Of a stretch of 64,000 nt of DNA, positions 1-64,000 are shown piece by piece. The DNA lies in NCBI GenBank assembly GCA_013239625.1, contig MU055549.1, positions 372,001 through 436,000 on the forward strand, in the 5' to 3' direction. Position numbers and translations under genes: made by a program. Numbering within the stretch: position 1 is the stretch's first letter; the number at the start of each line of letters is the position of its first letter. The notes below the pieces were generated by a model, which was not told where the DNA came from, ran no database searches, and saw nothing but the letters and a program-made list of their open reading frames with translations. This DNA comes from Lama guanicoe (taxonomy: Eukaryota).

Positions 1-244
1 CGGGGGCAGCCTGGTGGGCCCCTGGAAGGGCTGGCGCCGGGCAGGATCCCTGGGCACTGCCAGGCACAAGTCTGCCTGGCTTCACCCAGGGTGGGGGTCC
101 GATGGTCTTTTTAATGCTGAGCTCCTACTTGGGCTTGGGAGCTCGACCTCAGACCTCAGAGTTTCCAGGCGATTCCTTGTGGGGAGGGAGCCCCAGGGCC
201 AGAGAGTGCCCGTGCGCCTGCTCACGCCGGGGGCTCTCCCGCAG

Positions 245-348
245 TGGTCGCCCCCAGGGCCGCTCTGCCCCACGTGGAGCAGTACGAGGTGGTGCAGCCC
301 CGGCGCCTGCCAGGAACCCGCACCCGCCGAGCCCTGCCCTCCCACTTG
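245..348 (+). CDS. ADAM8: ADAM8 exon 2
   Basis: ccgcag|...[26 protein letters not shown]|gtaagt. Confidence 0.93.
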
Positions 349-824
349 GTAAGTCTCGACAGGAAGCTGTCCTGGGGTTCCCCACCTCGCTCACCCCATC
401 CCTCTGAGCCAGTTTCCTTCTGAGAGTGAGATGATAGCCCAGCCCGATGTGGAGGGTGGCCTTTGGTGCTGAGGGCCAGGTGGACTTCTGGATTTGGGGC
501 AAACCATGGAGGGGGCTCAGCCCACTTGGGCGGTCTCTGTCCAAGCCACCCCCTTCCCCCAGGCCTCACCTTCCGTCCTCGGCCTCACGCACACCCTGCG
601 TGGGGTGGCACCCACTGCAGCCGCCCTGTCTTCCTTTCAGGAACCACGCTGGTTGGGCCACTCCTCAGTTTCACTCCAGCGATAAGTCAGATTCCTCTTA
701 GATGGGAGGGGGTGGCTCCCCAGGGCGTGTAGCATTACACCTTTCTCGGACATCTGGGGCGGGGATTCCCCGGGGCTGCCCGGGGGCATTCCTGCGTCAA
801 GTGCGCATGAGGATGGGTTTACCT

Positions 825-865
<41 letters not shown>

Positions 866-3800
866 TCCGTCCGTCCGTGCATGTGAGTGTGTGTGGTGTG
901 TATATGTGTATGTGTGTGCCCGTGTGTATGTGGTGTGTGTGTGTGCGTGCGTGTGGCGGCAGAGGACAGCCCCATCCTGACCTCAGTGCAGAAGAGCCGC
1001 CTGCCACCTGGGCCCTCAGCCCACCCTGTGACATGGCACACACTGTCCCAAGGGGCCAGCAGCTGGCAGGAGCGCCCCTCAAATTGGGCCCAAGGTCGAA
1101 AGCTCACCTGCTGTAGGAGGGACGGCCCCGCCCCACACCTCTGCTGCCTTGGTTCTAGGGTTGTCTGTCAGAAGCTGTCTCCCATCCCTTTCTTCCTGGA
1201 AAAAGGATGTTGTCACTCTCCCTGCATGGACATATGGGGGATGTAAGCCTGGAGGGGCCCGGTGTGGTTCTGGGTGGAGCTCCCTGCTGCCTTGACCCTT
1301 CCAGTGCAGCCTTGGGCCCTACCTCCTTCCACTGGCCTGACTCAGCCACCCCCAGCTTTGAAGTGAACGTGGCTGGGGCAGGGCCCTTCATCGTGGACTC
1401 CTCCCTTTTCCCCTGGCTCAGGGCCTGTACCCAGAGAGCGTGAGCTATATCTTGGGGGCCCGAGGGCACAACTACACCCTGCACCTTCGGAAGAACAGGT
1501 GAGCAGGGTCTGAGCCTGCCCAGGTCTCGGTCCCCAGGCTGGTCCCTCTCCTGCCCCCAGCACTCCTGTGTCCCAGGCGTCCTGCCCCCCTGGCCCAGCC
1601 CCTCCACACCAGAGGTGGCTTCTAGGGGAAATCAAGTGGGGCCCAGAGTGCCACAGGGGCTCTTTTCCAGGGACCTGGTGGGCTCAGGCTACATGGAGAC
1701 CTACGTGGCTGACAATGGCTCCCAGGTGACCGAGCAGCTGCAGAGGCAGGTATGGGCCCCAGGGTGGCCCTCTCCAGGCTGGCAGTGGGGGTGCTGGGAG
1801 TTGGGGCACTAGAGCAGGGTCTTCATGCCCTCCTCCTGCAGGATCACTGCTTCTACCAGGGCCACGTGGAGGGGTACCAGCACTCCGCCGCCAGCCTCAG
1901 CACCTGTGCTGGTCTCAGGTGGGTGCTGCAGCCCTGGGCCAGGCATGTCAGTGTCAGGGCCCGACGCACTCCTCCGTCTCCAGGGAGGTGAACCGAGGCC
2001 CAGAAGAGAGGGGGGACCTGGGGACACCTGCTGCACTGGGGTGTCGGGGCCCCAGTTAGATGTCACAGGCCCCCGCAGGGCCCTGAAGGCACTGTCCTGC
2101 TGCATGTCGCTGGCCAGGGCCGCCTGTGCCTCCCTGGAGGGGCAGGCAGGGGACTGACTAACCCCAAGCCACCTGCTCCCTCTGCCAGGGGCTTCTTCCA
2201 GGCCGGCTCCGCTTTCCACCTGATTGAGCCCCTGGAAGTGGGCGGGGAGGAGGAGCAGCACGCACTGTACCAGGCAAGGCATCTGCGGCAGAAGGCTGGC
2301 ACCTGTGGGGTCAGCGACAGCAGCCTGCAGAGCGCCTTGGGGCCGCGGATCTCGGCAGCCTTCAGGCCCCGGGTGAGGGGGACCTGACTCACTTCATCCC
2401 CATCCACTTGGGCCCCTGCAGCCCCCAGACTCCTGTGTGCTCAACGAAGTGGGGGTGCTGCCTGCTGCCCTGTACTGGGGTGGGCCCAGTCCTGGCTTCC
2501 CCGAGCACTGTGTGGGGTCAGTGTGTGAAGGCTGTCTAAGGACAGCAGGGCTGTGGCTGTGGCTGACCGGCTTCCTGCCACTGCCCCTCAGAACTGGCCA
2601 CTATCCCGAGAGACCCGCTACGTGGAGCTGTACGTGGTCACGGACAGCACAGAGGTATGTGGGGTGGGCACAGGGGGCAGGACCCAGACGGCTGACGGGC
2701 TGTAACCTGAGGGTCCGCTGTCCCCCAGTTCCAACAGCTGGGGAGCAGAGAAGCCGTGCGCAGGCGGGTGCTGGAGGTGGTGAACCACGTGGACAAGGTA
2801 GGGGCCACTTCTGCCGGGGTGGGGGTTCTCCTCTAGGGGCTGCTAGGGGTCCTCCCAGCAGGGACTTCCAGGACATCCGGGTCCATTCCGGACCAGGCAG
2901 ACTCCAGCCCAACAGAAACCCTGATTGTGGAGGTTTGACGGCACCTGAAGAGGAGAGGAGGGGCTGGCTGTGATGGGCCTGGCAGCAGGTAGAGCCAGGA
3001 GAGGAGGGAGCTGGGACTTGGCCCTGTACTGGTGACAAGTCCATCGCATGGACACTGCCTGAGGGGCGCCGGCCCTCTCACCGGCCTAACCATCTTGAAC
3101 CTGACCCTCGGGACCCCTGTTCTCCCAGCTTTATCAAGAACTGAATTTCCGTGTGGTGCTGGTGGGCCTGGAGATCTGGAACAGTGGGGACAAGATTCAC
3201 ATCAGCTCCCAGGCCAACGCCACCCTGGAGAACTTCCTGGCCTGGCAGGCTCGGGAACTGGCAGGGCGCCGCCCCCACGACAACGCGCAGCTCATCACGT
3301 GAGCGGGGGCAGAGGACCACACATGGGGCTGGGAGAGCGGCACCAGGGTGGTCCCGGGGTGTCCACATGCAGACACTGCTCTCGTTTCCAGAGGGATTGA
3401 CTTCACCGGGACCACCGTGGGACTGGCCAAGGTGTCCGCCATGTGCTTCCAGGGCTCGGGGGCTGTGAACCAGGTGTGGAGATCCGGCCTAGGTTTTGCT
3501 GGAAAAAGGCTGGAGCTGGCCGCTGGGTGGGGAGCAGGGCTCAAGAGCTGGAGCTCGGATGTATGAGGGGGACCTCAGGACTCAGGTCCACCTGCTCGTC
3601 CCCCCACGCTATTGTCTGGACACCTGAGCAGCTTCCTCTTTTGGAAGAGGCACTGATGCTTTTACGTTTTAAGAAGTGATGTTGGCAGGAAGTGCCACCA
3701 AGGCCCTCAGCCTGCTTGGGGCAGCCAGGGCGGGAGGGTGGACGGGCCATGTGAACGGCCCCAGCCAGCACAGCCCTGCCTGCAGGACCACAGCCCGAAC

Positions 3801-6800
3801 CCCATTGGCGTGGCGAGCACCATGGCCCACGAGATGGGCCACAACCTGGGCATGGACCACGATGAGAATGTGCAGGGCTGCTACTGCCCCGTGCCACGGT
3901 CCGACGGTGGCTGCATCATGGCGGCCAGCATTGGGTGAGGCCCGGCCCCATCCACCCTGGGGGCACCCTGGGGGCTGGCGGCCTGCCCACCACCATGACA
4001 GGGATGCCCTCCCCTTAGCTCCAAGTTCCCCAGAAAGTTCAGCCAGTGCAGCCAGACCGACCTGGAGACGTTTGTGGAGAAGCCGAGGACGGCCTGCCTG
4101 GTGAACCCCCCGGACCTCAGCCGGCTGGTGGGCGGCCCTGTGTGTGGGAACCGGTTTGTGGAGCACGGGGAGCAGTGCGACTGTGGCTCGCCCCAGGTAC
4201 AGGGCCGAGCATCCCGCTGCCCTCTGCTCTCCACCAGCGTAGGGGTGCGGGGTCCCCATCCCCAGGTCAGGGCGTCCACTCCTGACCTCCCAGGTGCCCT
4301 GCACGCCCACAGCCGCACCTGCTGCTCCCTGGCACTGACCGGACTGGCAGGGGTCACGGGTGGGAGTGAGCGGACCTCCCGGGGGAGGGGCCCTGGGTCG
4401 GCTCAGACCGCTGCCCCTGCGCCTGCCCCTAGGACTGCCAGAACCACTGCTGCAATGCCACCACCTGCCTGCTGGCCGAGGGGGCCGAGTGTGCCCACGG
4501 CGCCTGCTGCCATGAGTGCAGGGTGAGCACGGGCCCGGGGGTGCTGGTGACACGGCGCAGGGCAGGCGTGGGTGCTGGGGTCCTCTATTCCCATGGTGAG
4601 CTTTGCTCTGCTGGACCAGGTGAAGCCAGCTGGAGAGCCCTGCCGCCCCGAGAAGGACTTATGTGACCTCGGGGAGTACTGTGACGGCCAGCAGCCAGCC
4701 TGTCCGGAGGACGCCTTCCAGGAGAATGGCACGCCCTGCCCTGGGGGCTACTGCTACAACGGGAAGTGCCCCACACTGGCCCAGAGTTGCCGGGACCTGT
4801 GGGGGCCAGGTGAGGCGGGCAGGAGCCCTGGGTGTGGGACCTGCTGGCCTGCCAGGTGGCTGCCAGTCCTGAGCTGGAGGACTCACTGCTCCTGGCCCCA
4901 CAGGCACTCAGGTTGCCGCGGAGATGTGCTACACCCACAGCATCTCCTCAGGCTGCAGCAGCGGGATCCCCCTGGGCTCTGACAGGTAATAGTCCATCTG
5001 TGACCTGGCTCCCCTGGGCCCAGGGTGTGGGATGTCCCCATAGGTGGGGCCACCAAGGAGTCTGCAGGCTGAGTCAGGGGACTCTCCCAGGGCCTGCCCT
5101 GCCTTCTAGGACCCCCGGGCCTGCTGCCCTTGTGGGAGGGTGGGTCACTGTGGCTGGGGGTGTGAACACCTGTGGGTGGACCCCAAAGCCCATCCGAGGG
5201 TCCTAGGCCTTGCCTACGGCTCCTAGTCCCCTCAGCAGGAGACGCTGTGGACTTGGCTCCTGGCACACCCCTCTGCCCTCAGGGTCAACATGTGCGGCAC
5301 TCTGCTCTGCGAGGGCGGGCAGAAGCCTCTGGAGCGAGGTTCCTGCACCATCTACTCCCGCATGGGCGCCTGCCAGGCTCTGCGCCAGGACGACAGCACT
5401 GCCTACGAGCCGGTGCCTGAAGGCGCCAGGTGCGGGGAGGAGAAGGTAGGGCTGGATGCAGCCTGCGGTCAGACTGCTGGGTCCCCAGGATTAGCTCGAG
5501 GGGCCCAAAGCCTGGCGGGAGGAGGGCTGTGCAGTAGCCTCTGTTCTGGGTAGAAACTCGGGAGGCTCTCAGCGTTGGGGGAGTAGCCCCTTCTCAGCTG
5601 AGGGATTTGAAGGCTGTCTGTTCTGCAAGTTCCCCGGGGACGGGTGGGGCGCTCCTCTGTGGCCTTGGGGGCCTAGGCTGGGCTGCAGATGGGGCTGTCC
5701 TGGGTGTGGGGCCGTGGCACACCCCTCCCTGTCCGAAGCACAGCTGCAGGTTTCAGGTGGGCTTCGACTGATGGGGGGGCAGTTCCCCAAGCAGGTTCTA
5801 GACTGGCTACCTAAGAGTTCCCCGCTGCCCCCCAGGTTTGCTGGAAAGGACTCTGCCGGGACTTTCACGTTTACAGATCCAGAAACTGCTCTGCCCGGTG
5901 CAGCAACCACGGGGTACGTGGGCCCAGGGGACGGCCTGCCACCAACCCTTTGGACTCAAAGATGTGTAGGCTGTGCTCGGGGCAGCCCAGGCAAACAGGG
6001 CAGAGGCCCGCGCCCGGGGACTGTGCCAGGAGCCCACGGGGGCCTCTCAGGCCTGGAACTGGCGTGGATCTGGGCATCCCAGGGTGCTCACAGTGCTGGA
6101 GAACACACAGGCCAGGCTGGTCAGATTGGAAGTGTTCTGTTCTGAGCTCCTAATAACATGTACTGTGATGTAGGGGAGGTCAGAGCCCCAGGGCAGGGCC
6201 CTCTGTGCCCCCGTCTCGGGGAGGACGGCCCACCACAAAGCTGCCCTGCCTGCCCTGCGGCGTCCTGCTTTGCTCAGAAAGCCTTGTCGATCGGAGCCCT
6301 CCTCCATCACCCAGGGGAGGGGCTGCTGTGGGTTGATGGTGGCAGCCCTGGACGCCCAGCCCGTCCTCCATCAGCGGAAGCCGGGGCAGAGCCCCTTGCA
6401 GGCTGAGGCCGGGCCTGCTGACTCGGGAGTAGATGGCACCTGGGTGGGCACCAGGCGGTGCAGTGGCGGGGGTCTGGAGACCCTGATGCCTGGTTGTCCC
6501 CCAGGTGTGCAATCACAAGGACCAGTGCCACTGCCACCCTGGCTGGGCCCCACCCTACTGCGCAGAGCTGCTGTCCGATGTGCGCACAGGTAGGGCCCGC
6601 GCCACCTCCGGGGTCTGGTCAGGGTTCTGTCTTTTCTCAGACCACTGGGGCAGGGCTGAGAGGCAAGCCAGGTGCCCCTAAACTGTGAGCAGCATATTGA
6701 AGACGTGGCTTTGCAGCCCCAGACATTCTGACCCCTGGGGTCCAGGGCAGGGCCCAGGAGCCTGTGCCCCCACCTCAGCCCTACTGAGACGGGGGGCCGG

Positions 6801-9800
6801 CCTGGGTGGAGCGGAGCAGGAGCAGCACAGGATAGCGCCAGCTTCTGGCGGGACTGTCGGCCCCAGCCTGGGCCCGGGGACCTCAGGGCCCCCCACCCTC
6901 TGAAGTATCTTCCTCCGCAGTGGCCACTGGACATGTGGCCATCCATAGCACCACGGCCTCTAGACCTGGTTGGGCTCCACCCATATCACTGTGGGCCTGG
7001 GGCCATCCACTGCCAAGCCCTCCGACCGGTCATCGGAGAGCCCAGAGCACCAGTGCAATGCACTGGGTCTCAAGGCCAAGGGTCCTTAGATGGCCCTGGG
7101 ATTTAGGGGAGGACCCAGGGCTCCGGGTTGTCGGCATGGCCAAGGAGGGGCGTGAGGAAGGCACCCCCTGGGGCCCCTGCTGCCCCGAGCCAGGTCCGGC
7201 CCTGGTGACACCCAGCCTCCTATGCCCCCACAGCATCCAGCAGCTTCCAGATGGGCGTGCTGGTTCCTGTGGTGCTCCTGGTGGTTCTGGCACTCACCGT
7301 GGCAGGAGTGGTCATCTATCGCAAGGGCTGGAGCCCAGTCTGGAAGAGGTGAGGGCTTTCTGGGGTTGCAAGGCACCCATGTGTGCAGAGCGTGCCCCCT
7401 GTTCGCACTGTTGGAGAAGGGAACCTCTCACGAGGGACCCCTGCCTCTCGCTGAATAGGTGGTAAGCAGTGGTGACAGGTTGGTGATGTGCAAGCTCAGA
7501 GAAGCCCTTTCCTCCCCCACACACTTGACCCCAGTTGGCACCGGCCACCCGCCGTCCTTGGACACGGCACTCTGAGCCTTCCCTGCACTGGGGGTCCCTG
7601 ACACCCGCTCTGTGGGGACCTCGAGCCCCAGGCCAGCCACAGCAGGGCACCCTTGCCCAGTGGCCTCCAAGCACCTCCCGCCCAGCTCAACTGGACCCTA
7701 GAACCGATGGGGCCCAGGACACATGAGGCTACCTCCCCCTCCTCGAGTGGCTGTGACCAGCGCACCACATAGGGGCAGCTGCAGCTGAAAAGGACCCTGA
7801 CCAGGCCTGGGGACCCTACATGAGGAGCCCCAAGTCCTGGACTGAATCCTGAGGCCAGGACGCACTGACTCACCTTATTTCTCACCAGGAATGTGGCGCC
7901 CAAGACGGCTGTGGGGCTCTCCAACCCTCTCTTCCATGAGAGGAACAGCTCACCAGTGAAGGGCAGGGTTACAGCTCCCCCCAAGGGGCCCCCAGAACCG
8001 ATCCTCACGTCCCGTCCCTGCCAACCCCCCAGGCCCACGGCCTCTGTGGTGACCCCTAAACGGCCTCCCCCTGCTGTAAGCATCTGCCATCCCCAGCGGG
8101 CCCCCCAGGCCTCCCCCAAATCTCATGCCAGGGTACGGTCCCCAGGGGCTTAGAGTGGCCACCACTGTCACCTATTTAGAGGAGAAACAAGGCTTCAGAA
8201 TGAGCGATCTGAGGACCCATGTGAGCTGGTGGCAGGATTGAATCTGAGGCCCAAGGCCTCTGCGAGATCCGTCATCCTCACTGCTGCCCAGTTCCTCCGT
8301 GCGTCCACAGGTCTGGGGGGCAGGCCCACAGCAGACTGATGGAGGACATGGCCCCACGCGCACATGGGGCTTTATTCTCCCTCGGGGGGGTCCTTAGCTG
8401 GGCGAAGGGCAGCTCTGAAGCCAGGGGTCCCTGCTGGTGGCCGCCCTGTGAGACCCCTGCTCATGCCCATTCCCTGCAGCGCCCAGCTGCCATGTCCAGC
8501 CCACTCTGCCCAGTCCCTGTGTACACCCAGCAGGCCCCAGACCAGGTGAGCCATGTGGGTACAGCTAAGCTGTGGAGGTGGAGGGGCTGGGGCTGGATTT
8601 CGCCAGGGACCCCAGGGTAGTGGCAGCTGCACCCTCGGGGGCTGACCACCTGCCCTGTGGCCCAGTGAGGACGTGAACTGGACCTAGGGGACCGGGGGGT
8701 CCTGACTGCTCTGCTCTCCCACCAGCCCAGACCTGCTCCTCCCGCCAAGCCCCTGCCAGCGCTGAAGCCCAAACAGGTAAGGGGACTTGGCCTTTGGGAC
8801 GCGGGGCTTATGGGGGCTCATCATCAGGCTTCCTCTGGTTTGAGGCTTCAGGGGTTCGGGGAAGCTCTCTCCCAGATACGCGTCACTGGTGCCCCCCCGC
8901 CAGCCCTCCGCCACTGGGCTCGCCGGGGATGCCCCTTGCACTCTCACAAAGTCTGGCCCTGGAGGGTCCCCTCCATGGCTGGGAGCCCCTCGGGTGCCTC
9001 TGGACAGACACACTCACCTCCTGGCAGGCGAGGGGGGAAGACTGCGGGGGCAGGAAGGCCCCCCAGAGGAACAGGTAGTGCCCCCCTCCTGGGACAGGGC
9101 TCTGCCCACCTGGCGCTCTGTGGGGCCCCATGTCAGTCTGTCCTCACAGGGGTGTTAAGTCACTGCTTGGTTGCAGTGGTGTCTGTGGGGAATCAAATCA
9201 CTGTAGGGCCCGTCTTCCCTTTGTGGTTAGTGTCTTGGACATACTTAGAGAGACGCCCAGCCTGTCACTCCTTAGACTGACCCACGAAGCCTCCGGCGGG
9301 GTCCTGCCCCATTAAAAGACCACACTATGGTGTTTGCTTAACAGAAATTCTCTACTTCTCTTTCCTTTTTAACTTTTTACTTTGAAGTAATTTTAGACTT
9401 ACATTAAAGTTACAAAAATAGTCTTTAAGAAAAGTCTTAGAAGGGGTCTTGACAGGCCAAACAGGGAGGGGGAGTGGGTAGAGATTTCTGGTGGCAGCCG
9501 TGCGCCCGGATTGTGCTGGAGGAGGGCGTGCACAGGACTTCCCCCAGCTGCTCAGCAGGCCATTCTGAGTATGTGGGCCTCCCTCCATTCCCGTTCCGGT
9601 TCCTGTGGGCCTGGGCTGAGCTGGGCTGCAGCTTGAGGCCTTCCTCCTGCACCCTGGAGCCCAGAGCCTAGGTGGCTCTGGAAAAGCAGAAGTGCAAACA
9701 AATGCGAATTTGAACTCCAAAGACTCACATTCTGGCAACTTAAGAGCTTTACTGCGTGGGGTGGATAGGGGTTTTGAGGCGAGATGAGGGAAGAGGGCCA

Positions 9801-10476
9801 GCTGGTGACGGGCTGATGGGCCCGGGAACGGGAGCCCTGCCACATTTGGGTTTCGTTCTGGGATGGGGACAGCCATGGGTGGGAAGGGTGTTGGGGGAGC
9901 TTTTCTTTAGCGGGCTTAGCAAAGAGAAGCCTGAAGGCCAGTCAGGAGCAGAGCAGGGAACCCAGGGAACTTTCTAGAAGATGCTGGGAAGATGGTGCCC
10001 TGGCATGTCCGGCCATCAGCTGTGTCTACCTCCTCCCAGGTCGTCAAGCCAACTTGCACGCCCCCGTTGCCACCCGTCAAGCCTGGGGCGGGGGAGGCCA
10101 AGCTTGGACCCAGTCAGGTGAGCGCCTTTCACACAGGGCAGTGTCCACCTGCGCTGCCCAAGAGGGTTAACTCTGCTGCCTTCTGTCAGTGATGCTGGTC
10201 CTACTGGCTGTGAACTTGCCTTTTTGCTCCACTGGAGTGGGGGGGGGGTCCACTCTTTATAAAGTGTCAGCTGCTAATATCACGGCTATCACAGCTCTCA
10301 CTGAGTGCACACAGTGTGGGATGAACTGAGGATCTGAATTTTTTAAAAAGTGAAAGGAAGTTCGATTCAGTTGGGCTCTTTGTAGCAAGTGGGTTTTAAA
10401 ATCAGTTCTTTTTTCCTCCTCCAAGGGAGCTGTTGGCCCAAAGGTTGCTCTGAAACCCCTCATCCAGAGGAGGTGA
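245..10476 (+). CDS. ADAM8: ADAM metallopeptidase domain 8, spliced CDS from exon 2 to stop (exon 1/signal peptide lies upstream of the window)
   Basis: 23 GT-AG-bounded exons sum to 2468 nt = 2 + 822 codons with no internal stop. They encode pro-domain (GTCGV Cys switch), catalytic [12 protein letters not shown] + Met-turn CIM, disintegrin, Cys-rich, EGF-like, TM and a Pro-rich tail ending KPLIQRR*. Confidence 0.97.
824..955. repeat. imperfect (TG)n microsatellite in ADAM8 intron 2
   Basis: long run of tgtgtg with interruptions. Confidence 0.95.
1422..1498 (+). CDS. ADAM8: ADAM8 exon 3
   Basis: ctcag|[25 protein letters not shown](R)|gtgagc. Confidence 0.95.
1671..1749 (+). CDS. ADAM8: ADAM8 exon 4
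   Basis: ttccag|[26 protein letters not shown]|gtatgg. Confidence 0.95.
1842..1918 (+). CDS. ADAM8: ADAM8 exon 5
   Basis: ctgcag|[25 protein letters not shown](R)|gtgggt. Confidence 0.95.
2189..2372 (+). CDS. ADAM8: ADAM8 exon 6 (cysteine switch)
   Basis: gccag|[15 protein letters not shown]...KAGTCGVSD...AAFRPR|gtgagg. Confidence 0.95.
2592..2654 (+). CDS. ADAM8: ADAM8 exon 7
   Basis: ctcag|[21 protein letters not shown]|gtatgt. Confidence 0.94.
2729..2797 (+). CDS. ADAM8: ADAM8 exon 8
   Basis: cccag|[23 protein letters not shown]|gtaggg. Confidence 0.95.
3129..3298 (+). CDS. ADAM8: ADAM8 exon 9
   Basis: cccag|[18 protein letters not shown]...HDNAQLI(T)|gtgagc. Confidence 0.96.
3392..3473 (+). 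CDS. ADAM8: ADAM8 exon 10
   Basis: ttccag|[27 protein letters not shown]|gtgtgg. Confidence 0.96.
3786..3934 (+). CDS. ADAM8: ADAM8 exon 11 (zinc-binding active site)
   Basis: [28 protein letters not shown]...GGCIMAASI; [12 protein letters not shown] at 3828-3863. Confidence 0.97.
4019..4196 (+). CDS. ADAM8: ADAM8 exon 12
   Basis: cttag|[11 protein letters not shown]...[20 protein letters not shown]|gtacag. Confidence 0.96.
4433..4522 (+). CDS. ADAM8: ADAM8 exon 13 (disintegrin)
   Basis: cctag|[30 protein letters not shown]|gtgagc. Confidence 0.96.
4620..4809 (+). CDS. ADAM8: ADAM8 exon 14 (disintegrin loop)
   Basis: accag|[21 protein letters not shown]...CRDLWGP|gtgagg. Confidence 0.96.
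4904..4985 (+). CDS. ADAM8: ADAM8 exon 15
   Basis: cacag|[26 protein letters not shown](R)|gtaata; phases match both neighbours. Confidence 0.9.
5283..5445 (+). CDS. ADAM8: ADAM8 exon 16
   Basis: ctcag|[12 protein letters not shown]...[14 protein letters not shown]|gtaggg. Confidence 0.95.
5836..5913 (+). CDS. ADAM8: ADAM8 exon 17
   Basis: cccag|[26 protein letters not shown]|gtacgt. Confidence 0.95.
6505..6589 (+). CDS. ADAM8: ADAM8 exon 18 (EGF-like)
   Basis: cccag|[28 protein letters not shown]|gtaggg. Confidence 0.95.
7234..7348 (+). CDS. ADAM8: ADAM8 exon 19 (transmembrane)
   Basis: cacag|[37 protein letters not shown](R)|gtgagg. Confidence 0.94.
7889..8075 (+). CDS. ADAM8: ADAM8 exon 20 (cytoplasmic)
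   Basis: accag|[15 protein letters not shown]...PKRPPPA|gtaagc. Confidence 0.93.
8480..8545 (+). CDS. ADAM8: ADAM8 exon 21
   Basis: tgcag|[22 protein letters not shown]|gtgagc. Confidence 0.88.
8726..8776 (+). CDS. ADAM8: ADAM8 exon 22 (51-nt symmetric Pro-rich exon)
   Basis: accag|[17 protein letters not shown]|gtaagg; resembles the mouse tail segment PPTKPLPELKPKQ as recalled. Confidence 0.85.
9350..9430 (-). mobile_element. short ancient L1 (L1M-type) 3' end fragment
   Basis: AT-rich ttttactttgaagtaattttagacttacattaaagttacaaaaatagt resembles antisense L1M 3' termini. Confidence 0.5.
10040..10117 (+). CDS. ADAM8: ADAM8 exon 23
   Basis: cccag|[26 protein letters not shown]|gtgagc. Confidence 0.93.
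10426..10476 (+). CDS. ADAM8: ADAM8 last coding exon
   Basis: polypyrimidine tract + ccaag|[16 protein letters not shown] (TGA 10474-10476). Confidence 0.92.
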   Translation, partial: GAVGPKVALKPLIQRR

Positions 10477-10967
10477 TGGGGCCCAAGCTCAAAGCACCCT
10501 GGGGGCATCTGTGTACCAGTCCGGACGTTGCCTGTGGTTCACGGGACCTTGCCACCCGCACGGCAGATGCAGCCCCCTGGCCCCAGGCTCTCTGTGCTCT
10601 TGCGCCCACTGTGAGAAGTCCTAAGAGAAGCGCCATCTCCTCGTGGCCGGGGTCACTCTTCGGCATCCCAGGGTCACAGCCAAGGGCCTCTCCCCCTGGC
10701 CTCGGGAATGGGTCACCTATGCTCTTTCCTGGGGTCAGTCCAGTCCCTCCTCACCCACGTGTCTCCAGACAGCCACTGGGGTCTTGTCTGGGTCTTTGAA
10801 ACCTCAGGTGCACATTCAGCAGGGCTGAAAGCGTTGAATTTTTTTGTATTTTATGATTAAGTTCTTGATCAAGTTCTAAATGAGGGGAGATTTTTACTAG
10901 ATCAGTGAAAAATGGTGCGGCGAAACAATGTGGAGTTTATAAGATTGAAGGGTCTAACGCTTATTAA

Positions 10968-10995
10968 AATAAAACGTCTACTGTAAATGAATAAA
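10968..10995 (+). terminator. ADAM8 polyadenylation signals
   Basis: AATAAA at 10968-10973 and 10990-10995 in an AT-rich 3' end, followed by a T-rich tract. Confidence 0.8.
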
Positions 10996-11029
10996 GTCAA
11001 ACTTTCCTCCTGCTTTTCTTAACTTGATC

Positions 11030-11480
11030 TTAAGCCCTCGCGAACCCGAAGTAAACAGCCAGGCCCTCCGGCGCGGAGGAGGGCAGCCGGCGCCCCGCCT
11101 CGGTCTCCCGGCAACGGCCCCGCCCTTCCGGCCCGTCTCCCGGCAACGGCCTGACGAGCGGCCAGGGAGCCCCCCTGGCCCCGCCGCCGTGGCCGCCCGG
11201 CGCCCTCTGCGGCCTCTACGCCTGGCTGGACGCGCTCCCGCTCCGCCGTCGCAAGCGCCACCTGGCCCGGGACTTCAGCCGGGCCGGGGGCCGGGGGCCC
11301 GCCGCGGGGGCAGGGCCGCCGCCGGGTCCCGGCGCTCTCCGCTCAGGGGAGGAGCCCGGCCGCCATCCCTCCCGCCAGCGAGAGCCCCGGGCGAGGGCCG
11401 TGCCCCGGGAAGGATCTCCCCTCCCCGAGCTCCATGCAAAGTTCAGAAGACCCCAGAGCGGGGGCGTGCGGGGCGCCCTG
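11030..11480 (+). promoter_or_regulatory. CpG island promoter of the SPEF1-like locus, with a forkhead site and two RFX X-box-like motifs
   Basis: dense CpG; GTAAACA 11051-11057; identical GTCTCCCGGCAAC at 11103-11115 and 11135-11147; GC boxes. Confidence 0.75.
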
Positions 11481-14052
11481 GAGGGCGGGCAGGACGGGGA
11501 AACGGGGTGGGGCAAAGGTGGGGTGCTGCCTTGACGGCCCCCCAGGAGGAGTGCGGCCAAGGCCAGGGGCCGGTTGTGCGTCTAACTCGTCACGGGCTTC
11601 CGGCCTCCAGCAGACGGGGGAGGGGGGCGGCAGCTGCACAGCCCTCTCCCCGGGACTCCCACACCCCAGCAGTCGCCCCCGGGACTCCCACACCCCAGCA
11701 GTCGTCCCCAGGACTCCTCTGGTGCTCATCCGCCCCTGTGAGGAAGCCAAGGAGCCCTAGCTCCGCAGGCCCCGCTCACCTGCGCCCCTGCCGGCTCCAC
11801 CCCAGCGATGCTGGCGTGGATCGTGAAGCTCTTCCGCCACCCACCTCCACCCCCCACCCCCGGATAGGCTCGTGGACCCGCACAGCTACTTCCCCACCTG
11901 CAGCGCAGACCAGAAGCTCAGCAGCTGGAGCGTCCTCAGCAGGCAGGGCTGGGCCCGGCGGACTGCTGCCCGCAGAGCCGTGCAGGCTTTGTGCTCCCTG
12001 CCTTTTCCGCGGGGGCCCCCACTTCTCGCGCTGGGGCCCCTTCCCCTCAAGGCTGGCCTGGGGCAGCCTCCCCGAGCCCTTCCCAGCCTCTGGGACAAGT
12101 TCTCAGGTTGCTCCTCTGCTGTGGGTTCCCCTGACTCTTCGTCCAGTTCCTGTTCACTGGAACTTCACCATCAACCTGGGGCTCCGGGGCGCCCCACCAG
12201 GAGCTTGAGACCTGCTCACCAGGGCGTCAGTCCTGCCCTCTGACTGTGCGTCCAGCCCCTGCTGACCACAGCTCCCACCCACTCACTCATGCATAGCTCT
12301 GGGTGGCAGACTCTACTCAGGCACAGCAGACATGGCAGTAAGTGGGCCCTGGCCTTCATGGAGCTGTGAGTCTAGGGGGAAGACAAATCCACCAGGAGGT
12401 GGACCCAGTGTCAGTTGTGAGGGAGCATGAAGGACAACAAGGCAGGACCTGTGAGGAAGTGACAGTGAGCACAGCGAGGTGGGGGTGACCTACAGGGTGG
12501 GGAGGGAGACCCTGAGTCCCTGAGGCTGGGCAGAGAGGGGCACTCAGAGCCACTGAGGGTCCTCAGAGGGCAGTGTCTGGGGGGACCATGCTTGGCAGGG
12601 TCCAGGCCCAGCAGGTTCCGATGGGACTCGCTTCGGAGAGCTGCCAGGGAAGAGGAGATTGGGGGAGGTGGAGGCAGGGGAGGCAGCTGCTCTGACCCCC
12701 AGAGGCGGGAGGGTGGCAGCTGCAGGCAGACGTGCTGAGGTCAGACCCCTGCACTTTGGAGGTGAATCAGCCGGACTTCCTCACAGAGCAGAGCCTGACT
12801 CAGGCAGGAAGAGAAGTTTTCTACCCAGAGTCCCTGGGACACGCGTCAGGGAGGTGGTGGCCCAGGCTAGGACTCGCTTGGCCTGAAGGTACTGGGCGCC
12901 TGTGTTCTGTGATCCCTGGTGGGGTGGCCAGGAACAAGATGGCCACTGGGCCTTGATGGGGACGGGCACAGAGGCCCCCAGGCCAGCATCTCCCCACAGA
13001 GGCTCTGAGGGCTGCACCCCCGATTCCTCTGCAGGAAAGTCTTCCACAAGCTACGTGTCTGAGTCTCTGAGGAAGATATCCGAAAGGTGGCGGCCAACAC
13101 GCCTGGGGCCGTTGAGCCCATCTGTGTGCCCTGAGGGAGAAGGTGGAGGCCACCCCCAACCACACGGACCTGGCTGGACGTGAGACAGCAGTCGGAAGCC
13201 TTGGAACCCGCTGCGTTTGGACGTGGTCTTGTTACCTGCCCATGAGAGAGTAAAACCAGGAAATGAATGGGGAAGAAGCCCCTGGGGCCCAGACTGCAGC
13301 AAAATCCTTGGCTGTGCCCCTGCGAGCCCAGTTCTGGGTCCCTTCCCAGCCCGACCCACCTGCTCTCCTTTTCAGAAGTGCTCCCCACTCTGCATCCTCC
13401 GCTTACCATCTCCCCAACCTCGTCCATCCCAGGGAGACGTGGGCAGGCATGTTGGCTACAAGCAGGGAGTCAGCCCCCCTTGGCCGCCTCTTACCGTGCA
13501 ACTTTTGAAACCTTCGCAGGAGCCAGGACCCTCCAGCACTGATGCTGATGGGCCCAGGGTGGGACTCACCACCCCTGCACACACTGTTAGTATCCTGACC
13601 CCTGAAGGGAGGGCAGGCCTCCCATGAGGGCAGGGCCTCGCTCAGAGAGAGCCCTGACTGCCCCCCTGGACAAATGGGGGCCTGCGGCCCTGTCCACAGG
13701 CCCCACTGTGTGCTGCAGCCAGGCCAGGCCCTTCTGGCGCCAGAGGCTCTGAGCTGATGTATCCATGTGTCTTGCAGGCCTGCTGAGCCCCTCAGCACCC
13801 TCCAGGGCAGAGACCCTTTGGAGTCAGAGGGCTCCGGAGAAGATGGGCCACTGTGCGTGCGGCGGGTGGGCCTCCATCTCAAACACCCTACCATCCTAGC
13901 CCTGCCTCTGCTGGCCTGCTGGCCTGAGGGCCCAGTGTTTGCCTTTCAGTCAGGGCCCAGCTGGTGAGCCCTGGCAGCACCTGGACCCTCAGCTGCAGCA
14001 GCTCCTGGAGGAAAAGGAGCAGGCACTGGCCGTTCTGCAGGAGATGGTCAAG
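11154..14052 (+). pseudogene. SPEF1L: SPEF1-like (sperm flagellar protein 1-like; CH domain + coiled coil) disabled gene
   Basis: Exon remnants: 11154-11279 LYAWLDALPLRRRKRHLARDFS; 11806-11942 MLAWIVKLFR..RLVDPHSYFPTCSADQKLSSWSVLSR; from 13035 KVFHKLRV*VSEEDIRKVAANTPGAVEPI/CALREKVE; ~13961-14052 LQQLLEEKEQALAVLQEMVK|gt. All resemble SPEF1 motifs. Lesions: no in-frame ATG, lost exon-1 donor, ~25-nt frameshifting insertion, in-frame TGA, 1-nt deletion. Confidence 0.85.
11648..11717. repeat. 29-bp tandem repeat, ~2.3 copies
   Basis: gggactcccacaccccagcagtcg at 11652 and 11681, partial copy at 11710. Confidence 0.9.
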
Positions 14053-17000
14053 GTACAGCCCTGGGCCCCCAGGCAGCTCGGACTCATACGCAGCGAGGCA
14101 GTGGGTGTGGCAGGCAGCGTCCCTGACCAGGGAGAGCCCACATCTAGTCATATTGTTTGGAAAGTAATTTAACTGTGGGATATTCTAAAGGCACCTAGAA
14201 GCAGAAGCGAGTGTAGTGGACCCCAACCCTTACAAACCATCCAACCTCGCCAGTTACCAGGCCCTGGGGCCCCGTTCCAGGGGCTGCAGACTCGCACCCA
14301 GATGTGCTGGACACCAGGCCCAGGGGCCGTGGGGCCAGGTCAGGGAGCAGAAGGCCCCTCCCCAAGGTGCACGCCTGGTCCTCTGCTCCTTCTCGGGGGT
14401 CTCCAGCATTCCTGGGTTCAGGGTGTGCTCAGTTCCCTTCAGTGCCTTTCAGTGACCACCGTGTGCTCCCCCAGCCCCCACGGGAGCACCAGCTGCGCTG
14501 AGGACAGTGGGGGTGGGGGCGGGGGTGCAGGCCACCCCAGTCGGGCCTTGGGGTCAAAGAGCCGCCAGGAGTTGTGGTGACAGCGAGGTTCCTGAGGTGT
14601 GCGGATCTTGCGCTGCTTTCCTGCGGAAGCAGGAAAGTGGCGTCATGGTGTGGTTTGCATCTGCCGAGGGACGGCGGGGAGGAAGCGCTGACGGGCAGCG
14701 GGCAGCGAGCTGCTGCCTCAGCAGGGTCCCGGCAGCCCCTCACACCCACGGCGAAGCTCTGGCCCCTGTGCCGATAGAGGGAGTCTTGGCCGCAGTGACC
14801 TGAGCAGCAGGGTTGGGCTGGGCGGGTCCAGTAACTACGCGCAGCACTGCGCCATCTGCGGATGCCCAGGGCCGGCTCTGAGGTTACAGGCGGGCTTTCG
14901 GCCTGTTGTGGGGTCGGTGCCTCTGACCTCCCCATCCCCTGCCCCTCGTTGTTCAAGGGTCAGCTGTGTTTTATTTTATGAAACTCGGAGAGGAAAACAG
15001 CTCATCTGCTGTTTAAAGTGGTGACGCAGTTGAGTGCCGTTTCCAGGACTGTCACTGAAGTAAGACGGTGTGAGGTGAAGCAGACACCCCGGGGGCCTAG
15101 GTGTGCAGGGGCCAAAGCCATCTGTGTCAACGGAAAGTCCACCCCAGTGGCCAGCGCCTGCCCAGCGAGCCACCTTGGGGCGCCCCTGCCCTCTTCAGCT
15201 CGTCGCCCGGGAGAGGGCACTGGGGACGGGTGCGGCCCGGCCAAGGGTGGTGTGGACGGCCCTGTGAGGTGGTGGCTCGCTGGGTTGAGCAGATCCCCGC
15301 CACCCAGGGTTCACGGAGGGGTCATCTGCTGAGACGCTGACCCCTGCCTCGGCCAGCGGGAGCTGTGTCCTCAGGTGGAGTGTGGCCACCACACAGTTTG
15401 GGAGAGGAGGAGCTTTTTCGAAGCTGTTTTCTTTTCTCACCTGCGGGAGTGTGGCTGGGTCTGTGCCTCCAGCAAGGGAAGGCTGGTGCGCGGCCGTCCT
15501 CGAGGGAGGCGGCTCGGGGGGCCCGGCGGCTGTGCCGCGTCTCGGGCTGACAGGCCCTGTCCGCCCCACCTGACCCTCACTCTTCTCACTTTTTCCTCCT
15601 ACAAGTGAGCCCCACACATGGTGTGGATGTGGTCAGGATGCCCCAGGTGCTGAGGTGGGCGGGGCAGGGCCGGGGGTGTGTCCTGCTGGCTTCTGTTTCC
15701 TGACGTCCGGCCTCCCTGCTCCTGCATCCAGAGTGGGAGGCTGGGGTCCCCCAGAGCCTTGGTCCTACCGCCCCCTCCCCCTGACTCACTACCCAGTCCT
15801 GTGTTCCCGGACTCCCTGCAGGCTTTCAGGAAGCAGCGACAGGGTTTCAGAGCTGCCTGCAGCTGAGTCAGCCCACGTCCTCCCTGAGTCAGACACGCGG
15901 TCGGGGCTCCTGCCCCTGCACCCCCACAGCACAGGTCGGGGCTGTAAGACTCAGGGCAGGGCGGGGTCCGAGCCCTTTTGGAGAGAATTGGGATTGAGGT
16001 GCCTTAGAAACATGACCGAGGCAGAGGATCTGCTCTCCTGGCCAGGAGACACGTTTCAACTCATTGATCAAGAAGGCTCCAAGCGCTGAGAGGGCAGGGG
16101 TGGCGTCCAGGAGGGGAGCGGGTCCCAGGAGAGCCCTCAGCTGCCTTCCGTGGGCCTGGAAGGGGCTGTCTCTGAGGTCCCTGTGCACTGCCTCCTGGAG
16201 GGCAGCGCATCCCCAGGGATGGCAGGCGGGTATGTACCTGCCCCTGGAGCCAGGAGCCGCAGGACCCGCGGCGTGGGTGTCGGGGAGGGGCGTCCAGACT
16301 CTGCCAGCTGTGGGAATCTGGGCTACAAGCAGCCCCAGCTGGCTCCTGGTGTCAGGCACGGGAAGACCCACCCAGAGGTGGGCTCCCACAGCCCAGAGCT
16401 CATGGTGTCCCATAGCTGGGGAAGGGCCTGGCCCAGAGCCCGAGCCAGGACAGGCCTGGCAGCTTCAGACCCCAGACCTGGCCCTGCCCAGCAGAGCTGC
16501 CTGCCACCAGGGTGTGGTGGGGGGCTCTTGTGGCCTCCCTCTACCTCGGAGGTGCAGCACTGGTGCTCCAGGGCCCGACACGCACACGTGTGAGGCTGCT
16601 TGGTCCTTCCTTGAAGAAGGAGGCTGCTGTGCGTGTGTGCGCACGTGAGTGTGTGCATGCCTGCCCGTGTGCATGGCATGCCCGCGTGTGTGCTTACCAG
16701 TGGAGGTGGCCGTGGGTCTGGCCCCAGAGGCTGGGCGTTGGAGTGGAGACAGAATAGAGCTTGGGAAATGCAGCCAGGGGCAGTTGCCGCCCTGGTAGGG
16801 ATCTGCTCCCTACAGGGACACGGGAACACGTGCTGAGCCTCAGGTGCCCGGAGGCAGGGGCCGCTCCCAGGTAATGGGCACCAGACCTGAACACACCCCA
16901 GATGCAGACCCCTGCTCGCTGGCCTGGGGATGAGCCCTTGGCCCTACTCCAGCTTTGAGGGGCTTCAGCTGGGGGCTGGGGGCAGGGGCTGACCTGAGGC

Positions 17001-18449
17001 CAGGGCCCCAAGGCAGGGAGACCTCAGGAGGGGCTGTGACCAACCCCCACCCCACCCCACCCCTCCCCAGCTGGAAGCTCTGTGCCACCAGCAGGGGCAG
17101 GGATGCGCGGGCATCAGGCCGGCTCTCCGGAGGGCCTGAGTCAGTGGCCCTAGATGCGGCCCCCACCCTGCACGGCGGGTCTGGTGGGTTTTGAATCCTG
17201 CTGGGCTGTGGACAGAGCTGACTCAGGCCTGGGACCCTGGGGAGAAGCAGGAAGCAGGACTGGTGGCCGGCCGTGCCCCTCCGGACGGTGTTGGACCCTG
17301 GGATCCGTGGGGGGAGGAGGCTTCTCCCCGCCCATGCCCAGGCTTGCCCTTGGCCAGCAGGGACCCAAGGCTGGACCTCAAGGAGGGTTCCTTGGGGGCT
17401 CCCTCTGCCAGTGACCCTGGAGGCCCATGACATCCCACACGCAGGCTACATCCCCTCCGTGGGGCTGGGGGCTGAGAGCCAAGCCCAGGAGCTGTCCAGG
17501 GCGCCCCCTGTGGGACTCCAGGCCTGTGGGGAGGGGGAGGGGGCGCACACTGGAGCCGCCCAGGGAGAGCAGGCCACCTGAGCCTGCTCAGGCCCTCCCC
17601 CTCCGGGTGTGGCATCTTGGGGTGTCAGTGGAGGCTGTGGGGGTGCTCGGGGCAGTGTGTGCCCCGGGCTGCAGAGCTGGGGTGCCCTTGGGGCCTGTAC
17701 AAACGTGACAAGTGGACCGTGGGGGTGCAGCCATGGGGGTCCCCACCCCGCCCAGGTTTTCCTGACCTCTTGATCAGGCCAGCACTACCTCAGACCCAAA
17801 AGGCTTCTGGATCCTTCTCTAAGGAGGGAGGACCCCCGCACAGTGCAGGCCACAGGGTGCTCCCCTGGGGACAGACTCACTGGGTCTTAGACCCTGCACT
17901 CCAGGCCCTGGGGGTGCTCACTGCCTGCAGGCTTCTGGGCGGACTGAAGGGCCCAACAGGCCCCAGCCACAGGAGGGCCCCACTACTGAGGGTGAAGGCA
18001 CGTGGCTCCCCTGCACCCCTGGGCAGTGGGCTCAGGCCTGGGTCTCCAACCCTGCCAGGACAAGGACATTAGGAGACGTTCTGTCAGCTGCAGTTCTGAG
18101 AAGCCATGCTGACGTGGCCATGACTCTACTGAGGGGGAGACCAGGCCTGGAGGCTCAGGGGGGACAGACGAGGGGCCAGGCCAGCGCGTCCCATGCCCCG
18201 GAACCATGTGCTCTGCTTAAGTGTCTGCCTTTTCCTGAGGTGGCCGGACGCAGAGGACGCCCAGGCTCAGAGCCCCTGGGAGCCCATCAGACTCCCCAGG
18301 CCACCGCCTCTGACATGGAAAGTGCTGAACCACGTGAGCGGCCACGAGAGGGGTCCCTGCGTCCAGAGGTGAAGGCAGAGCAAGGGGCTCCAGGCGGGTC
18401 TGAGTGCAGAAGCCCTGATGCAGGAAAACACGTGGGGCCAGAGGAGGGC

Positions 18450-18936
18450 TGTGTCTCAGGGCTGGGCTGGGTCCCTGGGACGTGCCCCACCAAGTGTGGG
18501 TCCTTGGCTTCACGCAGGAAAGAATTGAAGAGGGAGCCAAAAGCAGATTTATTTAGAGGTACGTACTGCACAGAGTGCAGGCTGTTTTAGAAAGGCCACG
18601 AGGTGTGGGGGTTGGGTGCTCAGGCTAACATGCCAGCGAGTGGGGGGACCATTCTGTCTGCCCTGGGGAAGGGGCTAGCTTCCCAGGAATTGCGCCACCG
18701 CCCGCTCCTCGACACTTTATGGTCAGCCTCGCCGCTGTCATGGCACCTGTGGGAGCGTCATTTGCCATGTTAATACACTACAATGAGCGTGTAATGAAGC
18801 TCAAGGTCTCCTGGAAGTCAAACCTCCCGCCATCTCAATCCTCAAGGCCTACTGGGGGTTGAACCTTCCACCATTTTGGTGTTAATTGCTGTCATTCCTT
18901 GAATGGCTGCGCCCTGCCCCCTTCCCTCCAGTCTCA
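18450..18936 (-). mobile_element. solo ERV (probably ERV1-class) LTR
   Basis: minus strand begins TGAGACTGGAGGGAAGGGGCAGGG and ends ...CA, ~490 bp, internal AATAAA (plus tttatt 18548-18553); no clean TSD seen. Confidence 0.65.
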
Positions 18937-21900
18937 CTGAGGGCCAGGATTCCTTTCTCTTGCAGCTCAAGGCTCTTCCTCAGGAGTCAGCCTCCAGGAG
19001 AGCCTGAGGCCACCCCGACCCATTCTTGTCACTCGCCACCAGCCCCTCCCCGTTGCTGGCATCGGGCTCCAGTTAGTGTCTGGTTTTCGGTCAGGTCACT
19101 CCAGCGTCCTCCTGCTGTAAACCATGCGGCAAAGAAACAGTCCCCTGGGAATGAACAGGGTTTAAGAAGCGTCAGCCTGCCCTCCCCGGTCCAGGAAGCA
19201 GACGCGACGCTCATTTGGGTCTCCAGCCGGGGGTTCGTGTGGCAGATCCTCCTGCACGTGGTAAATATTTCATAACAATTTAAAAACATTTTTAAGGGGA
19301 AAACCTTGGGAGGCACAGAGGTGTGAACGTGAGCTGGTGATTAGAAACCCACTGGGCCAGCAAGTGAGTGTGTGGGGCTGGCGGGTCCCACACCTCGTGC
19401 ACCAGCTCCACCCGCTCGCCGGGAGGCTGTGATCAGTGGGGAGCCTGGACTACTCACTTCCTCCTTAGTAAACGGGAAAGCAAACGTGCCCACAGGCGGC
19501 GGCACCCTGCCACCACCCTCGAAGCCCCACCGGGTTGGCCCAAGGGTGCCCCCACGTGGCCAGGGCAGAAATCATACCTCCTGCTCCTTAAAAATTGGCA
19601 ACCCACAGTGATGCAGGCTGATAACTAACTACCTGGCGTCTGGCAAGGCCTTCCTTGCGACCTTTCTGCCCCAGAAGGACTTGAGGGCTTCACGCAAATT
19701 CCCACGCCAGCCAGAAACCTTCCAGGCCTCCAGCCACCTGACTGAGGGCAGGCAGTGCTCTGGCTGTGATGCGAGCCCCAGTGTAGGCAGCAAACACGGA
19801 AACACACGCGGTCTCCACCCCGTGGGAGCCCTCGGCCCCCCTACCACTGCCCCCACTGCCACCCCTTCGCCAGCTCGTCTTTGCACATTGGTTTTCATGA
19901 GTGTTGTGTTTTGAGTGAGTGAGAGAGGCTGGGGAGGCACTGACCACGTCCGGGCCAGACACAGCGCTGCTGTGGACGTGCCTCAAAGGGCTCCAGGCTG
20001 AGGTGGCCCAGGACTCCCACGTGACTCCAGCTACAGCAGGAAAGTCCCTTCCGCCCGGCCGTGTGGGGCCAGGCTGACCTGCGGGGAAGCACCACCCCCA
20101 CTGGCGGCTCCGTGTCCTGCGCAGCACAGGCCCTCCAGCGGCCAGGAGCTCAGAGAGCAGGATGAATAGGGGAGCCGCGGGGCCCGGGTGGGAGCCTGAC
20201 GTTTGAGAGTGGGGGCCACGGAAGCCCGCCAAGCCTGACTCTGGAGTAAAGGTGTGAAGAAATGAGGGGCTGGTGGTTCAGACAGAGGAGCAGCCGGTGC
20301 ATAGGCTCTGGGCAGAGAGCCAGGGCGGAGGGCTCCCCACCCAGGACTGCGGGTGGGCTAGGGAGTCACCAAGGGGCTTCCCCTGGGGGAGAAGGAGGGG
20401 GCTGGGCAGGTCACCCTTGCCCCAGTGCTGAGGAGACCGGGCGACAGGGAGGCCCCCCATAGCCTCGCGGGACGAGGGCCGGGACAGAGCAGAGCAGATC
20501 TGAGAAGTGGGTTCTGGGCACACTGTGAAGGCAGAGCCAGCGAACAGGCGTCCTGGGCATGGCTGATGAAGCACTTCAGAATTCCAGAAAAGAGGGCGGG
20601 TGGGTGTCCAACCAGCAGCCAAGCTCCCTGGGCTGTCAGAGGCTGTTTCTGAGCTGGAAGGGGCACCAATGTGTGCTCCTTGGGCAGTCAAAGTATCTTC
20701 TTCGTGTGGTCAATATTTTGTAACACCCAAGACACATTTTTCAGGGGAAAACACCCTGGATGCACAGGAGGTGTGAAAAGTGGACTGACAAAAGATTAGG
20801 AGCTGGTGGCCAGGTGGCCAGACCACCTGCTTCTGTAAAACTGACTTGAAGGTTTACGTGGAACAGCCTGTTAGCTCAAAGCTTTGAGTGAGTTGACTGA
20901 AATTATTTAAAAGCACTAAGAATGCACGGGAAAGGACACAGGAGCACACTTGGACAAGGATTCTCCCTCCAGTGACCGCGCCCTGAGGCGGGTGGGCCCT
21001 CGGAGCACCCCTGGGCGGGGCCCGCTGCCTGCCCTCCACCATAGGGCGGGACCTCTCTCGGCCTCAAACCCTGCCTGCCTACCAGCCTCGGGGCTTGTGG
21101 AAGGGACGTGGCTAACATGTAGAAAGTAGTAGAAAGATGCCCGGAAAAGAGGCAGGTGGAAAACAGCTACGTGACCGCCTTTGGGGGCAGAGCCGTCACA
21201 CTTGTAGTCGCTCTGTGCTGTTCTGTAATTGGGGAAAATGAGAATAGTGGTTCTAACACGCTTGCCTGTGAGATGCAGTCTTGCTGCTGGTTCCCGTGTG
21301 TCCTCGAAATCCTTCTCCGTTGTGGACTCTGAAAAGGATACACTCGTTAAGAGAGACTCCCTCTTGGCCACCAGCTGTGCCTCACCCACCAGGAAAAGTG
21401 GAACCACTAGCCAGGAGAGGGTTGTGGGGGGTCAGAGGCCAGAGCAGCCCTGGCCTCACCCCAGGGGAGGCGTGGGGACCCCAGGCCCAGACCCCTCTGT
21501 GCTCCACCCACTGCATGTTCGGGGGGTTTGTGTGTGTCCCTGTCCCTCCCTCACAGTGTAACAGGCCACACGTGAGATGAAGTAGAACCTGCTCTCTGTG
21601 GCCCGACTCCATCCCTCAAGCGAGCCGGGAGGCCAAGGAGGGCAGGCAGGGGAAATGCAGGATGAGGGTAGGCTGTGGCGTGACTGGGCAGCCCCACAGT
21701 GTCATCACCTGGACCGTTGGCCCTGGGGCACCCTGGCCCTGTGTGCAGCCAGGCTGGGCCACTGGCCAGTGGGTGCCCAGCCCTCCCTGGGCTCTCAGAG
21801 GAAAGCCCACCCTCTCAGGAGAGACCAAGTGGCCCTCGCTGCCCCCTGCCCCCCCTTCCCCTCTGCAAGGCCGCCACCCCAAACCCGCAGGCCCTCACAC

Positions 21901-23296
21901 ACACACATGCGTGCACACTCAGCCCCCAGGGCTCCCACTTTGTCCGGCCTGGGTCTCGTCTGAGATCCAAGGCTGCCTGGAGAAGGAGGGTCTCAGGCCT
22001 CCCTCCCACACGGTCCTCCGCCCTGGCAGCCACGACAGGTCAGCCCCAGCCCAGCCCGTCCACAGATTCAGGGTCCACTCAGCCTCCCCCGCCCTCCCCC
22101 AGGTCGGGGCAGTGAGTCCCGTGGGCTGCTTGTGCCCCCACAGCACCCACCCACCCAGCCAGGCCATGCGGCTTCTCCGTCAACCAGGAGAGTGGGAAGG
22201 GGTCCCTGGGAGGCACCTGGAGCTGAGAGGGTGTTGGTTCTGGCCCTGGCCGGCCCAGGTCCTTGGGCAGCGAGACTCTCCCTGTAGATCTGGGCCTTGG
22301 TTTCCTCCTCAGCGAAGTGGGGGCAGGCTGGTGGAGGCAGGACGTGACCTGTGCCCCTCAGCACTCGCAACCCTGGACTGACCCCACCCAGGTCTCTACT
22401 GAGGGTCCTCCGGAAGCTGCGGGGACCCCCAGGGGCCTTGGGTCAGGGACGCTGAGCCGGCCTGAGGAGAGGCATCTTCCCCAGGGGTCATCAGGCTGAG
22501 GACGCAGAAGACCATGGGGCCGGGGGCAGCTACCGAGGGGAGAGGCCTGAGAGTGACTGGCCCCTCCCCAAACCCAAGGCCCAGCCCTCACTGGGGCCTT
22601 CAGTGAGAAAGAGACCTCCACCCCAAGTTGTTGGCAGTGGTGACCGTGCTGGGGCCAAGGCCAGGGGCTGGGGACCTGGGCTGAGCCTGGGGTCTGACCC
22701 AGGGGGAGTGGGCACGTGTTTGCACGCATTCCCAGCTCTGGGCCAGGTGCTATGCCAGCTCAGCAGTCTGGACAAGGTGGCCACAGTCCTCCCTCGGGTC
22801 GGGGTGCCCTGGGAAGGGCCATCCACGCCGTGGCCTTGGAGGGTGGAAGAACGTTCCCTTGGCGGGGGAGGGCCCCGGATACACCCGGAGAGGAGAAAGA
22901 AAACATCATAAGCCAAGATTATCTCCCCGGCGAGGGAGTCACAGAGGCGCAGCCTTGAAACTCTGACGCAGAGGGAAGGTCCCAGGCCCTGCTTAACTCC
23001 TTGCTGCCCCTCCGGCCTCTCCCGCTGGCCCGCCAGACCCTCAGAGCTGCTAACTCCCTGCACGGCCCAGCCTGTGCCCCGTCTTGGGGACCCAGCACCC
23101 ACCCAGCTTCCCACGGGCCCAGGGTTGCAGGGGCCTCTGCCCACGTCACGCTGGTCACGAGCCTGCCCGGCTCAGGATCTGGACTCCAGAAGCCCCGTGC
23201 CCTGAAGTCTCCAGGGGCCGCCCGCCGGGATCTTGGCCCGGACCTGGGTCCTGTCACCTGCCTCTTCAAGCCCACGCCCCCTCCACACACAGGGTG

Positions 23297-23390
23297 TAGG
23301 GACACCAGATTTAGAAATTAAAATTCAGGACACCCAGTTAAAGTCCAGTTTCAGATAAACTTCACAATTTGTACCATGGCCGTGTCCCCC
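23297..23390 (+). mobile_element. MER53-like hAT MITE fragment (left arm)
   Basis: tagggacaccagatttagaaattaaaattcaggacacccagttaaagtccagtttcagataaac resembles the MER53 left arm as recalled. Confidence 0.65.
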
Positions 23391-25924
23391 TGGCTACAGT
23401 CTACGTGGCTGACAGGCCACCTGGGTTTTCCCCTGCTTCTCTGCACGGGGGCCTTGGAGAGGTTTCCAGTCTATCGGGGCAGTGCTTCCACCCCCTCGGC
23501 CAGACATCTAGAGCTGCCGTGTCGCAGGGCCACCGCCGCTTTAACCTGACGCCTCCAGAGAGCACGGCCATTTGCAAGGCCTCCGTTGGCAGGTAGGGAC
23601 ACTGAGGCCAGGGGTGGACTCACACAGCACAGCTGTGGTGAGCTGCCACCAGGCCTCAGCTGTGCCACTGTCGGGGCCACTGACCCAGCCTGCCTGCCCC
23701 TGGGGTGGAGAGAGTCAGTGGATCATAACCCAGGGAGCTGCGGTGACTCCCGGGGGTGCAGGCAGTGTGGGAGCAGGGCAGAGACAGGGCTTGGTTCCAC
23801 AGTCCGCCCTCTCTGGAGTGGGCTGGCAGAACCCACCAAGGGTTAAAGGCAGGCACCTTCTAGGGGCAGCAAGCCGCACCCTGAACTGAGCGGACAGCTG
23901 CGGCACCCTCAGCCCCGCCAGGCACGGAGTGCAGGGAGGAGGCGCGGTCCTGAAGGACACCCCTTATCACCAGTCAGCTCCGCGCCAAGCACGTCCTCCC
24001 GGCCAGCAAGTATACTTTCTGTCTCGTGGGCGAGGGAGGGCCAGGCCCAGTCAGTTTTGTGTTCTGGGGGCCACTCTTGGGGTCTTTGGTGCCCAGGGTT
24101 TGGCTGGACCCCGCAGGGGGCCCTGCCCCAGGTGACAGGGATCAGGACACAGTGCCCGGGCCCATGTGGACTCCCAAACATTGGCAGGTGGGAAGGGTTC
24201 CCCGGGTGGGGGTCTGACTGGCGGCCCCGGAGTGGTGGTCAGGACTCCATGGGAGCCTGGCCCCTCATCCACCTCTCTGGCATCCAGCCTCTGTCTGCCC
24301 AGTGGGGACCATCCTCACTGCCTGGGGTGGTGGTTGCACCCAGCCTGTCCTGTCCAGTCAGCTCCTAGAGAAGTCCACCAGGGTCCCCTGGGCAGCTGGG
24401 CGTGGGCATTGCGGCCAGTGTGCAGGGTGGGGCTGCCCTGGGGCCTGAGATCCTGCTCTGGGGTTGGGGTCTGCTCAAAGCGCCGAGGGGCGGTGCGGCA
24501 GCTCGGGCAAGGCAGTCACTTGAGGTGCACCTGCCGGGCAGCAAGCGGGCCTCGAGTCCACCGGCTGGGGCCCTCCTAGGGGAGGAAGCTCCTGGTGGAA
24601 TCTGGCCCTGAGTTCGCATCCGGATCTGCAGTCCAAGCCTCCGAGGGGGCTGAGGGGGCTGAGGGACTGCAACCTGAGGGTGTGGGCACTCCAGGGGCTC
24701 TGGCCGGGGGGGAACCTCCACTGAGGGCCCAGCCCCTCAGCCTCCTCCTCCCTCTGACTAGCTCTACCCGGACACAGACTCTGCCATGCCAGAGCCTGGC
24801 TCCCTGTGGCCTTCAGTCCAGCCCCCTCCCCATAGCCGACCTCCCATACAAACCCCCAGGCTCAGCTGGCAGGGCCCCGGCTGCCCACCCGCCAGGAGCT
24901 CTTTGGCCTCCAACACTGGGGAGGAAGCTGGAGGCAGAGGATTCAGGTGGTGGCATGCAGAACACATGGGAGACCCAGGGGCCGGGCCAGAAAGGCTCAG
25001 CTTCCACCCCTGCCTGTCATGGTCTCTCTATGCCTTTCTGGATTTTAAAAGTGGATTTTAACTAGCAGGCATTGATGTAATAATCAGGAAGAGATGGTTA
25101 AGAAGAACAAGCAGAGAACCCAAAGGTCAGCGCCGTCTAGGACGTCCGCATCATTCCCATCATTTCCTGTCTTTGTCCATCTGCTCCTTCCTGCCCGCTA
25201 CCCACCACCCACTCGAGCGGCCCGAGGTCAAGCGCACAAGTTTGTTTCCCAAAAGCCGAGGGAGGCAGCATTGATGGAGATGGAGGCTCAGGATGGGGCC
25301 CGGGTTGTGGGAAGCAGGACCCTGAGTGGTTCTTCAGAGACCAGAGGCCCGAGGAGACGGTCCTGGAGTTGCCACTGGAGTGGGGGGCCTCCCTCACCAG
25401 CCTGAGACTCAGCAGGTGGCCCCCCAGGGCCTCTGAGCTCTCCAGGGGCTCCTTTTCCACTGAGGGTCCCACCCTGACCCTCCTCAGCTGAGGTTGGGGT
25501 CTGACAGCCCCTTCAGGGGGCATCCAGCCCAGAGGTTGCTCCAGCCCCTCCTGCTTGTCCAGGAGAGCCCCGAGAAGCTGCCCACTGGGGTCTTCATGGC
25601 CCCGCACCCATCACTGGAGGATGAGCTCCTGGCAGGAGCAGGGTCTTGGCCATGGTCCGCCCAACCCGGGATCTGCAGCTTCTCAGTCATACCCTTGGCC
25701 CCAGTGGGCTCAGCCATGGTGGGGGTGTGTCAGGAGGACTGGGCCAGGCCAGCAGGGTCCCTGGTGTGTCCATGGGACGGGTGGTCTCTCTCATCTCGCT
25801 TCCCTCACACGTCCTCCTGTACCCTCCCCAGCCTTTGTCCGTCCAGGAGCCCACCCCTCGGTGGAGGTTTGATACAACAGCCCCCAACCACACACAGGTG
25901 GGGTGAGAGCCCGAGGGGCCGCTG

Positions 25925-25992
25925 CACACACCACACACAGACACACACAGAGACACCCAGACACACAGACACACAGACACATACACGTGCAC
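25925..25992. repeat. imperfect (CA)n/(CAGA)n microsatellite
   Basis: cacacaccacacacagacacacacagagacacccagacacacagac... Confidence 0.85.
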
Positions 25993-26720
25993 CTCAGAGC
26001 CGGCTACAGGGCAAAGGGAGGGAGAGCCAGTGGACTCTCTGGACTCCCCAGTCAAGAAGGGCGAGGTGCAGGCCACCCCTGGAGTGGAGGAGGGCAGAGG
26101 GCTGTGGGTGCTGCATGGGAGGGCCCCCTGGGACCCAGGGGACAGGTGGGGGACCTGATGGTCGATCCGTTTCAGACTCAGGCCACCACCTCTGCCGTTC
26201 CCCACAGGTCAGGAATTTCTGTGAACAGAGTGGTGGGCACGTCCACATGGACCCAGCTGTTTGGTATCCAGCAGGTACTGACTGGGCACCAGTTTCCACA
26301 CATGGGCATGGAGCTGAGCTGTCCTGCCTGGGACCCCTGGGCCTGGGGCACCTGAGCGGGAGAGTGTCTGTGTGTGTCTCTCTGGGAAGCCCTGGGTCTT
26401 TGATCACCGGTCCCCACGGCTGTCTCCCCCGCCTGTCCTGCAGTCTTCCCAGCAGGGCCCTGGGAGCAGAGCTGAACCCACATCAGGCAGTGTAGGCCCG
26501 GAAGGGCTCTCACACCAGATCCTCTGGACTCCTGGGCAGCCCTAGGCCCAGGCAGCCTCCCTGGGGCAGGGGTCCTGGGGCTCCGTGCCTGGGCTACAGG
26601 CTGGAGGCCCTGCCATCCCCCAGCTGGGAGGCGGGCTGGGAGGGGAGAGATGCGGCCCCCGATGCTGCTTCTGCCCCCGCGTGTGCCTTCTGGGCCATGA
26701 CGCAGCAGGAGCGCACTGGG

Positions 26721-26970
26721 AGATAAGCTTGGAGGAGGCTGCGGCCAGCGCTGGCCTGGTCCCAGGTCTCGGCCTGCAGCCCCCAGGCCCCAGGGCCTTG
26801 CTGCCAGCCTGCCCCAGGGCTGAGGCCCAGCACCCTGCTCACAGCAGCTCTTTGTGCCCCAATCTTGCAGGTGCGGGGGTGGCGGGGTCCTTGGCACAGC
26901 GTGGCCCTGGACCACATGTGACAGCCGCTGCTCTGTGCGCCGCCCGCCAAGGCCTCTGTGTGGCATAAAT
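26721..26970 (+). promoter_or_regulatory. candidate miR-202 host-gene promoter (GATA, NR5A1/SF-1-like, SOX-like, CCAAT, TATA-like motifs)
   Basis: AGATAA 26721-26726; GGCCTTG 26794-26800; CTTTGT 26850-26855; CCAAT 26859-26863; CCAAGGCC 26947-26954; CATAAAT 26964-26970. Confidence 0.55.
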
Positions 26971-26994
26971 GCGGCGCACGGCTGGCTGCGGCAG

Positions 26995-27945
26995 AGCTCC
27001 GGGACCTGCACTCGGACTCTCCTCTGCGCTCCCAGGCTCCGCTCGCCCCACAAGCCCCTGAGAACCCGGACACCGAGGCTGACCAGGTAAGGCAGAGGCC
27101 AGGCGCCCTCCCTGCCTCTTCCTCAGGCCGGCTCGGCCCGCCCTGCTCACACCCACAGGCCTCTGTTCCCACAGCCCGTCCCCACGGACCCCGCGGACCC
27201 CGCACGGACCCTCCCGGGACCTGCAGCACGCTGCTCGCTGTTCCTTTTTCCTATGCATATACTTCTTTGAGGGTCGGGCCTAAAGAGGTGTAGGGCATGG
27301 GAAAACGGGGCGGCGAGGTCCTCCCGCCCGCAGAGCCTGCTCCGGCCGCCAACCTGTGTCTGGACCTGCCTCCACATCCCTCACGTAGGATCCGGGACCC
27401 CGAGGCAAGGGGGTCCTGGCCCTCCTTCTCTGGCCAGGGTTGGGGGAGTGGGTAATCTTTGTTTCTGTGTGTGGCCTGGAGCAGTGGACAGCGTGGTCCA
27501 GCCCCACCCACCGGCTGGTCTGCGCCCCCACGTGGTGGGGGGTGCTGTGCAGATCCCAGCTCTGTGGTGACTCTCGCTGGGGACGCCCTGAAGAGTTACA
27601 GAAGGTGCCAGAACAGGAGCTGGGACAGTCCCCTGGGGCCACCGTGGAGCAGGGGTGGGGTGGGGGTGGGTCTGAGTCTGGATGTGGAGCCATGAGGGTC
27701 TGATGTGCCGAAAAGCTAGGGGAGGAGCGACTGTCAGGGGTTGGGGGGGAGCTGCTTCCGACAGCGTCACTGCACTTGTGATGATGAGTCTGAGTGGATT
27801 TTCTGATCAGAAAAACCAATAAAGCTGATTCTGTGTGAACCGCAGCGTGGAAACCTTACAGCTGGCGCCTCCACCATGTGTGCTGCAGCTCGTCTGGGCT
27901 GCTTGGGGGTCACACCGGTGGTCTTGAGGGGACTTAATAAAAAAC
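26995..27945 (+). ncRNA. MIR202HG: probable miR-202 host lncRNA (hairpin intronic; ends approximate)
   Basis: strong donor CCAG|gtaagg at 27086/27087 upstream of the hairpin; AATAAA at 27818-27823 and 27936-27941 downstream. Confidence 0.45.
27240..27306 (+). ncRNA. MIR202: microRNA miR-202 precursor hairpin
   Basis: 5p TTCCTATGCATATACTTCTTTG 27248-27269; 3p AGAGGTGTAGGGCATGGGAA 27284-27303; arms complementary; syntenic position between ADAM8 and VENTX. Confidence 0.96.
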
Positions 27946-30432
27946 ACGTACACATGAGGGAATGAAACAACACAACAGCTGGGGGGCCGGCGGGGGGCTT
28001 TCTGATGACCTTTCTGATGACCAGGGTCAGGGGACCAGGACACGCCCAGGGCATGACAGTGCCCAACACAGCCCGCCCAGCAGCACTGCCTGGGGCCTGG
28101 CCTGCTGCTCTGGGTGGGAGCACCTTGGCCCGGAGCCTGTGGGTCCTAACTCCCTGCTGTAGGAAAAGGGCCAGAGGGAGCCCTGGGAACTGGGAGCTTG
28201 AACAGCGGTTGTCAGGCTCTTCGCCCAGCAAGCAGATCTTCGACAGGTCGACAGGTCGACAGGTCCTTTTAGCAGCGGCAGCCCCAGGCCGGGCTGCACC
28301 TCCTCCAGAGAGCCGCAGCTCCTGCGGAAGGTGACGGAAGGGGATTGGGCCTGCAGCAGGCACGGCAAGCAGGGTGGGCAGCCCCCGAGGCCCTCCCTGC
28401 TCAGGCAGCCGCCCACGCCTGCAATGCCAGAAGGGCGCTGGGGGCTAGCTCTGCTGGTGAGGCTCCCCATGGGACCCCGGAAAGAACTGAAAAGAAGCAG
28501 CTGTCACAACACCCTCAGTGTACGAGCAACAGCAGCACTGATCCAGACACTTGTGTTCCCTGTGGTGGGGAGACAGGTGGGTTGCAGGCACGGCTGGATC
28601 CAGGGAGCCAATGGATCTGCCTTGCTCTGTACCATTATCCTTCTGTTGGCAGCTGCAGGGCATGGTTCCTGGGCCCAGAGAGGGAAACCCCTCAGGGTCA
28701 CTGCCACCTGGCTGGGGCGTGTCCTCCCTGGGTTCTGGACATGTCCTCGCCACAGGGGCAGGGTCCCTTGTGGGCAGCTCCCAGGCAGGGAGATAGGCCT
28801 GGGAGGTTGGGCAGAGAAGTCCTGTGCATCCTGTGTCAGCTCTGGCTCAGCTGAGGGGCAGGAAGAGGCAGCCCGGCGCCAGGATTGGGGCTGGGAGGCC
28901 CTTGGAAATGCCAGGTGACACCCCTACAGGCCATCAGTCCTGGGGGGGACCTTTGACCCACTGATGGTGGGGTGGGATTCCAGGGGCTCCAGGTGAACAA
29001 GCCTGTCCCTCAAGCCTCACCGTGGCCTCCCTGGGGAGGGATCTCCCTCCACCTGCCCCCTTGCCACTTTCAGCAACTGCCAGACTGGGAGCGGGGGCCT
29101 TAATGGCCTGGGAGAGGGATGAGGCCCAGCCTTCCAGCTTCGGAGGCCTGGGTGGTGGGGCGCCTGCGTGCAGCCCCAGCCTCGTGTGCCCTCGTCCTCC
29201 CGGTCCTGGCTCCTGGATGTGGTCCTGGGGGCGGCAGGCCCTTTGCCACCGGGTGCTGCTGAGCTGGGCTGAGGGTGGAGAGTGTCAGATTTTTATTGTC
29301 TTGGGTTGGGGTTGTGGGGCTGGGTCTTTCCCACGCCCCTAAGAGAGGCTTGGGGGGCTGCATCTCTTCAGCAAGTCCACAATTTCCACTCTGCTTGTGG
29401 GGCTGGCGGGGGCGGCCTGGCTGGGAGGGTGGGTCCCTGACCCACACCTTGGGGCTCATAGCCAGGGTGCCAAGGACTGGGTGGCTCACATGCTTGGCCC
29501 TGGGAAGGGGCGGGGCCAGCATCCCAGCCGTCCCGTGCAGCCACTTCGTCTGATGATTTCAGACAGAAAGGTGGGAAGTCCAGCAGGCACCCCGTAAGCC
29601 CCCGGCTGGTTCAGCCGCCCGCATTCTGCAGCGCGTGCTGCACTGTGCTGATCTTGAGCCTTCTGAATGTTTCAGGCACGAGGCCCAGCAGACTGTGGGT
29701 CCTGTTCCCACACAAAGGCAGGCGAGCACCCCAGCGCCACCAGGCAGAGCCCTTGGACCTCACCCCCCTAACTGCCCCTCCTAGCCTGCCCACCCCAGGC
29801 TTCGCAGCTATTTTCCCATCAGGTTCCTCCTCAAGGTCCACCAGGGCAGGCCCCAGCCGGCGTCCACGCTAAGTGCCTAGTTCCTGTAAACTGGGATTTA
29901 GGCTTTTGGCAAGATTTTCATAGGTGATTCTGTTCCACCCTGTCCGTGCTATGAGGTGAAGCTGGCTCTACCGCGCCAGTCAGGCTCAGGGGACCCCATG
30001 CCCCCAGCCTGTCTGGGCAGCAGGAGGGAAGGACGCCCTGGGCTGAGTTTCCCAGAAGTGGGCAGAGGCTGCCGACAAGTGATGCCCAAAGTCCCTGGGG
30101 GGCCGGTTCCCGGGAGTGAGGGTGACCGCACACTCAGAGAATCCCCCGAACCCCTGGGCAATTTGTAAGTAATGGGACAATCTGACATTTGCTCAAGTTT
30201 TTAGGGGCAGAGAAAATCCAGTTTTGTTTTAAGGTTACAATAGATGAAGCCACACAAGCCTGAACAGTATGTGTTTAAGCAAATCCTGAGCTCACAAGAA
30301 ATCCTGAATAAATGGCTCAACAGGACTGTAAAAGCCCCATCTCTCTCACATAACCTGCAGCAGTGATAGGTCAACAACCCCACACGACGTGCTGGGAACG
30401 TGGCCAAAATTCAAAAGCTCTGAGGTGGTGGT

Positions 30433-30556
30433 GGGGAGGGTATAGCTCAGTGGTAGGGCGCATGCTTACCATGCATAAGGTCATGGGTTCAATCCCCAGC
30501 ACCTCTGTTCAGTAAAAAAAAAATCAGTAAATCTAGTTGCTTCCGTCCCCCCAAAT
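30433..30556 (+). mobile_element. camelid-type tRNA-derived SINE
   Basis: GGGGAGGGTATAGCTCAGTGGTAG (A box)...GGTTCAATCCCCAG (B box), A-rich tail. Confidence 0.85.
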
Positions 30557-31462
30557 TCGAAAGCTTCAAACCAGCCCCTGCCCTGCCTCTGGCTCTGTTC
30601 TCAGACACCCAGACTCTGCTCCTCGGATGGAGAATTTCTGCGTAGAACCCTCCCTCCACAGTGGGCGGGAGGGAGCCTTCAGGGTGCCCCTCCTCCCTGA
30701 CAGGCCTCAGGGCACACACCCTCCCCAGCTGTGCCCCAAGTTTCCCTGTCACAGCCCCTTCCCCGCCACCTGCCTCCGTCCTCAACCCACCTGCTCTTCC
30801 CTGCAAAGCGTGCTTCCTATCTGCACACCTGGGTTCTCTGAACTGGCCTTTTGCGGTGGGTCCCCCAGCACCCCCACCCTGCTCACCAGTCACCCACGTG
30901 GCACAGACGCCCTTGGGATGCCGTGGATGACGGTGGGCATCTGAACTCGGTGCGCACCATCGGAACCCTCCAACAGGTTTGCACTGGTGGGCCTCCTCCT
31001 TCCGGTGACGACGGCACTGCCTCGGGGAGCCTCAGGGAGGGGCCCACTCTCTCCCGCTCCTGGGCATTTGCGGACTTGATGCCGGAGCCTCCTGCTCTCT
31101 GCTGGGGCTGCTGCACCGAGGCAGGCACAGAGGCTCTGCCCTGCAGGTGAGGACAGCTCGGGGTGTGGGGGGTTTCCGGCTCCCCGAGCCTTTCTTCACC
31201 AAGGGAGGGGGCAAGACAGCATGGACGGGATGCAGTCCCTGGCTCGCATGTGCTCCGGAGAAACGGGGAGGTGACCGTCACCACCGGGGTGTAGCTTCTC
31301 AGAGGCAAACTGATCATCTCTGTCCCTTTCTGGTTTCTAGCTTCGGGGTCATTGTTAACACGGAACTCAAACCCCAGATGCCTTCACTGCTCCCCCCAGT
31401 CCTGTCAGGTTTCATTTTCATACACAAAGCCTATAAGCATATAGCGTAAGACAGACTCCACC

Positions 31463-31468
31463 TTTATT
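31463..31468 (-). terminator. VENTX polyadenylation signal (candidate)
   Basis: AATAAA on the minus strand ~365 nt beyond the ancestral stop. Confidence 0.6.
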
Positions 31469-31896
31469 TTTTCCAACTGGAAAGCCAGTTTTCCAGCCCC
31501 TTGAGCTGAGTAAGTTACCCTTTGTTGTGTGGGAGCCCAACGCGGCACAGCGCGCTTGGCTTCCGACTGTTTGCCGACCCAACATTTTCCACGCCAACCC
31601 TTCAGCACTTTTCAGAGGGGAATAGGCTTCAGAATGTCTTCAGCTATAAATCCCCAGTCTTAGGCGGGGCCAATTGCAGGCCCCACCGCTGGGGGGGCAC
31701 AGGCCCACGCCAGGACATCACAGTGGTGTAAATACAGACCAGGCTGTCTCTCCAGGCAGATGCCAGGTACCGCTGCGCACACCCAGCACATCTGATACAC
31801 CGCAGCCCTGGGCGTCAGCTGCCTCCCTTCCTCAAAAGGCATCCCCAGTCGCTGGTGGGGCGCACAGGCCCCAGGCTCCCCTGGACAAAGCTGGGC

Positions 31897-32205
31897 TCAG
31901 TGTGTGCACCCAGCCCCCAGTGTCCGGGAGGCAGCACACCGGAGGCAGCACACTGGAGGCTGCCTGCTGCATGAGGCCCACACTGAAGCCAGGGAGGCTG
32001 GTTTCACCCCTCGGGGACACCAGAAAGAGCCCAGAGGCTGGACCAGAGCTGGGGGCCCAGGCAAGGAGGCCCAAGGGCAAAGCAGCTGCAGGCGGCTGTG
32101 CAGGGCAGGGGGTGGGTGGAGGGGTGCGGAGAAGGGTGGACTCAGCTGGGAGTCCTGCAGCTGGCGCTTGTGCTTCATTCGGCGGTTCTGAAACCAGGTC
32201 TTTAC
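31897..32205 (-). CDS. VENTX: VENTX exon 3 (recognition helix and C-terminus)
   Basis: ccacag|VKTWFQNRRMKHKRQLQD...LQLLCPWA...; stop TGA 31897-31899 follows the 14-nt duplication. Confidence 0.88.
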   Translation of the reverse strand, partial: VKTWFQNRRMKHKRQLQDSQLSPPFSAPLHPPPALHSRLQLLCPWASLPGPPALVQPLGSFWCPRGVKPASLASVWASCSRQPPVCCLRCAASRTLGAGCTH

Positions 32206-33875
32206 CTGTGGGGAAAGTGAGATCAGAGAGGGGGCGGCCACAGGCCACCACCCTGCCTGCCGGCCACCTCACCTGCACTTCGGAGAGCTGCATCTCCTGG
32301 GCCAGCCGCCGGCGCTCCAGGGGCCCCAGGTAGCGGCGGTGCTGGAAGGAGCTCTCCAGGGCGCTGACCTGCTCCACCGTGAAGGCCGTGCGCATGCGGG
32401 GAGCCCGCGTGCCGTCCGCCTCCTTGCTCGGCCCTGAGGGGGACAGAAGGGCACCCAATCCATTTGGCTGGAAGTGCTGCCCGGTGGGAGAAGTGGGGAC
32501 AGGCTTCGTGCTTGTGGATGGTAGCTGGGGCCTCGGGGAGAGCAGCCCCCCCGCCCCCGCCTCTCTCCGGAGAACAGCCCATCCTGCTCCGCCGTCCTGC
32601 TGGGTCAAGGAGAGCCACTCCCCCTCCAGCTCAAGTGTGGAATGGGGCCCAGAAACGTGGACGTTGGCAAGAAGACAACAGAGCGGACAGCAATTCTGAC
32701 GCCGGCCCCTCACCCTCTGCCTGGGATGCGCAGTCCCTTCCAGAAAGCAGTGTGTTTTGCCTGCAGACAAGGAACTCCCACTCGCTGGGTGGGGTGGGTG
32801 GCCATGGGGGCCGAAGCCCACCCCAGGCAGAGGCCCAAAATCCTCGGAAAGCCTTCTCACGAGTTCTGCCTCGGGTGTACCCGTCCCTGAGACCCAGGCT
32901 CTGTCACCACCAGCCGTGTGTCTCAGGCAGGCCTGTTCTCCTAATAGCTCAGTCAGGACATGCAGGGAGCACTAGCGCCCCCCAGGAGGCGACGAAGTCC
33001 CCATGGTCATCATTTAAACTTTTTCTTAAAATAAAAACTTACAGATAATATCAACCCCACTTTTGGCCACTTGAAACCTAAAAACAGCCATTAACTCACA
33101 AGGACTGAAAGACAGACTAAGAACGTCTTAGCCAACGACAAAGGGTTCCATCGAGTCTGGAAACCACAGGAGAGCAAATGGCATCCAGGCCGTGGCTGCC
33201 CTTAAGCAAGCCTGCAGGCCCCCCATCAGCCGGTGAACCGGCCGCAGTCTAGATGGCAAAGGAGGGCGCCAGCTTCGCAGGCAGGGCCCAAGACCCCTCT
33301 GAATGAGCTGGTGAGACGCACTTCCCCACGGCCCTCTTGCAGAGGTGCACCCCACGGGCTCATCTCAGAGCCTGAGTCACAGGCACCAAGTGCTAGTGTA
33401 GGCGCAGTGGCTCACTGCGCCGGTGGGCCGGCCCCAGGAGGCCCGGGGGCTGAGCAAGGAAGGCCCCCGTTGTAGCCTTTGCTTCCCAGGGGAAGCGTTC
33501 ACTTGCAGGAGGTGTCAGACTCCACCCTAAGCCTCAGCCTTGGCAAGAATGTCCCTCTGATGACCAGGGTACACGGATGTGGCCGGGGTGTGACCCTCTT
33601 TCTGACCCCCCTCCCGGACTCCCATCCCCACACCTACCAGCTGCGGGCGTCCCCGGTGCAGACACTTCTGAGAGCTTCACCTCCTCCATGTCCACAGTCT
33701 GGTGGGGCTCCCCTCTGCAGTACACCTGGGCTGAGGCAGACAGGCTCCCCCAGGAGACTTCGGCAGGCCTGGAGGTGTGCGCCGGCCCTGTGTGGCTGCT
33801 CTGGGAGAGCCAGTCCACTGAGCCAAAGCTGGAGGTCCGCTTGCAGCCACCAGGTAGGGCGGAGGATGGAGGCAT
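31897..33875 (-). CDS. VENTX: VENT homeobox (NK-like homeodomain), 3 exons, 235 aa as read; C-terminus frameshifted (ancestral stop at 31832-31834)
   Basis: exons 33638-33875, 32273-32433, 31897-32205 sum to 708 nt; SSFGSVDWLSQSS N-terminal motif; homeodomain RMRTAFTVEQVSALESSFQHRRYLGPLERRRLAQEMQLSEVQVKTWFQNRRMKHKRQ. Confidence 0.93.
32273..32433 (-). CDS. VENTX: VENTX exon 2 (homeodomain helices 1-2)
   Basis: cctcag|PSKEADGTRAPRMRTAFT...QLSEVQ|gtgagg. Confidence 0.95.
33638..33875 (-). CDS. VENTX: VENTX exon 1
   Basis: ATG at 33875, MPPSSALPGGCKRTSSFGSVDWLSQSS...PAA(G)|gtaggt. Confidence 0.9.
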
Positions 33876-34030
33876 GGCTGGGTAGTTCCTCTGGACAGAT
33901 GGTGGGGGCCTGGCCGGAATCCTCTGCAAGACAGATGATGGGGGCTGGGAACAGGGTCCGCAGTCTGTCAGGTGGGGCAGGGCCAAGCTGAGCATAGGGT
34001 CTGCCTCAGGTTTGGCAGGGCTGGGCTGCA

Positions 34031-34200
34031 CTTATAAGCTCAGGAGGAGGTGGGTGGGTGGAGGCGGGTTTTCGTAGATGGCCCAAATTTCTACCCCTCT
34101 AGATAAGTAGCACCTAATTGCCTTCAATTCAGAAGCACAAAGGAGGCCATTCACACCTCCCCGGCTCCAAGATGTCTGAGGGAAGGGCGGGGCTGTGGTC
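34031..34200 (-). promoter_or_regulatory. VENTX proximal promoter: TATA, GATA, homeodomain site, T-box site, BMP-responsive element, GC box
   Basis: CTTATAAG 34031-34038; AGATAA 34101-34106; CTAATTG 34114-34120; TCACACCT 34151-34158; GGCTCC-aagat-GTCTG 34163-34178; GGGCGGGG 34185-34192. Confidence 0.7.
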
Positions 34201-34649
34201 CACAGTTGGGGGAGAGGTGGTAACCCGGGACTTGCTACATCCCTTCATCTCCCCCACCCCCACCCGCTGGCCTGCGCTGTGGGAAGGTTAGGGTGGCCCC
34301 CTCCCACCCAGCACCCCAGCTGGGGGCTTGTCCTATGGGGTGCCGAGCTATCTCCTCTCTCCAGGTTGGCTCGCCACCTTGTCCCCGTGGGTCTGCAGTG
34401 ACGGATGTGCACACCTGAGGGAGCTGGAGGTCCCCATGGCCACTCCCAGGACAGCGTGGACTTGGCCAGTGCCCTGTCTGCTGCAACCCGGTGGCCCCGC
34501 TGCGTAGGAATGTAGGGCTGGCAACGAGCCAGACAGGGTGGGAGGGGCTGGTCAGAGAGGGTCCCTCCGGCTCCGTGGGCCCTTCTCCCTCGCCGCCCCC
34601 AATCTCTCTGCTGGGTTTCACTCTGGTGCCATAGGAGCTGCAGGGGGTG

Positions 34650-35400
34650 ACGGCCTGGGGACGGTCACCGGTCCCTGCCCTTGGCGCCGCGGTCGCTTCA
34701 CTCCTCTTCGGCCGCGTCCGCGTCCCGGGCGCCCCACTGGCCTTGGGGAAGGGCTCGACTAGGCCTGGGACGCCGGTGCTCCGCGGGGAGGCGGAGGGCT
34801 GGGCAGGACCTCTCCCTCGATCTTGGCCGGACCGCGTCTGTCTCCTCGGTGCTACCCGGCAGACGGACACGTGGTGCGTCCTACGTGACTGCAGGGCAGT
34901 CCGCGAGGACCCAACCGGCAGAAGCCGCATCCCCCGGAGCGCGGGCTCTGGGTCCGCGCTGAGCCCCCGGCGGCCGGAGTCGGCCCCCAGCCCGCCGCAG
35001 GGTTTCCGAGGGGACGGGTGGAGTCAGCACCGTCGACTCCCGGGGGCGCCGGCGCCAGCCTAGGCGGAGCACCAAGCCGCCTCCGCGCCCGCCCCGCCGC
35101 GCGGACATCAAAGGCCCCGCGGGCTTCGCCTCCGAATTATCACCCCAACGCCGCCTTCGAGCCCGAGGGGCAGGGCGGCGGGGCTGGTGATGCGGGAGCC
35201 TGACACAGCAGGGAACCGGCAGGCCCTGACCGCAGCTCTTCCTCTGGCCCTTGGGCCGGCTCAGTTCTGTCACCGGACCCGGCGGGGTGAGGCCGGGGAC
35301 TAAAATCACTTGTGTGTAGCTGGGGTGTCTACTGGGAGGCTGCAGGGTGTCCTGGAAGTCGTACGGCCACAGGGCTGCTCCAGGGACGCCCGCGCGCATG
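34650..35400. promoter_or_regulatory. CpG island upstream of VENTX
   Basis: markedly higher CpG density than the flanks. Confidence 0.7.
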
Positions 35401-35595
35401 CTTCCAGCTCCGCAGCGACAGTGTCTGTTTCAGAATCGGGCGAAAGCGTCTGAGCTGGGAGAGGGTGCTGCGTGGAGGCCCTCCGGGAGGGACAGCAGTG
35501 GAGGCCTGGGGGATAAATACCCCCCCAACGACTGCTCAAGGTGCACACTACTTCATCATGTGCTCAAAAGCACTAATTTACAAGTTAAAAAAATT

Positions 35596-35694
35596 GGGGG
35601 GGGGTACTTAGGTTTTTATTTGTATTTTTTAATGGAGGTACTGGGAATTGAACCCAGGACCTGGTGCATCTCTACCACTGAGCTGTACGCTCCC
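35596..35694 (-). mobile_element. camelid-type tRNA-derived SINE, internally deleted
   Basis: minus strand GGGAGCGTACAGCTCAGTGGTAGAG...GGTCCTGGGTTCAATTCCCAGTACCTCC. Confidence 0.8.
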
Positions 35695-36603
35695 GGCTAA
35701 AAGCATTAATTTATGAAATGGCAGGTTTTAACACGGACCATGCCTTTCAAAACCTAGTTTTAGCGTGTCCTCCTTTCTAACCTTTCAGGGCCGGTCCCTT
35801 GGCCTCTTGGCCCCACACAGGAACCATCCTTGGCAGCCATCCCCCAGCTCTACTGGGCGGCTCCCTCCCTGTTCCGGGACCCTCCTCTAATGGCCCTCCC
35901 ACCTCCACTTCCCCAGCCCCTATCTGAACCTCCCCCTCCAGGGTCCTAAGGTGACCTCCCCTCAGCAGGTCAGATGGCCCCACCCTCTGAGCCCTCCCCT
36001 CCAGATGCAGGCGCTGCCTAGGTTGGCGCCTCTTCCCAGCGGTCATTTCCGCCAGGCTGCGAGGGGCTCAGGCTCGCCCGTGTCCACTGGGGTCCCCCTT
36101 CCCTCCCTCTACACCTGGCCGGGTAAAAGCTGTGTAACCCACGTTTGGCCTCAGCTTCCTCACTTGGCTTCAGAGCAGCCTCCGGAGCTGCTAGGGACCG
36201 GCCACCAGGTTTGCTGCCCTTCTGCTGCCTTCCTAGGACTCCGGATGATTCGGCGCAGGCGGGGTTTCCCACCGAACCCGCACCTGCGCGCCCGAAGAGT
36301 CGCGTCCCGCCTGCAGAGGGCAGCGGGCTGGGTGGAGGCCAGCGGGAGTGGGAGACCCGCGCTCTCCGGTCCGTCTGCAGTGGGTGGCCCTGCAGCCCCG
36401 CCCCGACACGCGACCGGAGCCAACTCCCTCCTCCTGAACGGGCTCTTCCGGCGGCCCCAGCCCTGCGTCTGGCACTTGGTTCCGGGGGTCCAGCTGCTTA
36501 AGTCCTGAGACCCGCCGGGTTTTAGCCATCACGGCCCCCACTCGTCTAGGCCACCTCCACCGACAGCGGGGACGACGGCCAGGGGAGGCCCTGCCCCTCC
36601 GAA

Positions 36604-36654
36604 GACCACTGTCCACGCCCCTCCTTCAGACATATCGGAGCCGGGGAGGTGTGA
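36604..36654 (-). promoter_or_regulatory. inverted distal copy of the VENTX T-box/BRE/GC-box module
   Basis: reverse complement matches 34151-34200 at 44 of 51 positions; CAGAC-atatc-GGAGCC at 36627-36642. Confidence 0.7.
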
Positions 36655-37829
36655 GTGAGAAGTGAGGCTGACCCCTGGTGGCCGCATCGCTGTCCTCCTG
36701 TCCCATCTCTCCAGCCCGCGTGGCCTCGGGACGCTCTCGCAGAGCAGGCGCCACGGCCGCCCCTTCAGCCCAGCCCCTCGCTCTCAGGGTGGGCTCCTCC
36801 CCCGCCGCCACGCCCCCTCACGCTCCTCCCCCCCCGCCCTCCCAAGGAGCCCAGGCGGCTTGCTTTTGCTTCTGGCAGAGACCGGAGGTGTCAGTGTGGG
36901 GGCGTGGTGGGCACGTTCCACGCCTGCCGGGCGGTAGTTTGGGAAGAGTACACGGTGGGCGGTGTTGGAGTCCCAGGCCCCAGGTGTGAAGAGGCAGAGA
37001 GCCCCACGCTCTCCCATGGCCTGGGAAGCGGTGGGTCTGTCTGGGTAGGCCCGTTCCTCACACCCCCTCTTTCCTAGGGGGCCAGGTCTGCTGCTGCCTC
37101 GAGGAGCCTCAGCGGTGGCCCTCCCTCCCTCCCGGGTCCACCTCCCTCCGCCCTCAGGGGATGCAGCAGGGCAGGCAGAGTGGGCCAACAGGGGCAGGTG
37201 CTCCCCTGGCCCCTCCCACTCCTCAGCCCTCACTTGGGATCCTCCTGCCCACGGCCCTGAGGCTGGTGCAGTCCAGAGTGGGTGTGCAGGCCTTCCCTGC
37301 TCCAGTCAGTGGGCTCTGAGGCTGTCCCGGCTCAAGGTAATTCCCACCACCTCTGCCCAGCCAAGGGCACATCTCCTTCTGCAGGCGGGGGCCCTCTATC
37401 CTCCAGGCCGAGGAGGGCCTCTGGCTGGCAGGGCTGGGCCACGCTGGGATGACCTCATGCAGGTAAGTTCGTCAGAAAGAAAGTGGACCGAGTCACCACC
37501 CGTGGCCAGGCCCTGTGGCCTTGCAGCTGTGCCCCTGAGAGACAGGGTGGGAGGGATTCGGGGTCGAGGCTGGTTCAGATGGGTTGAAGAGTCACCTGGG
37601 TGACCCTTTGCTGCATTTGGTAAGTCCTCAGTGAGACTGAGCAGCTTGGAAAGGGGCTCTCTGGTGACCCTGGACCGGACCTCGCCTGGAAGGTCTGACT
37701 CCAGGTCTTTGACTTTGGTGAAAGGAATGGGATTTTGGGATTGAATTAAACATAAATTTAAAGGTGAGATTCTGAAGATAGGAAGCTGAAGCCAGTGATA
37801 CTAAAATAAAACAACTGTATGTGAGGACG

Positions 37830-38010
37830 TGGAACTCCCAGGCATATGTGGTGATTTAAGTTAATTTAGGTGAAAAAAATTCAGTTCTTCAGTCGCACTG
37901 GCCACGTTTTAACAGCTCAGTGCCCACACGTGGCTGGTGGCTGTCAGACTGGACAGTGCCTTCGGGAACATTCCCATCATCCCAGTGAGTTCTGCCTGGT
38001 GGTGCTCTGG
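37830..38010 (-). mobile_element. MER3/MER33-like hAT-Charlie MITE
   Basis: aattcagttcttcagtcgcactggccacgttt...cacgtggctggtggctgtcagactggacag...aacattcccatcatc resembles antisense MER3. Confidence 0.7.
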
Positions 38011-39039
38011 ACATACAGATGTGCTGGGTATTATTAGAGACAGCAGTGAACCAGGGCAAGTCAGACAAGCACCCCCTTGTAAATACAGTGAGGACCACAA
38101 CCCCTGGGATCTTTGGAAAGGGACCTCGTTCTGGGAGACTGGTGACAAAGATGACAGGCACTGAGGACAGCAGCAGCCACAGTGACTCAAGTGATCTGTG
38201 ATGACATGGAAATGGGACAGGCTGGCCCAAGATCTTCCGTGTGTGGGACCGAGTCACACGGGGCCAGAGAGTGCAGGTGGGGGCAGGGAGGGCCAGCACC
38301 AAGCTCTAGGAGCAGAGGTGTAAGCCTCAGGGAGGGGTGGCGGGGCTCAGGGCACAGGCCCTTCTGCTCTGCTTACAGAGGCAGGTCTTCGGAAGAGGAT
38401 CATGTGGGTGATGCTGACAAAGCTGAGTGAAATACCTCGTAGAAGAAGTAACCACAGACTTCAGGCGGGATTCTTCACTGCCCAGTCGAAACAGTAGAGA
38501 CGTACTGTCCATCAGTCAGGGATCTGACCTTTCTCCGAGGCCAGAAGGGCCCTTGAGGGACTAGATTAGAACCAAGAGCTCAGAGAGCAAAGAAAAGGGT
38601 GCCCACAGGGTGTGCTGAAGGTGCAGGACGTAGGTCAGGCCCACCCAATAGGCAGGAAAACCTGCCTAGAAAGGATAGTGGCTCTCACGCGGGTAAATGG
38701 TGAGCAGAGGCCAGCCCCGGAGATACCCTGCCTACCGGTGATGGAGGGCAGGCGGGGCTGCATCTGACTGCGAGGCCCGGGCAGAGGACCAGGCCGAGTC
38801 TCGCTCAGGGTCTGTGCCAGGACTCTGCAGGGCTTGGATCATCCATTAAAAAAACCATTAGGGTCTTTCCAGGTGCACATCGTAAGTGAGGAAGTCTGGG
38901 AGACGGCAGTGTGTGGACAGGGCGGGCAAGGCGGGCAGGGTGGGTTCCAGTGTGTCGGAGAAGCCTCTGTGCTGAACTCGGAGCCCCGTGTGTGCCAGGT
39001 GCTAACGCCCCAGCCAGCTCCTGCTGCTGCAGCATCACC

Positions 39040-39358
39040 ACAGACGGGCGGCTTACACAACACCTACTTCTCACCTTTCTGCTGGCTGGGCAGCCGAGGT
39101 CAGAGGCCGGTGGGGTCAGGCTCTGGCAAGGCCAGCTTCCTGGCAGACGGACGGCTGCCTTCTCACTGTGGCCTCCTGTGCAGGGAGCAGGGATAGAAAG
39201 AAACCTTCTCGTGCCTCTTCCTGCAAGGGCACTAGTCCCAGTTACGAGGCTCCGCCCTCAGGACCCAGTCCCCTCCAACCCACCCCTACACCATCACATC
39301 GGGGCTTAGGATTTCAACACAGGGGTCTGGGGGACACAGACATTCAGGCGGAAACAGA
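39040..39358 (-). mobile_element. MLT1-type MaLR solo LTR
   Basis: gccttctcactgtggcctc...aagggcactagtccca...catcacatcggggcttaggatttcaacac...ggggacacagacattcag resembles antisense MLT1A. Confidence 0.7.
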
Positions 39359-39935
39359 GCAACATGGTCTCGTTTAGCAGCAGGGACGGTGTGGGAGGGA
39401 GCCAGCACTTCTGCCTTGTTGGCCCTGGGGGCCCACAGCACAGGACGTGGGGAGCAAACCACAGACGTGGCTGATGTCCTGGGGAGCAGGTTAGACAGAC
39501 CATGGGCCTCTGGTGACAACCTGGAGAACACAGACGGAGCCTCCCTTCCCTCGCTGTAAACCACAAGGGGTAAATGCACGCTCACCAAAGCCTCAAGGAT
39601 GTGCTGCAGAGGTCAGGCAGGGTCGCCAGGCCCCCGACTCAGACAAGGACGCAGGTTTCAGGGGCTGCCCCAGAGTCCAGACACCCCCAGAGACCCCCCC
39701 AGGTTTGCGAATGTTTCAAATATCAACACGTCTATCCCTGGAGCGTTAGACAGATGGTATAGTCAGAGGAACAGGTCAAGAAGAGACCACAATTGGAAGA
39801 CAAACAGTGGAATCGGAGGATGGGCAGTCCTGGAGCGCCAGGTGGCTCGCTCAGGAAGTTGCCCTCTGTCAAGTTCTAGGGACAATCTGGGCATCGGAGG
39901 GAGCACAGGTGGCAGAACTAGTCAGAGACGGTGCA

Positions 39936-40036
39936 GGGGGAAGGGTACAGTTCAAGTGGCAGAGCGCGTGCTCAGCACCCAAGAGGGCCCCGGCTCCCCG
40001 GTACCTCCTCCGGGCGGAAAGCTCATTACCTCCCCC
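39936..40036 (+). mobile_element. degenerate camelid-type tRNA-derived SINE
   Basis: GGGGAAGGGTACAGTTCAAGTGGCAGAGCGCGTGCTCAGCA...attacctcccc. Confidence 0.7.
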
Positions 40037-40730
40037 TCAGAAGAATCAGACAATGTAGCCCCATCCAGGGATAGAAGAGCTCCCCCTCCCAAACTGACAG
40101 GGTTGTCTGCCTATTTGGGGAAACACATCTAAATGTAGGTATCCCGTATAGCCAGTGTCCATCATTGGAAATGGCTGTTTCACGAGGGCCCAACAGCCCT
40201 GACCCTTGATGGACATTTGTGAAAACAAATTCAAACTCTGCCCCCCAGCCCTGTGAAGAATGGAATTTGCGGGGAAGGCCAGCAGCTGAGGGTACCAGGT
40301 GAGGTGGGACAAAACCCGCCCCCAGGGAGTGCGTCATGGCTGCAGCCCTGCATTATGGGACAATGATGACGACCCAGGGACAGTCCTGAACACACAACAG
40401 GGTGGCACTAAAGACAGAGGATAAAGAGAAAAAGCAAAACCAGCCCCACGTCCTTGAAGCTTTGTTGGGTAGGGCCCGTTGGCAGGGAGGGGAGGACCCA
40501 CCATCACTCCAGAGGTCACTGAGCTAGTGGGGCCTTCATGGGCCTCAGCTCACCATGGGACAGAATGAGGATGCAGGTAAGTTCGCTAGGCACCAACGCA
40601 GAAAACAGTCAACTGGGGAAACACCACCTAGCCAGGTCCACCAAGTAGTTGGATGGGAGGACATGGACTCACCAGGCGCAGCGCTGCTGCAAGTCCATGA
40701 GCTGTAGCAACATGCTTAAAGGGTGCCGCC

Positions 40731-41400
40731 CACACACCTGCTAGGATGGATGCAGTGAAAAGACAAAACCAGACAGTAAGTGTGGACGAGGATGTGAAGA
40801 AACTGGAACCCTTGTGCACTGCTGGTGGGAATGTAAAATGGTGCAGTGGCTGGAAAACAGTATGGAGTTTCCTCAAAAAGTTAAAAGTTGAATTACCATA
40901 AGATCTGTCAATTCTACATCTGGATACATACCCAGAAGAATTGAAAGTGGGGTCTTGAAAGGATTTCTGCACACCCACGTTTATGACAGCATTATTCACA
41001 GCAACTAGAATGTGGAAGCAACCCGGGTGTCCATCAGCGGATCAACGGATAACCAAAATTTGGCCTATCCATTCAACGAAATATCATTCAGCCTTAAAAA
41101 GGAAATTCTGCAAAGTGCTACAGCACAGATGAAACTGGAGGACCGTATGCTGAGTATCAAGCAGTCACAGAAAGACAAATAATGTATGATCCTATTTGCA
41201 TGAGGCCCCTAGAGCAGTCAAATCCAGAGGCAGAAAGTAGAAGGTTGGGAGCCAGAGGCTGGGGGAGGGGGCTGCACAATTAGCGTTTAATCATTCAGTT
41301 TGGGAAGACTGAATTCTAGAGGTGGAGGGTAGTGCCAGCCGCTGAAATGGACAAGATGGTGAATTTAATTTACGTGTACTTGACCACGATAAAATAAAAG
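40731..41400 (+). mobile_element. L1 (L1MB-like) ORF2 3' end and 3' UTR fragment
   Basis: gaggatgtgaagaaactggaacccttgtgcactgctggtgggaatgtaaaatggtgcag...ggaagcaacccgggtgtccatca...; AT-rich. Confidence 0.9.
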
Positions 41401-42515
41401 GTTGTGAATTTGCTGACCAAGGGGCCTCTGGTAAGACAGAGGGGGACCAGCCTGAGGACTGGTCCTGGGAGACCCTGCTGGAGACACTGCCCTGTGCTCG
41501 TGGTCAGGCCCAGGGAAATGCTCACGGCCAGAATGCCGTTCCCACCAGGGTGTGTACCCCAGACACGCACAGAGCCAAACCCAGGATGCCTGGCAGAAGA
41601 CTCATGCGTCACAGAGCAGGATGGGGACACACCTCACCCCCAGACCCAGGGAGGGCCACAGCCAAAGGGGGTCACAGGCAGGGCCAGCAGAAAGGATCTG
41701 GGAATCCACGCATCAGGAATGGCTCAAGTTTAAAGACTAAAGACAGTAGCCAAGAAGTGGGCTGAGACAGTACCTCCCCTCACAAGACTGGAAGAGGTCA
41801 GAGATGCCCAAGGGAAGGGGTGTTCAGAGTCGTTACTGCAGGGTAAGTCACCTCCGGAGGATGCCATGGTACGTGGCCCCCAGGGGAACGTGGGCAAGAA
41901 GGCAGGTGGGTTCTCCTCAGTGCCCCCAAATATTTTGAACTTGGAGACTTTCGTGCATGTCTTCAAGCCCCAAAACTTCCTTCCTCCAGAGCAGAGGGTC
42001 CCAGGTGACACGGGCCCTACCCGAGTGGGGTGGGGTCAGCAGATTTGCTGGATGTGGGCCAATGCTGTTTCAGACCCCGCACAGCCCAGGGCTCTGAACT
42101 TCGGGGCTGCGGGAGGATGTTTACAAGCTGGAATCATCCCATACTAGCTTGTGGGTTCTCGGAACCCAGGGCACAGAGTTGCGGAGCAGAGGCCAGGGCA
42201 TCTTAAATGAAGATTTGGGACATTTCACAGAGCCCCCAGGACCTGTCATCAGTAGACAGCTGAAGGGTGGGCACACCCTTGGTCGGCTGAGTCTCTGCAG
42301 GCTGAGGGTCCAGCTGAGGCCTCTCCCAAGATGTCTCCAAAGAAGGGCTAGGGGAGGGCCTGATTCCACCACCCACACTCGAGCCCTCCAGGATGTGGAG
42401 CTGCAGGGCCTGCGGTGACACCCATCCCTCCTTTACCTGTGGCCCAGGGCAACCACTTAAGCCTCTGAATGAGCCCCAGTGGCTGAAAGGCAGCCCTGCA
42501 TTCAACCGGAGCACG

Positions 42516-42530
42516 CATTGTTATGCTGGC
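42516..42530. promoter_or_regulatory. UTF1 3' enhancer Sox2-Oct4 composite element
   Basis: CATTGTTATGCTGGC ~865 bp 3' of the UTF1 stop; the mouse Utf1 enhancer element is CATTGTTATGCTAGT. Confidence 0.8.
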
Positions 42531-43295
42531 CAGCACCTCGGGCTACTTCCTCAGCCCCACCTAGGTGGGAGAGCCTCCGGCCCCGCCCAGTCCCCACTGG
42601 GTCTCATCCACCAGTGCAGGGTGGGGCCCTCAACTGCTATTTGGAAAATGCTCCAGGGGGTAGGGGAGATTTTGATAAAGCTCTTAGAATTGCAGGGACC
42701 CTGGCCTCAGCCAAGGTCGAAAATCTGACCCCCAGCCCCAGCCAACCCAGACCGATCCCCCTTCCTTGGGGGCGGAAGGAGCCCCTGACCTGGGTGTGTG
42801 CCAGCTCTCCTGGTCCAGCTCCGCTAAGAGGCTCAGACTCTTTTCCTTGGGAGGAGCGCTGGAGATTGCTCACGGTTCCCCCCACCAGCTCAGCCACCAC
42901 CATTTCCCTTGGGACCCTCCCAGTGGGGCCCAGCCTCCTCCTCCTCTCTGCTAAGCAAGGCAGGTGGGGGTGGGGACGGTGCTTACCCACCCATGGCTGG
43001 CCTGTGTTGGTGGAAAGTGCTAGCAGGCGGGGTCTGAAGACCTGCAAGAGCACGCTGGTGTGCAATGAGGCCCCAACCGCAGGTTCCCGGTGCCCCATCT
43101 CCCTCCCCACTGGAGACTGGCCTCCTAGGGAAAGTAGGACCCCACGGGGCCCTCCCTCCAGCCCTCCTGGCCCCTCCCTAGGATCCCGAGGCCATTTTAA
43201 CCTCACCCGGACCTCTGCAGCCCTACCTGTAGGGAACGTTCCTATCAGTGCAGGCCGTCACACACACACGGGGTTAAGTTCGAAAAAACAACCTT

Positions 43296-43301
43296 TTTAT
43301 T
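43296..43301 (-). terminator. UTF1 polyadenylation signal
   Basis: AATAAA on the minus strand ~95 nt after the stop. Confidence 0.8.
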
Positions 43302-43394
43302 GAACGTACCTAGGTTTGGGGCGGGGGAGGGCCACAGGAGGGGTCAAGGGCCGAGGCGGGCGGCCCTACAGAGGGGACTGCCGCAGGCCAGGTC

Positions 43395-43879
43395 TCACTG
43401 GCGCGGGTCGGTCAGGACGCCGCGCTCAGCGGCAGCGCTGCCCAAGATGAAGCCCACGGCCAGGGACACGGTCTGGTCGAAGGAGCCACGCAGCTGCTCC
43501 ACGTGCTGGTTCAAGGTCAGCAGCTGGTCACGCAGCGGGCCCAGGATGGACACGATGTCGCCCAGGTGCCCCAGGGTCTGCAGGAGGGCGGCGTTCAGCG
43601 ACGGCGGCGCAGACTGCGGCGGCGCGTGGTCCTCCGGGCGGCCGGGCGGCGAGTCGGAGTCCTCCCGGGCGCGGCCGGGGGACGGCGGCGGTGGGGAGCA
43701 GAGGGGGCGGAAGGGCTCGGGGTCCTCGGGGCGGTCGGGTGCCGGGATGAAGGTGGAGAGCGCCGTCGGCGAGCTGGGGGCGCGGGGGTCTTCCGCAGAC
43801 TTGGGCGGGGACGGGCTGAACCTGAGCGTCCAGGCGGGGTCCGCGTCGGGACCTCGGGCGGCGAGCAGCTGTGGGGCGC
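43395..43879 (-). CDS. UTF1: UTF1 exon 2
   Basis: ttccag|[27 protein letters not shown]...GVLTDPRQ*. Confidence 0.93.
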
Positions 43880-44623
43880 CTGGAACGTGGAGCTGGTGGT
43901 CGGATGCGGCGCGGGGGGCGTGCCCGCCGCTCCTCCGGCGCCCTCTCCCGCCCCAGCCCCCCTCCCTGGCTCTCGGGCCCGGGACGCGCCGCCCCTCCCC
44001 CCAGCCCGCTGCCCCCGCTCTCCAGTCTGGGGCGCTCCCGCCCCTTCCCCTCCCCCAGCCCACCTACCCGGCTCAGCGGGCGCGGCGGGGGCCGGCCGGC
44101 GGCCGCGCGGAGGGCGCCCGGGCCCGGGGGAGCGGCGGCGGGCGCGTCTGCGTCCGTTGTCGCCCAGCAGCCCCATGAGCTGGCGGATCTGCGCGTCGAA
44201 GGGCCCGGGCGGCTGGCCGTGCGCGTCGCGGACCTTGTCCTTGAGGAACTTGTAGCGGCGGCGGCACTGCGCAGGGGTGCGCCGCACTTGCTGGCGGGCG
44301 AGCGCGGCCGACACGCGGCGGTAGGTGGGCAGGGCCTGGCGGCGGTCCAGCAGTAGCGCGCGCCACACGGCCGGCTGCAGCAGCGTGCCCAGCAGCAGCT
44401 CCGTCTCGCGCGCGCTCCAGGGCGTGCGCTGCGCCGAGCGCGGGGACACGGGCAACCCGGGGGACGCGGGCGACCCGGGGGACGCGGGCGCCGCCAGCGC
44501 GCCGGGCGCGGCGGGCCGCCGGGGCGGGGTCCCGGGGACGCCCCCCGCCAGCCGCGGCTCGAGGTCCGGGCTGGCAGGAGACGGCGGCGCGGGCGGAGGC
44601 GGCCGCCGGGGCCGGAGCAGCAT
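43395..44623 (-). CDS. UTF1: undifferentiated embryonic cell transcription factor 1, 2 exons, 346 aa
   Basis: exons 44068-44623 and 43395-43879 sum to 1041 nt; [10 protein letters not shown] start, Myb/SANT-like domain ([19 protein letters not shown]...[11 protein letters not shown]), C-terminal leucine zipper ([17 protein letters not shown]). Confidence 0.97.
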
Positions 44624-44800
44624 CCCGGGGCCGGCGGGCGGGCGGGGGTTGGCGCCGAGGCCCGAGGGAGGCCGCCCACACGAGCTGGGAGGACCCTGCG
44701 CGTCCGCCGTCGGTCGGAGCGGCAGCCGGAGCCCAGCCGGGTCTACGCGGCCCTCCCACCGCTCCGCCCCGCCCCGCCCCGCCTCTCCGCGCGCCAAGTT
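43400..44800. promoter_or_regulatory. CpG island covering UTF1; GC-box promoter at ~44760-44785
   Basis: very high CpG density; tandem ccgccc GC boxes upstream of the ATG; no TATA seen. Confidence 0.8.
44068..44623 (-). CDS. UTF1: UTF1 exon 1
   Basis: ATG at 44623; ...PAAPAEP(G)|gtaggt. Confidence 0.93.
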
Positions 44801-45300
44801 CAATCTGACTGCTCTGGGGCCTTGGTCTCCAGGCCAGTTTTTGGACCCGTAGGCCTTAAGCGCAGGGAGCCAAGCTCTGACCCTGCCTGCGCAGCGGGGA
44901 ACAACCCGCCCAGAAACCGTGTTTGTACTTCTTAAAGTGCTCAGTTGAGGTACAAAAGGACTTGATAACGTGCATTAGGCGCACAGGGTTCGATCCGTCT
45001 TTACGCATGTGCCATGCCCTTTCACCGCTGCGCAGATCAAGCTATGGAACATTCCAGTTCCAGAGGCTCCCTCGCGCCCCCTCCTTTTTCCTTTGGTACA
45101 CCCTAGGTGTTGTTCTAAAACTAATTATATGGTGGCTCCGCCCCCCCTTCCGGTGTGGTTTTAGTCTGCACAGGAGGCGGTGTTCATGCCTGCAGGCAGC
45201 TTCTTGCTGGAGCTGACAAGAACCTGGCCACTGGTCAGACTTAGGGTCGTAATTCACACACATTTCACAGAACAAAACTTCTTTGTTCTGGTAACGAATG

Positions 45301-45602
45301 CCTACAGCTAACATAGTTAATACACAGTACTGAGCCTTACCCTCTTGAGATTAGGAATAAGACAGGAATGCCCAACATTACAGCTTCTGTCCAACTTTAT
45401 TCTAGAAGTCCGAGCCAGAGCAATAAGACAGGAAAAAGGAATGAGAAATGGAGAGACAGCAAAGGAAGAAGTAAAATAAGTCAGTACTTGCAAATAATAC
45501 GGTTGTATATGTGGAAAGCACAAAATTACAAACACATTGTTAGAATTAATAAATGAGCTTAGCAAGGTCACTGAGTACAAAAATAAGCAAAAATCAGTCT
45601 AC
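45301..45602 (+). mobile_element. L1 ORF2 reverse-transcriptase fragment (decayed)
   Basis: cctacagctaacat...ggaataagacaggaatgccca...tctagaagtccgagccagagcaataagacaggaaaaag corresponds to the L1 RT segment GTRQGCP..EVLARAIRQEK. Confidence 0.85.
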
Positions 45603-45604
45603 TT

Positions 45605-46500
45605 AGTTTGGGATAATTCTAGACATGCAGGCAGGTTGCAGTGACAACATGGTCCCTGTGTTTCCCTCAGATGAACATTTTATTCCACCGTGGAACTTTG
45701 GCAAAGCTAATTAGTTAACATCGCACAGTCCTGCTGACTAAACCACAAACTTTGTTGGGTCGTACCAGGTTTCTGTCTAATGTCCTCTTTCTGTTCCAGG
45801 ATCTTGTCCCGGTGCTGAGCTGCATTCAGTCGTCCTGTCCCCCGAGTCTCCCTTGGGCTGTGGCCGTTTCCAAATCTTCTTTTCCATACCCTCAACATTT
45901 TGAGGAAACTTAAATTATTTTGTGGCATGTCCCTCAATTTGGGTTTGTCTGGTGTCTTCTTGTGATTAGACTGGGTTCTGGGTTCTGGAAAGAGATCACA
46001 AAGGTGATGTGCCATCTTACTACGTCACATCAGGATGCATGGCTGTGGCATGGCTGCATCTCCCCACCGGCAGGTCGCCCTCTCCTGTCCTGCCCCGCAG
46101 TGGGGGCCCATCACCAGCTCCACCACACGGGGCGGGGGTAACAAGCTGAACCTCCTGGGGCCGTGGGTGCCGGTGCCTCCTGCGGTTCTTCCCATCTATT
46201 CACTCCCCCAGTTGTCTGTCTACATCAGTGCAGACACACAGGTGCTTATCCTCTTCCTGTGTCACAGCGCATCACTGCCCACGTGGTGCTCAGGCCCCCG
46301 GCTCTGGCCCTGGGAGCCCTTCACATTCTTCTTGGCTTGTGTCCTGTGGATGTGACCTGCCGTCCATCTCCCTTCCTAGCACTCCCCAGCTCCTGGCTCG
46401 CGTGGTACTTTCCCATCCTCTCCCTGAAATCAGCCATTTCCTTTCTTCGGGGGAGAATAGTATCTAGAAACCAAGGTTTGGGTACAGGATGCATTTGGGT
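45605..46500 (-). mobile_element. ancient L1MC-type 3' region (antisense)
   Basis: aatgtcctctttctgttccaggatc...tccctcaatttgggtttgtctggtgtcttcttgtgattagactggg...agtatctagaaaccaag resembles the L1MC 3' UTR. Confidence 0.65.
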
Positions 46501-46521
46501 ACAGGGTGTCATTGCTTCTGG

Positions 46522-46725
46522 GTCAGTGATTCTGGGGGCAGTTTTGCTCCCCAGGGGGTATTTGGCGATGTCTGGGGGCATGGTTGGTTGTCACAACTTG
46601 GGGGGCAGTGCTGCTGGCACCTAGAGAGTAGAGACCAGAGCTGCTGCCTGGCATCCTACAGGCGCGGGACGGCACCATGGCAGAGTCATCCACCTGAAAG
46701 GTCAGTGGTGGTGTGACCGAAGCCT
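46522..46725. mobile_element. MER20 hAT-Charlie DNA transposon
   Basis: cagtgattctgggggcagttttgctccccagggggtatttggcgatgtctggg...ttggttgtcacaact...tgctgctggcacctag. Confidence 0.75.
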
Positions 46726-48356
46726 TGCAGCAGCAGCTGGGGACCTTGTGCATGCCCTGCATCTCTGTGCCCGACCACCTCCCACCGTGGGCTCTGCCAT
46801 AGTTTCATTCTCTGGTAGTGGGAGGCCTGGCGCCCACGTCTCCGATTCTACCTGCCAACCCACCCACCCAGGGAGAAGCCAGCTCCCCACCAGAATGTGG
46901 TCTTTACTGCAGTTCTTTTGTGTTTGGTTCGGTTCCCCTTCAAAACCCCGTTTCCTCGGCTGCTGAGGCCTGCCCCTGCAGGTGGGAGAGGCAGTGAGGA
47001 GGTGGGGGCTATGGGGCTATGGGGCCAGGGACGTGGCAGCTTGAGCCCGTCCCGTCCCAAGAGGACCACCATGTCCTGGCAGAATCAAACAGCAGTGGAA
47101 CTAACACAGCCCCGGTTGGTGGGCCTGTGGGCTGGGTGAGGGTACCCTGCTTTCCCAGGCCCAGGCCCAGCCCCAGCCCCAGGGAGGGGAGCGGCCCCTC
47201 GGCCACTGGTTGCTGCACAAGGACTGCCCCGAGCCCTGTATCTTGGGCTCTGCCTGGCTGCCTGGTGTCCCGCAGGCCTTCTCCACGTGATGTGTGCTGG
47301 TGCCGGCCCAGGGGCTCCTGGGACTTGCTGCTGGCACACTGATCTCCAGGGAGTGGAACCTCCCCCGGCGAGGAGCTTCGGTGTCTGCCCACCCCCGCCA
47401 TCCCCCCAACTTCCGCCCAGGGTGGGTGCTCCATTCAACGTGGGAGGGGCTGAGAAGGGGTGGGGTGGGGCCTTGCTGGGCAACTGGCTGCTAGTTCTCA
47501 GAGAAAAACGTGTTGATTTGATCCAAGCTGGCACAGCGAAGGGACATTAGTGCTTTACTTGTGTCTCAGGAGGAGTAAAAACCAGGGTTCAGTGATTCTA
47601 AGGTGAGTGAGGACCCAGATGTCTCTCCCGCCCCCAAATCAGAGCCACGTGACCACAGCAGCTCCTGCCCACAGTAACGCAACTTTACTAGCCCCTCATC
47701 TGGGTTGCAGAACTTCCCCTCCCGGGACCCTCCTGCTGGCAGAGGGCTTCGGCATTCACTGCACACCGCCTGCCCCAACGCATCCACAGAAAACAGCAGC
47801 TCACACCCAGAACTCTGGCATTCTGCCCCTCCCTCTGTGATGTCCACCAATCCTGGACGATAGATGCATCAGGGCCCTTCCTGGGGGTGACCAAGACCCC
47901 GGGATCACCCCAGCCTTCCCCCAGTGAGGATGAGGTGCCGCCTGGTCCAGCCCGTGGGCTCGTGGCGAGGTCTGCGCCGGGATGGGCAGGGTTTGTGGCA
48001 GAGCGGCTTCAAGGCCATGGAGCTGGGAGGCCTTGGCAGGTCAGCCATTTGGGAGATTTGCTGGGTCCTCCTCCAGAGGCGAGTATTTCCTGTGGCAGCA
48101 GAGTGAGTCTGCTTGCTCTCAGGCCTGAAGTCGTGGGGTTTCCATCCTGGGGAGCCTAGCCCTCTGAGCACCATCCGAGGACATCGCTGTGACCTGAGCC
48201 CTTCTGGTCCTCTCTCGCCTCCACAAACACCCCTGAAGACAAGCACCCCTGAAGCTGTCTTCATCTGGCTCCAGGGGGCCACCCTGACCCACCGAGCAGC
48301 GCCACTTTGGAGATAAATTAAATCAGCCCCATGGAAGCCGCCTCTGTAGAAATGAT

Positions 48357-48362
48357 TTTATT
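48357..48362 (-). terminator. KNDC1 polyadenylation signal (candidate)
   Basis: AATAAA on the minus strand ~1.4 kb after the stop, beyond an AT-rich distal 3' UTR. Confidence 0.6.
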
Positions 48363-49793
48363 TAGAAACCTGTGCCGTGAGCGTTAGGGCAGCATGCAAA
48401 GTCGTGCTAAAGCCAGAAGCCCGGCCACTCCCCGTGGATGAAGAGTTACAGTTGGAATGCTTACTTGTGCTGGACACTGACTTCATTTCAGGCTTTGTGA
48501 CACTACCTTTGTTGAATTTAAATTCCGAAAATGTTATGAGTTGTTTAGCAGAACATAATGCTCATATAAAAGCCTAAAAATAACAAGCCACGTTTGCATG
48601 GCCAGGAGTGTAAGCAGGACCCAGACGTCTCGAGTGAATAATACGGGAAAACATTGACATTAAAAATTCAGCATTTCATCACAGGTAGCGGTGTTCCTAG
48701 AAATACCGCTAGTTGGTTGATCTGAAGAATCACTAATGCTATAGCTCATCTTGGGTCTTGTGGCGATCTGCAACGGAAAAACGTTGGTGCCTGGGATGGC
48801 GCTGGGGGTCTGGCCTCCCTTTGTGGGGGTGTGACACACCGCGCTGGTCCCTGTGCCCCCCGCAGAGCCTTTCCTTCCCCCACGGAGCAAAGCTGACACC
48901 AGCACTTTGGAAACAGCCCTGGGGAAGAGCGAGGCACCGCTGAGGCAGCGAACTCCACTGCCTGGTCCGTCTGACGGAGCGCCGGTGGCCGCAGCCTTGG
49001 GAGCCAGGCGGGGGCGTGTGCGTCACATGCGTGGTTGTTGAAGATGGACCCCGGGCCCCCAGACAGGGCAGGGGGACACTCAGGGCCCTGGGGCTGCTGT
49101 CTGAGTCCTGCCTCCTTTGGAAGCAGAGCCTTGGCCCTGGCGTGCCTGCCCCACCAGTTCTAAGTGGGGGCAGTGGGCACGGGGGGCCGCTTGGAGTCTG
49201 CCTGTGGGAGCTTGGGAGGCTGGGCTGGGACCGGGCTGGCAGGGAGGGCTGCGGGCTGGGCCAGCCCCACCTGGGACGGCGAAGACAGGGATGTCTGACA
49301 GGGAGGGCGTGTGGACCCACTGGGGGCTCGGGCCACCAGGAAGCCTCAGGGCCCTGATGGAAGGTTTCAGAACCCCTTGGAATCTGGTCGGCATGGGGGT
49401 CAGAGGTCAGTGGCTGGGCAGACACAGGCCAGACTCTCGGAAACACTGCTTCCGGAGGGCCTTGGGGGTCAGGCTGGACCACCACGTGCTGGGTGAAAGC
49501 TGTTTATCTGAGAAGTGTGAGTGAGTATCTGGCTCCTGAGCAGTTTACTTACTCCGTTTTCATTTGCAGTTCAAACCTTTAATCTTAGATTCTAGCAGAA
49601 ACTCCCTCAGCCTCCACCGTCTGTGCTCCCGGGTCTGGGTCTGAGCTGCATGCTCCCGCCCCCTCGGCGCCCCTCCTGGGCCCGCCCGGCTGCTCTCGGC
49701 GGCTGTGCAGACCCCGGCGCACGCGGCAGACACCGGGCCCCCCAGCCCCAGCTCCGTCCGTGGTTTGGGTTCTGCTCAGACCCGCGTCCTCCG

Positions 49794-50025
49794 TCACTGG
49801 AATGTGGCTTTCATCCTCCGTAGCTTGTCCTGAATCTTCCTGCAGTGCTTCTCACTGGCCACGTGGTGGGAGCCGGCCCTGCTGTCGGCGGCGAGGGCGG
49901 AGATGTCGGCCCCGCTGAAGCGGGCGATCCTCTGCTTGAGGTAGGACTGCAGCTTGGGGTCGGGGGCAAAGGTGTAGGGGTTCTCCTGGAACGCGTGGAC
50001 CTGGCTTGCCACCTTGGCTATGTTT
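49794..50025 (-). CDS. KNDC1: KNDC1 last coding exon
   Basis: acacag|NIAKVASQVHAFQENPY...RRMKATFQ* (TGA 49794-49796). Confidence 0.94.
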
Positions 50026-53000
50026 CTGTGTCGGGAAGAAATGAGCCGTGAGTCTGCACCAGTCGTGGGCTGGTGGGCTCCCAGCTGCTCAGGCACCGTC
50101 CAGACCAGGTGCAGACTCTGAGGGGTCAGTATTCTGCGTTTAATCACAAGGCCAAGCCTCATTTCCTGACTCAGGCCGGTTTGTCCACCCCGCCACCCTC
50201 CGTCTCTGTCCATCCATCCATCCATCTGTCCATCCACACACTCTTCATCCCACAACACTGAAAATTTACTGTCAGTGCTAGAAGTCTCCAGTGGATAAAC
50301 TACTAGGGGAGCACAGAGGAGGCGGGTGGGGGGGACGCGGGGTGACTCCAGGAGTGAGTTCCGTGATCGCACATTTTACTGCAGCTCCGCGTTCAGTGAC
50401 CTGACAGGGCAGCTCTCAAGCTGCCGCTGGGGCCGTGTTGACACCCTGGGGGCGGGCCACCCCGTGAACCAGCCCGTCCCTCCTGAGAGCTGGAGGTTAG
50501 GCAGCGAGCAGCACACCACTGGGTGTGGTCCAAGAAAACGGGCCTCAGAACAGAGGCCTTGGTTCTGCCCGGGGAGGCCGTGGACTCTGCAGACAGATGT
50601 TCCCATCCTGATTTTGGATGAAGAAACAGTTTGTCCCATACCAACACTTGTTGTTAACGAAAAGACAGGGTGTCCACACGTGCATACGTGAACTGAGTCG
50701 GGGAGGGCCGCCCTTCGCTCCCAGCCCAGGCCCTCTGTGGACGGGGCGTTCCCTTTCATTCTTGGCCTCCATTTTGCTGACAGGGTTTTTCCGACCTCCT
50801 GCAATGAGCGCATGTGTGGTCTCTCTTAAATCCTGTTGTTAAATTGGTGACTGAACGGGGTCTTGCTTGCGGCAGGTTGGAACCACTGGGCTCCAGGTCC
50901 CCTGGGCTGTGCTCGCTCTCGGCCCTGAGGAGGCCTGGCTGCCTCCACCTGACGGCCCTTGTGGGCGATGAGGAGGGCAAGTGGGGTGAAAGGCTGTGGG
51001 GCGAGGGTCTCCCTGGGGACGGGCTGGCCCTGTCCTGAGAGGCACTGCCGGCCTGAGGGCTCCTGGGAGAGGCCTGCAGGGGGTGGGGCGTGGCAGGGCA
51101 CGCCCCCACCTGTGCCTTCTGAGGCCAAAATGAGCGAGGGAGTCTCATGTCCCTGGTGGGGCCGTGGTGGTGGTTCTCGCGAACATCCACCGGCCTGCTC
51201 CTCCCAGGTGGGTCCCCAGGTGTGCTGGACAGGTGAACGGACAGCTCTGGGGAGAGGGGCCCAAGGGGGGACAGCAGAGGCAGGGAGAGAGGGAAGATGT
51301 GTCTGGGGGGTCAGGAAAGTGGTCGCACAGAGGTGGGGTTCAGGTCCCTGGATCTCTCAACAGGAAGGGAGGTCACGGTGACCTTGTGGCAGTGGTTGGG
51401 ACCAGGGGTGCCTGAAGTCTGGGAAATGTTGACTCCATGTTTGTGGAGAAAGGTGGCTGGGGGCCACCTGGGCGAGAGGGTGTGGAGGCCTGGGCTGGGG
51501 GGGGGTACTGAGTCAGGGGTGGGTAGCCAAGGCCTCAGAGGAACAGGAGAGATGGGGGAGGCCCCTGACCTGGCTTGCTCTGCCTGTGGGCGCCTCACCT
51601 GAGCTTGCTCCACCTGTGGGCCCCATTGGTCATGGTGAAGCCCCCTGTCTCCAGCTGCTGGATGTGCATGGCCAGGAGGTGGGCTGAGGGCAGGGTAGGC
51701 TGGGCCCGGAAGCGACGTCCTTCCATCAGACACAGGCTGTCACTCTTCAGGAAGACCTGGGGGCCCAGCCAGGGGCATAGGCGAGGGGGATGGGCAAGAG
51801 GTCAGCCCAGGGAGCCCAGCAGGGGTCGGCTCGGCCCGGCCAATCCTGGTTGGCACCTGTATTCCCACCGCACGGGCTGCAGCACCCTGATCCTTGTCCA
51901 CTCCACATGTGCCTTGGGTCATTGGATTGGGACAGAAAGTCCAGGTGTCCGAAGCTTGCAGACGCAAAAGGCCGCTGACACCCATCAGAAAGTGCACTTC
52001 CCACCACTGAAGAGGCAAATCCCTCCCCTAACTTACTCTCCAGGCTCGAGAAAAGAGCCCGATGACCCCACTGCCCAAATTAGACAGAGACCTGGGCTGG
52101 CCGGCTGCAGGGGCCCCTGTGTCTGGTGTCAGCTGGGGACACACACCAGTCCTGCCCCCGGCAGGGAGGTGTGCCTGGGCCTGCCTGGCGCCGGGCCGGG
52201 CTGCTCTGGCCACCTCACTGTGGGAAATGCCTCATCCTCCAAACAGCATTTCCTCATTTATGGTCCCATGAGGTGGCCCGAGGCAGGTGGGTCAGCCAAG
52301 CTCAGGCCTGGCCTCGAGGCACCTGTGCCCTGTGCAGGAAGCCAGCAGCCCAGCAGGCAAGGCTCCTGGAGCTTCCAAGGCCGTGCACAATTATGAGGGC
52401 GCCAGGAGGTGGGCGCCCCCACCCCCGGGTGCAGAGCACCCAAGACCCCTGTGGTTGAAAGTCACCAGAAGCTCCCCACAAAGCACTGGTACCTCCACGG
52501 CCTTCAGCTCCTCCATGACCTCGGCTATCTTGGCGGGTAAAATCCTCCAGGCCTGAAATGGAAGCACAGGTGAGACCCCACGGCCGCAGCACTGCCCACT
52601 GCACGGGCTCAGCCCTCGGGGACTCACAGGGCACTGCCGCACGGCCGGGTGCTCCAGGCCGCCCAGGATCTGCATGGCTGTTGCGAAGTTCCTCTGCTCG
52701 TAGCAGGATTTTGCAATCAGCAAAAACTTGGAGAGCAAATTCACCTGCAGCTGAAACCAGAGAATGGGCTGCTCAGCGACCTCCTGTCGAAGACGGGGGA
52801 CCAGGGCACAGAGCCCACGTGGGTGCATGACGGCCAGGGAGATGGGCAGGAGGCCCAGGGAACAAGAAGGCACAAAGGCGGGAAGAGAAGTCAAGCCCCC
52901 TTCTCTCCCACGACAGAGCCCTGCTCCAGGAGCAAGACTGCGGGGGGACCAGGAGGGGCGCCCGGCTCAGGAAGGCAGAGGCCGCTGCAGGACAGGGTTC

Positions 53001-56000
53001 CCACACTGGGCCGGGGGTCTGGCCCCACTCGCTCCCAGTGCTCCCTCGGGGTTCGCTGGTCAGCAGGGCAGTTCACCGGATTGGACAGGAACACCCCCCC
53101 CAGAACCCCCGCTGCCCCCAGTGGGACTCTCCTTCCCGACAGGTTGTGCCCCTCAGCAGACCTGATGGGCTGAGTTCACGGCTCTACAGTTAGCACTTGC
53201 ATTCCACACAATTCGCGAGACTCCTGGGAGATTCTGGAGAACTCAGCTGACCCCTACTTCAGAGCTGCCTCAGCCCGTACTGTCGCCATGACTAGGGCCA
53301 TTCGTCAGGTAGGAGCATTGCCCACAGTCCCATCAGACGCCCGTCTGTGGACTTGATCCTTCTCTGCAGGGATTCTGGTTGATCTAGGTCACAGGTCGGG
53401 CCCTGGGGGTCATTTGCCACCGTGGCCTCCCAGCTGTCTGGCTTGAGTGCCTCTTAAAGGATCTTGAGAAGCATTTACTCGCTCCTACTTAAGTTGGCAT
53501 CTCATTTTTCTTTTGTAGGTTTAGAAGGATGCGAAGTATGTAGTTTGCAGCACGTTCCAACAGACCACTCCCCCAGCGTAGAGTGAGCCCCTGGTGGAAT
53601 CACGCCGTGTTCCTCCTCTAGAGACCGGTTACTCCACGCAGCCCCTGCTCACCACGCCGTGGGGTGTGGCACGACCTGGGTCCTCTCTGGGCTGAGGGGT
53701 GTTTGCTGCGTGCACGTGCTTGTGTGTGTCCAGTGCCCGTCGATGGACGGACACCCGGGCTGCTGCTTTGTCTTGGCCGCTGGGCCCGTCCCTGAAGGCT
53801 GCCTGATGGAGTCAGGGCCCCGTTTTTCTCTCGGTCCCACCAGTACTCATCGCAAGACACTCTTCTGTAAGGTGAGAAACTTCACACTGTTTCTTCTTGA
53901 CCTCGCGTTCCCACCGTTCCTCGCAGGATGTGATACGAACGGCGTGCACCGTCATCACTGAGGGTTTTATTAACGCTCCCATTACATTCTCTGGCTCAAA
54001 TTGTGAATTTTAACAGCTTTCTGAGACTGGAGTTTACAAACGTAGATGCCAGTCTCCCAGGGCGCCCTGACATCACCGTGCACACAGGTAGCACAGGGAG
54101 CACGTGGCCACTGGACGCGGCCAGCGCCCCTGCTGAGACCCGCCCTCGCAGCTTCACTGGGTGCTCCTGGCTGCTCCCCTCCGTCCAGTGTTGGGGTGGG
54201 TGTTGCTCTTTTGCATCCTGCGCTCGCAGGGACGTGGGACTCGGTCACACGACACAGGTTTGTCACGGCGCCGGCCCCGCCTGCCCTCCCGCTGGTGCCT
54301 CCCGGTAGAGTCTGGAGATGAGCTTTGTCCTGCGGACTGACAGCACAGGCCGGGGGCACCAGCTGCCCCTTTGTGGGGGCCCGTGGGCAGGGCAGCTGTG
54401 ACTCAGACTCCGGAGCTCAGGTCAGTTCCCGTCCCCTGGGAAGTCTTTGCGAAGCCCACCCACACAGGCCTCTGAGAATTCCCTGATCTGGGGAAACTGC
54501 ACTTCAGTGTCACTCAGGATACTCAAAACACCATGGATTAGCACAGACCGGGGCGGGGGGGTGTCCTGGCAGAATTGGGCATGGCCAATCTGTGAGCTAA
54601 TAAACCCCTAAAATTAGAAGCCCCCCCAAAAGGGGAGAGAGCAGGGGTTTGGGGGACACGCAGGAACCCGGAGAAGGAGAGGCTCTCAGGGCCGGCCGGA
54701 CGCATCTTGGCTTCACCGTCTGATGGGGAGGTGGCGGCCTCGGTGGGCTCTGGGGCAGCTCCTGGGGCAGAGCGGTGGTGCCCCCCCGAGCACCCCCCTG
54801 GTGCACTCAGCCCACTGCAGGGGTTGCGGTGGGGGGCTCACGCCTGGGGAGCTGATTATTTGGGCCCAGGAGGCAGTGGATATTCACCCACGGGAGGGGC
54901 CACGTGACAGCAGGGGCCCCATGGGCCTCACACTCATTCCTCCGCTTGTCACTGGACGCCTCACAAGGGCAGGGACACAGTGACCGCCACCTGGGCAGGG
55001 AACTGACCTCAGGTGGGAGGCCTTGGCAGCGGGTTGCTCACTGGGCAGACTTTGGAGGGGCTCTGTCTCCCTGGCTTCTCCTGAGTGGGTGGGACTTGAG
55101 GGGGCGCTGGCCTTCAGGTGGGTGGCAGCTCCTCTTGGGCAGCCCAGGGCCTGCCTGAAGCAGGTAGGTGGGTCCAGGCTGGGCCCGTGGGGCCCAGGAG
55201 AGTCAGCCTGGGTCCTGGAGCCAGACCTCGACTGGGCTGCTGACCAGCGTTCCATTTGTTCCGCAAACTGGCAGAGGACACACCAGTGCGTGTGCTGATG
55301 AGCCCGCGAGCTCAGGCCAGTGGGGCAGTCGGAAATCACAGTTCCCAGCCCTGGGTCACGATTGAGGCAGGAGCTGGGGGGCGCCCGGGGGCTGTGCTCT
55401 GGTGGATTCTGGGGGGGGGGCCGCCGTGGGTGAGTGACACTGTGCTGGGGCCTGTGAGAGGGACCGTGTGTGTGAGCACCTGGGCCGCGAGGGGCTGGGA
55501 GCGACAGACACCCTGCCTGTGTGAGGTCCACCTCATGGTGATGGGCCTGGGCAGGCCCGGAGCCCCGAAGCACCCCCAGCAGAGGGGCCCCCTTTGCCAG
55601 TAGGGTCTACGGGCTTGCAGAGAGGGGCCCTCGCTGCAGGTGGATCCTGGCCCTGCACTGGCACTGACCTTGGAGGCGTGGCTGGTTACGATCTCTGCGG
55701 CCACCCACGTGCTGACGTCGTCTGCGCTTCTTAAAAGCTGCAACAGGTACTTGTCCTGGACGTAACTGGGCAGAAATAGGCTGCAGGCTTTGGCTGACAG
55801 AGACTCGGAGGAACAGGCTCTGGAAGAGACACAAGCGCCTGTCACAGCTGGAGCATGGGGTGGCCCTTGGGGCCCAGGCGGCCGTTGGGATGGGCCCTGC
55901 GTTGGGGGGGGTCGGGCTTCAAGGTGGAGCCCCACGAGGCGTCTCCCTTCGGCCAAGCGTGTCCGGGAGACACTCGGGTGAAGCCCCCAAGACCCTCCGG

Positions 56001-59000
56001 CCAAGCCCACGTCCAAGGTTTGTCGGATGCCCGCGGCGGACACTCACTTTGGGACGGCTGCACTTTTGTCTGTGACGCCCAGGGCCCGTGAGTTTAGGAA
56101 GTGGACGGGATGGCACTTTTGAAACAGCTCCTGTGGAGACAAGGACACAGATCCGACAGCACGCGGGGCCGGGGCATTTCTGCAGTCAGGCTGGGTCCCC
56201 CGGACTCCGTACCGGCCCAGTGACAGCAGGTGGGGTCACCGAGTCCCTGTCACTGCTGTCACCTGCCAAGTGACGGGGCCCAGGATGGCAGAGGTCCCCA
56301 CCTGCTGCAGCAGCGTCAGCTGGCTGAAGAGCTGATGGGTGCTGTACTCGGTCAGGAAGTAGGGCCCCTTCTCGCTGGCCTTGGCGTAGGGGCCGCACAA
56401 GTCCTCGAAGAAGCAGGGCTTGGGCAGGGCGGACGCGATGCTGTACTGGCGCTCCTTGTGGTGAGGCAGCGCCAGCCCGTTGCCCCGGGACAGCCTCCAG
56501 GGGAAGCTCTGCAGGGCAGGAGGTGCAGGTCTGCGGACGCCCCTCCAGGTGGGGGGCCCCAGGCCCCGGACCTCTCAGACCGGCCCAGCTGAGCCACAGG
56601 GCAGTCCTTCCTGCCTGCAGCCATGCTGGCTCGAGGACGTTTCAGCGGGTCCCGGGAAAGAGCTGCTGAAGTTTGGGGCTGTCTGCACGTGTTATGGTGA
56701 GGTCCCTTCAGACTCCACCCCTATCCCAGGCCTTTTCCTGACCCAGACCTTGGCTGGAGGTTCAGGGAGGTGAGGTCTGAGACCCTGGCCAGCCCTCTGC
56801 TGTCCTTGTCCAGGGCCTGGGGTGGGGAGTGCCAGCCCCACAGGGCTGGTGCCCAGGAGGGGCCACAGGGGGAGTGTGTACATGTATGAGCACATGAGCA
56901 CAGGTGTGCGTGCATGCCCCACGCTGGGCTCAGAAGCAACACCCGCCTGCCCTGGATGCCCCATCAGGAAAGGCCGCACCTTTCGGGAGATGCCGTCCTC
57001 CGAGAGCCTCTTACAGAGGGCGTTGAGGGGCCTGGTGTCCTCCTCCACCTCCCTGGGGTCCTCCAGGTCTGTGCCACGTGGGGCGCCCTCGGCCCGGCGC
57101 TCAGTGCCTGCCTCCAGGAGGCTCAGCAGGTGCTCTGCGGAGCTGTCCAGGGGCAGGATCTGGGCAGAAGCACATGGGGGTCGCCTGCGGCCCCCACTCA
57201 CAGGGCCCCACCCTTGGGGGTGCCAGCCGCCCAGGGCACCTGGGAGGAGATGAAGTCCTGGAGCCTCCCCAGGAGCCCGGCGTTCCTGGTGAAGTCCACA
57301 GCATAGCAGTCCTCCAGCCAGGCCTGCAGCAGGCAGAAGCTCCTCTTGTAGATCTTGGTGAAGGTGGACGTGGGGTCCTGGTGGGCCCTGGAGGCAGATG
57401 GGGAGGCCTGAGCCACGGAGGGGCCCCTGCCAGTACCACCGTGAGAGCCTGGCATGGGCTGGTGCCTCCCCGGGGTCGCACCACCAAGCTGTGGGGAGTG
57501 GAGGGGGCAGGCAGGGGGCAGCTGTGGGGTCTGAACGTGTCTGTCTCCAAGGGGCACTTTGGGCCCACCTCGCCCCACCTGGGGGCAGAGGCTGCCACAG
57601 GGTGGGGGGTGATGACAGGCCAGCTTGGAGAGAGCTGGTCCAGGCACTGCCCGCCCCCTCTTCCCTCACTGACCCTGCCCGACGGCCCAGTGCACACCCA
57701 CCTTCCCACCCGTCCCTGCCCCCGTCCTCTGCGTCCCCATTCCCGCCGTAGGCATCCTGCCGCCTGTCCCTGGCCGCCGTCCCCTCCTGTCACTGCTGAC
57801 CCCCTCTCTGTGGCCCGTCTGCACCCTTTGCCTTCTGTGCCCTCGTGCCCCTCGGGGCGCTGGCCGTACCTGGACAGAGTGCCACGGATGCGGTCGAGGA
57901 GGAAGTGCAGGAAGTCCTGAGGCGCGCAGAAGTAGCGGAAGGTGTACAGGAACTGCTGCACGTAGCCCTCCAGGAAGGCGTCGCTGGGGTGGAGGGGCAG
58001 TCAGGCCGCCGCCCGGGGTTCCGGGCGGGTGCACGCACGCGTGTGTGAGTGTGAGCCCCGTGCTGGGAGGGTGGCGGGCAGGAGCACCGCTCAGAAATAA
58101 AAGGGGGAGTTACTGATCACATTAGAAATCCCCAATTATTTCCAGCATGAGGACTTTTTTAACATCAGTTTTTAAGGCCCCCACTGTATCTTCTCTTAGA
58201 AACACTAATTCAGAAAGTCACGGAGCACTTGCAGCCCCAGCCCCAGCCAGAAGTCGCTGAGTTAGGAAAGAGGCAGGTGAGGGCCCTTGAGGAGCGTCCT
58301 CCACATCGGGGTGCCCCGGGGAGCCAGGATCTGGGGGAGTGAGGAGGAGGCGGGGGGCCCAGGAATGCGGGAGTGAGGCACTGGTCACCCAGGGCCTCTG
58401 TGCAGGGACGCTGTGCCCAGGCTCAGGCCAGCACCCTGTGGAGGGGGCGCCACCGGGTCTGTAGGGATGAGCCCCTCCCCTCAGGAGAGATGCTGTGCTC
58501 ACACACGGTCCACATCACACCCCGTGATACCAGCACGTGCGCGCGCACACACACACGCGTCTCCCGGAGCAGCACAGCACGCCTGCGTGGAGGAGGAGGA
58601 AGCGGAGGCCTGGGTCTGAGTGGCAGCCTGGAGCCCCGGCCGGCAGGAAGCCTTCATCAGGGCCAGGAGCAGCCCACCCTGGGAGAACAGGCTCGGGGGA
58701 AGAGGCAGCTGACCTGGCAGGGCCTCCCTGCTCCCCTCTGGCTGCTGAGAGCCATTTCTGGGGTCACCACAGCCTCCAACTCAAAGAAGACCCTGGGCGT
58801 TCGAAGTAGTGTCCCGAGTCCCTAAAAGTGAAGATGGGGGCCAGGCCTCCACTGCCATCTGGGAGGAGGGCTGTATCCAAACTTGACGGGGCGCAGGATG
58901 GGGTCAGACCCCCTGCCCGAGAACCAGGTGGAGCTGGCAGTGCGGACGGAGGGGTGGTGGGGCTGGGGGGGGCCCCGGGGGCCCCTGTGGCCCTGGATGT

Positions 59001-60149
59001 GAGTGGTCTGGCCTCCCTGCTGCATTATTAATCAGGGAGTCCCAGAGCCTAAGCCCTGCTCATGCCCCGAAGAGCTGCCAAGAGCTGGTGGGTCCGACCT
59101 CACTGCCGCCCCCTGGGGGGCTGACTGTTAATTACGGGGTGTCTGACTTAGGAGAGCAGGTGAAATCCAGCCGTCTCTGAGGCTCCGGGGTGTGTTTAAA
59201 TTTAGAAGCCCACCGGACTGTTGATCACGGGAGGCCGTGTTCCCAGGTTTTCCTCCAAAGCTCCCCCGTACACCTGAGACCCAGACGCTCAGGTCCACAG
59301 GTGCGAGTCCTGCAGGGCCCAAGACCCTGAGGCCACTCAGCCAGCAGCCCAGCAAAGGAGGCCAGTGGGAGCCAACTCGAGGCAACGTAAAGCTCTGATG
59401 GAAGCTTTCTAAAGTGAAAAACAGCGCGAAGCCTCCCAGACAGGGTGGGCGAGACCTCCCCCCACCCCGAGGGCCCGTGTCTTCCCTCCTTCCCTGGAGT
59501 CGGGGCAGGGCCCGGGCTGCACCTGGAGTAGAGGTAAGCCATGAGCCCCAGCGGCGTGCCCGCCTGCAGGACGCGGGCCTTCCTCTGCCGGCCGCCGCGG
59601 GGCTGCCTGCTGACGTTGTAGAAGATGAGGGACGAGGACTCGTCCAGGGGGCTGAAGTCCAGCGTGTCGCAGTGGGCGGCCGCGATGTTCACAATCACCG
59701 GGAGGGCGCAGGGCTCCAGGCCCCACCGCTCCGCGTACATGACCTGGGGCAGCGAGTCCCCACCGTCTGCTTGGCCTGCTGCCCAGTCACCCTGCCCCAG
59801 GCCTGGGGGTTTAACAGGCGGAGCTCGTGAGCACCAGGCCTCTGGAGGGAGGGGAGCAGATGTGGGGGACTTGCCTGGAGGTACTTCTTGACCAGCCCGA
59901 GGAATTGCACCTTGGACCTCATTTCCTCCAGCTGCCCTTTCAGTTTGGACAACATGGTCTTCACCTCGGAGCCTGGGGCAGGGCAGAGTTGACATCAGCG
60001 GCCTGCCCCCGGGGCCCCAGGGCGTGGCCCGAGCTCCGCAGTCCAGAGAGGCTACCTTTGTTCCTCTTCTCCTTCTGCAGGAGCTTCTGGTAGAACTTGA
60101 GTGTCTTCCGGAAGTTTCTCTTCTCGATCGTGAGCTGCTGCTCCAGCTC
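49794..60149 (-). CDS. KNDC1: KNDC1 (very-KIND) C-terminal part: coiled coil, RasGEF-N (REM) and RasGEF domains; 13 exons, 622 aa + stop; 5' part lies beyond the window
   Basis: 13 exons sum to 1869 nt in frame, from ELEQQLTIEKRNFRKTLKFYQKLLQKEKRNK to KIQDKLRRMKATFQ*. Confidence 0.96.
51599..51756 (-). CDS. KNDC1: KNDC1 exon
   Basis: VFLKSDSLCLMEGRRFRAQPTLPSAHLLAMHIQQLETGGFTMTNGAHRWSKL(R)|gtgagg. Confidence 0.94.
52493..52552 (-). CDS. KNDC1: KNDC1 exon
   Basis: AWRILPAKIAEVMEELKAVE|gtacca. Confidence 0.93.
52628..52750 (-). CDS. KNDC1: KNDC1 exon (RasGEF)
   Basis: LQVNLLSKFLLIAKSCYEQRNFATAMQILGGLEHPAVRQCP|gtgagt. Confidence 0.93.
55669..55819 (-). CDS. KNDC1: KNDC1 exon
   Basis: ACSSESLSAKACSLFLPSYVQDKYLLQLL...WVAAEIVTSHASK|gtcagt. 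Confidence 0.93.
56048..56130 (-). CDS. KNDC1: KNDC1 exon
   Basis: ELFQKCHPVHFLNSRALGVTDKSAAVP(K)|gtgagt. Confidence 0.93.
56302..56508 (-). CDS. KNDC1: KNDC1 exon
   Basis: SFPWRLSRGNG...EYSTHQLFSQLTLLQQ|gtgggg. Confidence 0.93.
56980..57159 (-). CDS. KNDC1: KNDC1 exon
   Basis: ILPLDSSAEHLL...NALCKRLSEDGISRK|gtgcgg. Confidence 0.93.
57240..57387 (-). CDS. KNDC1: KNDC1 exon
   Basis: AHQDPTSTFTKIYKRSFCLLQAWLEDCYAVDF...DFISSQ|gtgccc. Confidence 0.93.
57870..57983 (-). CDS. KNDC1: KNDC1 exon (REM domain)
   Basis: DAFLEGYVQQFLYTFRYFCAPQDFLHFLLDRIRGTLS|gtacgg. Confidence 0.94.
59523..59743 (-). CDS. KNDC1: KNDC1 exon
   Basis: VMYAERWGLEPC...LQAGTPLGLMAYLYS|gtgcag. Confidence 0.93.
59875..59972 (-). 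CDS. KNDC1: KNDC1 exon with GC donor
   Basis: SEVKTMLSKLKGQLEEMRSKVQFLGLVKKYLQ|gcaagt. Confidence 0.9.
60056..60149 (-). CDS. KNDC1: KNDC1 exon
   Basis: ELEQQLTIEKRNFRKTLKFYQKLLQKEKRNK(G)|gtagcc. Confidence 0.93.
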
Positions 60150-63100
60150 CTGGTGAGGAAAGAGCCATGAGCCCAGGGCACCTCCCACCAGCCGCACGGC
60201 TGCAGGGACACCGTGCGTAGCACGTGTCCCGAGGCGGGTGTTCAGCTGAGGGGGGCGGAACGGCAGCCGGACGAGTCAGCAGACGGCTCAGTAAACAGGA
60301 AGGAAGCAGTTTCCATCGACCACTCGAAGAATGAGGCCAAAATGTGAGGCAACTGGCTGACCCCCACCCTTTACTAATCGGCTCCCAGGCTGCCCAGGAG
60401 GGCAGACAGGCAGAGCCGGGGGGCACGTCCACAGCTGGGGCCGGGCCTGGCCCTGGAGGGCCTGCCTGGAGAGCTCCCCAGACACCACATCCACGGCTGG
60501 AGGGGAGCCTGGGCCCACGTGTCCTGCGGCCCCCCTGGTTCTGGGGGTGGATGATGGGGGGGTCCTTGGGGCACGTCTGCGTGCAAGCAGTGACTGTCCC
60601 CAAGGGCATGTGTGGCCCTGCAAGGCCTCTCTGTGGCCCCAGGGACACCCACCGAGCCCCTCACCGCTTGCTCAACAGCCACCCCCCGGGAACCCCGTGT
60701 GGTGCAGCCATGAGCCTCGGGCCAGGGGGCCTCCCAGAGCTTCTCCGTGAGCTAGGCCTCCCTGATTTGGAGATGAAGCTTGAATACACCCAGCAGTGTA
60801 GACCCTTGATGCACCAAAGCAGCCCCACCCCCGGGCCCACCATGCAGACCCCCTGAGCCCCTGCTGTCCAAACAGGGCTTCCAGCCAGAGTCCAGAGACC
60901 CAAAGACACTGGGGGCTTCAGCCAGGCCACGTCTCTGTGAGGGAAGTGGGACCAAGACCTCCAGGCTGTGGGCCCCTGGGGTCTGCCTTGAGCACCCCGC
61001 AGCGGGAGGGGTCCCAGCTCCTTCCTGGAGAATCTGAATGTGCTCCCCTCACGTGGGAAAGGGGAAGAAGCCCCAGGGCCTGCTCCCTTCAAGGAGAGAG
61101 CAGCCTTGCCCAACTGCCCCTAGGGAGGAACCTGCGGTTCTGGAACAGGAGGGGGCTCTGGGAAACCTTAAGGGTGTCCCTGTGAGCTGGGCCCTGAGTT
61201 CCAGTGGGTCTTCAGCTGGGACGGTGAGGTTCCTGCAGGAAGCCGCTGTGAGGCTCTGGGCCGGGGGCAGAGGCCCAGGGACCACTGATTCCTGAGGAAA
61301 CTACTTCCTGTTAATGAGGGTCAAGGTGGCCCCCAGTCCTGAAACGGCCACAACTCGTGAGCACGACCCTGACAGCTGAGCATTTGGGTGTTTGTTTTTG
61401 GGAGTCCAATCAGATCAAGTCCAGAAAAGGTTTCCCCCAAGCTTGTCGTCCTATGACAGCAGACCCTGCTTTCGACAGCGTCTCCTGAACGGTCCTAAGG
61501 AACAGGAAGGCCCGAGCCTGCTCTTCCTGGTGGTTCTGCTGTAAACGTGGTTCACGTGGCTGTCATGTTCCACGTGCTGTTTTAACAGGTAGCCCCACAG
61601 GTGGCCGGCACCTCCAAGCCAGGGCAGCTGTGGGGCAGGGGCTGTGCCTGCGGTGCCAGGGGTGGTGCAGCCTGAGCACAAAGCCACGTCCCTTTGCCAA
61701 ATCTCGGTGGTTAAACCAGGTCCCTGGAGTCCTCTGGATCCTCCTTCAGCTCAGCCAAGTGCAAAGTGCAGAGGGGGAGAACATCACACACCGGGACCAG
61801 CGGGTAGGCTACCTCTGCAGAAACCAACGTGGGGAAGGTCGACCTGGCCCACACCGGGTTGCCTGCTGGGCCCCACCGGGAGCTGCCCCAAGGCTGGTGA
61901 GACATCACTCTCCTGGGACAGTGTCTCGGAGGAGACGTGGGCTCTGATGTACCACAGCCTGGGTCTGGTCCTGCTCCCCACGTGACAGCTGGCCGACCCC
62001 GGCGCGGTCACCGGAGTCGGGGGAAGATGGGGCAGGAGGGCCCTGAGACCCGCGTGCAGGCCCCGCACCTCCACCACAGAGCCACCGGCCACCCTCGCTG
62101 TCTCCAGTGTTAGAGTGAAGTGAAGCAAAACCTCCTCAGCCACATGGGCCAGGCTTCAAGTGCTCAGTGGCCACAGTGGCTGGAGGTGACCCAGTGGACT
62201 GTGCGAGTCTGGAGCGTCTCACTGTTGAGACCAGGCCTGGTGGTGACAGTCGAGGCTTGGCAGCAGATGAGGTGGCCCTGTGGAGCTGCGTTCACGGAGA
62301 ACCACCCTCTGCCGCCTGGACGTGCCTCTGAACAAGGCCCGAGGATCTGCGGCTCCCCCACGCCTCTTCGCTGTGGTCCTGGCCTCTCGAGTGCAGTGGA
62401 GGCAACCTGGCCCGTGCTCCAGGGCGGCAGCTGGCGCAGCGCGGGAGAGCACCCTCCAGGCCACTTGCTCACCCACTCTGTCCGCTGTCCGGAGGCTCAT
62501 TAGAGAAAACTCCCTGGGCGGGGCTTGTGGGCGCTGGGACTGAGGGCACCCGTGGGACAGGGCTCCCGCAGCAGACTGACAACTCAGTTTATGAAACGTG
62601 AAGTTTGTCAGCAACACTTCTGACATCACTGACCTGCAGACCCACTCTTTCAAAAGGACCATTTTGACTGATTTTACAGATAAATCTGCACAAACCAAGA
62701 CACGCAGCTGTGTGAGATGGCGTCACCCCCAGGCCCACACCCCGGAGATGCATGGAGGGACCTGGGCCGCGAGCTGGCTCGGACTGGCCAGATCTGAATA
62801 AAATACTCAGGGTCGGTTCCCCCCAGCCTAACCTGACCAAGGGCTGTTTTCAGAGAGTTAAAGGAGCGTCAGTTCATCAGAGGGATGAACGGGATGTTCT
62901 GAGGCACAAGTTAGGCCCAGCGGCGGCTGGACTTACGTAGACCTGAGGGTAGACAAATACTGGGGAGTAAACAGAAATGGTCAGAAGCAAGCTGGAAAAA
63001 CCAGAAATTGTGGGCGACGAGAAGAGGATGAAGTCAGCGCCGTCCACCCAAATGCCCGAAGCAAAGCCTGTTCAACAGCACGGGGGGCCGGGCACCCCGA

Positions 63101-64000
63101 CCGGGGAGCGGGGGCCTGGGAGACCGCTGCGCCCGGGGCCAAGGCCACAGCCATGCCCACGCCCGCGGCAGGGGCCCGGGGCGCAGTCAGCGTGGCCTGT
63201 GGTCAGTGAGGCAGGGACACAGCACCCCCTGCCCCACAGCTGCCCCACCCAGCCCAGCGCCTGGCCTGTTCTGACTCGCTCTCTTTTAGGGTAGGAAACA
63301 TGTTTTATCCCTTGTTTTATGCCTTTTGTGTTTTTCTGAGGCTCCTGTCGGAAAAAGGCACCATGGGGTCCCGAGAGAAATGTGTGACCACGGCCGGGGT
63401 CACCCACCCGCCTGTTGATGCAGGGGGGTGCAGAAACTCACCTGCCTGCACTCAGGCTCCAGGAGACACGCCTTCCCCAGGTGAGCAGGAAAAAGGGAGA
63501 AACACGGTCACTCTGGTCGTCCGCCCCAGCGCTTCCCCAGACCACCCCGTCCCCTCCAGACTGGCCCCCGCAGCAGCCGCCGCAGGGGGATGGCAGGGCC
63601 TAGCGGGGCCGGGGCTGGTGCTCCAGAGACGGGAGGCCAGGGAGCCTCGTCCTGACCCCAGAGTCATGGGCAGTGACAACGGCTCCTGCCCCAGCCGAAT
63701 CTGGGATCGGAGCTGGACGCCCTTCAAGGGCGATCTGAGGGAGAGACCGGGGAGGGGCTCACCGATGGGCGTGTATCCCTCCAGGGAGGTGCCACCCCAA
63801 GGGAGCACAGGGTGGAGGAAGTGGCCCCAGCGGCCCACACGGAACCTGCACAGGGGACCCACCAGCACTGAGACAGGCTCCTTTGTGGAAGCACTGCCTT
63901 CCGCGGCCCTGAACATGGCCCCGGGTGGAAATGGGGCTGCCTGTCTGCAGGGGTCCACAAGGACGTGATGCCACTAGTTAGCATGACCTGTGATGTCAGA

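Follow-up and report, generated by a model that had tools for sequence, protein, structure and literature searches.

Last-exon frameshifts that escape nonsense-mediated decay (NMD) and remodel a C-terminus are a general class of lesion. The VENTX gene of the guanaco shared with this class a stop in the last exon and a short new tail. However, the camelid case is apparently fixed in the family and is not a segregating disease allele. The same gene is dispensable in mouse and rat, where Ventx was lost according to the accessible part of PMC3141429. A preliminary description of the present DNA had given the gene as lost in mouse, which was consistent with this source, and the rat is added there. 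In these rodents the locus was deleted, whereas in camelids the gene, the splice sites and the homeodomain were kept. The beaver also keeps an intact VENTX record. Table 2 of the same paper gives cow and pig as lacking VENTX; it was set aside because it also lists the horse, which has an intact record (P0013).

The closest known sequences are the RefSeq X2 proteins of dromedary and Bactrian camel. These are orthologues with the same tail, and the guanaco protein differs from them by 4-5 aa in exons 2-3. In the case of the wild camel, both repeat units are present as in guanaco, but in the genome record one extra base makes the insertion 15 nt, with the old tail in frame. Remnants of the gene in baleen whales (Rice's, blue, humpback, gray and bowhead) change frame at the same codons as the camelids. 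However, the whale change is a deletion and not a duplication, as read at the protein level only, and the whale homeodomains are degraded.

The VENTX gene of guanaco and the 14-nt repeat in exon 3

The window, by which we mean the whole 64,000-nucleotide stretch of guanaco DNA that was analysed, carries VENTX on the minus strand. The gene has three coding exons with GT-AG splice sites, an intact start and a stop at 31897-31899, and it encodes 235 aa. Coding exon 1 (33638..33875, 238 nt from the ATG) matched residues 1-81 of rhino VENTX at 69%. Exon 2 (32273..32433, 161 nt) encodes homeodomain positions 1-44, as given by Pfam PF00046 and the rhino match. It is followed by intron 2 (32206..32272), which has 67 nt and no stop on read-through. 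The coding part of exon 3 as read (31897..32205, 102 codons and a TGA) holds helix 3, the proline-rich region, the duplication and the new tail. The new out-of-frame tail of 14 aa with its stop (31897..31941) is identical in the dromedary and Bactrian records. The ancestral tail of 31 codons with its stop (31832..31927) is now out of frame or 3' UTR, and its 31 residues were replaced by 14 unrelated ones. A likely poly(A) signal, AATAAA, was found at 31463..31468 (minus strand), 429 nt downstream of the stop. This agreed with the earlier placement of the stop in the last exon, and escape of the 235-aa transcript from NMD would follow from the standard rule.

The top protein matches were named VENTX proteins, which identified the gene as the VENTX orthologue. 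It is single-copy in the genome: the best 3 of the 34 rhino-VENTX matches were these exons (68-72%), and the others reached 34-50%. The homeodomain is complete with Thr at position 47 (QVKTWFQN), and the Pfam match on the camel protein was above the cut-off. Thr47 is a mark of the Ventx family in the accessible text of PMC8911082. The conserved GDAF-type C-terminus of VENTX is out of frame in the guanaco gene.

Several further features of the locus were observed. By translation, we take the neighbours of VENTX to be UTF1/KNDC1 on one side and ADAM8/TUBGCP2 on the other. A two-exon UTF1-like gene at 43395-44974 (minus strand) is apparently open, with KNDC1-like exons following upstream, and the TUBGCP2/ADAM8-like genes lie at lower coordinates of the window. 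Exon 3 opens with GTAAAG directly after the acceptor CAG (32200-32212, minus strand) and resembles a 5' splice site, owing to the camelid replacement of Ile by Val at position 45 of the homeodomain. Such a start could favour mis-splicing or retention of intron 2. Camelid exon 3 is also without seven codons at about 32100-32140 (minus strand): the stretch between WFQN and the end of the old tail has 116 aa, whereas it has 123 aa in most mammals. This in-frame loss is common to guanaco and the Camelus records. The upstream exon that RefSeq added to camel VENTX is also open in the window (34235-35023) and overlaps a CpG-rich stretch at 34500-35499 (o/e 0.78-0.80). It is probably not truly coding because the records of other mammals are without it. 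In intron 1, a long open frame (32434-32971, minus strand) is used by one Bactrian model; in guanaco its start codon is ACG.

The duplication was detected by TRF as an array of period 14 and 2.4 copies at 31927..31960 on the minus strand. The two units (31946-31959 and 31932-31945) have a single mismatch, 31954 versus 31940. The array is 34 nt long and exceeds two full units by 6 nt (GCCTCC), which represents flanking microhomology; if it is extended, 8 of 9 nt match. A short direct repeat thus flanks the duplicated unit. The coordinates 31927-31954 given in the preliminary description are an equivalent register of the same array. Near-perfect tandem pairs with a period of at least 14 occurred at 4 loci in the window versus 1/6 Markov controls. 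Both frames are mammal-like, one before the repeat and the other after it, and the switch between them falls precisely on the repeat; it is stronger proof of the duplication than the chance count. The duplication claimed earlier was therefore confirmed by the array and the frame switch. When one unit was removed in silico, the 252-aa protein that had been predicted was obtained, with a GDAF end at 31832, and the human VENTX ending given in the preliminary description matched the human record P0038.

Since the array exceeds two units by 6 nt, the 14-nt segment of the single-unit ancestor would have been bounded on either side by GCCTCC. Slippage between these two copies, 14 nt apart, would give a tandem duplication in replication, and slipped-strand mispairing at the 6-nt microhomology is the likely origin. 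The bases of Camelus exon 3 were deduced from two frames (X1 and X2 models), in which 6/774 possible changes are invisible. By this two-frame deduction, the three Camelus records all carry G at the counterpart of 31954, so the copies would have been identical at their origin. The mismatch in the first unit was found in guanaco only, when compared with the dromedary and Bactrian records, and on these sequences it is a later CpG transition. The one-base difference had been used earlier as a clue to the origin; it is uninformative because the other camelids carry G there. The argument that the duplication is old or imperfect because its units differ was rejected, as dromedary and Bactrian camel have two units without a mismatch.

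Sharing among camelids and age of the duplication

The shifted ending of 14 aa was found in the RefSeq X2 proteins of dromedary (P0004 / XP_031317934.1) and Bactrian camel (P0003 / XP_074229427.1), and a read-derived Logan protein (P0088) is also in the duplicated state. The RefSeq annotation does not flag the camel tail as a frameshift product. A search of other camelid assemblies, proposed in the preliminary description, was thus answered by the dromedary and Bactrian proteins. The alteration is not allele-specific, as these proteins have it too. It is not recent either, since the duplication is present in Old World camels and in the New World guanaco.

The placement of the guanaco genome was consistent with this. 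In the upstream model exon, guanaco differed from dromedary and from wild camel at 8/171 aa, and dromedary differed from wild camel at 2/171. An unbroken TAS2R16 of 295 aa was found in the guanaco genome at L008:1501-2388 (identified by PDB 9k6l, E 3e-102). The accessible part of PMC12127551 reports a two-base frameshift of this gene in all three Old World camels, and it dates the split of Old and New World camelids at 16.3 Myr. Judged from these sequences, the guanaco genome is the outgroup to all three Camelus. Because the tail is common to dromedary, Bactrian camel and a New World camelid, the duplication would predate the split, and it likely arose once on the camelid stem, before about 16 Myr ago. 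Among New World camelids, one genome, that of guanaco, was examined directly. The protein matches listed included none labelled as VENTX of alpaca or llama, and no camelid was among the 3 matches of 90 candidates for short read-derived exon-3 proteins. A 15-nt in-frame ancestral insertion followed by one-base losses was rejected because it needs three separate losses, counted on the camel species tree. In addition, cytochrome b-like stretches were observed in large scaffolds of the genome (L002, L003 and L004) with only TGA stops in the match; these are likely young nuclear copies of mitochondrial DNA, and the placement of the genome does not draw on them.

Activity or decay of the 235-aa protein

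The reading that we favour, with moderate confidence, is that VENTX without its tail remains active as a homeodomain transcription factor and that constraint on it is relaxed, after one slippage event in the camelid ancestor. A working protein was preferred to early decay because of the silent excess in exon 3 and the intact homeodomain. DNA binding would be kept through the homeodomain, and co-repressor recruitment would be kept through the N-terminal motif. The FGSVDW motif in exon 1 is intact, and it is the same in the human-type and dromedary records. We take this motif to be eh1-like. NKL factors bind Groucho-family cofactors through an N-terminal motif (PMC8198381, accessible part). The loss of a short motif in an unfolded, conserved tail would produce a hypomorph or a change of partner and not a null.

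The preferred reading draws on the substitutions in exon 3. In the 86 codons before the shift, guanaco and wild camel differ by 6 silent and 3 replacement changes, with 6/4 against dromedary and 7/3 against Bactrian camel. An estimate of dN/dS had been proposed as a check, and exon 3 of guanaco versus Camelus gave an omega of 0.17-0.23, and when the 6/3 and 6/4 counts were tested with four different weightings of mutation, the one-sided p was 0.01-0.05; this signal comes from 9-10 changes in 86 codons, and 4/6 silent changes are CpG transitions. All exon 3 divergence between guanaco and Camelus post-dates the duplication. In the whole protein before the repeat, 8/221 aa differed versus 20/343 in non-conserved read-through frames (Fisher p 0.16). 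The 343 control codons of these frames also stayed open, and for this reason an argument from the open frame to function was rejected.

The homeodomain was consistent with a working protein. Guanaco and Camelus differ at 1/60 aa, and Pfam PF00046 scored 74 bits on the camel protein, in agreement with the earlier statement that the domain is intact. The rhino protein scored 75 bits and that of blue whale 54. At 40 conserved positions, the camelid homeodomain has 3 conservative departures versus 8-10 in four whale records; the 26 intact references carry 0-1, but the same references define the position set. The whale departures include F8S, F20S and Y25C, so that core aromatics are among those hit. 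Counting against a working protein, core identity to nine outgroups was 74% for camelids, 76-80% for other orders and 68% for humpback. The gray-whale value was dropped because that model shifts frame inside the compared region.

The tail itself was also considered. In the predicted structure of rhino VENTX, confidence is high for the three homeodomain helices only, and the pLDDT is about 44 in the tail. Because this model folds at the homeodomain only, no folded domain would have been lost with the tail. The old-tail frame gave no Pfam match, and its 2 PDB matches (E 0.1-0.3) were not meaningful. Two observations on the tail count against the preferred reading. In 24 intact records, conservation of the lost tail equalled that of other parts of exon 3 (0.79 versus 0.75). 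In the case of Xenopus Ventx, the C-terminal regions are repressor domains according to the accessible part of PMC8911082. Six RNA read sets contained 0.26-0.35 of the window words, which is not evidence of expression.

The strongest alternative, which we consider possible but rather unlikely, is that VENTX is dispensable in camelids. The frameshift would then have been fixed by drift within an order-wide loss, and the gene would be a slowly decaying unitary pseudogene. Only 1/10 cetartiodactyl records, that of the wild camel, keeps the old tail, and the other nine are without it. The preliminary description had described a frameshift off a conserved tail, and a GDAF-like terminus was found in 37/48 named non-cetartiodactyl eutherian records, human included, a count that excludes unnamed Logan/ENA rows, several second records per species, non-eutherians and most cluster members. 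The count was made among the 120 of 207 VENTX-like protein matches listed. The tail is conserved in most eutherians outside the order. Lack of the TGDAF ending in related artiodactyls had been named as a refuting condition, and 0/7 non-camelid cetartiodactyl records keep the tail. The 0/7 would reflect order-wide decay and not an unconserved tail, since the models of pig and whales are degraded or incomplete. In pig the homeodomain is broken, and in hippo the sequence departs at an earlier point of exon 3. The whale homeodomains are degraded. No ruminant-named VENTX was seen among the best 50 or the 120 of 207 matches listed, or among the exon-3 matches, which is weak evidence of loss. The loss in mouse and rat (PMC3141429, accessible part), the seven codons missing from camelid exon 3 and a whole-protein divergence not significantly below the neutral proxy were also consistent with decay. 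However, the silent excess in exon 3 post-dates the duplication and disfavoured the early decay that had been proposed. In addition, the homeodomain shows no radical change, and neither the window nor any of the three Camelus records has another lesion. The functional core holds no lesion of a unitary pseudogene; homeodomain, splice sites and start are intact.

Altered or cut tails were also observed in 11/48 of the other eutherian records (pangolin, fruit bat, manatee, elephant seal and some primates), and some of these may be prediction or assembly errors. P0031, P0133, P0084, P0016, P0056 and P0028, from pangolin, fruit bat, elephant seal and manatee, depart from the normal frame within the final third of exon 3. 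The alternative frame of the camelids is entered by several of these non-camelid records, and two Mirounga species agree.

A further alternative is that the old tail is still used, through retention of intron 2 or through an extra base in the wild camel, and has been kept by selection. We regard this as improbable. Intron 2 (67 nt) and the duplication (14 nt) add up to 81 nt, and retention of the intron therefore puts the old tail back in frame. The RefSeq X1 models of dromedary and Bactrian camel (P0067, P0128 and P0130) end in this tail. However, retention removes helix 3, the Pfam match ending at profile position 45, and the exon 3 frame of the X1 form has 7-8/87 aa changed and is also open in a non-camelid record (P0097). 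The intron-retaining ORF of guanaco was absent from the protein collection searched. The old tail is still open in guanaco, with 0/31 aa differences to all three Camelus records and one silent change visible across the four camelids. However, the 0/31 was not significant (1.8 expected, p 0.17). The old tail is 19-22/31 identical to 8/9 laurasiatherian outgroups, and the rhino has a gap.

The wild-camel record bears on the same alternative. In its X2 model (XP_032346489.1), the frame is unbroken across the two units, so that the old tail is retained and the protein gains 5 residues. The X1 model is shifted accordingly, and neither model has an X residue or a low-quality label. Since the two models agree, the assembly has one extra base in the second unit, and a second indel that restores the frame is thus present in the genome record. 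The extra base lies at the same CpG position that mutated in the first unit of guanaco. A compensating insertion and a heterozygous CpG site written as both bases are about equally probable, and a consensus error at a heterozygous site could explain the extra base because it sits at that CpG.

An error of assembly or reads, or an allele private to one animal, is a very improbable explanation and is refuted for the family by the Camelus records: independent dromedary and Bactrian records and the read-derived Logan protein bear the duplication, and the wild-camel record also has both units. Fourteen DNA read sets, under five organism labels, contained 0.97-1.00 of 69 window words, and 11 of the sets reached 1.00. 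Of the words sampled, about 3 were expected to be duplication-specific, but all 14 sets are possible sources, so they were not counted as support.

Literature and meaning for camelids

No paper on the camelid VENTX frameshift was found, and subscription papers, bioRxiv supplements or gene-loss tables (TOGA) may list it. No paper combined VENTX with cetacean inactivation, and those combining VENTX with camel were unrelated, as judged by listing. The camelid comparison PMC12127551 does not mention VENTX, either in its text or in its 6 supplementary files. Openly readable papers yielded no functional map of the C-terminal tail of VENTX in mammals, and PMC5349961 does not mention VENTX domain terms. 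The camelid frameshift is already contained in two RefSeq proteins, though unremarked. As a single lesion it is ordinary, a frameshift in the last exon of a known gene that extends across the family.

A broader proposal is that VENTX has a hot spot in this microhomology-flanked 14-nt segment, with a duplication in camelids and a deletion in whales, amid an undescribed, order-wide loss of the gene in even-toed ungulates, and that the wild-camel base restored the tail after more than 16 Myr out of frame. We regard this as doubtful. In Rice's whale (XP_059756713.1) and a Logan record, 16 and 15 of 23 residues match the frame of a net 14-nt deletion, and the same residues slid by one or two gave 0-1 matches, at the protein level only. 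If the proposal is true, the duplicated, deleted and restored states would be a natural three-state experiment on tail function. Of all the results, the possible reversion in wild camel and the reciprocal deletion in whales most deserve direct confirmation.

VENTX is a regulator of human pluripotency and myeloid cells and has no mouse orthologue. The nine of 10 cetartiodactyl records with altered VENTX suggest that pig, whale and perhaps cattle are without a normal VENTX, and an altered VENTX matters for livestock embryos as models of human development. The camelids would represent a natural truncation of the tail that has lasted about 16 Myr, and the wild camel may be a revertant.
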